NCBI GenBank assembly: GCA_047601445.1 | Contig: JASGJH010000001.1 | Location: 2,624,001 to 2,688,000 of the forward strand | Direction: 5' to 3' | Source: Myxococcales bacterium | Lineage (GTDB): Bacteria > Myxococcota_A > Polyangia > Polyangiales > DASUME01 | DNA length: 64,000 bases | Part shown: positions 1-64,000 of the stretch, piece after piece | How positions within the stretch are numbered: the stretch's first letter is position 1 | Layout: every line of letters begins with the position of its first letter | The notes under the pieces: model-generated | The model's input: only the letters and a program-made list of their open reading frames with translations | Databases searched by the model: none | What the model was told of the DNA's origin: nothing | Position numbers and translations under genes: made by a program

Positions 1-753
1 GCTCCGCAGCTCCACACGCGCTTGCCGATCCTGCGCGAAGGGCCCCTCACCCAGGCGCTCTTCCTGCCACTCGGGGGCGTGATCGACGTTCACATGGTGC
101 AGACGGCCATCCGGCGTAGGGCCGTGGCGCGCGGGGTTCGCATCCGCACAGGGACCCGGGTGGCCTCCATCGCCACCGAAGGAAAGCGGGTCTCCGGGGT
201 CACCCTGACCGACGGTAGTGTGATCCGCGCCGAGCGCGTGGTCTTGGCTGCGGGGGCCTTTGCCGAGCAACTGGCCAGCGAGGTCGGCGCAGGTCTCGAT
301 TTGGTCCCGCTGCGACGTCACCTGGTCTATCTCGAGGGCGACGACCTCCCCACGTGGAAGGCCCCGGCTCTCTGGCGCGTTGATTCGCCCGTGTACTTTC
401 GCCCCGAAGCGGGCGGAATTCTCGCGAGTCCTTGCGATGAGACCCCCTGGGAGCCGGGCATCCCCGAGACCAGCCCTGCGGCCCTGGAGAGCCTTGCGAG
501 CAAGCTCAGCGAGCTCGCGCCGCCGCTTGCCGAGGCACGCGTGCGTCGAGCCTGGGCCTGCCTGCGCACCATGGCGGAGGATCGCGAACCTGTGATCGGC
601 TCCGATCCGCGCCTCCCGGGCTTGTACTGGTTGGCGGGCTTGGGTGGTCGCGGCATGACCTGCGGCGTGGCCGCCGGAGAGATGCTCGCGCGCGGCCTGA
701 TCGGCTTGCCTCATCCGCTTGCCCGGCGCCTCTGCGTCGAGCGCCTGCTCTGA
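1..753 (+). CDS. FAD-dependent oxidoreductase, DAO/glycine oxidase family (5' truncated by window edge)
   Basis: Frame is open from base 1. Motifs RVVLAAGAFA, RAWACLR...PVIG and GLYWLAGLGGRGMT..AAG are typical of the DAO-family C-terminal half. Confidence 0.85.
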   Translation, partial: APQLHTRLPILREGPLTQALFLPLGGVIDVHMVQTAIRRRAVARGVRIRTGTRVASIATEGKRVSGVTLTDGSVIRAERVVLAAGAFAEQLASEVGAGLDLVPLRRHLVYLEGDDLPTWKAPALWRVDSPVYFRPEAGGILASPCDETPWEPGIPETSPAALESLASKLSELAPPLAEARVRRAWACLRTMAEDREPVIGSDPRLPGLYWLAGLGGRGMTCGVAAGEMLARGLIGLPHPLARRLCVERLL

Positions 754-776
754 GGCCTCAAAACTCCGCGCCGCGC

Positions 777-1691
777 TCAGCGCGTCCGACGCGAGGACTT
801 GCCGCGACCCGTGCCCGGGCGCACCCGGGAGGGGTCGCGCAAGGGCTTGGCGCTCCCCTCGAGGACCTGCTTGAGCTGCTCGGCGACGACGCCCTGACTA
901 CGTCCGCTGGTACGCAGGTGCTCGGCGGCCATCGAGAGGGCACGACGCACGTCAGGATGCTTGGCGCTCTCACACTCGGCGGTGAGCCACGCGATGCCCT
1001 GCTCGCCCGCCCGTAGCCCGGTGGCGAGATTGGTCAGCGTACGCGGCAACGACAGCAAGAGCCGACGCCGCCCCTCCGAGCGCTCCGCGGAGCGCGGCGC
1101 GTCGGCCACCGCGGCGATGGCAGCCGAGACGTAGGCCAACAAGGGCTCCGGATCGGCGAACATGGCGATGATGCGCGGCTCGCCCACCACTTCGAGCGCG
1201 AGACCGGTGGAGCCGAAGCGGATCTCGCGGTCCTCCAGTTCCAGCCAGCCCTGCGCCTCGGCCACCAGCTGCTCGGCGAACCCCTCGCGCAGGGCCAGGT
1301 TCACCAGGGCGTCCAAGGTGCCGATACGCACGGGCGCCCGCTCGTCGGCAGCCAGCTCCGCCAGTGCGGCCCAGGCCTGCGCGGTGTGCTTGAGCTTTCC
1401 CTCGCGCAACAGGGCCGTCCAGCCATGGGCGGCCGCCACGGGCAAGAAGGCCTCCGGGGTATCGGGGGCCGCGTCGTTGCCGCCGAGCTTCAGCAGGAGG
1501 CGCTCGGCCGGGTTCGTGAGCTGCGCCACCTCCACGCCGAACGCCGCCGCCAGCGTCAGGTTCGGCCGGGCGCTGGGGAGCGCCCCGTGTCGAGCCAGCA
1601 AATCTTCGAGCCGCTGCGAGCTCCCCTGCAGCGCGTTCGCCAGTGCGACGCGCAGCGCTTCGTTCCTCAAGCCTTCTTCCGTACGGGCCAT
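777..1691 (-). CDS. Hypothetical alpha-helical (HEAT-repeat-like) protein
   Basis: Ala/Leu-rich helical ORF with an LPSARPNLTLAAAFG motif. ATG 1691 chosen because TGcTATGCT lies 8 nt upstream. Confidence 0.6.
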   Translation of the reverse strand: MARTEEGLRNEALRVALANALQGSSQRLEDLLARHGALPSARPNLTLAAAFGVEVAQLTNPAERLLLKLGGNDAAPDTPEAFLPVAAAHGWTALLREGKLKHTAQAWAALAELAADERAPVRIGTLDALVNLALREGFAEQLVAEAQGWLELEDREIRFGSTGLALEVVGEPRIIAMFADPEPLLAYVSAAIAAVADAPRSAERSEGRRRLLLSLPRTLTNLATGLRAGEQGIAWLTAECESAKHPDVRRALSMAAEHLRTSGRSQGVVAEQLKQVLEGSAKPLRDPSRVRPGTGRGKSSRRTR

Positions 1692-1763
1692 GACGCCCGA
1701 GCATAGCAAAACGCCCCCGTTCGCAGCTGGCAACGGGGGCGTTCGGGTGCCGATGAGAGGCGC

Positions 1764-3140
1764 TCAGTTGAAATAGAACTCTGCGATTCCGTTGAGCATG
1801 CTGAACGCCTGGGTGTAATCGCCCGCGCCGGTGGGCAGACGGCTGATGCCATCCAACTCGTCGAGCTTGCTGTTTTTCACCGTGCGCTTGAGCGTCTGCA
1901 TGTACGTGTACTGCAGCAGCAGGCCAACGTGGTCCCCGATCGTGATGCGACCGCCGAGCGATCCCGAGAGGGTCTGGCCGTCGATCGTACCGGGCTCGAG
2001 ATAACCGGCCGGGATGGCGTTGCTCCCGTAACCGAAGCCGACGAAGCCCTCGAGGTTCTCCATGAACCAATAGCTCGCGCCCGCTCGGATGCTGAAGCTG
2101 TTGTTCCAGTTGCGGATCTGGCTGCTGACGATGTGCGTGTTGGGCGCCGCCGCCCCGCTGGGCTCCAGGTCGCACTTGGTGCCCTTGTCCACCAGGCACT
2201 GCTTGTCCACCACGCTCCAGCGCGTCACGTCGCCGAACAGGCGCAGCTCGTAGCGCGGCTCGCGGAAGCGCAAGCCCCAGCGGATGATGTCCGGCAGCTT
2301 TTGCTGCAGCTCGACGTCCTCGGTCCCGGGCGTGCCCGTGTGCAGCCAGCTCTCGAGGGTGCCCTGGAGCTTCATGCCGCCGTACATGCCCGGCGGGGCC
2401 TGGTAAGAAAGGCCGATCCACAGCTTGTCCTTCAAAGCCTCCCACTGCGTTCCCAGCGAGAAGCTCGCGGATAGGCCCGACACGTCCATGTTGATGCGTC
2501 CCTCTTGGGGCAGGGCATCGTCGCCGCGGCCGGTGCGGGCGCGCAAGAGGCGCACGCTCTGGTAGATCAGGTTCACACCCGCGCCGAAGCTCAAGCGCAG
2601 CTTCGGGATGGTGTACGAGGCAGCGAGCGCGGTGTAGAGCACGATCTGATCGCCCTGGATCATCTGCCAGCGCGCCGTGCCGTCCTGGGCGCCCGGGTAC
2701 ATCGTGTTGCCGTCGAACTTGCTGTTGCCGTTCCAGGCCTGCGAGCCCGACATCGGCGCCAGGAGCATCAAGCCCACCGCGAAGTCACCGAACTTCATGC
2801 TGCCGGCCAGCGAGGGCGCGACCAGGACGTCGTTGAGCGTGGCCTTGCCCGTGTTGGCGCCCTGCGCATCGGCCGGCTCCGGCACGGTGCTCTGCGTGCG
2901 ATCGTAGGTGGAGTTGTGGAAGACCAACGTCAGATCACCGGCGATGTGGATCTTCTTGGTGTTCGCCAGAGCTGCTGGGTTGAAATACGCCGCAAACGGG
3001 GTCGGCGTCGTGGCGTGGCCACGCTCACCACCGATACGAGTGAAGTCGAAGCCGGAGGCTTGCGCGCGCTCGGGCAACGCGGTCATGGCCAACACGGGCG
3101 CCAGCGCCGCTGCCAGCCAGGCCCCGAAGCGGGCTTTCAT
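1764..3140 (-). CDS. OmpP1/FadL family outer-membrane long-chain fatty acid/hydrophobic compound transporter
   Basis: Signal peptide followed by ASGF, the YFNPAAL hatch motif, alternating beta-strands, NW.NS..IRAGASY and an aromatic C-terminus. Start could be 3191. Confidence 0.85.
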   Translation of the reverse strand: MKARFGAWLAAALAPVLAMTALPERAQASGFDFTRIGGERGHATTPTPFAAYFNPAALANTKKIHIAGDLTLVFHNSTYDRTQSTVPEPADAQGANTGKATLNDVLVAPSLAGSMKFGDFAVGLMLLAPMSGSQAWNGNSKFDGNTMYPGAQDGTARWQMIQGDQIVLYTALAASYTIPKLRLSFGAGVNLIYQSVRLLRARTGRGDDALPQEGRINMDVSGLSASFSLGTQWEALKDKLWIGLSYQAPPGMYGGMKLQGTLESWLHTGTPGTEDVELQQKLPDIIRWGLRFREPRYELRLFGDVTRWSVVDKQCLVDKGTKCDLEPSGAAAPNTHIVSSQIRNWNNSFSIRAGASYWFMENLEGFVGFGYGSNAIPAGYLEPGTIDGQTLSGSLGGRITIGDHVGLLLQYTYMQTLKRTVKNSKLDELDGISRLPTGAGDYTQAFSMLNGIAEFYFN

Positions 3141-3193
3141 CGAAGCGCGCCCTCGGGCGTGCGAGCGGAAAGAAATGGACTGATTGCGCATGA

Positions 3194-3895
3194 TCAAGGT
3201 GCCCCTGCGGGAGTCATCGCGCAGTCAATGACTGGCGTTGCCGGAAAGGTGCTCGGGTTATTGGGATCGACGCGGGTCGCGGTGAACGTGCCGCCCGTGT
3301 CCTGTGCGATGGGGGCCGTGACGACGCCCGTGACCGTGCCGCAGAAGAACTTGACCGGCGTGCCGGGGCCGCTCTCGTACATGGCCTGGCCCACGTTGCC
3401 CGAGAAGTCCAAGGTCGTGCTCACGTCGAAGGTGAGCACGTTGGCGTTGCCGGGTGTGACCGTCATCTGGTCCGCGAGCGTATAACAGCCTTGCGGCGAC
3501 ACCGTGGTGGTGGACCACTCGCTGAACTCGCCAGTCGGCGTCTTGCGGTCGGCGTACAAGAGCGGGCGGTTGCGCATCATGATCGTGTAGTCGCCGCCGG
3601 CGTCGCGCGCGGCCATGACCTCGAGCAAGTAGATCGTGGGCTGCGTCGTGTAGGGGGTCAGCGAGACCACGTAGTAGTAGGTGCCCGAGAGCTGCGCCGG
3701 GTCGGGCAGAGGCGTATCGCCGAGCGGCGGGCACTCGCCGGCGGGGCCGGCATCCATCACTTCATTGGCGCCAGCGCGCTCGAGGAAGTCGTTGTACTCC
3801 CCCTCGGGGTCGATACAGGCCGATAGGCCAACGGCCAGCGCCGCGACCGTGACCCAGCGTTTCCAGCCGGGTGGAGTGCGATTGGATCGGAGCAT
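3194..3895 (-). CDS. Hypothetical lipoprotein, upstream of and probably co-transcribed with the FadL gene
   Basis: Lipobox GLSAC after a hydrophobic stretch. Mature region is beta-rich with several Cys. Confidence 0.7.
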   Translation of the reverse strand: MLRSNRTPPGWKRWVTVAALAVGLSACIDPEGEYNDFLERAGANEVMDAGPAGECPPLGDTPLPDPAQLSGTYYYVVSLTPYTTQPTIYLLEVMAARDAGGDYTIMMRNRPLLYADRKTPTGEFSEWSTTTVSPQGCYTLADQMTVTPGNANVLTFDVSTTLDFSGNVGQAMYESGPGTPVKFFCGTVTGVVTAPIAQDTGGTFTATRVDPNNPSTFPATPVIDCAMTPAGAP

Positions 3896-3965
3896 AGTGC
3901 GCCGGATAAAAGCACAGACCCGTGGAACATAGCCAGTACCCATGCGCACGATCTATTGATGCGGA

Positions 3966-4955
3966 ATGCAAGCTCGTGACACCGCCAACGCCTTCCGTTT
4001 CACAGGGGACGATCGAGGCCACTACGAGAGTTATTTCCAGCGTGCAAACCACCCCACACGCCCGCTGGCTTTCTGGATCCGCTACACGATCTTTTCGCCC
4101 CGCGCGCGCACCGATGCCACGGTGGGCGAGCTCTGGGCCGTGTATTTTGACGGGGAATTAGGGCAGATCTCGGCCGCCAAGCAGGTCGTACCGTGGCAGC
4201 TTTGCCAGTTCTCGCACAGCGGTCTCGCCGCGCGCGTCGGGGACTCAAGTCTGAGTCCGGAAGCGTTGTCAGGATCGGTCCAAGGGTCCAATCATCAGCT
4301 CTCCTGGCAGCTCGATTACACGTCGCCCCAGCGTCCGCTCTTGCTCCTGCCCGAGCGCCTCTACTCGGCAGGGTTCCCCAAGGCCAAGGCCCTCGTGGGC
4401 AGTCCGCAGGCGCGTTTCCGCGGCAGGCTCCAGGTAGACGCGCGCACGATCGAAGTCGATGACTGGGTGGGCAGCCAGAACCACAACTGGGGCGAGCGAC
4501 ACACCGACCGCTATGCATGGGGCCAGGTGGCGGGCTTCGATGGGGCCCCTGAGGTGTTCCTGGAGTGCGCCACCGCGAGCGTGCGGCTGGGTCCGTTCTA
4601 CACGCCTCCGATGTCGCCCGTGGTCCTGCGGCTGGGCGAAGAAGAACTGCGCTTCTCGGGCGTGCGCAGGGCGCTCCGCGCGAAGGCCCGCTACGCCCCA
4701 TTTTCATGGCAGATCCGCACCTCGAACGAAGACAGCGAGCTGCAGCTCGAGCTGTCGGCCGACGCGCAAAAGTTCGTGGCCCTCCCCTATGACAACCCGC
4801 CAGGGGGCCAGAAGATCTGCCTAAACAGTAAGCTCGCCGCGTGCCGTCTGCGGCTCTCGCGCAAGGGCCGTGCGCCGCTCGAGCTCTCGACTCGGCGCCG
4901 GGCTGCCTTCGAGATCCTCACCGATCGCAGCGTGCCGGGGGTGGTCACAATGTGA
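3966..4955 (+). CDS. Tocopherol cyclase/AttH-like (lipocalin-like hydratase fold) protein
   Basis: HYESYF..ANHP..AFWIRYT and W.GSQNHNWG..H..RYAWGQ motifs, Trp-rich beta protein. Confidence 0.55.
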   Translation: MQARDTANAFRFTGDDRGHYESYFQRANHPTRPLAFWIRYTIFSPRARTDATVGELWAVYFDGELGQISAAKQVVPWQLCQFSHSGLAARVGDSSLSPEALSGSVQGSNHQLSWQLDYTSPQRPLLLLPERLYSAGFPKAKALVGSPQARFRGRLQVDARTIEVDDWVGSQNHNWGERHTDRYAWGQVAGFDGAPEVFLECATASVRLGPFYTPPMSPVVLRLGEEELRFSGVRRALRAKARYAPFSWQIRTSNEDSELQLELSADAQKFVALPYDNPPGGQKICLNSKLAACRLRLSRKGRAPLELSTRRRAAFEILTDRSVPGVVTM

Positions 4956-5001
4956 GCGAGGTCGTGGGTCGAGAGCGCCGCGGACTCAGGCTCCCGTAGG
5001 T

Positions 5002-6039
5002 TCAGGGAGTGGCGGGCGGCAGGACCCAGGCAACCTTGGGCTCGGGCGTGCCGTCCGGGAAGGCCGCACCGAGCAAGGAGAGCACGTGGATGGTGCTGCT
5101 GATGCCCTCGGCGTCGAGCACCACCGGGCAAGTCGTGCTGCCGCAGACCGGCTTGGTGATGCCGCTGATGGGAGAAGGCACCGCGGTGGCCTGGTCGGCG
5201 CGCAGGGTGAACACGTGCTCGGTGGCCGGTTCCGGAGGAGTCTCCTCGGCCGGCGCCGCACCCCCCTTGATGCCGTCCAGCATCTCGGCGCGCGCCTTCT
5301 TCGGCTTGGCTTCCGCTGGCGCTGCTTCGGGTGCGCCCGCCTGGCGCATGCGCACCGCGATGCCCGAGCCGCGCACGCGCAACATCATGTCGAGCTGGCC
5401 GCCCTCGGCCTTGGCGATGGGGCTGTAGCCGCAGTCGGCGCGACCCGAGGCCTGACATCCGCTCAGGGACTCTTCCCACACCTTGGCGAACGAGCCCCAG
5501 GGCAAGAGCTCGCCGGCGGGGAACTTGCCGTCTTCGGGCGTGTCCGTGAAATGACTATCGCGGATGGTGAGCCAACCCGTGTCCTTGGTGGTGTTGGGCT
5601 TGCGCACCTGGAACGCGAGCTCCTTGGCGCCAGCCTCGAAGCCCGTGTCGATGACGCGTGCCAACGTAGCGTAGGGCACCGCGGCGTGAGCGGTGATCGC
5701 CAGTCCACCCTTCCCGTTGAGCTTCGCCTTGAGCTTCGGCAACACGTAGCCCACGGCTTCGCCCGCGGGCACCTTGCCGTTCTGCAGAGTCAGCACAGGC
5801 TCACCGTCCACCCGCAGCTCGCTCGGGCTAATCTCGATCTTGGCCGCGGTCGCCACCGGGTTGCCGGCGGTGCGCTGCACGATCGGCAGCTCCAGCACGC
5901 CCACGATGGGCGCAGCTTCCGTCTTGGTTTCGGTGCTCTCGCATCCGGCTTGCGCCAGGACGCCTGAAAGACACGCGCTTACGAGCCATCCGCGCGCGAC
6001 CGAGCGCACGCGGGGAGAATGGTGGGGGCCTTGCAACAT
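5002..6039 (-). CDS. Putative lipoprotein with ExbD/TolR-like periplasmic domain(s)
   Basis: LAQAGC lipobox-like site. LRVDGEPV...AITAHAAVPYATLARVIDTGFEAGAKELAF matches the ExbD/TolR C-terminal pattern. Confidence 0.55.
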   Translation of the reverse strand: MLQGPHHSPRVRSVARGWLVSACLSGVLAQAGCESTETKTEAAPIVGVLELPIVQRTAGNPVATAAKIEISPSELRVDGEPVLTLQNGKVPAGEAVGYVLPKLKAKLNGKGGLAITAHAAVPYATLARVIDTGFEAGAKELAFQVRKPNTTKDTGWLTIRDSHFTDTPEDGKFPAGELLPWGSFAKVWEESLSGCQASGRADCGYSPIAKAEGGQLDMMLRVRGSGIAVRMRQAGAPEAAPAEAKPKKARAEMLDGIKGGAAPAEETPPEPATEHVFTLRADQATAVPSPISGITKPVCGSTTCPVVLDAEGISSTIHVLSLLGAAFPDGTPEPKVAWVLPPATP

Positions 6040-6087
6040 GGGCGCGGACTATAAGCTCGGTCCGAGCGCGCCGTATACTCCTTCTGC

Positions 6088-7260
6088 ATGCCGCAGCCGC
6101 CCGCCCTCTCGCGCGCCACCGAAGGCCTTTCCTCGAGTGTCTACACCAGCCTGCTCGCGCTGGCGCAGACCCATGCAGCCGAGATTTTCCCCCTGAATGT
6201 GGGAGATACGTATCTGCTGCCCCCGGAGTGCGCTCGCTCCGAGCACCTGCACACGAAAGATCTGCCAGGCCTTCACAACTACGCCGCGGTCCAGGGCGAG
6301 CCTGCACTGTTCGACGCCATCGTCGACGACTTCACGAGCCGCGGCCTTCCGCTCGAACGGCGCCAGATCCAGGTCACCGCGGGCGCCACGAGCGGGCTCG
6401 ACATCGTCTGCCGGACACTGTTCGAGCCCGGCGACGAGGTGATCGTGCTGACCCCTTACTGGCCCTTGATCCGCGGCATCGTGCGCGGGTCGGGCGCCAG
6501 CATGGTGGAGCTCCCGTGCTTCACCGAGCTGCGCAAGCCCGGGTTCGATCTCGCGGCCGCCCTGGCCTCGGTTGTCAGCGAGCGCACAGCCGGCATCTAC
6601 GTGAACCATCCGAACAACCCCACCGGCGTGGTGCTGGACGCCCGCGAGATCGCCGTGCTGGCCGACTTTACCGAGGCGCACAACCTGTGGTTGATCAACG
6701 ACGCGGCTTACGAGCAGCTGAGCTTCGAGGACACGCCGCCCATCCCGCTGTGGACGCAGCCTGCGCTGCGCGAACGGACCGTGACGGCTCACACCTTCTC
6801 CAAATGCTTCGGCATGGCGGGCGCGCGCGTGGGCTTCGTGCACGGCCCCGAGCGGCCGATGGCGGCGATCGGTGGATTGCAGACCTTCGCGACCTATTGC
6901 GCCCCGAAGCCCATGCAGCACGCCATGGCGCGCGCGCTGCGCTCCTCGGAGGGCGCGAGCTGGACCGAAAGCGCCCGTAGCGCCTACGCGGAGGCCGCCT
7001 TGCGCACGAGTCGCGTGCTGGGCCTTCCGCGTCCCCAAAGCGGGACGTTTGCATTCTTCGATACGGGTCCGTTTCTGCGAGCAGGAGAGACGCCGGTGAC
7101 ATGGCTCGAACGCTGCGCCCGGGCGGGCATCGTCCTGACCCCCGGGGCCGCAACCGGCGAGGCCTACGCCAGCTGGGCACGCCTGTGCTTTACGAGCGTA
7201 CCCCTCAACACACTCGACCGCGCGCTGACCGTCCTGAACCGAGCCTTACGCGAAACCTAG
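6088..7260 (+). CDS. PLP-dependent aminotransferase class I/II
   Basis: Motifs NHPNNPTG, INDAAY and TFSKCFGMAGARVG (PLP lysine). Confidence 0.92.
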   Translation: MPQPPALSRATEGLSSSVYTSLLALAQTHAAEIFPLNVGDTYLLPPECARSEHLHTKDLPGLHNYAAVQGEPALFDAIVDDFTSRGLPLERRQIQVTAGATSGLDIVCRTLFEPGDEVIVLTPYWPLIRGIVRGSGASMVELPCFTELRKPGFDLAAALASVVSERTAGIYVNHPNNPTGVVLDAREIAVLADFTEAHNLWLINDAAYEQLSFEDTPPIPLWTQPALRERTVTAHTFSKCFGMAGARVGFVHGPERPMAAIGGLQTFATYCAPKPMQHAMARALRSSEGASWTESARSAYAEAALRTSRVLGLPRPQSGTFAFFDTGPFLRAGETPVTWLERCARAGIVLTPGAATGEAYASWARLCFTSVPLNTLDRALTVLNRALRET

Positions 7261-7310
7261 GAGAAAGTCGTCGAAGCGGACCCGCTTTCCACGTTGTAGG
7301 CTCAACGATG

Positions 7311-8585
7311 ATGAAGCGCCGCCATTTCTTGGCCGCAGGTTCCGCCGCCGCGCTCAGCACGGGTCTCGCCCTGTGGTTTCGCGCGCGTGGCAAGGCCCCC
7401 CAGGAACTGCCCGCTGACCTCGCCTTGGTACGCGACCCCGCGCGTACGCTCGACCTGCCCAAGGGCTTCTCCTACCGCGTCATCGAGCGCGTCGGTGAGC
7501 CCATGAGCGACGGCTATCGCGTGCCCGGTCGCCCCGACGCCATGGCGTGCTTTCCGCTCGAGGCCGGCGGCTTCGCTCTGATGCGCAACCACGAGCTCGA
7601 TCCGAGCCTCGGCTCCATGAGTGCCTACAAGGTCGGCACCAAGGCCCCCGCCCAGGCCTACGACCCACGCAGCTACGGCGGCGTGAGCCGCGTGGTGTTC
7701 GACGCCCAGGGCCGCAAGGTCGGCAGCAACCTGGTCTTGACCGGCACGGCGCGTAACTGCGCGGGCGGCGTGAGCCCATGGGGTTGGCTCTCCTGCGAGG
7801 AGAACGTCGACTTCGGTCACGGCTACGTCTTCCTGTGCTCGCCCGAAGCCGACAGCGTGCGCGCGCCGCACCGCATCGATGCCTACCGCCGCTTCCTCCA
7901 CGAAGCCGTGGCCATCGATCCCACGGACAACGCGGCCTACCTCACCGAGGACCGCATGGACGGCTGCCTCTACCGCTTCGTCCCTAGCAAGCCGAGCGAG
8001 CCGTTCGGGGCGGGCAAATTCCAGGCGCTCGCCGTGGCCGACGTGGCGCGCTTCGATCTCGGCGCCGATCTGCCCGAGAAATCCAGGTTCAAGGTGCGCT
8101 GGGTCGATCTGCCCGCACGCGCTGGCGTGCACGCCGACGATCTGCGCTATGCGGCGCAGGAGCACGGGGCAGCCATCCTCAAGCGTGGCGAGGGCATCTG
8201 GCGCATGGCCGACGGCTTCGCGTTCACGTGCACCGAGGGCGGTGGTATTTCGTGCGGTCAAATCTTCCACCTACGGCCCACGGCCACGGGCGGCACGCTG
8301 GAGCTCATCGCCCAATCCCGCAACGACGCCGCGCTCGACATGCCCGACAACATCACGCTCACGCCGTGGGGCGATCTGATGGTCTGCGAAGACAACCATC
8401 GCGTGGTTCATCTGCGGCTGGTCACGCCGCAGGGCCAGGTCGTGCCCTTCGCGCGCAACCGGCTGAGCCGCAGCGAGTTCTCGGGCGTGTGCTTCTCGCC
8501 CGACGGACGCACCCTGTTCGTGAACATCCAGGAAAACGGGCTCACCCTGGCCGTGGACGGCGACTGGGCGAGCCTGCGCGTCTGA
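7311..8585 (+). CDS. phoX: PhoX-family (DUF839) alkaline phosphatase, Tat-exported
   Basis: KRRHFL Tat motif, plus NHE, NCAGG.SPWG.WLSCEE, HEAVA, YLTED, PDN and SEFSG.CFSPDG.TLFVNIQ. Start is 7308 or 7311. Confidence 0.85.
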   Translation: MKRRHFLAAGSAAALSTGLALWFRARGKAPQELPADLALVRDPARTLDLPKGFSYRVIERVGEPMSDGYRVPGRPDAMACFPLEAGGFALMRNHELDPSLGSMSAYKVGTKAPAQAYDPRSYGGVSRVVFDAQGRKVGSNLVLTGTARNCAGGVSPWGWLSCEENVDFGHGYVFLCSPEADSVRAPHRIDAYRRFLHEAVAIDPTDNAAYLTEDRMDGCLYRFVPSKPSEPFGAGKFQALAVADVARFDLGADLPEKSRFKVRWVDLPARAGVHADDLRYAAQEHGAAILKRGEGIWRMADGFAFTCTEGGGISCGQIFHLRPTATGGTLELIAQSRNDAALDMPDNITLTPWGDLMVCEDNHRVVHLRLVTPQGQVVPFARNRLSRSEFSGVCFSPDGRTLFVNIQENGLTLAVDGDWASLRV

Positions 8586-8667
8586 CCCCACGTACCGGGC
8601 GACTCCGGTGAGCGCAGCTGTCTTCTCGCTGCGGGTGCGGCCCTCAGCCCGTGGAACGGAGCGCGCG

Positions 8668-8991
8668 TCAGACCTTCTTGGCCCAGGCGGTACAGTAGCC
8701 GTTCGGGTGGATGGGCCCCTTGACCACCTGACAGCTCCCACACTGACTCGGCGCGGGCGCCGCCACAAAGAGGTGGCAGTCCCGGCAGTGTTTGTCTGGC
8801 TGCGGCGATTGGTCCGCGTACTGCAGGGCCGAACGGGCCATCTTCTCGGGCTCACTCAGGCCACCTACGTCCGAACAACTCTCGGGCTCGCTCTTGCCGC
8901 CGCCGCAGGCCGAAAACAGCGCTGCGAGCGCGGGCGCCGCACCCAGGATTTGCAGCGTGGCCCTGCGCGAAAGCTTGGTTCCTTCAGCCAT
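8668..8991 (-). CDS. High-potential iron-sulfur protein (HiPIP), Tat lipoprotein
   Basis: SRR Tat motif and LFSAC lipobox. CRDCHLF...CQVVKGPIHPNGYCTAW gives the HiPIP ligand pattern. Confidence 0.88.
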   Translation of the reverse strand: MAEGTKLSRRATLQILGAAPALAALFSACGGGKSEPESCSDVGGLSEPEKMARSALQYADQSPQPDKHCRDCHLFVAAPAPSQCGSCQVVKGPIHPNGYCTAWAKKV

Positions 8992-9063
8992 CCTTCACCT
9001 CTCAGGGAACCTATCTTGGTCCCTTCGCTTTCCGAGGCAACCGCGTGCTATGGTCGCGCCGCA

Positions 9064-10278
9064 ATGGCTACCGACGTGGAGCGCGCAGACGACGCCATCC
9101 GCATCACGTTCACCGGGGTCGATCGACCGGGCATTACCGCCGAACTGGCAGGCTTGCTCGCCGAGGCGGGGGCAACTCTGCTCGACATCGAACAAGTGGT
9201 GGTGGAAGAACGGCTCAACCTCAATTTCCTGGTCGCCCTCGAGGGCGGTGAAAACGGCTCACGCCCGGTCCTCAAGGAGGTCCTGTGGAAGGCCCGCGAA
9301 CTGGGCCTGCACGTGGACTTCGACCTGGCCCCGCGCGTGCGTCAGCGCAGCGCGGACAAGCCCGTCTGGGCGCTCACGGTCATCGCCAACCCCATCGACG
9401 TCAGGCTCCTGGCCACGCTCTCGCAGACCACCGCGCGGGCCGGCTTCAACATCGAGCGCATCCATCGCCTGAGCCACAAGACGCTCACCTCGGCGGAGTT
9501 CTCGCTGAGCGGTGAGTGCGGCGAGCCGGAGCGCGCCCTGCGGGCAGGGCTCATGAAGCTGCGCGCGGAGTTTCAGTGCGACCTGGCGTTGCAGCGCGAG
9601 ACGCTGACCCGCCGCAGCAAGCGCCTCATCGTGATGGACATGGACTCCACGCTCATCCAGCAGGAGGTCATCGACGAGTTGGCCGTCTCGCTCGGGGTCC
9701 AGGACAAGGTGAGCGCCATCACCCACCGCGCCATGAACGGCGAGCTCGACTTCGACCAGAGCCTGCGCGAGCGCGTCCGCCTGTTGAAGGGCACCCCCGA
9801 AAGCGCGCTCGTACAGGTGCTCGAGCGCATTCATCTGACGCCTGGAGCCGAGGAATTGGTGCGCGTGCTGAAGCGCCTCGGCTACCGCACGGCGGTGATC
9901 TCGGGCGGGTTCATCGAGGTGGTGGAGCCCATTCAGAAGCGACTCGGGCTCGACTACGCCTATGCCAATCGACTCGAGGTCAAGGACGGGCTGCTCACCG
10001 GCGAGGTCCTGGGCACCATCGTCAACCGCCAGCGCAAGGCCGAGCTCCTGGTCTCCATCGCGCAGACCGAACGCATCGGTATCGACCAGGTCATCGCCGT
10101 CGGCGACGGCGCCAACGACCTCGACATGCTGCACCGCGCCGGCCTCGGTATCGCCTTCAACGCCAAGCGCACCGTGCAGGAACAGGCACAGGCGGCCATC
10201 AACCAAACCAGCTTGATGTCCATTCTGTACCTGCTCGGCATCCGGGACATCGACACGCTCTCGATCGGAGAGCACTGA
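9064..10278 (+). CDS. serB: Phosphoserine phosphatase with ACT domains
   Basis: N-terminal ACT motif TGVDRPGIT and HAD motifs DMDSTLI, ISGGF, GDGANDL. Confidence 0.95.
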   Translation: MATDVERADDAIRITFTGVDRPGITAELAGLLAEAGATLLDIEQVVVEERLNLNFLVALEGGENGSRPVLKEVLWKARELGLHVDFDLAPRVRQRSADKPVWALTVIANPIDVRLLATLSQTTARAGFNIERIHRLSHKTLTSAEFSLSGECGEPERALRAGLMKLRAEFQCDLALQRETLTRRSKRLIVMDMDSTLIQQEVIDELAVSLGVQDKVSAITHRAMNGELDFDQSLRERVRLLKGTPESALVQVLERIHLTPGAEELVRVLKRLGYRTAVISGGFIEVVEPIQKRLGLDYAYANRLEVKDGLLTGEVLGTIVNRQRKAELLVSIAQTERIGIDQVIAVGDGANDLDMLHRAGLGIAFNAKRTVQEQAQAAINQTSLMSILYLLGIRDIDTLSIGEH

Positions 10279-10281
10279 TCC

Positions 10282-11202
10282 ATGCGGCAGCTGCGCGAAG
10301 TCCCCGACGAGCGCACGGGCCGCATGTTGGTCGACGCGCTCGATGACGCGGGGATCGAGAGCGAGCTGAAGGTGGGCGGGGCCGGCTCCAGCGTGGTCTG
10401 GGTGCTCGACGAGACCCAGCTGCCGCGCGCCAAAGAGCTGACCGCCGGCTGGCTCGACGCCGGGGAAATCGGCGAGAACTTCCAGCGTGCGTCCGCCCGC
10501 GGTCGCGGCGCGCGCGAGCTCAAGGAGCGCACCGATCAGCGGCGACGCGAACAGGCGGAGGCCGCCTCTCGCGAATTCGAAGCACTGACCAAGCCGAGGC
10601 CCACGCCACTCACCTGGGGACTCATCGCTCTCTGCGTGGGCATCGCCATCCTTGGCCAAGTTGGCGATCACCGCCAGGTCTTCGCCGCCCTCGGCATGAC
10701 CGATCCACGCGAGCCGATCCACGTCACCGTCTTCACGGCGTTCGGTCAGCGCATCGAGTGGCTCGCCCTGCCCTGGCGCGAACCCTGGCGCATGATCACG
10801 CCCATCCTCGTGCACGTCACGGGTTGGCACATTCTGTTCAACATGCTCTGGCTGCGCGACCTCGGACGGCTCGTCGAGGCCCGCCACGGCGCGCGCTACC
10901 TGCTGGCGTTCGTGCTGGTCAGCGGCGTGCTCTCCAACATCGCGCAGTACCAGCTGGGCCAGGGCGTCGCCTTCGCGGGCATGTCCGGCGTGGTCTACGG
11001 CCTCCTGGGCTTGATCTGGATCCGCGGGCGCCTGGACCCGAACGCGGGCTACGGCCTCTCGCGCTTCACCGTTCAGTTCATGTTGATCTGGCTGGTGGTC
11101 GGCTTCATCGGCGATTTGCGCATGGCCAACTGGTGCCACCTGTTCGGCCTGCTCATCGGCGCGGCCTGGGGCTTCATCAGCGCACAACCCGCACGTCGCT
11201 AG
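10282..11202 (+). CDS. Rhomboid intramembrane serine protease (GlpG-like)
   Basis: WR motif, HILFNMLW, GMSGVVYG (catalytic Ser) and ANWCHLFG (catalytic His). Confidence 0.92.
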   Translation: MRQLREVPDERTGRMLVDALDDAGIESELKVGGAGSSVVWVLDETQLPRAKELTAGWLDAGEIGENFQRASARGRGARELKERTDQRRREQAEAASREFEALTKPRPTPLTWGLIALCVGIAILGQVGDHRQVFAALGMTDPREPIHVTVFTAFGQRIEWLALPWREPWRMITPILVHVTGWHILFNMLWLRDLGRLVEARHGARYLLAFVLVSGVLSNIAQYQLGQGVAFAGMSGVVYGLLGLIWIRGRLDPNAGYGLSRFTVQFMLIWLVVGFIGDLRMANWCHLFGLLIGAAWGFISAQPARR

Positions 11203-11793
11203 CTAGGCCGCGTTGCGATCGATGGGCGAAGGCGGCACCGACGGGGTCGGCGGCACCGAGGGAGTCTGCACGGGCGCGGCCACGGGCTGCGCGACCGTCT
11301 TGGGCTCGAGCTTGATGGGCCGGCCGTGCTCGTCGTACTGGTAGTCGATACGCGTGCCCAGGAGCCAATCGAACCACGGGCGCGTGACGCACCAGTTGGC
11401 GTCTTGCTCGATGCCCATGTGATGATCGTAGTGGTGCTTGAGGTGCTGCTTGGCCCACTCCGGATCGAGGTGCGCGCGCTTGTGCTTGAAGTAGTAGTCG
11501 AGGGCCGAGTAGCAGACGGTGGCCGTGAAATAGGGGGCCACGGGGAAGAGCGGGAGGTGGAGCGCCACCAAGCCTGCCAGGCTCAACGCTTCCTTGCCCT
11601 GGGCGTGCAGACCGAACACCGGGCGTTCGTAGTCCGGGTCATAGAAGGCGTGTTTGCGCGAGGCGCGGTGATGCTCGCTCCAGTGGAAGCTCCAAAAGCT
11701 CTTCTTTTTTTTGCCGATCCCGTGGAGAACGTACTTGTGGATGAGCCACTCGCCCGCGTTGGCGTACAGAAGTCCAAGTGGAATGCCGAGCAT
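11203..11793 (-). CDS. Fatty acid hydroxylase/sterol desaturase family membrane diiron protein
   Basis: His boxes HKYVLH, HWSEHH, HKRAH and HHYDHH. GGAGG SD lies upstream of ATG 11793. Confidence 0.85.
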   Translation of the reverse strand: MLGIPLGLLYANAGEWLIHKYVLHGIGKKKKSFWSFHWSEHHRASRKHAFYDPDYERPVFGLHAQGKEALSLAGLVALHLPLFPVAPYFTATVCYSALDYYFKHKRAHLDPEWAKQHLKHHYDHHMGIEQDANWCVTRPWFDWLLGTRIDYQYDEHGRPIKLEPKTVAQPVAAPVQTPSVPPTPSVPPSPIDRNAA

Positions 11794-11865
11794 GGGTACA
11801 ACCTCCGGCAAGGGACCGCGCGTACCCGCGCGGTCAAAGCCCCGGCCCCGCTCTCCAAAAAAAAC

Positions 11866-11934
11866 GTGACCGATTAGTCATTATATGACCTGGCGCACCC
11901 CCTCTTGTCGAGATCAAAGTGACCGAATGGTCAT
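11866..11934. promoter_or_regulatory. Two copies of a palindromic TetR-type operator, GTGACCGAWTRGTCAT (11866-11881 and 11919-11934), with minus-strand TATAAT at 11880-11885
   Basis: Two near-identical 16-mers with TGAC-N6-GTCA dyad symmetry, between a divergent TetR gene and hydroxylase gene. Confidence 0.75.
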
Positions 11935-11960
11935 CCTTTCTACTTGTGCGGAGGTAAGTC

Positions 11961-12656
11961 GTGCCCACTAAGGGGGCGGGACGCCTACCTCCCCAGGTAC
12001 CAGGGGAACGACCGGGGCCCGTCGGCGGCAAGCGAGACGCCAACCGCCGCGCGCGCACCGAGGGGCTGCTCGACGCGGCCAAGAAGCTGTTTCTCGAGCA
12101 CGGCCTCGAGAGCGTGAGCATCGACGACATCACGCGCGAGGCGGGTGTCGCGAAGGGCAGCTTCTACCGCTACTTCGCGGACAAGGAGGACCTCTCGCGG
12201 GCCCTCTTGGCGCCCACCCGCGAGCGCGTATTGGGAGCGTTCGCGCGTGCTCAGCGCAAGCTCTCGCAGGCCACCGAGCCTGGCCAGGCACGCTCGGCGT
12301 ATCTGCGCCTCGGTCGCGAGCTCGCCGCGGCCTTGATGGGGGATCCGGCCATCGCGCGCCTCTACCTGCAGGAGAGCCGCGCCCCCGGCGTCGCAGCCCG
12401 CTTGCCCGTGCGGGAGCTCGAGCGCGAGGTCGTGCAGGCCGCGCGCAGCCTGACCGAGGTGGCCTTTGCCCACGGGCTCTTGCGAGGCGCCCATCCGCAG
12501 GTGAGCACCCTCAGCGTAATCGGCGCCGCCGAGCGCTTGCTGCACGCGTTCTTCAACGGTGAGCTCGAGGTCGACCCGGTGTCTGCGATGCAGGACCTGG
12601 TGATGATCGTGCTCGATGGCATCCGCGACAGCGGCCCCAAGCGCCCCAGCAAGTAG
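11961..12656 (+). CDS. TetR/AcrR family transcriptional regulator
   Basis: HTH LLDAAKKLFLEHG..SVSIDDITREAGVAKGSFYRYFADKEDL. Confidence 0.95.
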   Translation: MPTKGAGRLPPQVPGERPGPVGGKRDANRRARTEGLLDAAKKLFLEHGLESVSIDDITREAGVAKGSFYRYFADKEDLSRALLAPTRERVLGAFARAQRKLSQATEPGQARSAYLRLGRELAAALMGDPAIARLYLQESRAPGVAARLPVRELEREVVQAARSLTEVAFAHGLLRGAHPQVSTLSVIGAAERLLHAFFNGELEVDPVSAMQDLVMIVLDGIRDSGPKRPSK

Positions 12657-12693
12657 CGAACATGCCGCAAGCGCTCGCGCGAACCGCGGCCCA

Positions 12694-13704
12694 CTAGGGC
12701 GTCGCGGACTCGGCGAGCAACTTGTCGAGCCAGCTCCCGAACGCGTCGGACGCGGCCAAGGTCTTCACGCCGGGTGCCACGGCACGCACGGTGAGCGCGC
12801 GCGCCTCGTCGAGCAGCCCCGCCTCCCGAAGCAGCTCGGCCAGCGATTGCCCTCCGACGATCTTCAGGGCTTCGGCGACTTCGTTCTCGATGATTGCGCG
12901 GAACCACGCTTGCTTCGGCAAGTGGTCGAGCACCTTGGCGACGACTCCGGCAATCTCGTGCTCGGGCAGGTGGCGGAAGTCGGCGATCACGTCGCTCAGC
13001 TTGCCGGCGATTACGCGATCGACCACGCGCTCACGGATGCGCAGCACGATCTTCTGCCCTTCGTCGCTCTTCATGCGCACGCCCAGCGCCGTGCGGAACT
13101 CGGTAATGGCAGTCTGCGAGAAATCCCGGGCCACGCTGTTCATCACGGTCTTGCCCGCTTCGGCGAGCTGACCTGCGCTCTTCTGGACTTGCTTGCCGAT
13201 CATGCCGACCAGGCCGCCGAGCCCGCTGCCGCCGCCAGCGCCACCGCCGCTGCCTCCGCCCACGCCTCCCAGGCCCGGAATGGGAAGCTTCGAGGCAAAC
13301 TGGATCAGCACCTGCTGCACCACGGGCGCCACCAGCTGCCGAATGTCGTCCGGATCGACGGCCCCCTTGAGCCAGCCGAGGCGCGGCCCCTTGCCGCTCG
13401 CCACGATCGCCCGCAGCTGCTTCTCGCCTTCCTCGCCGAGTCCGTCCTTGAGGCGCTCGGGCTTGCCCGCGAAGGCAGCATCCACGCGCGCGATGATCGG
13501 CAGCACATGGCGTTCGGCGATGCGCTCGGCGTTGTCGGCGGTCAACGCCTTGAAGATCAACGGGGCCAGGCCCGGATCGGACAGGAGCACCGACAAGGGC
13601 TGCGCCGTGATGGCGTCGAAGGTGAGAGTGAGGAGGTCATCGCGGAGAGGGCTTTCGTCCGCGGAAAGCAAGGATTGGATCTTCGTGCGCTGCGCCTGAG
13701 ACAT
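12694..13704 (-). CDS. Hypothetical helical protein with Gly-rich linker
   Basis: 336-aa ORF with normal codon bias and a central GLGGVGGGSGGGAGGGSGLGG linker. Confidence 0.65.
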   Translation of the reverse strand: MSQAQRTKIQSLLSADESPLRDDLLTLTFDAITAQPLSVLLSDPGLAPLIFKALTADNAERIAERHVLPIIARVDAAFAGKPERLKDGLGEEGEKQLRAIVASGKGPRLGWLKGAVDPDDIRQLVAPVVQQVLIQFASKLPIPGLGGVGGGSGGGAGGGSGLGGLVGMIGKQVQKSAGQLAEAGKTVMNSVARDFSQTAITEFRTALGVRMKSDEGQKIVLRIRERVVDRVIAGKLSDVIADFRHLPEHEIAGVVAKVLDHLPKQAWFRAIIENEVAEALKIVGGQSLAELLREAGLLDEARALTVRAVAPGVKTLAASDAFGSWLDKLLAESATP

Positions 13705-13833
13705 GCCCCGACAGTGCGAAGAAACCGGCGACCAGTCAACCGTCTCCGCCGCGCTCCGCGGGCTCTATCGCAACAAGACTCACCGCCCTGACACGAACGG
13801 ATGGTAATGTCTGCGCGCAACGAGGGGAGCCGG

Positions 13834-14778
13834 ATGAGGAAGCGCGTTTCAACTGTGTTGGGGGCCACGATGTTGATGGCTTGTGCCGGTGGCCCGAAGC
13901 CGGCCCAGGTCCCCCCGAGCGACCTGGTCTCGAAGACCACCGGCGACACCGAAACCGTGGTCCCTCCGGCCCCGGGCTTCGGCGGACGCCTGTTCGACAA
14001 CTGGATCAAAGAGCTGCACTCCGACTTCCTCCCCGACAATCCGGATACCCCCGAGGCCGACGGTCGAGGCGGCCCGTTCGGCAATGGCACCCTGCCTGGC
14101 CACGACGGCAACCCCATGCTCAACAGCGGGCACAACTACCGCATCAAGAACCTGTTCGGCTGGGACCTGCGCGGCGCCGACGGCATCTACGGCCCCCGCT
14201 ACGCCAACAAGTCCCACGTGCTGTTGCCCGATCTGCTCAAGAACACCGACAGCCGCGAGGATTGGATCATCCGGCTCGACGAAGGTGAAGACGCCATCCC
14301 GGCCTTCGGCAAGGTGCTCACGCGACCGCAGATCGAAGCCGTCGTGGACTTCTTGCTCGGCATCCGCGATGGCACGCTGCCGCGCCCCGAGGACCTGTTC
14401 GCGCTCTCCGAGAATACCCCTGGGAATTATCAGCTCACACCGGGTGGCGACGCCGAACGCGGACAGATCTACTTCACGCAGACCTGCAGCCACTGCCACG
14501 GCGCCGACGGGGCGTCCTTTCTGCTCGACGACGGCAAGCTTTCGCTCGGCATGTTGATGCGCACCGAGGGCTACGAGACCTGGGCCAAGATCCTCAGCGG
14601 CCAGCCGGGCACCGGCATGCACTCGCAGCTTCCCCAGGGCGCCCCGCGTGAGGAGCTCACTCAGATCCTGCGCGATCTCAACGCGGCCACCTGTGACCGC
14701 ACGCGCTACCCCAAGGGCGCCGCCACGGGCGACGACGTGCCTGACGGCGATCTCCGCTGCGGCTCGTACCTCAAGTAG
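13834..14778 (+). CDS. c-type cytochrome lipoprotein
   Basis: LMAC lipobox, one CSHCH motif (14485-14499) and a distal Met candidate in GQPGTGM. GAGGGGAG SD upstream. Confidence 0.8.
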   Translation: MRKRVSTVLGATMLMACAGGPKPAQVPPSDLVSKTTGDTETVVPPAPGFGGRLFDNWIKELHSDFLPDNPDTPEADGRGGPFGNGTLPGHDGNPMLNSGHNYRIKNLFGWDLRGADGIYGPRYANKSHVLLPDLLKNTDSREDWIIRLDEGEDAIPAFGKVLTRPQIEAVVDFLLGIRDGTLPRPEDLFALSENTPGNYQLTPGGDAERGQIYFTQTCSHCHGADGASFLLDDGKLSLGMLMRTEGYETWAKILSGQPGTGMHSQLPQGAPREELTQILRDLNAATCDRTRYPKGAATGDDVPDGDLRCGSYLK

Positions 14779-14783
14779 CAGCC

Positions 14784-15728
14784 ATGTCCTTCGACAGCTT
14801 TCCCGTCCTCGACCTGCACGGCGCGGCAGAGGGTTCGCACTCCGCAGCGCTCGCGGCAGAGCTCGGAGCTGCCCTGCGCGAGTTCGGCTTCGTGGGCGTG
14901 ATAGGGCACTCCGTGAGCATGGAGCTGCGGGCCCGCGCCTACGCTGCGACCAACGCCTTCTTCGCCTTGCCGGAGGCGCAGAAGGGCGCCTATCACCAGG
15001 CAGGTCGCGGCGGCGAGCGCGGTTACACGCCCTTTCGCGTGGAGACCGCGAAGGATCAGACCGATCCCGACCTGAAAGAGTTCTGGCACGTGGGCCGCGA
15101 GCTGCCCGAGCACGAGCTCGCGCGCGCGCGCTTGCCGGCGAACGTGTGGCCCATGGAGGTCCCGGACTTTCGCGAGAGCATGCTGGCGCTCTATGCCGCG
15201 CTGGACTCCCTGGGCAAGACGCTGCTCTCGCTCGTCGCCACGCATCTCGGGCTCGCCCCCGACTGGTTCGATGCCGCCGTCGATCACGGCAACAGCATCC
15301 TGCGACCTCTGCACTACCCGCCGCTCGCCGCCGATTGGCGCGGTGTGCGCTCGGCGCCCCACGAGGACATCAACCTGATCACGCTGCTGATCGGATCGGG
15401 TGAACCCGGGCTCGAGATCTTGCGCCCCGACGGCAGCTGGCTCCCCATCGAAACCCCACGCGATCAGATCGTCGTCAACGTGGGTGACATGTTGCAGCGA
15501 CTCACGAACCACGTGCTGCCCTCCACCACTCACCGCGTAGTGAACCCGCCCGCACCTTGGAACACGCGATCGCGCTACTCGCTGCCCTTCTTCCTGCACT
15601 TCAATCCCGAATTCGAGATCGTCACGTTGCCTAGTTGCGTGAGCGAAACGCGCCCCGATCGTTATCCACAATCCATCACCGCCGACGCCTACCTGCAGCA
15701 GCGCTTGCGCGAGATCGGGCTGCTCTGA
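14784..15728 (+). CDS. 2-oxoglutarate/Fe(II) dioxygenase, isopenicillin N synthase family
   Basis: DLKEFW, HYPP, HED, NVGDML, HRVV and RYS motifs. Confidence 0.92.
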   Translation: MSFDSFPVLDLHGAAEGSHSAALAAELGAALREFGFVGVIGHSVSMELRARAYAATNAFFALPEAQKGAYHQAGRGGERGYTPFRVETAKDQTDPDLKEFWHVGRELPEHELARARLPANVWPMEVPDFRESMLALYAALDSLGKTLLSLVATHLGLAPDWFDAAVDHGNSILRPLHYPPLAADWRGVRSAPHEDINLITLLIGSGEPGLEILRPDGSWLPIETPRDQIVVNVGDMLQRLTNHVLPSTTHRVVNPPAPWNTRSRYSLPFFLHFNPEFEIVTLPSCVSETRPDRYPQSITADAYLQQRLREIGLL

Positions 15729-15837
15729 GCGCGTGCGCAACGCGCGTGGTGCAACGCGCGCGCCACGACTCATCGACGATCCGCGCACGATTTGGGATCG
15801 ACAAGTGCGCGCCAGGATGATCTAACTGCGTCTACCG

Positions 15838-18177
<2,340 letters not shown>

Positions 18178-18229
18178 TCGCGAAGGGATTTTGGTGGCAC
18201 CCGAGATCGCGAGACGGCACCATGCGCCC

Positions 18230-19045
18230 ATGAGCCGCGACGCGATTCCCTACGAGCTCGAAGGCATGGTGTCCACGGTCACCGTGCTGCGCCTGCTGAC
18301 CGACGATCTGGCCTCCGTGCAGAAGGCACTGCGCAACAAAATCGAGCAGATGCCCGGCTTCTTCCAGGACGCCGCGGTCGCCGTGGACCTCTCGGTACTC
18401 GAGGGAACAGACGACGACGCGGAGGAAGATCCGCCGCGCGCGCGCCGCGAGATCCCGCTGCAGAAGATCGTCACCATGCTGCGGGAGCTCAAGCTGGTGC
18501 CGGTGGGCATTCGCTACTTGCGGGAGGCGCGGCGCGCCGAAGCACGTGCCGCGGGCCTGGGCATGCTGCGGGGCTCGAGCCGCAAGCCCACCAGGAGCGT
18601 CCCCAAGGATCCGAACGTCGCCGCCAAGCCGGTCGACGACGCGCGAGCCCAGGACGAGCGCCGCAGCGGCAACGAACGACGGGTCGACGGTCCCATGCCG
18701 GCTCCCATCGTGGTCCCGCCCTCCACGCTCATCCTGCGTACGCCCCTGCGCTCCGGGCAGGTGGTCTACGCCGAACAGTGCGACGCCGTGGTGCTCTCCC
18801 ACGTCAATGCCGGCGCCGAGCTCATCGCCGACGGCAACATTCACGTGTACGCCTCGCTGCGCGGACGAGCCTTGGCTGGAGCGCACGGCAACGAAGAGGC
18901 GCGCATCTTCTGCAAGAGCCTCGAGGCCGACCTGGTGGCCATCGCTGGTTGCTATCTTCGCTCCGACGAAATTCCCGAAAATCGGCGCGGAAAACCCGCG
19001 CAGATCTATCTCGAGAAGGGCCAGCTGGTCATCGCAGATCTGTAA
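18230..19045 (+). CDS. minC: Septum site-determining protein MinC
   Basis: RSGQVVYA, VNAGAELIADGNIHVY..LRGRALAG and ARIFC..LEADLVAIAG. Confidence 0.93.
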   Translation: MSRDAIPYELEGMVSTVTVLRLLTDDLASVQKALRNKIEQMPGFFQDAAVAVDLSVLEGTDDDAEEDPPRARREIPLQKIVTMLRELKLVPVGIRYLREARRAEARAAGLGMLRGSSRKPTRSVPKDPNVAAKPVDDARAQDERRSGNERRVDGPMPAPIVVPPSTLILRTPLRSGQVVYAEQCDAVVLSHVNAGAELIADGNIHVYASLRGRALAGAHGNEEARIFCKSLEADLVAIAGCYLRSDEIPENRRGKPAQIYLEKGQLVIADL

Positions 19046-19070
19046 GCGCAGCCACAGCATTCGGCATGAA

Positions 19071-19095
19071 ATGGGGCCTGCCTGCGAGGCCCCAT
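19071..19095 (+). terminator. Stem-loop after minC (possible terminator or mRNA stabiliser)
   Basis: Perfect 9-bp inverted repeat ATGGGGCCT/AGGCCCCAT with a 7-nt loop and only a weak U tail. Confidence 0.5.
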
Positions 19096-19336
19096 ACGTG
19101 TTTCCAGCTCACGTTTGCCTACATTAGATCACACGCCAACCATCCGAAATCGTTGCCGAAAATTTGTCCTCGCTCGCGTTTTCGCGGTTCATGGGCAAAC
19201 GCGCACGCATCCACACGGATCCGAGCGCCCAAGACAGCAGTTTCAGACGCGACGAGGAGCTCGGGTAATCCGGGCGGGTGATCGAGCAGGGCATGGCGAG
19301 ATCGCGCGTAGCTCCGAGAACGCGGGGAGGTCCGAA

Positions 19337-20164
19337 ATGGCAAAAGTGATCGTCGTGACGTCCGGCAAGGGCGGAGTCGGAAAAACCACCACCAGCGCGA
19401 GCATCGCGGCCGGCATGGCCATGCAGGGGTTCAAGACCGTGGCGATCGACTTCGACGTCGGTCTGCGCAACCTCGACCTGATCATGGGTTGCGAGCGGCG
19501 CGTCGTGTACGACCTGGTCAACGTGGTGAAGGGCGAAGCGACCCTGCGTCAGGCCCTCATCCGCGACAAGCGCATCGAGAATCTGTTCGTGCTCCCGGCC
19601 TCGCAGACGCGCGACAAGGACGCGCTCGACTTCGAAGGCGTCGGCCGCGTGATCGACGAGCTCAAGGACCTCGGCTTCGACTACATCCTTTGCGACTCCC
19701 CGGCGGGCATCGAGAAGGGCGCCCAGATGGCCATGTACTACGCGGACGAGGCCATCGTGGTGACCAACCCCGAGGTGTCCAGCGTGCGCGACAGCGACCG
19801 CGTGCTCGGCCTGCTCGACGCCAAGACCCGCAAGGCGGAGCTCGGCGTGCCCATGAAGACGCACCTGCTCGTGACCCGCTACTCGGCCGAGCGCGCGCTC
19901 AAGGGCGAGATGCTCAAGGTCGACGACATCATCGAGCTGCTCGGCATCCCCTTCCTCGGCGTGATCCCCGAGAGCAAGGCCGTGCTGAACAACTCCAACC
20001 AGGGCACACCCGTGGTGATGGACCAGGAGTGCGACGCGGCCGTGGCTTACGCGGATGCCATCAAGCGCTTCCTCGGTGAGGAACAGCCCCACCGCTTCCT
20101 CACCGCTGAAAAGCGCGGCTTCTTCTCTCGCCTGTTCTCCCCCTCCAACGCCTACGCGGGGTGA
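19337..20164 (+). CDS. minD: Septum site-determining ATPase MinD
   Basis: VTSGKGGVGKTT, DFDVGLRNLDLIMGCERRVVYD, DSPAGIE and C-terminal amphipathic helix KRGFFSRLF. GGAGG SD. Confidence 0.97.
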   Translation: MAKVIVVTSGKGGVGKTTTSASIAAGMAMQGFKTVAIDFDVGLRNLDLIMGCERRVVYDLVNVVKGEATLRQALIRDKRIENLFVLPASQTRDKDALDFEGVGRVIDELKDLGFDYILCDSPAGIEKGAQMAMYYADEAIVVTNPEVSSVRDSDRVLGLLDAKTRKAELGVPMKTHLLVTRYSAERALKGEMLKVDDIIELLGIPFLGVIPESKAVLNNSNQGTPVVMDQECDAAVAYADAIKRFLGEEQPHRFLTAEKRGFFSRLFSPSNAYAG

Positions 20165-20169
20165 GCGCC

Positions 20170-20475
20170 ATGAACAGCTGGCTCAAGTTCTTCAACAAAA
20201 AACCCGAGAATTCGGCCCAAACGGCCAAGGACCGTCTGCAGATCATCGTGGCGCGCGAGCGCACGGCCTGCGGCGGCGCGCCCGGTTACTTGCCCCAGCT
20301 CCAGCAGGAGCTCATGCAGGTCATCGCCAAGTACGAGCGTGTGGATCTCGACCGCGTGCAGGTGAACATCGACCGCAAGGGCGATACCGAGGTTCTCGAG
20401 CTGTGCATCATGCTGCCCGAGGGCCAGGAAGCTCCCGTCCAGGCGCCTCTGCGCGGGCGCCCGCTGTTCGCGTGA
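20170..20475 (+). CDS. minE: Cell division topological specificity factor MinE
   Basis: SAQTAKDRLQIIVARER and YLPQLQQELMQVIAKY. Follows minD. Confidence 0.95.
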   Translation: MNSWLKFFNKKPENSAQTAKDRLQIIVARERTACGGAPGYLPQLQQELMQVIAKYERVDLDRVQVNIDRKGDTEVLELCIMLPEGQEAPVQAPLRGRPLFA

Positions 20476-20587
20476 TCGCATAGAGATCGCGCGAGGGCCC
20501 ACAATGAGCAAAGGCGAGTCCGTGAGGGCTCGCCTTTCTAGTTTCTGCTTCTGGGTCGTACCTGTGCCGGGCACGCGTACGTTTTCG

Positions 20588-21304
20588 TTACTGATTGACC
20601 TTGCGAGCGTTCTTCGGCGGCTGCCACTCGAAGGTCTTGGCGTCGAGCTTGCGGTTGAACTTGGGCGACTTGAAGTCGATGCGGTTGCGGTTGCCGCTGG
20701 CGTCCAGGATCAGCACGCGATGCACGAGGCCCGCGCGGTCGGCCTGACCGTCCACGTAGAACAAGATGCGCTCGTAGTGAGGACTCTTCACCTTGGGCAT
20801 CAGCTCGAGCACGTAGCCCCCGGGGAAACCCTGCTGAGCCGAGTCGAGCAGACGGAACGTGAAGTCGTTCTCGAGCTTGCCTGTGCCGGTGAGGAAGGCG
20901 AGCGCTTGAGGTAGCTCCGATTCGCTGATCGGTCGCTCGAAGACCTGACCAGGCTCCTTGTCTTCCCCGGGCTCGTAGACGATCAAGCGCGACCCGTTGC
21001 TGACGATGACCTTGCCGTTCGGCGCCGCGTAGTTCCAGCGCATCCTGCCGGGCTTCTGGAAGGCCACGGTGCCCGAGGACTTGTCGTATTTGTCGTAGAG
21101 CCGGTGGAAGTAGGTCTGGTAGAAGCCCGCTTCGACCGACGTGGTCTGGTCGTAGAAGGCCTGGACCTGCGCAGCGACTTGTTGAGGTGTCACGCCTGCA
21201 ACGGAACTTTCCGCCGCGGCCAAACCTGAGACGAGGCTGACGACAACACACGCCAAGATCGAAAGAAAACGTACAGAACGGAACTTGGTCTCGGCAGGAT
21301 TCAC
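20588..21304 (-). CDS. lolA: Outer-membrane lipoprotein carrier LolA
   Basis: Signal peptide, A.FYQ, G...FQKPGRMRWNY..P.K.IVSNG..L.VY, F.W.PP. Start uncertain. Confidence 0.88.
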   Translation of the reverse strand: MNPAETKFRSVRFLSILACVVVSLVSGLAAAESSVAGVTPQQVAAQVQAFYDQTTSVEAGFYQTYFHRLYDKYDKSSGTVAFQKPGRMRWNYAAPNGKVIVSNGSRLIVYEPGEDKEPGQVFERPISESELPQALAFLTGTGKLENDFTFRLLDSAQQGFPGGYVLELMPKVKSPHYERILFYVDGQADRAGLVHRVLILDASGNRNRIDFKSPKFNRKLDAKTFEWQPPKNARKVNQ

Positions 21305-21617
21305 GATTTTTCCCCGCGCTCGTTGTGAAGGGCCGTACTCGTTGGTTGTGGCCCCTGCTACGAGACAGGTCAATCGGCCCCCCGATTCAAAGCGAAATCG
21401 CCGAGAAACTCGCTGTTTCCGCGCGCCAACGCGTCCAATACTCCAGAACCACGGGCGAATTTCCAAAGCCTTGATCTGCGCGCAAACGCTTGCCTAGGAT
21501 GGCCGACGTGGCGATTTGAGCACGGTGCGAGAACGCCTTTGTGACGAGGGAGACAGGCCCAAAGCCGGGGAACGCGAGACGTGACGCGCCTCGAGCTGTT
21601 AGCTGGGAGGGATCGAC

Positions 21618-21815
21618 ATGGCCAAACAAACGTTCGATTCGCGGATGACGCTCGCAAACCTCGAAGAGCAGCATCGAACGCTGAAACGACAGGTGGCTTA
21701 CCTGGAACGTCGTGCCTTTCTAACTCCCACCGAACAGCGCGAAGCCACGGACCTCAAGAAGAAGAAGCTCGCGACCAAAGATGCCATCGCCGCACTGCGC
21801 GCCGGCATGAACTAG
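21618..21815 (+). CDS. DUF465/YdcH-like small coiled-coil protein
   Basis: LEEQHRTL..QV...LKKKKLATKDAI pattern, with GGGAGG SD. Confidence 0.8.
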   Translation: MAKQTFDSRMTLANLEEQHRTLKRQVAYLERRAFLTPTEQREATDLKKKKLATKDAIAALRAGMN

Positions 21816-21866
21816 TAGCGACGTAATCTCTCGAGCGGTCGTCGACGTCGGACGCCGCACCTTCCG

Positions 21867-21901
21867 GAACCCCGCCCGCCCATGAGCGCGCGGGGTTTCT
21901 C
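21867..21901. terminator. Hairpin between convergent genes (probable terminator)
   Basis: AACCCCGC...GCGGGGTT stem followed by TCTCC. Confidence 0.5.
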
Positions 21902-21939
21902 CGCTTCTATGCCGGGCGTTCACGAGCCGCAGGAACGTC

Positions 21940-22314
21940 TCACGAGCCTGAAGAGGCCGGAGCTTCCTCGCCGCCGGCAGCGCCCAGGTCGCGCAGGGTG
22001 ACGGCCAGGTTGGTGCGCCAGTCGGGCGTCAGACCCACGCCAGCATCGCCGGCTTCCTCGCGACAGAGGGCCAGGTAGTGCTTGGCGCGCGCACGCTCGC
22101 CGGTGCGGAAAGCCGTCATGCCGGAGAGGTAATAGAAGCGCGACCGCAGCTCGCGATCCATCTCGGGAACGTTCGGCTCGAGGTCGGTCAACCACGTCTG
22201 TGCGTTCTCGTAGCGGGCCTCGCTGAAGGCCTGCTCGGCGTGCCTCAAGTCATCGCGCAAGGCCGCGCAGCCGAAGAACAAGACACCAACCAGGCCCAAC
22301 CAAACGATGCGCAT
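21940..22314 (-). CDS. Small TPR-like lipoprotein
   Basis: MRIVWLGLVGVLFFGC lipobox and helical pair FYYLSGMTAFRTGE..RAKHYL. Confidence 0.75.
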   Translation of the reverse strand: MRIVWLGLVGVLFFGCAALRDDLRHAEQAFSEARYENAQTWLTDLEPNVPEMDRELRSRFYYLSGMTAFRTGERARAKHYLALCREEAGDAGVGLTPDWRTNLAVTLRDLGAAGGEEAPASSGS

Positions 22315-22395
22315 CGTGCGGCGCACAATACCTGCACCGAGGTTACGGCGACAAGCGAGCGACTCACTCACGGACAAGGCCGCGCCCATGCAGGC

Positions 22396-22434
22396 AAAAA
22401 AAAGCGCTCGCGGGGACCGCCACCCAGCGAGCGC
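22396..22434 (-). terminator. Rho-independent terminator
   Basis: GCGCTCGC...GCGAGCGC 8-bp stem (extendable by GGG/CCC) followed directly by T8 on the minus strand. Confidence 0.85.
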
Positions 22435-22532
22435 CAAGCTTTGTATGGAAGCGCGAAGCGATCTGAAAAGCGAAGGGAGGAAAGGATAAGCAAGCCAAGG
22501 TGGGCCTTGGGGCCCTCACACCAACCAACCGA
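22396..22532 (-). ncRNA. Candidate sigma54-dependent small regulatory RNA (~135 nt)
   Basis: Bounded by a -24/-12 promoter and an intrinsic terminator, with a 5' hairpin CCAAGG-CCCA-CCTTGG and a CU-rich tract. No complete ORF inside. Confidence 0.65.
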
Positions 22533-22542
22533 GGTGATACCT

Positions 22543-22559
22543 AGCAACGCTGATGCCAA
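22543..22559 (-). promoter_or_regulatory. Sigma54 (-24/-12) promoter
   Basis: Minus strand reads TTGGCATCAGCGTTGCT, versus consensus YTGGCACG-N4-TTGCW, with exact GG-N10-GC spacing. Confidence 0.8.
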
Positions 22560-22828
22560 GCCTTCTGGCGCGCGTGGGTGATGCACTAAATCGCATGTGA
22601 TCGCAGGTGGTTACACGAGTTTCACAGCGGTTTCATATTGTGTTTCAACGCACCAAAGCCGGCATCGGTTATGACATCTATGTCTGTCCCTAGAATAGGG
22701 TTCAGGCGACCGGCCAACATTCGAAACAGGTGGCCTACAAATTTTTGGTCGCCTTGCGACTTGCGGCACCCGATTGGGCCGATCTAGGCCCAGTCCCGGT
22801 TAGACCGGTGTGTCGGAGCTGTCACACC

Positions 22829-24166
22829 TCAGCCTGCGACGTCGAGCTCGATATCGATGGCGAAGTCGTCGTCGCTGGCAGAGGTCCCCGTGTTGTCGAG
22901 CCACATGCGCGTATCGAGAGCGCGCTCGTCGCCGAGCGAACCGAGATACGAAGCAAGCTCGGGCACGCTCTCCATGAGCCGCTCGACGTATTCGCGTGCG
23001 AGGAACAAGACGGTCGAGCGCTGCGCCGCGGTGACGGTGGCGGTGGCGGGGGCGCCGTTCAAGAGCGCCATTTCGCCGAACACGTCGCTCGAGCCGAGGG
23101 TCGCTAGCAGGACCTTCTCGTCGCCGGCTCGCTTCCAGACATCCACGCTGCCTTGCAGGATCACGTAGAGCCCCCTACCCGGCTCGCCCTCGCGGATCAG
23201 GTCGGTCTGTGCCGCGACCTCGTGGGCCACGAAACGTCGCACGAGATCGATGCGCTGCTCGCGACTCAGCGGGCGGAACAACCGCGACGTGTTGATCAGG
23301 TTGGTCACCAGGCGCTCGCGCGTGAACTTGGCGAGCGCGCGCGCGATGGCAGCCGCTCCGTCGGACAGCTGCCCGAGCGCCGCGACGTGCAGCTCCAGTA
23401 GGTCCGCGTCGCTCGTGGCCACCACGTGCGCGCTGCGGGGCGTGCGTGAAAGCAAGGCCATTTCCCCGAACAGAGCACCTTCGTGCAGCGAGGTGAGGTG
23501 GGTCTGTGAGCCGTCCTGTTCGTCGCGGGAGATATCGAAGTCGCCGCGCGCCGCCAGGAAGAAGCTCTGACCTTCTTCGCCCTGCGTGATCACGCGTTCG
23601 CCAGCGCCCTTGCGCACGAGCGTCATGGTCGCGAACACGGCGGTGAAGTCGTCGTTGCTGAGCTCGCTCAAGAGAGGAATGGGCGGCAGCGCGCCAGCGA
23701 ACCTGAGTGGCGGCGTCTCCTTGCCCAGCTGCTCCGCAGCTTGGAACAGCGCATCCCCCGTGAGCTGCAGGAACGCGAGGTCGCGGGCAGTCACGGACAG
23801 CTGCTCGTCGGCAGGCACAGGACGGGCGCCGCGGCCGATGCGCCCTTCGGCGCAGTAGAGCTCCGCCACGGCCGACACGAGCGGCGCCAGGCGCGGGTCG
23901 AGTGCGCTCAAGATCTTGATCGCGACCAGGGCACGCAGCGGGTGTCCCTCATTGGCAGCCTGGCGCGCGAAGGTCGTGTACACGACGGCCGCGGATTGGA
24001 CTTGTCCGAGCGCGAGCAAGCAGTCGGCCACGCGCAGGCGCGCGTCGAGGTGCGCAGGCTGCGCGGCCAGCGCGCAGAGATAGCCTGCGAGGGCCTGCGG
24101 GAACTGCCGTTGCGCGAACGCCTGGTCGGCGGCCGAACGAGCTTCGAACACGGTAGTGGGGATCAC
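22829..24166 (-). CDS. TPR plus tandem cyclic-nucleotide-binding domain protein
   Basis: N-terminal TPR-like helices, then two CNB domains (FGEMALLSRTPRSA and FGEMALLNGAPATA). Confidence 0.85.
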   Translation of the reverse strand: MIPTTVFEARSAADQAFAQRQFPQALAGYLCALAAQPAHLDARLRVADCLLALGQVQSAAVVYTTFARQAANEGHPLRALVAIKILSALDPRLAPLVSAVAELYCAEGRIGRGARPVPADEQLSVTARDLAFLQLTGDALFQAAEQLGKETPPLRFAGALPPIPLLSELSNDDFTAVFATMTLVRKGAGERVITQGEEGQSFFLAARGDFDISRDEQDGSQTHLTSLHEGALFGEMALLSRTPRSAHVVATSDADLLELHVAALGQLSDGAAAIARALAKFTRERLVTNLINTSRLFRPLSREQRIDLVRRFVAHEVAAQTDLIREGEPGRGLYVILQGSVDVWKRAGDEKVLLATLGSSDVFGEMALLNGAPATATVTAAQRSTVLFLAREYVERLMESVPELASYLGSLGDERALDTRMWLDNTGTSASDDDFAIDIELDVAG

Positions 24167-24267
24167 GCAGGCACTGTACCAGCGATGGTCTGGACCTCGG
24201 GGACCAAAAAAAAGCCGCCATCTGCCCTGGCGATTCCGTAATCGAGTACACTTGGTTCTCACGCCAG

Positions 24268-25599
24268 ATGAGCCTCGCGTGCACGACTTGTGGACACCCC
24301 ATCCCCGCCGGGCAATTTCGCTGCGGGAAATGCGGGGCCGTGCAGGAACGAGACCTGGAAGGGCCCGTCGAAAGCCCCGAGCGCGGGCCCTCGCGCCCAC
24401 GTTTGCGCACCCAGGCAGCCGATGGAGGTTCTCTGAACGTGGAGTCGAGCGCGAGCGACGACGAGCAGGCGCGCGACTTCGTGGTCCCGCGCGGTACCTT
24501 CGCGTCCGAGGTTCCGCCGCAGCCTAGCCAGGAGAGCCACGAGGCGGAGTCGAGCAGCCGGCGTGAAGAGGCAGAAGAGCGCCCGCTCGCGGCGCGTGGG
24601 CCGGAGGGGCGCCCCTCGGAAGCCCGTGCGGCAGAGGCGCGTTCGGTGGAGCTGCGCGCAGAGGCTCGCGAGGCACCGCACGCGGAGCACGCGCGCGAGT
24701 CGGCGACGTCGGAGGCACGCAGCTCGACCCGTGAAGCGCGCATCTCGGCCAACGAGTCGGGCCCCGTGAAGGTCAGCAAGTCCTCGCACTCGAGCCAGCG
24801 CCTGCGCGTGGCGCGCGCGCCGGAGCGCCCGCCCTATCTCGCTTCGGAGATCCTGCGGGAGGACATCGCGCCGCGCGAACCGGGCAGGAACATCCTCGCG
24901 GCGATCATCAGCGTGGCAGCCATCGCAGGCTTGATCGGTGTGCTGGTGGCGGGCTTGCATACGGTAGCAGCCATCGCGTTGGCGCTCCTGTTCATGGCCT
25001 TGTTCGGCGTGGGCCGCCTCAAGCTGGCTTACACCACCCGTGCGACGGCAGTCGCCGCGTTGTCGGGAGTCGCGCTGGTGGTCATTGCGTGGACACGCCA
25101 CGCGGGGGGCGGCAGCGCATCGGATCTACTGCTCGCGATCGGCACGCCGCTGTTGGCGGGTTCTCTCTACGTTCGCTCGTGGTACCGAGGTTCCATCGCG
25201 GCTCGGACACTGGTCGGGTTGTCGCTCGTGCCGAGCTGTCTGTGGGCGTTCTTGACGAGCCACCGCGAGCTGCTCTCGTTGGAGTTCATCTGGCAGTCGT
25301 GGCTGCCCGCTCTCACCTGGTACGTGTTCGTCATCCTGTGCCTGTTGGCGCTGCTCGCGTTCATGGGCGACGAGACCACGGGCGGCTGCACCGCCTGGGC
25401 GCTCGGACTCTGTGGCTGGTACGCGGGCTATGCGGGCGTGCGCTTCGCGCTGGAAGTCGATACGAGCGGCCCGCTGCGCACGCTCGGCTTGGCCGAACCC
25501 GCGCTCATCGCACCGCTTGCGGTGGCGCTGGCGCAGCTGGTCTCGCACGTGGTGGGTCGCCGAACACGGCGGCACACGCAGGTGCTGGCGAGCGGCTGA
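24268..25599 (+). CDS. Zinc-ribbon-containing integral membrane protein
   Basis: N-terminal CTTC..CGKC, a charged disordered linker, then about 8 hydrophobic segments. Confidence 0.7.
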   Translation: MSLACTTCGHPIPAGQFRCGKCGAVQERDLEGPVESPERGPSRPRLRTQAADGGSLNVESSASDDEQARDFVVPRGTFASEVPPQPSQESHEAESSSRREEAEERPLAARGPEGRPSEARAAEARSVELRAEAREAPHAEHARESATSEARSSTREARISANESGPVKVSKSSHSSQRLRVARAPERPPYLASEILREDIAPREPGRNILAAIISVAAIAGLIGVLVAGLHTVAAIALALLFMALFGVGRLKLAYTTRATAVAALSGVALVVIAWTRHAGGGSASDLLLAIGTPLLAGSLYVRSWYRGSIAARTLVGLSLVPSCLWAFLTSHRELLSLEFIWQSWLPALTWYVFVILCLLALLAFMGDETTGGCTAWALGLCGWYAGYAGVRFALEVDTSGPLRTLGLAEPALIAPLAVALAQLVSHVVGRRTRRHTQVLASG

Positions 25600-25605
25600 A
25601 GAAGA

Positions 25606-26664
25606 TCAGGGAATCCGGCGCGGCCACGACGCCAGCAGCACCACCACGCAGGTGTGCCCTTTGGCATCTAGCGCCTGGCCGAGACCCGCGTCGGTAAAGC
25701 GACGATCGGTGACCGCGAGCCGGTGGGACGGGCTCTCGAACACCGCAGCGAGCGCGGCATCGGCCGATTCGGCACGCGCGATGGCTTCGCCCACGCCACG
25801 CGCTTCGATGTGTTCTTCGCGCAGGCGCGTCTCCGGATCCGCCCCTTGCAAGCGGTGACCGACCTGACCGAGCTCGCATACGCGCTGGGCGTGCCGTTGC
25901 GCGCTGCGCGAAAGCGCCGAGTTCGGCCGCAGCGTGCCGACCCCCGAGTTCGCCCGAAAGCCATCGAGGCGCGCGAAGAGTGCGTCGAGTGGGCGCGTGC
26001 GAGGCCCCTTGACCTGCTCCGCGACGCTCGCTGGCGCTGCCTGCGCGGGCAGCGCTGGTTCGGCGCCCAGGTTGAGCTCGGCCACAGGCCGTGGGCCACG
26101 GGGGCCGTCCGCCACGAGTTGTACACGCCGGGCCTCGAGCTCGGCAGGCAAGCGCACGCCCTGCTCGAGACGACTGATGCCGATGTCGATGCGCTGTACG
26201 CGACCGTCGGCGCTCTCGACCACCAGGTGGGGAGCGCGGAAGCCAGGCGCCAGGTGACCACGGATCACGTCACCGCTGCGCGCGAGCTCGCCCCCGCGCG
26301 CCGACACCAACACCAGACGACGCGTCTCCGAGCTCGCTTCGCCGCAGACCAGGGGTCCGTCCGCGCGCTCCGAGAGCGATGTGATCCAGGCGATGAGCGC
26401 AGCCTCGTCCTGGCCTTCGTGGGCGTGCACGGCCACTCCGTCGAAGCCCAACGAGCGTGCCTCCGGGAGCAGCTGGGACGGGTCGATGGCTCGTCCGCGC
26501 AGCAGCAGATTGGCGGCCACCTCCGCCAGCACGTCTTCGTGCTGGCACGGCAGCGTCAGGGCGCGTGCCTGGGGAGGTGCGCCAGCGAGCCAGGCGAGCG
26601 CCAGGAACAACCACCTGCCCCATGTGCGTGGGGCGCACGGGATCGCCCAGTTCGACTTCGGCAT
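25606..26664 (-). CDS. Secreted CAP (SCP) domain protein
   Basis: Signal peptide and C-terminal L.RSAQRHA...GH...GEAIA...FESPSHR..FTDAGLG. Confidence 0.8.
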   Translation of the reverse strand: MPKSNWAIPCAPRTWGRWLFLALAWLAGAPPQARALTLPCQHEDVLAEVAANLLLRGRAIDPSQLLPEARSLGFDGVAVHAHEGQDEAALIAWITSLSERADGPLVCGEASSETRRLVLVSARGGELARSGDVIRGHLAPGFRAPHLVVESADGRVQRIDIGISRLEQGVRLPAELEARRVQLVADGPRGPRPVAELNLGAEPALPAQAAPASVAEQVKGPRTRPLDALFARLDGFRANSGVGTLRPNSALSRSAQRHAQRVCELGQVGHRLQGADPETRLREEHIEARGVGEAIARAESADAALAAVFESPSHRLAVTDRRFTDAGLGQALDAKGHTCVVVLLASWPRRIP

Positions 26665-26741
26665 GGGCTGGAGGCTAACTCGCAGGGTACCGACCCCGGA
26701 AATTTCGGGGTCCCTCGCGCAGCCACTGGCTCAGTGCCGGC

Positions 26742-30162
<3,421 letters not shown>

Positions 30163-30285
30163 TCGGCTTCCCTTCGAAAAGCGGACCGGGACGCGCAATC
30201 TAAGGCGTGCCCCCGGGCTCCGCAATCCCTAGACGGGCCACATTGAGACACGGCTCCGGCGCCAGGGTCGTTTTTCCATGCTGTC

Positions 30286-31854
30286 TCAAAACCACAACGG
30301 TTTCGCCACGATGAGCAACGCGCCCGCCAAGAAGGCGAGCACGACGGCCAAAACCAGCAAGATCACCCCCAAACGTGAGCCTTGGCTGGTCTCCGAGCTC
30401 ACTTCGCCAGTCTCCCCGATGCCGCGAGCCTGATCCAGGATAGCGCGCGCTTCCTCGGTTGCGGACAAGCCGCGCCGCATGAGCGAGATCGCGACCACAA
30501 TCGCCGCCAAAACCAATACCGCCGCGACTCCGAAACGCAGAAAAGCCCGCTTGCGCTCGAGCCGGGCGAGCAACACCGGACGCGCGCTGTGCGCGTCTGG
30601 CAAGGGCACCCGGAGGAGCTCGAGCGGGGCCATCAGGAACGCGGCCGCGCGCTGCGGTTCGGCCCCCGCGAACTCCGGCAAGACGCCCGACCAAGCCATG
30701 GTCTCCAGCTCCGGGATGAGGCTCGAGAGCCGCCTCAACGCCTGCTCTGGAGACTCGCCCTCGGCGCGCCGATAGAGCATGCGGCTACCCGCGCCCTCGC
30801 TCGAAAAGCGGTCGCTGCGCACCTGGATGCGGGTCAGCAGATCGACCCTGGCCCACTCGGACGGCAGCCTCGTCACGACCTCGGACTGGGCGAAGCTCCC
30901 GGAGGCCCGCCAGCGGCCGCCCGCGAAGGCGTCGACGATGGCCTGGCTGCGGCCAGGCGGCAGCGTGAACGACAGCTCGGGCGCCTGGAGCGGCTCCAAC
31001 AAGGGCGTGCGCACGGACACGCCCACCTCGCCGAGGGCCACGGGCAGCCGAATTTGGCGCTCCGCCACCAGCACGCCAGCGCGCCGCGCCTCGAGCGTGA
31101 GTTGGGCCTCGAGCCCATGGGGGATGACCTCCAGGGCGACGAAGCCGGCGGTCTCGACGCTCGGCGAACTCGGGCTGGGCACGCTCACCTGCGCGTTGAC
31201 GCGCGCGACGACGGCGCTCGCGGGCTCCCCTACCCAGACCAAGATCGTGCAACGCTCCTCGGGGGGACACGCCCCGCCGACGATACGCGGGAGGAAGGGT
31301 GTGGGCGGCGCGAGCGTGGCCTGGGTCGGCCGAGCGGGGCCGATGGCGAGCGTCTGCAAGGGCCCCGACATGCGCGGTTGCGCCACGAGCACCGGTGCAT
31401 CCCGCGCGATTTGCAGCGATCGCTGGCACTCCAGACGGGACCCGTTCTCGAGCTCGACGTTGGCCACCAGGCTCGCACGGCCCTCGAGGTTAGCCGGCAA
31501 GCGCAGCTCGCCTTCCATGCTGGAGGTGAGCGTCCGGGGCGTCAGTGTGGTCTGGGCCAGCACGCGCGAGTGCTCATCGAGCAAGCGCACCTCCACGGGC
31601 CGCAGGCCCAGGCCTGGTCCGCTCGGGTCGTCCACGTGTTCGAGCAACAACGCACGCACGGCGAGCGTCTCTCCAGGGCGCGCCACGGCCTCGGCAATCA
31701 GCTGTAGATCGTCGTCCAAACGATCCCTTTCACCTGACCACAGGGCGACCAGGGACGCGGCGGCGGCGAAGAGCGCGAGAACGCGCACCAGGCGCGCGAG
31801 AGGGCCATGGACTGGCGCTTCGGAATCAGCGTGCTTATCGTGCGCTGTCGACAA
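30286..31854 (-). CDS. Hypothetical membrane-anchored protein
   Basis: N-terminal TM segment, beta-rich middle region and two C-terminal TM helices. Confidence 0.6.
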
Positions 31855-31916
31855 GCTAGAAATCCTAGCCTAGTCTGCGACTGCTGTAGGCGATTCTGAG
31901 GGAAGGAGGGGCACTC

Positions 31917-32411
31917 ATGGGACAGGCTGCCGAGCTGAGCGAGCAGACCATCAACGATCTGCACGATGCCCTCGCGGCCTACATGCTCAAGAAGGGCCTG
32001 CGTTCCACTTCCCAGCGACGGCTGGTCACCGATGTGTTCTTCCGTTCGGGGGGCCATCTGTCGATCGAGGACCTGCTGGCCAAGGTGCGCGAGCAGGATC
32101 CGCGCGTTGGCTACGCCACCGTGTACCGCACGCTTCGCCTGTTGGCCGAGTGCCATTTGGCCAACGTGAGGCACTTCGGGGATGGCGTGGCCCGCTACGA
32201 GCTGGCCGATGAGGGCGAACACCACCACGACCACTTGATCTGCATGGGCTGCAATCGGATCGTGGAGTTCGAGGACGAGGCCATCGAGGTGCTGCAGGAT
32301 CGCGTGGCGGAGCGCTATGGCTTCAAACTGCGCAGCCACAAGCACGAGCTCTACGGGGTTTGCCCCGATTGCCAGGCCCAGGGCAGAAACGTGGACGGCG
32401 AGGCTCGCTGA
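31917..32411 (+). CDS. fur: Fur family transcriptional regulator
   Basis: GLRST.QR, ATVYRTL, HHHDHLIC..C..IVEF and LYGVC..C. Metal specificity is not established. Confidence 0.9.
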   Translation: MGQAAELSEQTINDLHDALAAYMLKKGLRSTSQRRLVTDVFFRSGGHLSIEDLLAKVREQDPRVGYATVYRTLRLLAECHLANVRHFGDGVARYELADEGEHHHDHLICMGCNRIVEFEDEAIEVLQDRVAERYGFKLRSHKHELYGVCPDCQAQGRNVDGEAR

Positions 32412-32526
32412 GGCGGACCGGGACGAGCTGCGCTGAGGCGAGCCGGGCCCCACGATTTCACGGCAGGATGGTTCCTGGCGACCCGCTAGCGGCGCTCGCG
32501 GACGAACCGCGCTACGACCGTGAGCC

Positions 32527-34461
32527 GTGACGATCCTGACCGCAAGCGCGCTGACCAAGAGCTTTGGCCCCCACACGGTATTGTCAGGGGTCGACCTGAG
32601 CATCCATCAAGGGGAACGCGTGGGGCTCGTGGGAGCCAACGGCTCGGGCAAGAGCACCCTGGCGCGCATTCTGGTGGGGGAAGACACACCCGACACCGGC
32701 GAGATCGCAGTGCGCCGCGAGGCCCGCGTGCTGTACCTGGCGCAGGTGCCGGCCGTGGATCCGGCGCGCAGCGCGCTCGACACCGTGCTGATGGGTCTCA
32801 CGACCTGGTGGCAAGCGCGTGAACGCTACGAGCGGGCCAGCCGGGAACTCGAGGGCGGTGCGAGCGCAAATCTGGAGAAGGTACTAGCCGAGCAAACCAA
32901 GGCCTACGCGGAGCTGGAGCAACACGGTGGATTCGACGTCTCCCATCGTGCGCTGTCGGTCCTCGGCTCGCTCGGTGTGAGGGAGCCGGAAGCCCGCGTG
33001 GGCAACATGAGCGGCGGCGAGCAGCGCCGCGTGGCCTTGGCGCGCTTGCTGGTGGCCGAGCCCGATCTGGCGATCCTGGACGAGCCCACCAATCACCTCG
33101 ACATCGACGCCATCGAGTGGCTCGAGACGCACCTGGCCGAGCAGTTTCGCGGCTCGGTGCTGCTGATCAGCCACGATCGCTACTTCCTCGACGGCGTGGT
33201 GGACCGCACCCTCGAAGTGGAGCGAGGCAAGGTCTACGGCTACGACGGCGGCTTCGCGGACTATCTACGCGGCAAGGCGGAGCGCATCGCGCTGGCCGAA
33301 CGCACCGAGCAGAACCGCCAGAACTTCTTGCGCAAGGAGCTCGACTGGCTGAGCCGCAGCCCACCCGCGCGCACCACCAAGCAGCAGGCACGTATCCAGC
33401 GCGCAGAGCAGGCACTGCAGAACCGGCCCGCCCCCAAGGCCCAGAAGCTGGAGCTGGAGCTGGCCACCGCGCGCGGCGGCAAGAGCATCCTCGACCTCGA
33501 GCGGGTGAGTATCGACTCGCCGGCCGAAGCCCGCGCGCCGCGCCGCCTGGTCAACGACCTCACGCTTCACCTCACCCAGGGCGAGCGCCTCGGCATCCTG
33601 GGTCCCAATGGCTGCGGCAAGAGCACGCTGCTGCGTGCCGTGCTTGGCGAGCACCCACTGGCCAGCGGGCGCCTCACGCTGGGCAAGAACGCGAGGGTCG
33701 CTTACTTGAGCCAGCACCGCACGGGGCTCGACGAGGACAAGAGCATCCTCGAGAACGTCACGGAAGGACGCTCCCACGTGCGCGTGGGCGAGCGCGAATT
33801 CCACGCCATGAGTTACCTGGAGAACTTCCTCTTCAGTGGGAGCGAGGTCCGCAAGCCCGTCAAGGCCTTGAGTGGCGGCGAGCGCACCCGGGTCGCGCTG
33901 GCCAAGCTCCTACGTCAGGAAACCAGCCTGCTGCTGCTCGACGAGCCCACCAACGATCTCGACCTCGACACCTTGGCCGCGCTCGAAGGGCTGCTGCTCG
34001 AGCATGACATCACAGCCATCGTGGTCACCCACGACCGCTGGTTCTTGGATCGCATCGCGACCTCCATCCTGTGGTTCGAGGGCGACGCGCGCGTCACGAA
34101 GCTGGCTGGCAACTACACCAACGTGCGCGCCTACCGCGACAAGCAGCAGCGCACGGAGAGCGCCGCTGCGTCCAGCGCCCAGGCAGCCTCGACACGGCCC
34201 AATCAGGCTCTTTCGAGCCCTGCCGCCCCGAGCAAGAAGGGGCTCTCCTACAAGGAGCAAAAGGAGCTCGACGGCATCGAAGGGCTGATCGCCAAGGCCG
34301 ACGAGCGCGTGACGGAACTCGACGCGTTGCTTTCAGATCCCAGCGTGTACCAGACGCGCGCCGCCGAGGTCCCCGAGCTGGTGGCGGAGCGGGATCGTCA
34401 GCGTGCAGAGTCAGAGCGGCTGATGAACCGCTGGGCCGAACTCGAGGAGAAGCGCGGCTAG
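32527..34461 (+). CDS. uup: ABC-F family ATP-binding protein (Uup-like)
   Basis: Two ABC cassettes (GANGSGKST and [19 protein letters not shown]), no TM, C-terminal LSYKEQKEL coiled coil. Confidence 0.9.
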
Positions 34462-34537
34462 TCTGCGCTCACAGGAGTAAGCGCGACTCACTCCCGGTCG
34501 GGCGCGCTTGGCGCTCTCGAGCAGCGCTCGAATGCGC

Positions 34538-35476
34538 TCAGTGGCCGCGCGCCTTCGCGATGGCCTCGCGTGCGGGGCCGAGGTCGGCGGGCCCTTGCAC
34601 GTTCACGCAGCTCGCAGTCTTGTCGATGCGACGGATCAGCCCGCTCAGCACCTTGCCCGCGCCGATCTCGACGAACAGCGTCACGCCGTCGGCGATCATG
34701 CGCGTGACGCTCTCTTGCCAACGCACCGGCCGACTGACCTGGCGAATCAGGGCATCGCGCGCCTCGCCCCCGCCGCCCACCGGAGCCGCCGTGACATTGG
34801 CGTAGATCTGGGCACGTGGCTCAGCGAAGGCCGCGGCCGTGAGGTGCGGGGTCAGGCGCTCCTCCGCGGGCTTCATCAAGCTCGAGTGGAAGGGAGCACT
34901 CACCGGTAGCATCATCACCTTGCAGCCGAGGGCCTGCAGAGCCGGCGTGATCTCTTTGACGGCCCCTGCATCCCCGGCGATGACGACTTGGCCCGGCGAG
35001 TTGTAGTTCACCGCTTCCACGGCACCGCCCTTGGCGCTCGCCTCGCGACAGGCCAGCTCGATCGCCGCCAGATCGCCGCCGATCAACGCCGCCATGGCGC
35101 CTTGCCCCACCGGGACGGCCTCTTGCATGTAGGTGCCGCGCTTGCGCACGAGGGTCACCGCTTGCTCGAAGGGCAGCGTCCCCGCCGCGACGTTGGCACT
35201 GTATTCGCCGAGGCTATGACCTGCGACCACATCGGGCGACTCGCCGAGCGCGCGAAATAGGGCCGTGGACACCGTCAACAAGGCGGGCTGCGTGTTGGCC
35301 GTCAGCCGAAGATCGGCCTCGGGACCTTCGAAACACAGCGTCGAGAGACGCTCCCCCAGCGCCTCGTCGGCCGCGTCGAACACGGCGCGCGCGGCGGGCT
35401 CTGCCTCGTAGGACAGCTTGCCCATCCCGACCGCCTGCGATCCCTGCCCTGGAAATACGAACGCTATCTTCCCCAT
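34538..35476 (-). CDS. fabD: Malonyl-CoA:ACP transacylase
   Basis: FPGQGSQ, TQPALL, GHSLGEY and VSAPFHS. Confidence 0.96.
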   Translation of the reverse strand: MGKIAFVFPGQGSQAVGMGKLSYEAEPAARAVFDAADEALGERLSTLCFEGPEADLRLTANTQPALLTVSTALFRALGESPDVVAGHSLGEYSANVAAGTLPFEQAVTLVRKRGTYMQEAVPVGQGAMAALIGGDLAAIELACREASAKGGAVEAVNYNSPGQVVIAGDAGAVKEITPALQALGCKVMMLPVSAPFHSSLMKPAEERLTPHLTAAAFAEPRAQIYANVTAAPVGGGGEARDALIRQVSRPVRWQESVTRMIADGVTLFVEIGAGKVLSGLIRRIDKTASCVNVQGPADLGPAREAIAKARGH

Positions 35477-35580
35477 CGGCTCCTCGTCGGGCCGGCTTAC
35501 TCCTTTTCGCCACAGCTCGCCACAGTCCGAAGAGCGCACAAAGCACTCATGTTGGGCGCGTACTTTGGTAGGATTCCCAG

Positions 35581-36831
35581 GTGGGGGACGAGCGCATACG
35601 AGTGACCGACACGGGCGGCGTCAGCATCGCGGCGCCTGCCCTGAAGAGCCGACTCGCGACTCAGGCCGGCGAATACCGGGCCCACGAAGGACCGAACGGG
35701 ACCTGGCTCCTCTTGCGCGTGATGGAGCAAAACAGCGGTCACGCAGCGGTGCGGGTCCTGATGATGGGAGAGCTCATCCACCGCATGACCGTGGTCGAGA
35801 TCATCAATTTGGTGATGTCCTCGAACTGGCGCGGCGAGCTGCACCTGGTGAGCCCGAACGGACGCCGTGTGCTCGGGGTCGACCAAGGCGCCCTCAAGTA
35901 CGCGCGGACCGACTTCGATTCCGAGCACCTCGGGGAGATCCTCGTGCGCGCCGGCCTCATCGAGCGTGGGCAGCTGGCCAGCGCGCTGCGCGAGCAAACC
36001 GCCGACAAGCGGCTGGGCCAGATGATCGTGGAGCGCGGATTGGTGCCCCAGGAGGCCCTGTTCAAGCAGCTGAAGCGCCAAGCGGAGATCATCTTCAACG
36101 GAGCCCTGCTCGCGGACCGCGGCATGTACTGGTTCGTAGCGCACCAGGACGACGCGCAGGTGCCGCCTGCCACGGTGCACCTCTCGATTCAGGGCCTCTT
36201 GATGGAGGGCGTGCAGCAGATCGACGAGATGGGGCTCTTCCGCGAGCGCATCCCGCACAACGGTTTCTACCCGACCATCGTCCCCAACGCCCCCAAGTCC
36301 AAGGCCGAAGGACTCGACACCCTCGCCCTCGAGATCCTGCTCTCGTGCGACGGCACGTGCAGCATCGACGACCTCACGCGGGCCCGCAGCATCGGCGAGT
36401 TCCCCGTATTGAAGGCCGTCTACGAGCTATTGCGAGCGGGTCAGGTGACACTCCGTCGCGGTCCTCGCCTCGATCCCAAAACGGCCGAGCGCCTGGTGCG
36501 CCAATTCAACGAGCTCATCCTCGACGTGTTCCTGGTAGTCGCCACCTACGGCCGCATGGACGCCACGCGTCGTGCACTGGGCGATTGGCTCGCGAGCAGC
36601 CCGCACGGGGCCATCCTCGGCCACCAGCTCGACATCGACGGCACGCTCAACGCGGCCCAGGTGATCGCGCGGCTCGAGACGGGCAACGATGACCCCATGA
36701 CCAACCTGCACCTGGCCCTGCAAGAGCTCGCCACCTACGCGCTCTTCATCGCCAGCAACGGCCTCGATCGCCTCGAGGAACAGAGCCTCGCGCGCGACGT
36801 GACCATGCGCCTCAAGGCGATGGTGCTCTGA
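35581..36831 (+). CDS. DUF4388 domain protein with MshEN-like motif
   Basis: GEL....VEII......WRGEL pattern, HLGEILVRAGLIERGQLASAL..Q..KRLGQMIVERG and LLMEGVQQIDE. Confidence 0.75.
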   Translation: MGDERIRVTDTGGVSIAAPALKSRLATQAGEYRAHEGPNGTWLLLRVMEQNSGHAAVRVLMMGELIHRMTVVEIINLVMSSNWRGELHLVSPNGRRVLGVDQGALKYARTDFDSEHLGEILVRAGLIERGQLASALREQTADKRLGQMIVERGLVPQEALFKQLKRQAEIIFNGALLADRGMYWFVAHQDDAQVPPATVHLSIQGLLMEGVQQIDEMGLFRERIPHNGFYPTIVPNAPKSKAEGLDTLALEILLSCDGTCSIDDLTRARSIGEFPVLKAVYELLRAGQVTLRRGPRLDPKTAERLVRQFNELILDVFLVVATYGRMDATRRALGDWLASSPHGAILGHQLDIDGTLNAAQVIARLETGNDDPMTNLHLALQELATYALFIASNGLDRLEEQSLARDVTMRLKAMVL

Positions 36832-36896
36832 GAGGCCAGAAGCCTCGTAGCGGAGAGCGTGCGCGGGCACGCGTCCGTGGAGGTTGCAGCGTCTAG

Positions 36897-39047
<2,151 letters not shown>

Positions 39048-39264
39048 GGTGGAGTTTTGCCCCATAGGGGATAGCGACGGTGCTCTCATTGAGCCCGCCG
39101 CAAGCTGCAAGTGGTGATCGCGATGCGCCCGCTCCAGAGGGCAGTCCCGAAGCTCCCTGGCGAACGCTTCGAAGACGGGATCAACAAAACCACCATCACA
39201 AGTTAACACCGGCTTTTTGGGCCATCAAGGTTCTGTCGCGAGTCCTCCCTGGAACACCTCATCG

Positions 39265-39644
39265 ATGTCTGGCTATTTCTCGCCCCAGTTGCGCCGCCGT
39301 CTCGCGCCCCTTTTGTTGGGCGTGGGGCTCCTACTATTCGGTAAGATAGCCCACGAGGAGATGCCTCGTGAACAGCTCGTTCGCTATTCATTGAGTCCCG
39401 CGCAACAGAGCACAGCCCAAGAAGTGCGGGTGACCTACACCTCAGACGGGGATGTCTTGTCGGGTATCGAGCAGAGATTCCCGGCCGGGGCCCCCGCCGA
39501 GTTCAGCCACTCCCCTTCCCTCAAACCAGGCCATTATGCGGTTTCTATCGACCTTATCGCGCGCGATGGCCAGGTGACGCACCTGCGTCGGGCGCTGGAG
39601 GTTCCCACCGAGGCGCCCCCCCGCATCTCCCTGGCGAACGGCCC

Positions 39645-39648
<4 letters not shown>
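39265..39648 (+). CDS. Hypothetical exported/membrane-anchored protein
   Basis: N-terminal hydrophobic helix. Stop overlaps the next ATG (ATGA). Confidence 0.6.
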
Positions 39649-41021
<1,373 letters not shown>

Positions 41022-41175
41022 GCCCGGAGTGCGCCTCGCGCGTGCTCGCGGGTCCTGCTTGCGGCTCGCGGGCGGAGGCGCCCACTTCGAAGGAGCAGCG
41101 AACCCCGAACGGCCACGGGACGGCACGGTCATCGCTGCCACAGGCTGGTGCGGCTTGTACTAAGATGCCGCCGCC

Positions 41176-43962
41176 TTGACCCAAGAAGAAGATACGCCCC
41201 CCGCCGCCGAACCGGTCACTCCCGGCAGCCAGGACCAGCCGCCCGCCGCCGAGCGCGCAGCGGCGCCGTTGCCCGCTCCCCCCGCGAAGGCCGAGCGCCC
41301 CTGGCTGGGCGTCGCACTGTTCTTGGGTGGGGCCCTCGCGACGTTCTTCATAATGAGCCAGGACCGCCACATCGCGTTCGGCCCGCTGTGGGGGACCCTG
41401 ACCACGCTGGTAGCCGCGGCCGGCGTGCTGGAGCTGTGCGATTTGCTGCGGGCGCGACCGGGCGACGACCCCCTCGCGTCGCGCCTGTTCGCGCCCTTGC
41501 CGGGCGAGCCGCTGTGGATGGCTCCCCGCGTGACCTTCCCGCTCGCCGTGGCCATCGTGGTGTTGGGCGGCCTGATCGGCGGTGCCGACGGCTTGCCCCT
41601 GCCGCTCTTGCTGGCGCTGCTGGCGTTGTTCGTCTCCGGCTTGCGGCGCCCGTCGCTGTTCGTGTTCGTGGCGGCTTCGCTGCTCCTCCTGCCGATGCTG
41701 GGGAGCTTCGGCCTGTGGGATCCGTGGGAGACGCACTACGGCGAGGTCGCGCGCGAGATCCTGGCACGAGACGACTGGATCACGCTGTGGTGGGCGCAGG
41801 ACGAGTGGTTCCGCTCCAAGCCCGTGTTGATCTTCTGGATGGAGGCGCTGGCCTGGGGTGCGCTGGGCATGCCTTTCGGGGCCGACGCGAACCCGGGACA
41901 TCCCGAGTGGGCGATCCGATTGCCCCATTACGTGCTCACGATGGGCGCCTTGATGGCCTGCTACTGGGCCATGGCGCGCATCTTCGGCAAGCGCACGGCC
42001 GTGTTCGCCTCGCTCGTGCTCGCGACCACGCCCTATTTCTTCCTGATGGCGCACCAGGCCATCACCGACATGCCCTTCGTGGCGACCATGACCATCGCGC
42101 TCGCGCTGTTCTTGGTCGCGGTGGAGGAGGCGCCCGAGCAGGAGGTGCAGCGCTATCGGATCGGAAAGCTCGCGTGCTCGGGCCAGGGTCTAGTGCTCTT
42201 GGCCCTGGTGATGCTGGCGCTACCGCAGGCGCTCTATCTGATCAGCCGCAACGTGACCTTCCTGGTCGACGATGGTCTGTTCTCGGTGCACGTGGACCGC
42301 TTCATGTTCGGCTCCGCAGGTAACTCCGAGATCCCGGGCAATCCGGCGATCCGTTCGCGCATGCCCTACTTGCCGGAGCTCTGGTACCAGCCCTTGGCCC
42401 AGGGCGTGTTGTGGCTGGTGGGTCTGTGCGAGTTGATCTGGATGCTGCGCAAGGAGCGGCGCACGCAACAGCTCGCGATGTTCGGCTTCTACCTGTTTTG
42501 TTCGCTGGCCTGGATGGCCAAGGGCATCCCCGGCTTCGCGTTGCCGGGCATCATCGCGGCCTTTTATCTGTTCGCCACGGCCCGCTGGTCCCTGCTGCTG
42601 TCGGGTCGACTGCGCATTGGCGCGGGCATCCTCACCATCGCAGTTACGGGCTTGCCCTGGTACGTGGCGATGTACGGACGCCTCGGGCCGTTCTTCACGG
42701 ATCGCCTGCTGATCCACGATCACATCAATCGCCTGGCCTCCGGCGTGCACGGCGACACGGGCAGCATCGAGTATTTCCTGGCGCAGCTCGGCTACGGAGC
42801 GTTCCCGTGGATCGGGCTGTTCCCGCTGGGCTTCGTGGCATTCCTGAACTTGCTGCCGCCGGGGGACGAAGCCCACGAGCGAAAGCGCCGTTCGGCGATC
42901 CTGCTGGCGCTGTGGGCGAGCGCGGCGTTCGTGCTGTTCAACGCGATGATCACCAAGTTCCACCACTACATCTTCCCGGCGGTCCCCCCGTTCGCGCTGC
43001 TGATCGGCGTGTTCCTGGATCGCGCACTCGGGCGTAACGGAGAGCTGCGACGGGAATGGGGTGCGGTGGCCCTGACGCTGGCCGGGACGCTCGCGCTGGT
43101 GCTGGCGGGCGGATCCATCTATGGCGACGTGCGCGGCGTGATCCCCGAGAACGTGACGGGCGCGGCCCGCGCCACGTGGATCGCAGACCATGGACTCTCG
43201 AACACGCTGGTCGCGGTGCTGGTGGGAGTCGGGATCGCGCTGCTGTGGGCGGCACGCAAGGTGCTCGGGCCGAGCGAGACTACGCCGGCAGTGAACACCC
43301 AGGACACGGCGACCGCGAGCTCGAGTGAGCGCGCCGTGTTCGGCCTGGCGTTGCTCGGGGCGGCAGTGCTGGTGGCGTTCGCTGGGCGTGATTTGGGCTG
43401 GATGCTCACGGAACGTCCGCTGGGACACGAGAAACTGATCCAGCTCTTCATCTACAACTACGGGCGCCCCTTCCCCGACTATCTCGACTATCGGCCCATC
43501 ATCACGGGGTTCGCGCTCACATTCTTCGTGCTCTTGCTGGTCGCCAGCTATCACCAGCTACGCAAGGTCGCTCTGTACGGGGTGCTGACCACGGCCTTCT
43601 GGTTCTCGGCCTGGGCGCTCAACGTGTACATGATCGACCTCACCCCGCACTGGGGCCAACGCGAGCTGGTGAAGCGCTACTACGAGGAGCGCGCGGGCTC
43701 ACAGGAGCCGCTAATCGCGTGGCAGATGAACTGGAAGGGCGAGAACCTTTACACCGGCAATCGTGTGCACGTGTTCGTTCAGCTCGACAACAAGGCCGTC
43801 ACCAAGTGGATGGAGAAGCATCCAGGCACGCGCGCCTACTTCGTGCTCGAGCACTCGCGCCTCGGCAACTTCAAGCGCATGATGGGCAGCAAGCGCCACG
43901 TGGAGGAGCTCTCCACCGCGCGCGAGAACAACAAGTTCATCCTGGTGCGAGCCGACATCTGA
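41176..43962 (+). CDS. ArnT/PMT-like (GT-C) integral membrane glycosyltransferase
   Basis: LWDPWETHYGEVAREI, SKPVL.FW, WAIRLP, AKG, LPWY and TKFHHYIFP, with many TM segments. Confidence 0.85.
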   Translation: MTQEEDTPPAAEPVTPGSQDQPPAAERAAAPLPAPPAKAERPWLGVALFLGGALATFFIMSQDRHIAFGPLWGTLTTLVAAAGVLELCDLLRARPGDDPLASRLFAPLPGEPLWMAPRVTFPLAVAIVVLGGLIGGADGLPLPLLLALLALFVSGLRRPSLFVFVAASLLLLPMLGSFGLWDPWETHYGEVAREILARDDWITLWWAQDEWFRSKPVLIFWMEALAWGALGMPFGADANPGHPEWAIRLPHYVLTMGALMACYWAMARIFGKRTAVFASLVLATTPYFFLMAHQAITDMPFVATMTIALALFLVAVEEAPEQEVQRYRIGKLACSGQGLVLLALVMLALPQALYLISRNVTFLVDDGLFSVHVDRFMFGSAGNSEIPGNPAIRSRMPYLPELWYQPLAQGVLWLVGLCELIWMLRKERRTQQLAMFGFYLFCSLAWMAKGIPGFALPGIIAAFYLFATARWSLLLSGRLRIGAGILTIAVTGLPWYVAMYGRLGPFFTDRLLIHDHINRLASGVHGDTGSIEYFLAQLGYGAFPWIGLFPLGFVAFLNLLPPGDEAHERKRRSAILLALWASAAFVLFNAMITKFHHYIFPAVPPFALLIGVFLDRALGRNGELRREWGAVALTLAGTLALVLAGGSIYGDVRGVIPENVTGAARATWIADHGLSNTLVAVLVGVGIALLWAARKVLGPSETTPAVNTQDTATASSSERAVFGLALLGAAVLVAFAGRDLGWMLTERPLGHEKLIQLFIYNYGRPFPDYLDYRPIITGFALTFFVLLLVASYHQLRKVALYGVLTTAFWFSAWALNVYMIDLTPHWGQRELVKRYYEERAGSQEPLIAWQMNWKGENLYTGNRVHVFVQLDNKAVTKWMEKHPGTRAYFVLEHSRLGNFKRMMGSKRHVEELSTARENNKFILVRADI

Positions 43963-43969
43963 GGAAGCC

Positions 43970-44605
43970 ATGCAGATCGGTGTCATCCCAGTCACGTCCT
44001 TCCAACAGAACTGCTCGGTGATCCACTGCGAGAAGACCAACCGCGGCGCGGTGGTGGACCCGGGCGGAGACGTGGGACTCATCCTCGAGTACATCGCCGA
44101 GGAAGGCATCGAGGTCGACAAGATCCTGCTCACGCACGCCCATGCCGACCACGCGGGTGCCACCAAGGCGCTCGCCGAGCAGCTCGGTGTGCCCGTGATC
44201 GGCCCGCACAAGGAAGACGAGTTCCTGATCCTGAGCATGAAGGAGCAGGGAATGATGTTCGGGTTCGCACATGCCGAGCCCTTCGAGCCGACGCAGTGGC
44301 TCTCGCACGGGGACGTAGTGACCGTGGGCGAGGAGTCATTCGAGGTTCGTCACTGCCCCGGCCACACCCCGGGACACGTGGTGTTCTACAATCGAGCTCA
44401 CGACTTCGTCCTCGTGGGCGACGTGCTGTTCCACGGCTCGATCGGGCGCACGGACTTTCCCCGCGGCGATCACGCGACACTGCTGCGCTCCATCAAGGAG
44501 CAGCTGCTGAGTCTGCCCGACGAGACCGGCTTCCTACCCGGCCATGGGCCCACCTCCACCATCGGCGTGGAGCGACGCACCAACCGATTCCTGCAGGACC
44601 TCTAG
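43970..44605 (+). CDS. MBL-fold metallo-hydrolase (glyoxalase II/GloC-like)
   Basis: VDPGG, THAHADH, PGHTPGH, GDVLF.GSIGRTD and PGHG. Confidence 0.92.
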   Translation: MQIGVIPVTSFQQNCSVIHCEKTNRGAVVDPGGDVGLILEYIAEEGIEVDKILLTHAHADHAGATKALAEQLGVPVIGPHKEDEFLILSMKEQGMMFGFAHAEPFEPTQWLSHGDVVTVGEESFEVRHCPGHTPGHVVFYNRAHDFVLVGDVLFHGSIGRTDFPRGDHATLLRSIKEQLLSLPDETGFLPGHGPTSTIGVERRTNRFLQDL

Positions 44606-44654
44606 AACGACTTCCGCGTTCCGGCGGGCGTCGGCGCGCGCGCCCCTCTAGCCC

Positions 44655-47180
44655 TCAGTGTTCGGTGTCGCGCGGGCCCGGAGCCTCGAGGCCCAGGCGG
44701 CGCAGCTTGTCGATCAGCGTGGTGCGCTTGAGCCCGAGCGCCCGCGCGGCGCGTGTCTTGTTACCGCCCGCGCGTTCCATGGCCCGCCGCAGGATCTCGC
44801 GTTCCTGGTCCACGAAGGAGCCCGCGCTGGCTCCTCCCGCGGGCAGCGGAGGCAGCTCTTCGAGGGTGACGCGGCCGCCGCGACAGGCTGCGAGGGCACG
44901 CTCCATGATGCCCTCGAGTTCGGTCTGGTTGCCGGGAAAATCGTAGTCGGCGAGGGCGTGCAGGGCTTCGGGTGCGATGCCTGGCACGTCGCAGCCCAGC
45001 ACGCGCGCGGCGCGATCCATGGCCAACAACACCAGGGACTCCAGATCTTCGCGCCGCTCGCGCAGGGCCGGCACGCGCAGCGAGGTCTGCTCGAGCCAGC
45101 GTGAGAGCTCGGGTACGAGTGCCTGGCTGTCGAGGAGCGCGGGCAGCGGCTTGCGGGCGCTCAAGATCAGGCGCGCGGTGAGCGGATAGGAGGCCTGAGA
45201 ATCCACCGGGCGCGCGCGGCGATCGGCCAGAGCGCGGGCGAGCTCGCGCTGCACCTCGGGGCTGAGGGCCACCACGTCCGTCAGCAGTAGCACGCCGTCG
45301 GCGGCCAGCTCGAGCCACCCCGGACGCGGAGGAGGTGCGGAGAGCGGATCGGCGCTGGTGCGTTCCGCGCTGGTGAGCTTGGCACCGAACAATGCCGCGG
45401 CTTGGTCCTCGGGGGCGAGCCCGCTGCAATCGCCCAGCACCAAGGGCTTTTCGTCGCGGCCCGTGGCGCTGCGCAGCTGCTGGGCGAGCGGCAAGAGCGA
45501 AACGCCCTGCTCGCAGATGAGCAGAATGGGGACATCTTGAGGCGCCAGATCCAGCAAGCGCTCGTTGAGCGCGCGCATGGCTGGGCTGTACTGCACGAGG
45601 GCCGAAGCGGCGGGACCGGCGGTCTGACCGGCCTTGAGCAGGTTGGCTTCCGCGTGCAGGCGAGCCAGCTCTTCGCGGGCCTCTTCCAGGCCGCTGCGCA
45701 GAGTGTCGCGCTCGAAGGCGGTCTCGTCGGCGCGCTTGGAGGCGCGCTCGGCCGCCAAGAACTGCGCCGCCAGCGGGGCCATGTGCTGCGCCAAACGCTC
45801 GAGCGCCGTGAGCTCTTCCATGCTCAGCGGCTCGAGCCGCGCGCCGCGCGCCAGGACGAGCGCGCCCTCGAGGTCCGCGTTGAGCAACAAAGGCACCACG
45901 CACAGCGCGTCGAGGTCGTCGAGGCTGTGAATGAGCTCACGCAGCTCCGGTCGACGCACCAGACGTGCGCGCAGGTCGTCACGGACGATGGGCTCGCCCC
46001 CGGCGTCGGTCAGATGTTGCATCAGCACCGATGGCAACAGTCGCTCGCTGCGCCTGGGTTGGCCGGCAGCGTCGAGCCGGACCTCTCCCGACGGATCGAA
46101 CGAAAACATGAGCGGCGCAGCCTCGGGCGAGTCGCTGGCACGCCGCAGCTGGCGTAGCGCGCGCGCGCACAGCTCGGGATAACTGGTCGCGCCCGGCAAG
46201 TCTTGCTCGATGCGCTCCACGGCGGCGAGCAGCGCGCCGCGCTGGGGCGCAAAGAGAAGCTGGCTCGCGCGCCGCACGACCGGCCGCAACACCAGGAACA
46301 CCACGACCCCGAGGCCCGTGATCACGACCTGCCCCAGCGGGCCGAGCTGCCCGAGGCGCGCGAAGTAGCTGGCGCCGAGCACGAGGCCCAGCGTGAACAG
46401 CGTCGCGAACACCTCGCGTGCCCAGGAGCTGGCCCCGAGCGCGCGGGTGGGTGAGGTGAGCCACACGTGGCTGAGCAAGAAAGCGAATGCCGCGCCCGCC
46501 ACCACCAAGAGCACGCTGCTCGACCCGGCCAAGTCCAGCAGCTTGATCAGCGCAGCCAGCGCCAGCAGCACCAGCGCCCACGTCGAGCCCAAGAGCGGCC
46601 AAAGGTTCGCGGAAAGGTCGCGCGTACTGCTGCCCAGACTCCTGCGGGTGGCGCGGATGCCGGTGGCGACCACGATGCAGGCCAGGGCGAAGGCGAGCGG
46701 AGCGCTGGCCGTCCAGGGCGCCGCGATGAGCGCACGCCCGAACATCCAAATGGGCGGCAACGCGGCGAATACGCCGAGGGTGCCCGCCAGGACGCCCAGC
46801 CAGCGCGCCGGCTGCTCCGCGTAAAGATGTCGCGCCAGGCGCGGAGGCACGTCGGGCCAGGCCATGGCGAGCCGCAAGGTGACGAGGCCGAGCGGCGGCA
46901 GGCTCAGCGCGAGCAACACCTCACCGAACAGCGCGCGCCCCGAGAGCGCCAGCCAAGCCCCCAGGCACAATCCCACCAGACTTCCCATCAGCGCCACCAG
47001 GCGCTGCGCCTCGTCGACCGCGAGCCCGCGCTGCCAGAACGGCGTGAAGGCGCTCCAGAGCGCCACCGCGGCCACCGCGAAGGCGCCGGTGGACAACGAA
47101 ACCCCCAGCGCGCCCGCGGAAGCGAGGATGTAGAGCAGGAGGGCGGCTGCCACGAGCGCGAGCGTGCGGGGGTGCTTCAT
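44655..47180 (-). CDS. Multi-pass membrane protein with GAF-like, degenerate sigma54-activator AAA+ and Fis-type HTH domains
   Basis: Retains LRERREDL, YDFPGN..EL and GNKTRAARALGLKRTTL. Walker A, Walker B and GAFTGA are degenerate. Confidence 0.8.
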   Translation of the reverse strand: MKHPRTLALVAAALLLYILASAGALGVSLSTGAFAVAAVALWSAFTPFWQRGLAVDEAQRLVALMGSLVGLCLGAWLALSGRALFGEVLLALSLPPLGLVTLRLAMAWPDVPPRLARHLYAEQPARWLGVLAGTLGVFAALPPIWMFGRALIAAPWTASAPLAFALACIVVATGIRATRRSLGSSTRDLSANLWPLLGSTWALVLLALAALIKLLDLAGSSSVLLVVAGAAFAFLLSHVWLTSPTRALGASSWAREVFATLFTLGLVLGASYFARLGQLGPLGQVVITGLGVVVFLVLRPVVRRASQLLFAPQRGALLAAVERIEQDLPGATSYPELCARALRQLRRASDSPEAAPLMFSFDPSGEVRLDAAGQPRRSERLLPSVLMQHLTDAGGEPIVRDDLRARLVRRPELRELIHSLDDLDALCVVPLLLNADLEGALVLARGARLEPLSMEELTALERLAQHMAPLAAQFLAAERASKRADETAFERDTLRSGLEEAREELARLHAEANLLKAGQTAGPAASALVQYSPAMRALNERLLDLAPQDVPILLICEQGVSLLPLAQQLRSATGRDEKPLVLGDCSGLAPEDQAAALFGAKLTSAERTSADPLSAPPPRPGWLELAADGVLLLTDVVALSPEVQRELARALADRRARPVDSQASYPLTARLILSARKPLPALLDSQALVPELSRWLEQTSLRVPALRERREDLESLVLLAMDRAARVLGCDVPGIAPEALHALADYDFPGNQTELEGIMERALAACRGGRVTLEELPPLPAGGASAGSFVDQEREILRRAMERAGGNKTRAARALGLKRTTLIDKLRRLGLEAPGPRDTEH

Positions 47181-47303
47181 CGGACCGGCCCACAGGCGAA
47201 CTTGCCTGGGCTGCTAGGCGGCTGGCGTGGTGGGCGTGAGGCCGCGGTGGTTGAGGGGCGCAAGCAGGCATCTTATCATTCGCGCCTTCACGGGCCAGAT
47301 TGA

Positions 47304-49424
<2,121 letters not shown>

Positions 49425-49499
49425 GTTTTTGTCCCCGGTGTACAAAAGTCTCAACACAACGTTGAAGCAACCGGTCACACAAGCGACAATCAGCCCTAG

Positions 49500-51533
49500 A
49501 TGGGGCGCAACCCAGCGCAATCTAATTCCGACCAACGCTTGATCGGCAGGACGATTGCCGGCCGCTATAGCCTCGTGCGCCTTTTGGGAGATGGCGGCAT
49601 GGGGGCCGTGTACAAGGCCGAGGACAACGTCCTCCGGCGCTTCGTCGCGCTCAAGCTGCTGCACCCCGCGGCGGCGGCGAACCCCGCAGCCGTGGAGCGC
49701 TTCCTGCGCGAGGCCCAAGCGGCGGCCTCCATCGGGCACCCCAACATCATCGACATCCTCGACTTCGGTGAAGCCGACGGAAAGCCGTATCTGGTGATGG
49801 AGTACCTGCGGGGACGCTCCTTGGCCGATGTGCTCCAGACCGATGGTCCGCTCGACATGAAGCACGCGTGCGCAGTCGCGACTCACGCGCTGGCGGGCCT
49901 CCAGGGAGCGCACGATCGCGGCATCCTTCATCGCGACCTCAAGCCAGCCAACTTGATGCTGGTGATGCGCTTCGGCGATCGCTCGTTCGTGAAGCTCCTG
50001 GACTTCGGCTTCGCGGCGCTGCTCGGAGGCAATCTCCCGAGCGACAAGACCTTGACCCCGGCGCGTACCCTGGTGGGCACACCGGCCTACGCGGCGCCCG
50101 AGCGTCTGCGCGGAGACGATCGTCGCGACCCGCGCACCGACCTGTACTCGCTGGGGGTGGTCCTCTACGAGATGTTGGCCGGCGTACGCCCGTTCGACGC
50201 AGGGACCTTCTCGGAGTTGGCGCGCAAGGCCCAGACCGAACCCCCGCCCTCGTTGCGCCTGTATCGGCCCGAAACACCCGAGGGGCTCGAGCGCGTGATC
50301 CTGCGCGCCCTCGCAAAGACTCCCGAAGAACGCTGGCCGGACGCGGAAGCCTTCGCCGCAGCCCTCGTGCCGTTCGGCGGACGCGTGGTCGATAGCGACT
50401 CGGAAGAGAGCGACAGCTTGGCCATGGATCTCATCAAGATCCGTGCGCGCGACAAGAAGCGCGAGCCAGGTCCCAGCGGGCTGCCTCCGGAAGCCCTCGA
50501 GCGGCGTGCCCCGGCACGCGAAGTGCGCGCCAATGCACCCCAGCCCGACTCGGCCGATCTCGAACTCGAGCGGATGTCTCTCGACGTGGGCGCAGCAGCC
50601 CCCACGCTGGGTCGCAATGCCAGCCTGCGCGACGCGCCGCCCGCCAGTGCCAAGCCGCAGCCTCAAGCACGGCGCAGCCCCGAACCCGCCGCGCCGCCTC
50701 GCCAAGTTGTCACCGCACCGGGCAATCCGCAGGCCGCACGCCCAACGACCGCAGGCCCGCAGGCACCTCTCGACGAGCAGTTGCTCCACGAAACCACCCG
50801 CACGCAGCAACCCTATCGCCCGAGCAGCTTGCCGCCGCCGGCCGCGAAGGCGCGCGAAGTGATCCACGCTCCACACGGGGCAGCGCCGCAAGCGCCTTCC
50901 GGACTCTCCGGAGAACGCAAGCGCACCACCACGGGCTCGGTTCCCCCTGCCGGCGCAGCGCCACGCACGCGCGCGTTCGACGGCAGTGTGGGCCTCGCCA
51001 TCCTGCGCTTCGTGTCGCGACGATATGGCGAGCGTGCGCTCAAGACCGTGCTCGACAGCCTGCCGCCGGAGACACTCACCGTGTTCACTTCGGGCGTGAC
51101 ACCAAACTCGTACATTTCTTTCGATTCGGTCTGCCAACTGGTCGAGGCCATCGACGCCAAGCTCGGTCGCGATGACCTGCACCTGATCGCCGATTGCGGA
51201 CGCGCGGTGGCAGAGGGCACGTTCGACCAGATGAAGCGGCCGAGCGGGACGCCCACGTCGCCCCCCGAGCTGCTGCTCGCCGAGATGCCCGGCAACGTAG
51301 AGAAGATGATCCGCGGCGTTCGCTGCAAGGTGCGCAGCGTGGGGCGTGGCTACGGCCGTCTCGAGCTCGACGAGCCAGGACCGTCCTCGCTGACCATGTG
51401 CGTGCTCGTGTTGGGCTTCCTCGATCGCAGCTTGAGCCGCTTCGGCGCGCGCGAGGTCGAGGTCAATCTGCTCAACTGTCGCTATCTCGGCGACGACGAA
51501 AACCTCTACGACATCAGCTGGCTCATCACCTAG
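49500..51533 (+). CDS. Ser/Thr protein kinase with Pro-rich linker and C-terminal myxobacterial (DUF2378/V4R-like) domain
   Basis: LGDGGMGAVY, VALK, HRDLKPAN, DFG and APE motifs. No TM segment. Confidence 0.9.
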   Translation: MGRNPAQSNSDQRLIGRTIAGRYSLVRLLGDGGMGAVYKAEDNVLRRFVALKLLHPAAAANPAAVERFLREAQAAASIGHPNIIDILDFGEADGKPYLVMEYLRGRSLADVLQTDGPLDMKHACAVATHALAGLQGAHDRGILHRDLKPANLMLVMRFGDRSFVKLLDFGFAALLGGNLPSDKTLTPARTLVGTPAYAAPERLRGDDRRDPRTDLYSLGVVLYEMLAGVRPFDAGTFSELARKAQTEPPPSLRLYRPETPEGLERVILRALAKTPEERWPDAEAFAAALVPFGGRVVDSDSEESDSLAMDLIKIRARDKKREPGPSGLPPEALERRAPAREVRANAPQPDSADLELERMSLDVGAAAPTLGRNASLRDAPPASAKPQPQARRSPEPAAPPRQVVTAPGNPQAARPTTAGPQAPLDEQLLHETTRTQQPYRPSSLPPPAAKAREVIHAPHGAAPQAPSGLSGERKRTTTGSVPPAGAAPRTRAFDGSVGLAILRFVSRRYGERALKTVLDSLPPETLTVFTSGVTPNSYISFDSVCQLVEAIDAKLGRDDLHLIADCGRAVAEGTFDQMKRPSGTPTSPPELLLAEMPGNVEKMIRGVRCKVRSVGRGYGRLELDEPGPSSLTMCVLVLGFLDRSLSRFGAREVEVNLLNCRYLGDDENLYDISWLIT

Positions 51534-51656
51534 CTCCGTCGCCAAGAAGTCCATGTCAGCGGAGCAGCCGCTCAGCGAAGCCGCGGATGCCGCCACGCCG
51601 CGTGCGTCTGCTTGCGAGCCTCACGCGCCGGAAAGCGCGCAGTCAGCGTGCTGGCC

Positions 51657-54600
51657 TTAACGCCGCGCGAACTGAGCGCGCCCTTCGCGCTCCCACCACT
51701 CGCGGTACTTGCGTTGCGAAAGCTCGCGATCCTTCTTGGGCAGCGCGGGATGGTAACCGAAGTACTGCTGGGTCAGCTGCTTGAGCTCATCGCTCGCCAG
51801 CGCCCGCATGGCTTCCTCTTGGTGACCGAGTGAGTCCACCAGCCACTCCACACGATGGCCCCCCGAAGCCTGCTCGGCCCAGAGCTCCCACTTGCGCGGC
51901 GCGTAACCGAAGTCTTGCCCAGTGAGCACCACCAGCGCTTTCTGGGCGGTCTTGACGATGCCCTCGGAGGGGTCTCCGAGGCGCGCGATCAGCGTCCGCA
52001 GGGTACGCATGTCGCGCAGCTCGGCGAGCGCCTCGAGCGCGATCTTCTGGCGCCGCGGATCCTTACCGGGTCGCGCGCTGAGATCACAGATGGCGCGCAA
52101 CACCGCGTCGAACTGCGGCAGCCGCGTATAGTTGCGCAGCACGTCGAGCGCCACGGCGCGTACGCCGTCGTTGGCATCGAAGGTTCGGCGAGCCACCGCG
52201 TCGAGTAGATCCGGATGCACGATCTCGCCGGCCACCAACAAGGCCTGTCGACACAGATCGGGTTCGCTCGTGCTGAGCTTCGACGCCACGTAGGGAGCCG
52301 CGCGATCGCCAAACGCGGCGAGGCAGCGCGCCACCGCGGACAAGTCGCGACCTCGTACCTTGTGCCGCTGGGGCAGACTGAGATCGACCCAGAGGGGCCC
52401 GGGGAAGTGCTGCATCAAAACGGGCAGCACGGCCTCGCCAATCCTTACGAGCTCGGCGATCTCGGTGAGCGGATCGGACGGGCCTGCGCGCAATAGGGCC
52501 TCGACCAGCGCATTCACGTGGTCGCCCATGTCGATGATCATCGAGGGCACCGCGGCATCCGTCACCAAGCTCAAACGCTTGGTGCGCGCGGGCTTCTCGG
52601 CGGATTCGGACCTGCTTACCGCCGCGGCGGCCGCGACTGGACCCGGCTCACGAAGCGCGGGCTCCTCGACGGCTGGCTTGGCAGCTGCGGCAGCCTTGGC
52701 CTCGCGAACCGTGACGGGCGCGCGATTCGCGCGGATGCTCTCTTCAGCCACCGAGCCCACGGGCGCCACATAGCTGTAGGAACCAACGCTATGCGCGGCC
52801 GCACTGGCGGACGCGGTAGGCGGCGGCATCGATTCGCGCATGGGCGGTGGGGGCGCCGAGCGCGGCACCCCCGGCACACGACCGCGGGCTGCTTCACGAG
52901 CCTCTGGAGAGATGGCCGTGCTGCGAATGCCCTGGAACGATGCCTCCGAGACCGTGCGCTTGCGCTCGGTGAAGGACAAGCGCGAGACCGCCTGGAGATC
53001 CACCGCGGTGAGCCCGTCGACGCCATCGCTGTCGTCGCCATCGTAGGAGCCGAACGCCTCGGACTCGCCCCGGCCCTGATAGGAAAGCTCGGGCGCCTCG
53101 TCGAGGAGCTCGGCGTGCTCATCGAGCGAAGGCTCCGCGAGTAACGCCGTGGGATCTGCCACCGCGTCCGCTTCCATGCTCTCGGGCGCGGCCTCTGCGT
53201 CCGGGAACGGACTCCCTTCGGGGGTTGGCGGCTGCGATGACGACTCCGAGGTCGAAAAGTGCGGCACGGAGCTGCGGCCGCGCAGGGTCTTCTGCTCCAG
53301 GATCAAGCGGCGCAGCGCATCGCTGAGGGCCGGCACCACCGCCATCACGGGTCCGGCGTCGGTCACGCTCAACCCCTCCGCATGGCGATCCGCATACACC
53401 AGCAAGGCGACGCGCGAACCAAGCGTGATGGGCACCGCCAGGCCGGGTCGGCCCATGGGTCGCCCGAGCAGCGCCAGCGCAGCGCGCTCTTCGTCGGTGG
53501 CACTCCAGTCGCCGACCAGCGGTCGCTGCCCGCGCACCACGCGCGCAGCAAAGCCACCCTCGTTGATCGGAATCACCAGGTGCTCCATCAACTCCTGCGA
53601 GAGCCCCGCACCGTGGGCCATGCGGCCCCGGGCTTCGTCCTTGGTGACGCTGAAGATGGCCACGAAATCGAAGAACTGCTGGGCGTAGCGCAGCAGCACG
53701 AACAGCACGTCGTCGCGCTGCGAGGCCTCACCGAGCAACGCCTCGGCGCGCTCGTGGGAGATGGGGCCGCGCACAGCGCGGGCGATGGCCGGCGAGATGG
53801 AGCTCGGCGGGACCGTAAGCGGGCGCTCCGCTTGGAAGCCCGAAAGGGCTCGCGGCCGAACCACGGCCACGCCCGCGGCAACATCGAGCGGCGCAGGGTC
53901 CGATCCGATGGACGCAGAGTCGAGCGACGCAGAGTCGAGCGACTCGGATTCGAGCGTGGCGCTCTGGTAGCCCTCGGGCGCGCCTGCCTCCTCGAGAGGG
54001 CTCGCGTCGAACGCGGGCGCCTCCAGATGACCCGACCCGAGCTGGTCCGGCTGCGCTTCGGCGAACGCGAGCGCCGACTCGCTGAACTCGGGCACCGACT
54101 CACTGAACTCCGTGAGTGCCTCGGCCAGCGTAGGCTCCTCGTCGGACACGTCGGCGTGCCCTTGGAGCTCGATCACACCGGAGGCCCGGCCTTCCGAGTC
54201 GAATGCGTGGTCGTCGCCTTCGAGCGAAGATGCTGCCTCCAGCGACGACTCCATGCCGAAGTCCGGGGCCAAGTCCTGGCCAGGCTCGAGCGGAGCTTCC
54301 GCGGGCTCCTGCGCGCCGAGCTCCTGCACCTGCGGCACCTGCGGCGCCTGCAGCACATCCAGCGCCTGCATCTCGCGCGACTCGGGCTCGTCGTCGAAGG
54401 GGTTGTACAGCGGGCGCTGACTCAGCGTCATGCCGTGGGTCGGCGGCCGCACATACGGAATCACGCCCGGTTCACGCTTGCGCAGCACGTCCGCCAGGCG
54501 CCGGGTACGCGGATCGAGCTCCACGCCGAAGTGATGGGCCAGCGCCGCCGCGAGGCGCAGCTGCGTCACGATGCGCACCGAGAGTTCACAACCGAGCTGC

Positions 54601-54944
54601 GCGCGCAGCTGGCGCACGACGTCGTCCGCGAGCGGGTCCGCTGCGGCCACGACTAGGGAGCGGCCCTCGAACAGGATGGGCACCACCTTCAGTGAGCGCG
54701 CCATCTCCTCCGGCATCTGTCGCAGGGCCTCACGCGAGGCACGCATGACCTCTTCGCGCGTGGCGGGCAGCAGACCGAATAGCGCAGCGCGATAGGCCGA
54801 GAGCACGTCCTCCGGGACGAAATTCAGCTCTAGCAGCACGGTTTCGATGTCACCGCCCGACAGCACTTGCTGTGTCAGGGCCTCCTCGATCTTGGAGACC
54901 GAGAGGACACGATCGCGAGCAAGCAAAGAGGTGAGCGCAGACAT
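51657..54944 (-). CDS. Large FrgA-like protein: GspE/PilB N-terminal-type domain, acidic linker, GAF-like and HEAT-like domains
   Basis: N-terminal ..ALRQMPEEMARSLKVVPI....LVVAAADP resembles T2SSE_N. GAF-like AVPITLGSRVALLVYAD and HEAT-like C-terminus. Start MSALTSLL. Confidence 0.65.
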   Translation of the reverse strand: MSALTSLLARDRVLSVSKIEEALTQQVLSGGDIETVLLELNFVPEDVLSAYRAALFGLLPATREEVMRASREALRQMPEEMARSLKVVPILFEGRSLVVAAADPLADDVVRQLRAQLGCELSVRIVTQLRLAAALAHHFGVELDPRTRRLADVLRKREPGVIPYVRPPTHGMTLSQRPLYNPFDDEPESREMQALDVLQAPQVPQVQELGAQEPAEAPLEPGQDLAPDFGMESSLEAASSLEGDDHAFDSEGRASGVIELQGHADVSDEEPTLAEALTEFSESVPEFSESALAFAEAQPDQLGSGHLEAPAFDASPLEEAGAPEGYQSATLESESLDSASLDSASIGSDPAPLDVAAGVAVVRPRALSGFQAERPLTVPPSSISPAIARAVRGPISHERAEALLGEASQRDDVLFVLLRYAQQFFDFVAIFSVTKDEARGRMAHGAGLSQELMEHLVIPINEGGFAARVVRGQRPLVGDWSATDEERAALALLGRPMGRPGLAVPITLGSRVALLVYADRHAEGLSVTDAGPVMAVVPALSDALRRLILEQKTLRGRSSVPHFSTSESSSQPPTPEGSPFPDAEAAPESMEADAVADPTALLAEPSLDEHAELLDEAPELSYQGRGESEAFGSYDGDDSDGVDGLTAVDLQAVSRLSFTERKRTVSEASFQGIRSTAISPEAREAARGRVPGVPRSAPPPPMRESMPPPTASASAAAHSVGSYSYVAPVGSVAEESIRANRAPVTVREAKAAAAAKPAVEEPALREPGPVAAAAAVSRSESAEKPARTKRLSLVTDAAVPSMIIDMGDHVNALVEALLRAGPSDPLTEIAELVRIGEAVLPVLMQHFPGPLWVDLSLPQRHKVRGRDLSAVARCLAAFGDRAAPYVASKLSTSEPDLCRQALLVAGEIVHPDLLDAVARRTFDANDGVRAVALDVLRNYTRLPQFDAVLRAICDLSARPGKDPRRQKIALEALAELRDMRTLRTLIARLGDPSEGIVKTAQKALVVLTGQDFGYAPRKWELWAEQASGGHRVEWLVDSLGHQEEAMRALASDELKQLTQQYFGYHPALPKKDRELSQRKYREWWEREGRAQFARR
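53911..53955. repeat. 15-bp tandem repeat inside the FrgA-like gene (two exact copies plus one degenerate)
   Basis: GACGCAGAGTCGAGC twice, then GACTCGGATTCGAGC. Encodes LESES-LDSAS-LDSAS. Confidence 0.85.
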
Positions 54945-55003
54945 GTTTCCGAAGGTGGCGAGGGGCGTCGAGCTGCGGCCGAGGGGCGCGATTCCAGGGA
55001 ACT

Positions 55004-55762
55004 TCAGCGAGAGGTCCCCAAACGTTCCAAGCCTAATGCGACACCTACCACGGCTGCGGTTTCGGTCCGCAAAATTGCGCTGCCCAAACCTGCGGAAAGA
55101 AAGCCCGCGCGGGTGAGTAGATCGCGGTCGCCGTTGGAGAAGCCCCCCTCTGGGCCTACTGCGAGCCACAGCTCCGGGGCTGCGATGTTCCTGGGCAGGG
55201 GAGCCGCACTGCGCTCCATGAGGGCGGCCCGGACGGCCCCCGAGGGGGCCCTCGCCAGGACCTCTGCCAGGGGGGCGGGTGGCATGATTTCGGGCACATA
55301 GCTGCGTTCGGACTGGCGGGCCGCCTCCCTGGCGATGCGCCGCCAGCGCTCCGCTTTGGCATCTCCCCGCACGCCCTCCGAGCGGGCCACGCAGCGCTCC
55401 GAAAGCGCAACGTGTACGGCACTCACCCCGATTTCGGTTGTCATTCTCACAATATCGTCGAGCTTGGTGCCCTTGGGCTGGCACTGGACCAAGATCACTC
55501 TGGGTCCGGGCTCCGCCCGCTCGGGGGCCGCCAAGGCCACGCAACGCCCGTTTCCCTTGGTCAGCGCCACCACGCGCACCCGCTGTCGACCGCCCCGGCC
55601 GTCGAAGAGCTCGAGCTCGTCGTCCACCACGAGACGCAACACGCGCGCGTGCGCCACGGCCTCCGCGTCGAGGTCCACGGGTGCACCGACCGCCTCCGCA
55701 AGCTGGGCGGCGAACAGCCGGCGTACGCTCAGCTCGTCTTCTTCAAGACCAGGGCGATCCAC
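55004..55762 (-). CDS. rsmE: 16S rRNA m3U1498 methyltransferase
   Basis: HARVLRL, K..KLD.IV...TEIGV, EAARQS.R, VGPEGGFS and LG..ILRTETA. Start uncertain. Confidence 0.93.
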   Translation of the reverse strand: MDRPGLEEDELSVRRLFAAQLAEAVGAPVDLDAEAVAHARVLRLVVDDELELFDGRGGRQRVRVVALTKGNGRCVALAAPERAEPGPRVILVQCQPKGTKLDDIVRMTTEIGVSAVHVALSERCVARSEGVRGDAKAERWRRIAREAARQSERSYVPEIMPPAPLAEVLARAPSGAVRAALMERSAAPLPRNIAAPELWLAVGPEGGFSNGDRDLLTRAGFLSAGLGSAILRTETAAVVGVALGLERLGTSR

Positions 55763-56580
55763 TCCCCCTCCACCGGCGCAGCCTCACACGTGAAGCCCGG
55801 ATAGGCCGCGCGCACGTCGTCCTCTTGCCCCACCAAAATGCCGCTGAGCAGCAGCTTGCCCCCGGGCGCCACGCGCGCTGCAATGGCTTGTGCGAGCGGG
55901 ATGAGCACCGTGGCCTGAATGTTGGCCAACACCAGCGGGAACATGCCCACCACCTCTTCCACGGGGGTGGTCGAGGCTTTCACCAGGGAGAGCACCTGAT
56001 TGCTGGCCGCGTTCTCCAGCGTGACCTCGACCGCGTCTGGATCGACGTCGATGCAGAGGGCGTCCTTGGCACCCAGCTTGAGCGCGCAGATGGCGAGGAT
56101 CCCCGTGCCACAACCCACGTCGAGCACGCTCTCGGCACCCATCACGATGCGGTCGAGCTGGGTCATCAGCAGGCGGGTGCTCTCGTGGGTACCCGTGCCG
56201 AAGGCGCGACCAGGATCCACCGTGACCACCACGTCGCCAGGAGCAGGCTCGAAGGGCTCCCAAGAGGGACGAATTACGAGCCGCTCACCCAGTCGGGTGA
56301 CCTTGAAATACTGCTTGTAGGCGTCGCGCCAGGCGTCTCCGACCACGTGCGTCAGGCGGGCCGGCCAGCGCCCCAGCTCCGCGATGGCCGTTTGCGCGGC
56401 CTCATCGTTCTCGAAGCTCGCCACGAGCGTCACGTGGTTGTTCTCGCTGTTGCGCGCGAGGGTGGTGGCGTCGCGCTCTTCGACGCCCTGCGCGCCCAGC
56501 TCCCAAAGCAGGTAGGAGGCCTCCTCCACTTCGTCGGAAGCAACGTCCACGTGAACATAGGGATAGCGGGGCTCGTTCAT
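55729..56580 (-). CDS. prmA: Ribosomal protein L11 methyltransferase
   Basis: DPGRAFGTGTHEST, VLDVGCGTGILA, LANI and LLLSGIL. Confidence 0.94.
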   Translation of the reverse strand: MNEPRYPYVHVDVASDEVEEASYLLWELGAQGVEERDATTLARNSENNHVTLVASFENDEAAQTAIAELGRWPARLTHVVGDAWRDAYKQYFKVTRLGERLVIRPSWEPFEPAPGDVVVTVDPGRAFGTGTHESTRLLMTQLDRIVMGAESVLDVGCGTGILAICALKLGAKDALCIDVDPDAVEVTLENAASNQVLSLVKASTTPVEEVVGMFPLVLANIQATVLIPLAQAIAARVAPGGKLLLSGILVGQEDDVRAAYPGFTCEAAPVEGEWIALVLKKTS

Positions 56581-56664
56581 CACGCAGCTGGTAGCAAGCC
56601 CCCGCTTTCGGGTCGAGTCCTCTGGCCCCACCCGCCGCAGGGAAGCCATGCTAAGAAGCCGCCG

Positions 56665-57978
56665 ATGCCGGCCGAACTACGCGTGGGTTTGTTGGGTTGT
56701 GGAGTTGTTGGACAGGGCGTGCTGCGCCTGGTCGACGAAAGTGCGAAGGCCATCGAAGCCCGTCTGGGCCGTCCGGTGAAGGTGCAGCGGGTCTACCTAC
56801 GCGACGAGAGCAAGGCGCGGAGCGCGGTGCCGAAAGAGCTGCTCACCAGCGACCCCGCCCAGGTCTGTGCGGGCGAAGACATCGACGTCGTGGTCGAGCT
56901 GATGGGCGGCGTCGACACCGCGGGCAAATTGGTCGAGGCTGCGTTGCGCGCCAAGAAGCCCGTGGTCACCGCCAACAAGGCGCTGCTGGCCGAGAAGGCC
57001 CACGACTTGATGGCCCTGGCTGAGGCCAACCGGGTCGACCTTTACTTCGAGGCTGCCGTGGGCGGCGGCATCCCTGTCATCCGCACGCTGCGTGAGTCCC
57101 TGGCCTCGGATCGCGTGCTCGCCATCCGCGCCATCTTGAACGGCACCAGCAACTACATCCTTTCCCAAATGCAGCACCGCGGGATCGGCTTCGCCGAGGC
57201 CCTGAAGGGCGCCCAGGCTGCCGGATACGCCGAGGCCGATCCCACCCTGGACGTCGGCGGCGGCGACGCGGCGCACAAGCTCTCGATCCTCACCACCCTG
57301 GCGTTCGGCGTGCGCGTGCGTACCAAGGACATCACCACCGAAGGCATCACGGACGTCGACGCCATCGACATCCACTTCGCGAAGCGCTTTGGCTACGTGT
57401 TCAAGCCCCTCTCGATCGCGGAAGCCGCCAGCGATGGCAGCCTGGTGTTGCGCGTGCACCCCGCGCTCGTGCCCGAGAGCAGCATGATGGCCCACGTGAC
57501 CAACGCGCTGAACACGGTGCAGATCACCTCGGCCGCCCTGGGCGCCTGCATGCTCACGGGTGCCGGCGCGGGCGCGGGCCCCACCGCGGTCAGCGTCGTC
57601 AGCGACGTGGTCGACGTGGGCCGCAACATTCACTCGGACGCCGCCGGACGCGTGCCTCACCGGGCCTTCCGCGAGGAAGTGCTGAAGGACGCGCGCCTGC
57701 GGGACATCGGCGAGCGCGTGGGCGAGTACTACATGCGCTTCACGGTGAGCGACCGCCCGGGCGTGCTCGCGGAAATCGCTGGCATCCTCGGCCAGCACAG
57801 CGTGTCCATCGCGCACCTCGTCCAGGACGCACCGGACGAGCAGGTCGAGGCCAGCGTGGAGGTGGTGCTCTTGACCCACGCAGCGCGCGAAGGTTCGGTG
57901 CAGGGAGCCCTCGCCAAGATCAACCAGCTCCCCCACTTGCGCGCCCCGGCCCGCCGCTTCCGCATCGAAGAGATCTGA
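56665..57978 (+). CDS. hom: Homoserine dehydrogenase with C-terminal ACT domain
   Basis: GLLGCGVVG, VVTANK, EAAVGGGIP, NGTSNYIL, GYAEADPT.DV.G.DAAHK and DRPGVLA. Confidence 0.96.
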   Translation: MPAELRVGLLGCGVVGQGVLRLVDESAKAIEARLGRPVKVQRVYLRDESKARSAVPKELLTSDPAQVCAGEDIDVVVELMGGVDTAGKLVEAALRAKKPVVTANKALLAEKAHDLMALAEANRVDLYFEAAVGGGIPVIRTLRESLASDRVLAIRAILNGTSNYILSQMQHRGIGFAEALKGAQAAGYAEADPTLDVGGGDAAHKLSILTTLAFGVRVRTKDITTEGITDVDAIDIHFAKRFGYVFKPLSIAEAASDGSLVLRVHPALVPESSMMAHVTNALNTVQITSAALGACMLTGAGAGAGPTAVSVVSDVVDVGRNIHSDAAGRVPHRAFREEVLKDARLRDIGERVGEYYMRFTVSDRPGVLAEIAGILGQHSVSIAHLVQDAPDEQVEASVEVVLLTHAAREGSVQGALAKINQLPHLRAPARRFRIEEI

Positions 57979-58421
57979 TGGCGGCGCGCGAAGGCACAGG
58001 ACTGAAGGAACTCGTCGCCCTGCTCGGTGACGGCGCGGAGTTCTCGGGCAAGCTGCTGTTCGAAGGACGCGTGCGCATCGACGGCAAGTTCACGGGCGAA
58101 ATCGCCAGCGACGACGTGTTGATCGTGGGCAGCCAGGCCGAGGTGGAGGCCAAGATCGACGTGGGCTCCCTGATCGTGTTGGGAGGCACCGTGCGCGGCG
58201 AGATCCGAGCCGCCAAGTCGGTGGAGCTCCATGCGCCGGCCAAGGTGTATGGAAACATCACAACTCCCCAGCTGATGATCGACCGCGGGGTCCACTTCGA
58301 GGGGCAGAGCCGGATTCCGTCCGTTACCCCACGTTTGCCTGAGCCGGTTCAGGGTGCCGAGACGCCGAAAGGTGACGCAGGCGAGCCTGCACCCACTGAG
58401 ACGGGCCAATCCAAGGAATAA
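57978..58421 (+). CDS. Bactofilin (polymer-forming cytoskeletal protein)
   Basis: EFSGKL.FEG.VRIDG.FTGEI, G.VRGEI, V.GNI and L.IDRG..FEG beta-helix repeats. Confidence 0.9.
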   Translation: MAAREGTGLKELVALLGDGAEFSGKLLFEGRVRIDGKFTGEIASDDVLIVGSQAEVEAKIDVGSLIVLGGTVRGEIRAAKSVELHAPAKVYGNITTPQLMIDRGVHFEGQSRIPSVTPRLPEPVQGAETPKGDAGEPAPTETGQSKE

Positions 58422-58547
58422 CTAGGCCTGCGAGGAAGGTGGATCCTGTAGTACAAGGGCTCCGCAACTTTGCTCGTGCGCGAGCCCGCGTCAGTGGACA
58501 GGCTGAATGGCCAACCAGCCAGCCCGTCGACAGGACAGGAGATCAGA

Positions 58548-59195
58548 ATGAAGCGCCAGGCCACCATCGCTGTACTGGGTACCCTGCTTGGGATCACCAT
58601 CTCGAGCTCGGTCGTCCGCGCCGAGGACGCGAGCGCCCGGGGTACCGATCAGGCTGCCATGCTGAGCGGCCAAGTGGATTTGGCCAACGTGCCTGCCCAG
58701 GACGGGGGCATCGAATGGGGCCGCGCCGAGGGCATCCTGGCGGCGCGCACCGACGACGTGATGGCGATCCTCCACGACTACTCCCGCTACGCCGGCCTCT
58801 TCCCCTACTTCGAGAAGTCCAAGGTCCTCTCGCAGCGCGGCTCTGACGCCATCGTGTACTTGGAGGCCAAGATCCTCCACGGCGCGACCACCCTGTGGGG
58901 GCAGATGAAGATCAGCTCCAAGCAGGCCGACTCCGACCGGCAGGTGGTCGAGGCCAAGCTCATGAAGGGCAAGGGCAACATGTCCCAGTTCTTGGCTCGC
59001 TGGGAGGTCACGCCGACGCACGGGGGAACCCACTCCCGCGTGGTCTTCCAACTGCTCGTCGATCCGGACCTACCCGTCCCCAACATGGCCATCAGCCGCG
59101 AGATGAAGAACGGCGCCGGCCAGGCCTTCCGTGCCCTGCGCCGCCGGGTCACCGAGCGAGCTTCCATCGTCTCGCGCCCGAGCAGCACGCTCTAG
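58548..59195 (+). CDS. Secreted SRPBCC/START-like (polyketide cyclase/dehydrase) protein
   Basis: Signal peptide (VRA-ED), V.AILHDYSRY..LFP and KGNMSQFLARWEV. Confidence 0.7.
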   Translation: MKRQATIAVLGTLLGITISSSVVRAEDASARGTDQAAMLSGQVDLANVPAQDGGIEWGRAEGILAARTDDVMAILHDYSRYAGLFPYFEKSKVLSQRGSDAIVYLEAKILHGATTLWGQMKISSKQADSDRQVVEAKLMKGKGNMSQFLARWEVTPTHGGTHSRVVFQLLVDPDLPVPNMAISREMKNGAGQAFRALRRRVTERASIVSRPSSTL

Positions 59196-59371
59196 CCCAA
59201 AGCCGAAACGAATCGTCTCGAGGGGGCCCCACGCGGGCCCTTCGGCGTTTCTGGAGAGCGGTTGTGCCGTGATCTGCGCCCCGGCTCGGGAACGCTGAAC
59301 GAGATCTTTTGAGCGCGGAAAAACCCTCAAAAATCCGGGGCGATGCGCACGCACACTAGGCGCTCCCAAGC

Positions 59372-59400
59372 TTGACTCTCAAAAACACCGCTGCTAGATA
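59372..59400 (+). promoter_or_regulatory. Candidate housekeeping promoter of the atp operon
   Basis: TTGACT-17 bp-TAGATA, with TG in the extended -10 position. Confidence 0.45.
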
Positions 59401-59589
59401 CGCGCCGCCTCTGGCCGGGGTTTCCCGCGCCGGGCGGTTCCTCCGCGCCTGTTAGGGCGATTCGTGTGTCGTGGCGCCTTAGGGCAGGAAAATGCTCGGC
59501 CTCACGCGCGATGACCCGCCGGTTCGGCCCGCCGCTCAACTCAGACGCGCACCTGCGCGCGCTGGTTCCGAGGCCTAGCGAGGGAGTCG

Positions 59590-60067
59590 ATGCAGCTTTC
59601 CGCACTCTTGGCCGCCCTGCTCTCAGGGGGCTCCATCATTGACCTGGACGGGACGTTGTTCGTCCAGGCCGCGATGTTCTTCATCGCGTTTGGTGTGCTG
59701 TATGCACTCGTGTTCAAGCCCATGGTCGCCATGCTCGAGGCCCGCGAGGAAGCCATCGACGGTGCCAAGGATCAGGCCAAGCGCCTCGACGTGGAAGTGA
59801 AGGAGAAGCAAGCCTCCTTCGAAGCCGAGCTCCGCAAGGTGCGCAGCGCTTCCAACGAAGAGCGCGACCGTCTGCGCGGCGAGGGACAGGAAATCGAGGC
59901 CAAGCTGCTCGAGCGCGTGCGCGCCGAGACCCAGTCGATGGTCACGGAAGCCAAGTCCCGCCTGGAATCGGAAGCAGCGCTCGCGCGCCAGGAGCTCCAC
60001 GGCCAGCGGCCGCAGCTCGCGCGTGGAGATCGCCAGCAAGCTACTCGGACGAGAGGTGCAGGGATGA
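59590..60067 (+). CDS. atpF2: ATP synthase F0 subunit b' (1-nt insertion near 60025)
   Basis: IDLDGTLFVQ..F....L..LVFKP....LEARE. Removing one G restores LAREIASKLLGREVQG* with ATGA overlap to atpF. Confidence 0.85.
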
Positions 60068-60711
60068 AGCGGACCCTCCAGAAGTTTGCCGCCATCGCCA
60101 TGACGCTGGCCGTGCCCGCGTTGGCGTTCGCCAACGAAGAGGCCCACGGGGCTCACGGTGGCGAACACGGCCACGGCGACTGGGACCAGACGGCGATCAT
60201 CGCGTCGATCGTCAACTTCGTCGTGCTGATGCTGCTGCTGTCGCACTTGTTCAAGGACAAGATGCGGTCGTACCTCAAGGAGCGTAAGGCCGAGGTGGAG
60301 CGCGAGCTCAACGAGGCGGCGCGCCTGAAGGCCGAGGCCGAGGCCAAGCACAAGGAGTACTCGGACCGCCTGGCCCAGCTCGACAAGGAGCTGGCTCAGA
60401 TCAAGACGGACATGATCGCGGCCGGTACCAAGGAACGCGACCGCATCGTGGCCGAGGCCGAGCACAAGGCCGCGCGCATGCGCCGCGAGGCCGAGTTCAT
60501 GGTGGAGCAGCAGGCCAAGCAGCTGCGCACCGACATCGCCCGTGAAGCCGCCGACGCCGCCATCGCGGCCGCCGAGCAGCTCCTCGCCAAGGCCACCACC
60601 AGCTTCGACCAGCAGCGGCTGGCCCAGGAGTACCTGGCGTCGCTGCAGTCGGCTCACGGCGTGAAGGCCAGCATGATTCCCCCCAGCACCCAGTCGGAGT
60701 CCCGCGTATGA
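60064..60711 (+). CDS. atpF: ATP synthase F0 subunit b
   Basis: IVNFVVL TM followed by a long coiled coil. Position in the operon. Confidence 0.88.
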   Translation: MKRTLQKFAAIAMTLAVPALAFANEEAHGAHGGEHGHGDWDQTAIIASIVNFVVLMLLLSHLFKDKMRSYLKERKAEVERELNEAARLKAEAEAKHKEYSDRLAQLDKELAQIKTDMIAAGTKERDRIVAEAEHKAARMRREAEFMVEQQAKQLRTDIAREAADAAIAAAEQLLAKATTSFDQQRLAQEYLASLQSAHGVKASMIPPSTQSESRV

Positions 60712-61250
60712 GCGTCGGTGCACTAGCGAAGCGCTACGCGCGCGCCATCCTCGAGCTCGCCACCGAGCAGCACCAGGTCGACAAGGTCCGCACGGACCTC
60801 TCCGACTTCGCCGCCATGTGGGCCAACAGCCCGGAGCTGCGCGAGCTGTTCTCGAACCCCAAGTTCGGCGCCGACGCCCGCAAGGCCGCCCTCAGCGACC
60901 TCACGGCCCGCGCAGCCATTTCCCCGCTGGCGAAGAACAGCATCCTCTACCTGGCCGACAAGGGTCGTCTGCACGCCCTGGCCGACATCGTGCGGTCCTA
61001 TACGGACCTCGCCGAGAAGCAGGCCGGCGCCGTGCGCGCCACGGTGACCAGCGCCGCCCCCCTGACCGAGGCCTATTACGCCCAGCTCCAGCGCACGCTC
61101 GAGCAGGCCACCGGCAAGAAGGTCTCCATCGAGCGCAAGACCGACGCCAGCCTGATCGCGGGTGTGGTCACGCGCGTGGGTGACCAGATCTTCGACGGCA
61201 GCATCCGCGCTCGCCTCGCGGACCTGAAGGAAACGCTCAAGAGCGCCTGA
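60708..61250 (+). CDS. atpH: ATP synthase F1 subunit delta
   Basis: AKRYARAILE and D.SLIAGVV.RVGDQIFDGS. Confidence 0.95.
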   Translation: MSVGALAKRYARAILELATEQHQVDKVRTDLSDFAAMWANSPELRELFSNPKFGADARKAALSDLTARAAISPLAKNSILYLADKGRLHALADIVRSYTDLAEKQAGAVRATVTSAAPLTEAYYAQLQRTLEQATGKKVSIERKTDASLIAGVVTRVGDQIFDGSIRARLADLKETLKSA

Positions 61251-61331
61251 GCGCGCTTCGTCTCTGTCACGAACAACGGATTTTTTGGTTTTCGACTCTC
61301 GTGAGTCTTGGCCCAGATTGAGGTAGCCCCG

Positions 61332-62981
<1,650 letters not shown>

Positions 62982-63001
62982 GGCCCTAAGGAACCACCAC
63001 C

Positions 63002-63874
63002 ATGGCCGGCCTAAAAGCCATCAAGCGACGCATCACCAGCGTCAAGAACACGCGCAAGATCACGCGCGCCATGAAAATGGTGGCCGCGGCTCGCCTGCGT
63101 AAGGCTCAGCAGCGCATCACGGACCTGCGTCCCTACGCGCTGAAGACCACGGAGCTGCTCACCTCGGTGGCGGCCCGGATCGACCCGAACGACGAAAAAG
63201 CCCCCGCTCTCCTGCGTCGCCGCGAGGAGAAGCGTGTGCTCTTGGTGGTGCTCACCAGCGACCGCGGTCTCGCGGGCGCGTTCAACGCGAGCATCAACAA
63301 GGCGGCCTACCGGCTCTGGAAGGAGCTCGAGGGTCAGGGCAAGAAGGTCTCCTTCGCCATCGTCGGCAAGAAGGGTGGCGAGTACTTCAAGCGTCGCGAC
63401 GCGAACATCGAGAAGACCTTCAAGGGCATCTTCGAGAACCTCACCAGCGCCAACGCGGGCGAAGTGGGCCGCTACATCGTGGATCGCTACTTGTCCGAGG
63501 ACCTGGACGCCGCGTACATCATCTACAACCAGTTCAAGAGCGCGATCAGCCAGATCATCACGGTCGACCAGGTGTTGCCCGTGAAGATCCCCGAGAGCGC
63601 CAAGGCTGGCGGCACCGAGTACATCTACGAGCCCGACCAGGCTGCATTGCTCGACCGACTGCTCCCCATGTACATGGAGATCTCGTCGTTCCGCGCGTTG
63701 CTCGAGTCGGTGGCTTCGGAGCACGGCGCCCGCATGACCGCGATGGACAACGCCACGCGCAACGCCTCCGACATGATCGGTGCGCTGACGCTGCAGTACA
63801 ACCGCGCGCGCCAGGCTTCCATCACCAAGGAGCTGATGGAGATCATCGGCGGCGCCGAAGCACTCAAGGGCTGA
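63002..63874 (+). CDS. atpG: ATP synthase F1 subunit gamma
   Basis: KITRAMKMVAA, SDRGL and ASEHGARMTAMDNAT.NA...YNRARQA.IT.EL.EI. Confidence 0.98.
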   Translation: MAGLKAIKRRITSVKNTRKITRAMKMVAAARLRKAQQRITDLRPYALKTTELLTSVAARIDPNDEKAPALLRRREEKRVLLVVLTSDRGLAGAFNASINKAAYRLWKELEGQGKKVSFAIVGKKGGEYFKRRDANIEKTFKGIFENLTSANAGEVGRYIVDRYLSEDLDAAYIIYNQFKSAISQIITVDQVLPVKIPESAKAGGTEYIYEPDQAALLDRLLPMYMEISSFRALLESVASEHGARMTAMDNATRNASDMIGALTLQYNRARQASITKELMEIIGGAEALKG

Positions 63875-63951
63875 GGGCGCGACGAGCGCCCCACCCGTCC
63901 CCTCAACAAGATTTTCCCTGCGACACAACAGGCATCAGAAGGACTTCCGCC

Positions 63952-64000
63952 ATGGCAGAGCTAGTTAGTGGATCCATCACCCAGGTCATCGGCCCCGTCG
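63952..64000 (+). CDS. atpD: ATP synthase F1 subunit beta (5' fragment)
   Basis: MAELVSGSITQVIGPV immediately after atpG. Confidence 0.85.
   Translation, partial: MAELVSGSITQVIGPV

Follow-up and report, generated by a model that had tools for sequence, protein, structure and literature searches.

Organization of the locus

The window, by which the whole stretch of 64,000 nucleotides analyzed is meant, belongs to a 9.5-Mb genome of 66% GC that is assembled as a single contig and is 98.7% complete. At the locus under study, read along the minus strand, a gene encoding a cyclic-nucleotide-binding protein is followed by a predicted RNA unit, a gene encoding a 124-aa lipoprotein and lolA. The features of the locus are:

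22829–24175, minus strand: upstream gene encoding two cyclic-nucleotide-binding domains (PF00027 twice)
22808–22827, no strand assigned: possible second, weaker site (GTGTGACAG...GACACAC), ca. 266 bp above the promoter, of putative function
22673–22684, no strand assigned: palindromic site GACATAGATGTC (GACA-N4-TGTC), predicted sigma54-activator enhancer, 127 bp above the -24 GG
22543–22559, minus strand: sigma54 -24/-12 box TTGGCATCAGCGTTGCT, identified by sequence, with correct GG-N10-GC spacing and +1 predicted near 22532
22396–22532, minus strand: predicted non-coding RNA of ca. 137 nt, with boundaries deduced from promoter and terminator
22502–22515, minus strand: 5' hairpin GGGCC-CCAA-GGCCC, a predicted fold with predicted equivalents in congeners G007 and G004
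22436–22499, minus strand: CUU-repeat core with nine CUU triplets, identified by sequence and family-wide enrichment
22396–22434, minus strand: intrinsic terminator with an 8-bp GC stem, three more pairs and U8, identified by fold z and compensatory changes
22325–22354, minus strand: sigma70-type promoter TTGTCG-N18-TATTGT of the lipoprotein gene, ending 10 nt above its ATG
21940–22314, minus strand: conserved 124-aa lipoprotein, TPR-like helical, without a Pfam family, the commonest neighbor of the RNA
20588–21346, minus strand: lolA, lipoprotein carrier (PF03548)

The first-pass annotation had proposed a sigma54-driven small RNA with five features, all of which were found on the minus strand where it had placed them: the promoter box, a hairpin CCAAGG/CCTTGG at 22510–22495, a pyrimidine tract at 22489–22471, CGCTT repeats at 22472, 22460 and 22453, and an 8-bp GC stem plus T8 at 22434–22396. 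The palindrome, which is the strongest element at the locus, was absent from its list. Both the pyrimidine tract and the CGCUU repeats are taken in by the CUU-repeat core, whose triplets lie at 22499, 22494, 22490, 22484, 22475, 22470, 22458, 22451 and 22438 and include three tandem CUU-N(1-2)-CUU arrangements. Promoter-to-U-tract units of similar size are found in six congeners.

As judged from sequence, palindrome, sigma54 box, CUU-rich stretch and terminator make up a conserved and apparently undescribed family of sigma54 RNA genes. The RNA of the window is single-copy, no paralogue being found in its own genome by blastn or nhmmer. Searches of Rfam 15 with the window locus, 20 homologous loci and 18 further loci (seven of them from the CUU-repeat RNA family) returned nothing near any cut-off; an Rfam match had been named as what would count against novelty. 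A literature search whose reach left out most subscription journals found no published description of the CUU-repeat RNA.

A sigma54-type promoter and its upstream palindrome

The -24/-12 box had been described as near-perfect. Its place and spacing are correct, but the box alone is not above chance in the genome: TGGCA-N6-TTGCW occurs 31 times, as compared with 17–35 times for four wrong spacings, and a relaxed box-plus-terminator scan gave 7 hits among 666 boxes at the right spacing versus 1–8 at wrong ones. Among 21 YTGGCA-N6-TTGCW boxes, that of this locus alone has a T6 run no farther than 330 nt away. Since wrong spacings are equally common, a sigma54 box is not evidence by itself, and it is conservation that settles the point: the box is kept, with correct spacing, at the syntenic position in six congeners and across the order, Polyangiales. 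Conservation of promoter and terminator in relatives had been set as a test of the proposed unit, and both are kept among congeners.

The palindrome was present as GACRNNNATGTC in all nine loci first compared, 126–138 bp above the -24 GG, and it extends past the letters searched for, with the family consensus CCATGACA-N4-TGTCATGG, i.e. (CCAT)GACA-N4-TGTC(ATGG). Palindrome and box were found together in 62 of the 401 genomes of the order, nearly always once each (reversed control, 1), in 97 of the 401 when shorter gaps were searched (control, 6), and in 76 of 231 genomes across the phylum (control, 6). The counts of 62 and 97, like that of 281 given below for the lipoprotein gene, include the unpublished genomes G122 and G387, on which nothing else stated here depends. 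In 79 RNA loci, the distance from palindrome to box ranged from 77 to 157 bp, with values near 79, 90, 101, 112, 123, 134, 145 and 157; 16 of these 79 distances were read by hand. At a period of 11 bp the Rayleigh R was 0.63 for the 79 loci and 0.55 on distinct values, as compared with 0.03–0.18 at 7–9 and 13–15 bp and 0.29 for 18 hits set aside as non-RNA; these R values, like the z values given below, overstate significance because related genomes are not independent. A phasing of about 11 bp is what a looping sigma54 enhancer would give, and we infer that an enhancer-binding protein on the palindrome would loop to the sigma54 polymerase. The earlier proposal of a sigma54-type non-coding unit gains support, at the level of sequence, from the conservation of the box among congeners and across the order together with the phased palindrome upstream.

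The possible second site has a counterpart at -264 in G007 and at -269 in G004; it was not seen at that position in the other loci compared. The AT-rich stretch separating palindrome from promoter carries, at 22610–22647 on the minus strand, three TGAAAC hexamers and one TGTAAC spaced 12, 11 and 9 bp, an array that could be a bending site or a site for a second regulator.

The host genome encodes 49 candidate sigma54 activators, none of which could be assigned to the palindrome, and no activator gene was found beside the RNA among 29 upstream frames scanned in homologues. One sigma54 activator gene lies in the window at about 40056 on the plus strand (G000:C1:2664056), ca. 17.5 kb from the RNA. 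Outside the window, a second palindrome of the genome (G000:C1:1371819, minus strand; L396) stands 133 bp above a TTGGTT...TTGC box and is followed by a 79-aa hydrophobic ORF and then by a sigma54 activator with an FHA domain; G007 and G009 have kept both the site and the small ORF, which were not seen in three other families. As the cognate protein of the palindrome, this FHA-domain activator is doubtful, a matching site with promoter being missing above its orthologues in G051, G123 and G071, and NmpR was rejected because its site is described as GCGCA-N5-TGCGC (PMC11841059).

Other units under the same palindrome

Outside the order, in families f38, f49, f54 and f55, the same palindrome and box precede a different unit of ca. 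75–90 nt, which was read by eye at loci L361, L363, L364, L365, L368, L369, L374, L375, L377, L379 and L381. It combines a GGAGA-like start with a hairpin, a CCUCACCGCA-like motif and a terminator of the form GCCCGG/CCGGGC. The genes below it are diacylglycerol-kinase-like or FAD-oxidase genes and not lolA, and Rfam gave no match; the unit probably represents another family of small RNAs that is as yet undescribed. Other recurring targets of the palindrome are a family of lipoproteins of 170–200 aa without a Pfam match and small PilZ-domain or PilZ-like proteins (loci L257, L285, L286, L288–L293, L295–L298 and L255, L273–L275, L277, L279, L284). At L342, L344, L346, L347 and L352, in families f32 and f48, palindrome-driven leaders with C-run motifs were seen, some ending in a hairpin plus U tract, which are possibly more small RNAs or leaders. 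Palindrome plus box is predicted to be a sigma54 enhancer conserved phylum-wide. Among its targets are lipoproteins and PilZ-domain proteins as well as another small RNA, unrelated to the one in the window.

Distribution of the CUU-repeat RNA

A total of 190 distinct palindrome-plus-box hits were read, comprising all hits of the 62-genome search, 50 of the shorter-gap hits, 60 of the 118 hits out of the order and those met in 40 regions above lipoprotein genes. Loci with at least 8 CUU and at least one tandem within 200 nt were classed as RNA loci. This rule was passed in at least 75 of the 401 genomes of the order, spread over 17 of its 24 families, and by none of the 60 out-of-order loci; 75 is a lower bound, six genomes scored positive by eye failing the rule (including a truncated locus and the sole positive from family f20). 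The usual neighbor of an RNA locus is this lipoprotein gene or lolA. In f17, which with 191 genomes is the largest family, one RNA locus was found, in G255, and none above the eight lipoprotein genes read.

Within the genus, represented by nine genomes, box, CU-rich body and terminator lie below the same upstream gene in G002, G004, G007, G008 and G009, and at the start of a contig in G003; the contig of G005 ends inside the box and the match in G006 is truncated. The locus of G001 has no RNA, its two flanking genes being joined with ca. 65 bp between them. Among congeners, box and terminator are conserved, but the RNA body is not, and even the pyrimidine tract differs. Of the two comparisons that had been suggested, DNA similarity failed, recovering only 3 of 40 relatives, and synteny succeeded, the unit being found across the order; it is because of the former that synteny and promoter pattern were needed. 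RNA length ranges from ca. 90 to more than 500 nt across the family and the number of CUU grows with it (r 0.69), both subject to noisy 3' ends: one terminator caller halts at internal hairpins and the other accepts 54 of 54, so that family lengths are approximate.

Neighboring genes and independence of the unit

The lipoprotein gene is present in 281 of the 401 genomes of the order, and its look-alikes in the Atlas are Myxococcota lipoprotein clusters. Among 73 syntenic hits, it lies downstream of the RNA in 53 and divergently upstream in 12, the rest lying by lolA, which is downstream in 6. Where the lipoprotein gene is missing, lolA is directly beside the RNA in G028, G015, G071 and G042, and in G066 as judged by translation and tblastn. 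The cyclic-nucleotide-binding neighbor is a feature of the genus that is found only in part outside it; in other families the upstream position is taken by a subtilase gene (10 of the 29 frames scanned) or by other genes. Three plus-strand ORFs of the window, at 18158–20475, converge on lolA, and from their translations we take them to resemble a minC-minD-minE set.

The unit had been considered free-standing on account of a -10-like TATTGT above the next gene. This element was confirmed at 22330–22325, as part of a sigma70-type promoter that a strict consensus promoter scanner did not list. Because this promoter ends 10 nt above the ATG, the lipoprotein mRNA is predicted to be leaderless. Of 54 lipoprotein genes lying downstream of the RNA, 43 have a TAnnnT element that ends 6–10 nt before the start codon, and G001, which lacks the RNA at this locus, retains the promoter of the gene. 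Elsewhere the RNA is divergent from the gene or present without it, G002 and G003 keeping the RNA with an unrelated gene downstream, and the free-standing nature of the unit is upheld by these arrangements.

A repeated CUU motif in the RNA body

An initial 80 loci had been chosen by eye; since that choice is partly circular, the signal was retested on 73 hits selected by synteny only, each no farther than 1.1 kb from the lipoprotein gene or lolA. In the first 140 nt of these 73 loci, CUU had a median of 10 copies (743 in total versus 469 in shuffles), GCUU occurred 331 times (145 in shuffles), and tandem CUU-N(1-2)-CUU was present in 69 loci, with 234 occurrences versus 43 ± 6.5 in dinucleotide shuffles. 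The 116 other palindrome-plus-box hits showed a median of 2 CUU and tandems in 18, six of these 18 being RNA loci without a reachable neighbor. Spacings of 4 and 5 nt between CUU triplets were enriched (63 vs 41 and 84 vs 38) and that of 3 nt depleted (18 vs 45), and distances between GCUU pairs were even modulo 3 (240/265/281), so that the repeat comes neither from a reading frame nor from a Lys-rich gene on the other strand. UUU was depleted in the 73 loci (243 vs 436) and GGA slightly so in 79 RNAs (93 vs 117 expected). The unpaired fraction of CUU was 0.68, as compared with 0.67 in shuffles, i.e. the triplets are no more exposed.

An anti-Shine-Dalgarno seed had been proposed as the functional element of the RNA, which these data do not support. 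CCUCC and CUCCU were depleted in the 73 synteny homologues (14 vs 26 and 14 vs 37 expected, respectively), the tract is not conserved as a block, no block longer than ca. 8 nt and no 5' block is common to the RNA bodies of all seven congeners, and neither Hfq nor ProQ nor a standout target was found. UUCCUU, which can pair with GAGGAG through G-U, was enriched (61 vs 14, in 34 of the 73). Target prediction for the window RNA gave no signal either: in a duplex scan of 7208 roughly called translation-start regions, with accessibility ignored, the best duplex reached -44.0 kcal/mol versus -39.4 to -44.1 for 4 shuffled RNAs. Exact complements of the pyrimidine tract were found over 11 nt in 1 and over 10 nt in 4 of the 7208 regions. 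The conserved signal is the many-copy CUU-N(1-2)-CUU repeat, and the proposal of a seed is probably wrong.

Folding and terminator

Covariation, which had been suggested as a check, was seen in the terminator, whose pairing is kept in seven congeners, 2 of its 11 pairs showing compensatory changes. The terminator, which a simple terminator scanner did not flag, also folds better than shuffles (z -2.79, 1 of 200 shuffles). For the whole 137-nt RNA, folding was not above the level of shuffles (z -0.89), nor was it for the 5' folds. The sequence of the originally proposed CCAAGG/CCTTGG hairpin is in place, but this hairpin cannot form in G007 or G004 and the one shared with these relatives is GGGCC/GGCCC, at 22515–22502. 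In a subfamily, 23 of 80 members by a loose pattern, a freely varying stem presents a near-invariant GCCCGGCA apex (UGCUUGCCCGGCAUG-like); among these members are L146–L148, L159–L162, L164, L169–L171, L176, L179, L180, L194, L225 and L282. This apex hairpin is absent from the RNA of the window. Complements of the apex numbered 5–20 sites per genome versus 5–14 for the control, and no shared start codon was found in the 30 of 57 sites read.

A proposed decoy for a CUU-reading protein

A short motif in many copies, 4–5-nt spacing, free length, no shared seed and an activator-dependent promoter are together the layout of a decoy. Judging from these sequence traits, we put at about even the chances that the RNA, predicted to be activator-induced, acts as a decoy for several copies of a CUU-reading protein, in the manner of CrcZ or CsrB but with a new motif. 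Transcription of the RNA would be triggered by the activator on the palindrome looping to the sigma54 polymerase, and a discrete RNA would be made from the promoter to the U tract. Its CUU triplets, 4–5 nt apart, would be protein-binding sites whose number sets the capacity of the RNA, and by titrating the CUU-reading protein the decoy would release the mRNA targets of that protein.

Hfq (PF17209) and CsrA (PF02599) had no match in the host genome G000, with matches in 5 and 3 of 14 control genomes, respectively; ProQ had none either, its family being matched in control genomes. Four RRM proteins and two cold-shock proteins are encoded by the host, and one of these six could, speculatively, be the partner. 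In E. coli, CspE and CspC are reported to bind RNAs that are rich in U and imitate the mRNAs of membrane proteins (PMC4520561). No RNA-binding protein was seen to be lost together with the RNA in G001, which has 6 RRM matches like its congeners and 1 cold-shock match versus 3–5 in these, in assemblies that are fragmented. No cluster of sense-strand CUU repeats marked a clear set of 5' leaders, and the leaders of RRM and cold-shock genes had no CUU cluster (3–8 CUU per 430 nt). Counted against a decoy are the enrichment of UUCCUU, which could pair with Shine-Dalgarno sequences, and the apex of 23 of the 80 members, which looks like a seed. That the circuit serves the cell envelope is speculative.

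Alternative explanations

The RNA might instead be a trans-acting base-pairing repressor, as first proposed, in which CU-rich segments would form duplexes, some of the pairs being G-U, with the purine-rich ribosome-binding regions of many mRNAs, possibly with help from an RRM protein such as RbpB gives to FopS. Such a repressor is possible, though we hold it to be unlikely. It keeps its weight through the enrichment of UUCCUU, the near-invariant GCCCGGCA apex on variable stems and the precedent of FopS RNAs, which are described as pairing with targets in Hfq-less Bacteroides (PMC11697453); the few long complements of the tract and the presence of RRM proteins in the host also speak for it. Against pairing stand the depletion of CCUCC and CUCCU, a tract that differs even among congeners, a best duplex within the range of four shuffles, and complements of the apex that are near background and share no start codon. 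A cis-acting leader, attenuator or interfering transcript of the lipoprotein/lolA locus would account for the strong linkage to these genes (53 and 6 of 73 with the lipoprotein gene or lolA downstream) and for the weak U tracts of some terminators. It is nevertheless improbable, because the lipoprotein gene is divergent in 12 of the 73, G002 and G003 keep the RNA above an unrelated gene, G001 keeps gene and promoter without the RNA, and 43 of 54 genes have their own leaderless promoter.

Coding capacity was considered as well. A 51-codon GTG frame lies at 22364–22519 on the minus strand of the window, and its first part is in register in G007 and G004: the three genomes share a frame from GTG, GTG and ATG (22519 in the window) through Leu-Ala-Cys-Leu, in which a 3-nt indel and a change between the serine codons TCC and AGC are seen, so that a small peptide is possible in G000, G007 and G004 only. 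That the RNA is at large an mRNA for a small hydrophobic peptide, or a dual-function RNA, is quite improbable, as the three products would have 51, 40 and 26 aa and their 3' frames diverge, no Shine-Dalgarno sequence is present and the frame of the window runs through the terminator. The frame is not shared by the wider family, in which 33 of 80 members lack ATG or GTG in the first 80 nt and stops are spread over all frames (107/93/86). The remaining alternative, that the signal is cast by a Lys/Ala-rich reading frame on the opposite strand or that the stretch is a pyrimidine-rich spacer without function, draws on the densest CUU windows elsewhere in the genome, which look antisense to Lys/Ala-rich genes, and on the failure of the whole RNA to fold better than shuffles. 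We regard it as very improbable indeed: codon shadows give 3- and 6-nt spacing, whereas 3 nt is depleted here, L111 and L116 share no opposite-strand frame, promoter, palindrome and terminator are all oriented along the CU-rich strand, and the repeat persists in 17 families.

Comparison with known regulatory systems

Pxr, in the literature consulted the characterized myxobacterial regulatory RNA, is reported from one suborder, its direct targets being still unknown in 2025 according to PMC11928866. It is described as intergenic and as having an enhancer region and an intrinsic terminator besides a predicted sigma54 promoter (PMC5568312, PMC5684412); it lies below the sigma54 activator gene pxrR/nla19, is known from Cystobacterineae and has a purine-rich 5' end (PMC5568312, Table S1). 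The CUU-repeat RNA is likewise myxobacterial and intergenic, with a sigma54-type promoter, an enhancer-like site and a terminator, all predicted from sequence. By contrast to Pxr, it is pyrimidine-rich, is found in another order beside a lipoprotein gene or lolA, and has a cyclic-nucleotide-binding gene upstream in place of pxrR/nla19. That the two are not homologous, as the first-pass annotation had also judged, agrees with the Pxr model RF01812, which had no match in 21500–23500 at E up to 10 and whose best score in the genome, 16.6 bits, was elsewhere and far from the cut-off of 80; in scans of other genomes it matched 0 of 141 and 0 of 61, no positive control matching in these scans.

The RNAs CsrB, RsmY and RsmZ are of variable length and poor linear conservation, and carry a repeated short motif that mimics mRNA sites. 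The CUU-repeat RNA resembles CsrB and RsmZ in its many copies of one short motif, whose number varies with length, and differs from them in that GGA is slightly depleted and no CsrA was found. CsrB-type decoys have been likened to CrcZ, which is made from an RpoN promoter under CbrB and titrates Hfq via repeated A-rich motifs (PMC4063720). Similar to CrcZ are the predicted sigma54 promoter with an upstream activator site, the free-standing position and the many copies of a short motif; unlike in CrcZ, the motif is CUU-N(1-2)-CUU and not A-rich, no Hfq was found and no activator gene lies beside the RNA. The CUU-repeat RNA most likely works like CrcZ or CsrB, as a member of neither family.

CopR and CusR are OmpR-type regulators that act at sigma70 promoters. 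Their box, TGACA-N4-TGTCA (PMC12428095), has the same core palindrome as the upstream site described here, which differs in standing 77–157 bp above a sigma54 box in helical phase. GlmY, a sigma54 RNA with upstream GlrR sites TGTC-N10-GACA (PMC3045617) and a decoy of RapZ (PMC7073468), is similar in type of promoter and in having upstream sites built from GACA/TGTC half-sites; in the palindrome GACA-N4-TGTC, however, half-site order is opposite and spacing is other, and no Rfam match was obtained. With FopS and GibS of Bacteroides and their RbpB, the system shares a host lacking matches to Hfq, CsrA and ProQ and provided with RRM proteins. The FopS RNAs are 14 paralogues whose 5' seed is conserved and which act by pairing with mRNA (PMC11697453), unlike the CUU-repeat RNA, which is single-copy and without a shared seed. 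Further literature served for comparison and for assessing novelty (PMC10217877, PMC13370968, PMC8538405, PMC3128592).

Possible targets and significance

The commonest repeat, CUUGGCUUGC, reads Leu-Ala-Cys, a lipobox. In the host genome, the density of the tandem motif was 1.34 per kb in 553 predicted lipoprotein signal regions, as compared with 0.96 in other N-terminal hydrophobic regions, 0.29 in internal membrane segments, 0.22 in other N-termini and 0.13 in internal regions; in the lipoprotein signal regions, 29 motifs were observed versus 18 ± 4 expected from their own codon usage. Lipobox enrichment among other palindrome targets was modest (19 of 116 vs 54 of 600). These figures give a weak hint, to be taken as a lead and not as a result, that lipoprotein signal peptides are the target class of the RNA, a link also suggested by the fact that its gene stays beside the lipoprotein gene and lolA. 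In its widest form, the proposal would have the RNA serve as decoy arm of a post-transcriptional system, as yet undescribed, of bacteria that lack Hfq, CsrA and ProQ; under a phylum-conserved sigma54 enhancer, it would mimic CUU-rich lipoprotein signal-peptide codons and titrate a protein that holds or routes those mRNAs. Taken as a whole, this scheme is doubtful.

The CUU-repeat RNA is found in most families of another order than that of Pxr, in a layout that is missed by sequence-similarity and Rfam searches. If it is a decoy, it would point to the existence, where Hfq, CsrA and ProQ are lacking, of a bacterial regulator that binds RNA in a sequence-specific way, and the RNA would itself supply the bait and the motif for catching its protein.
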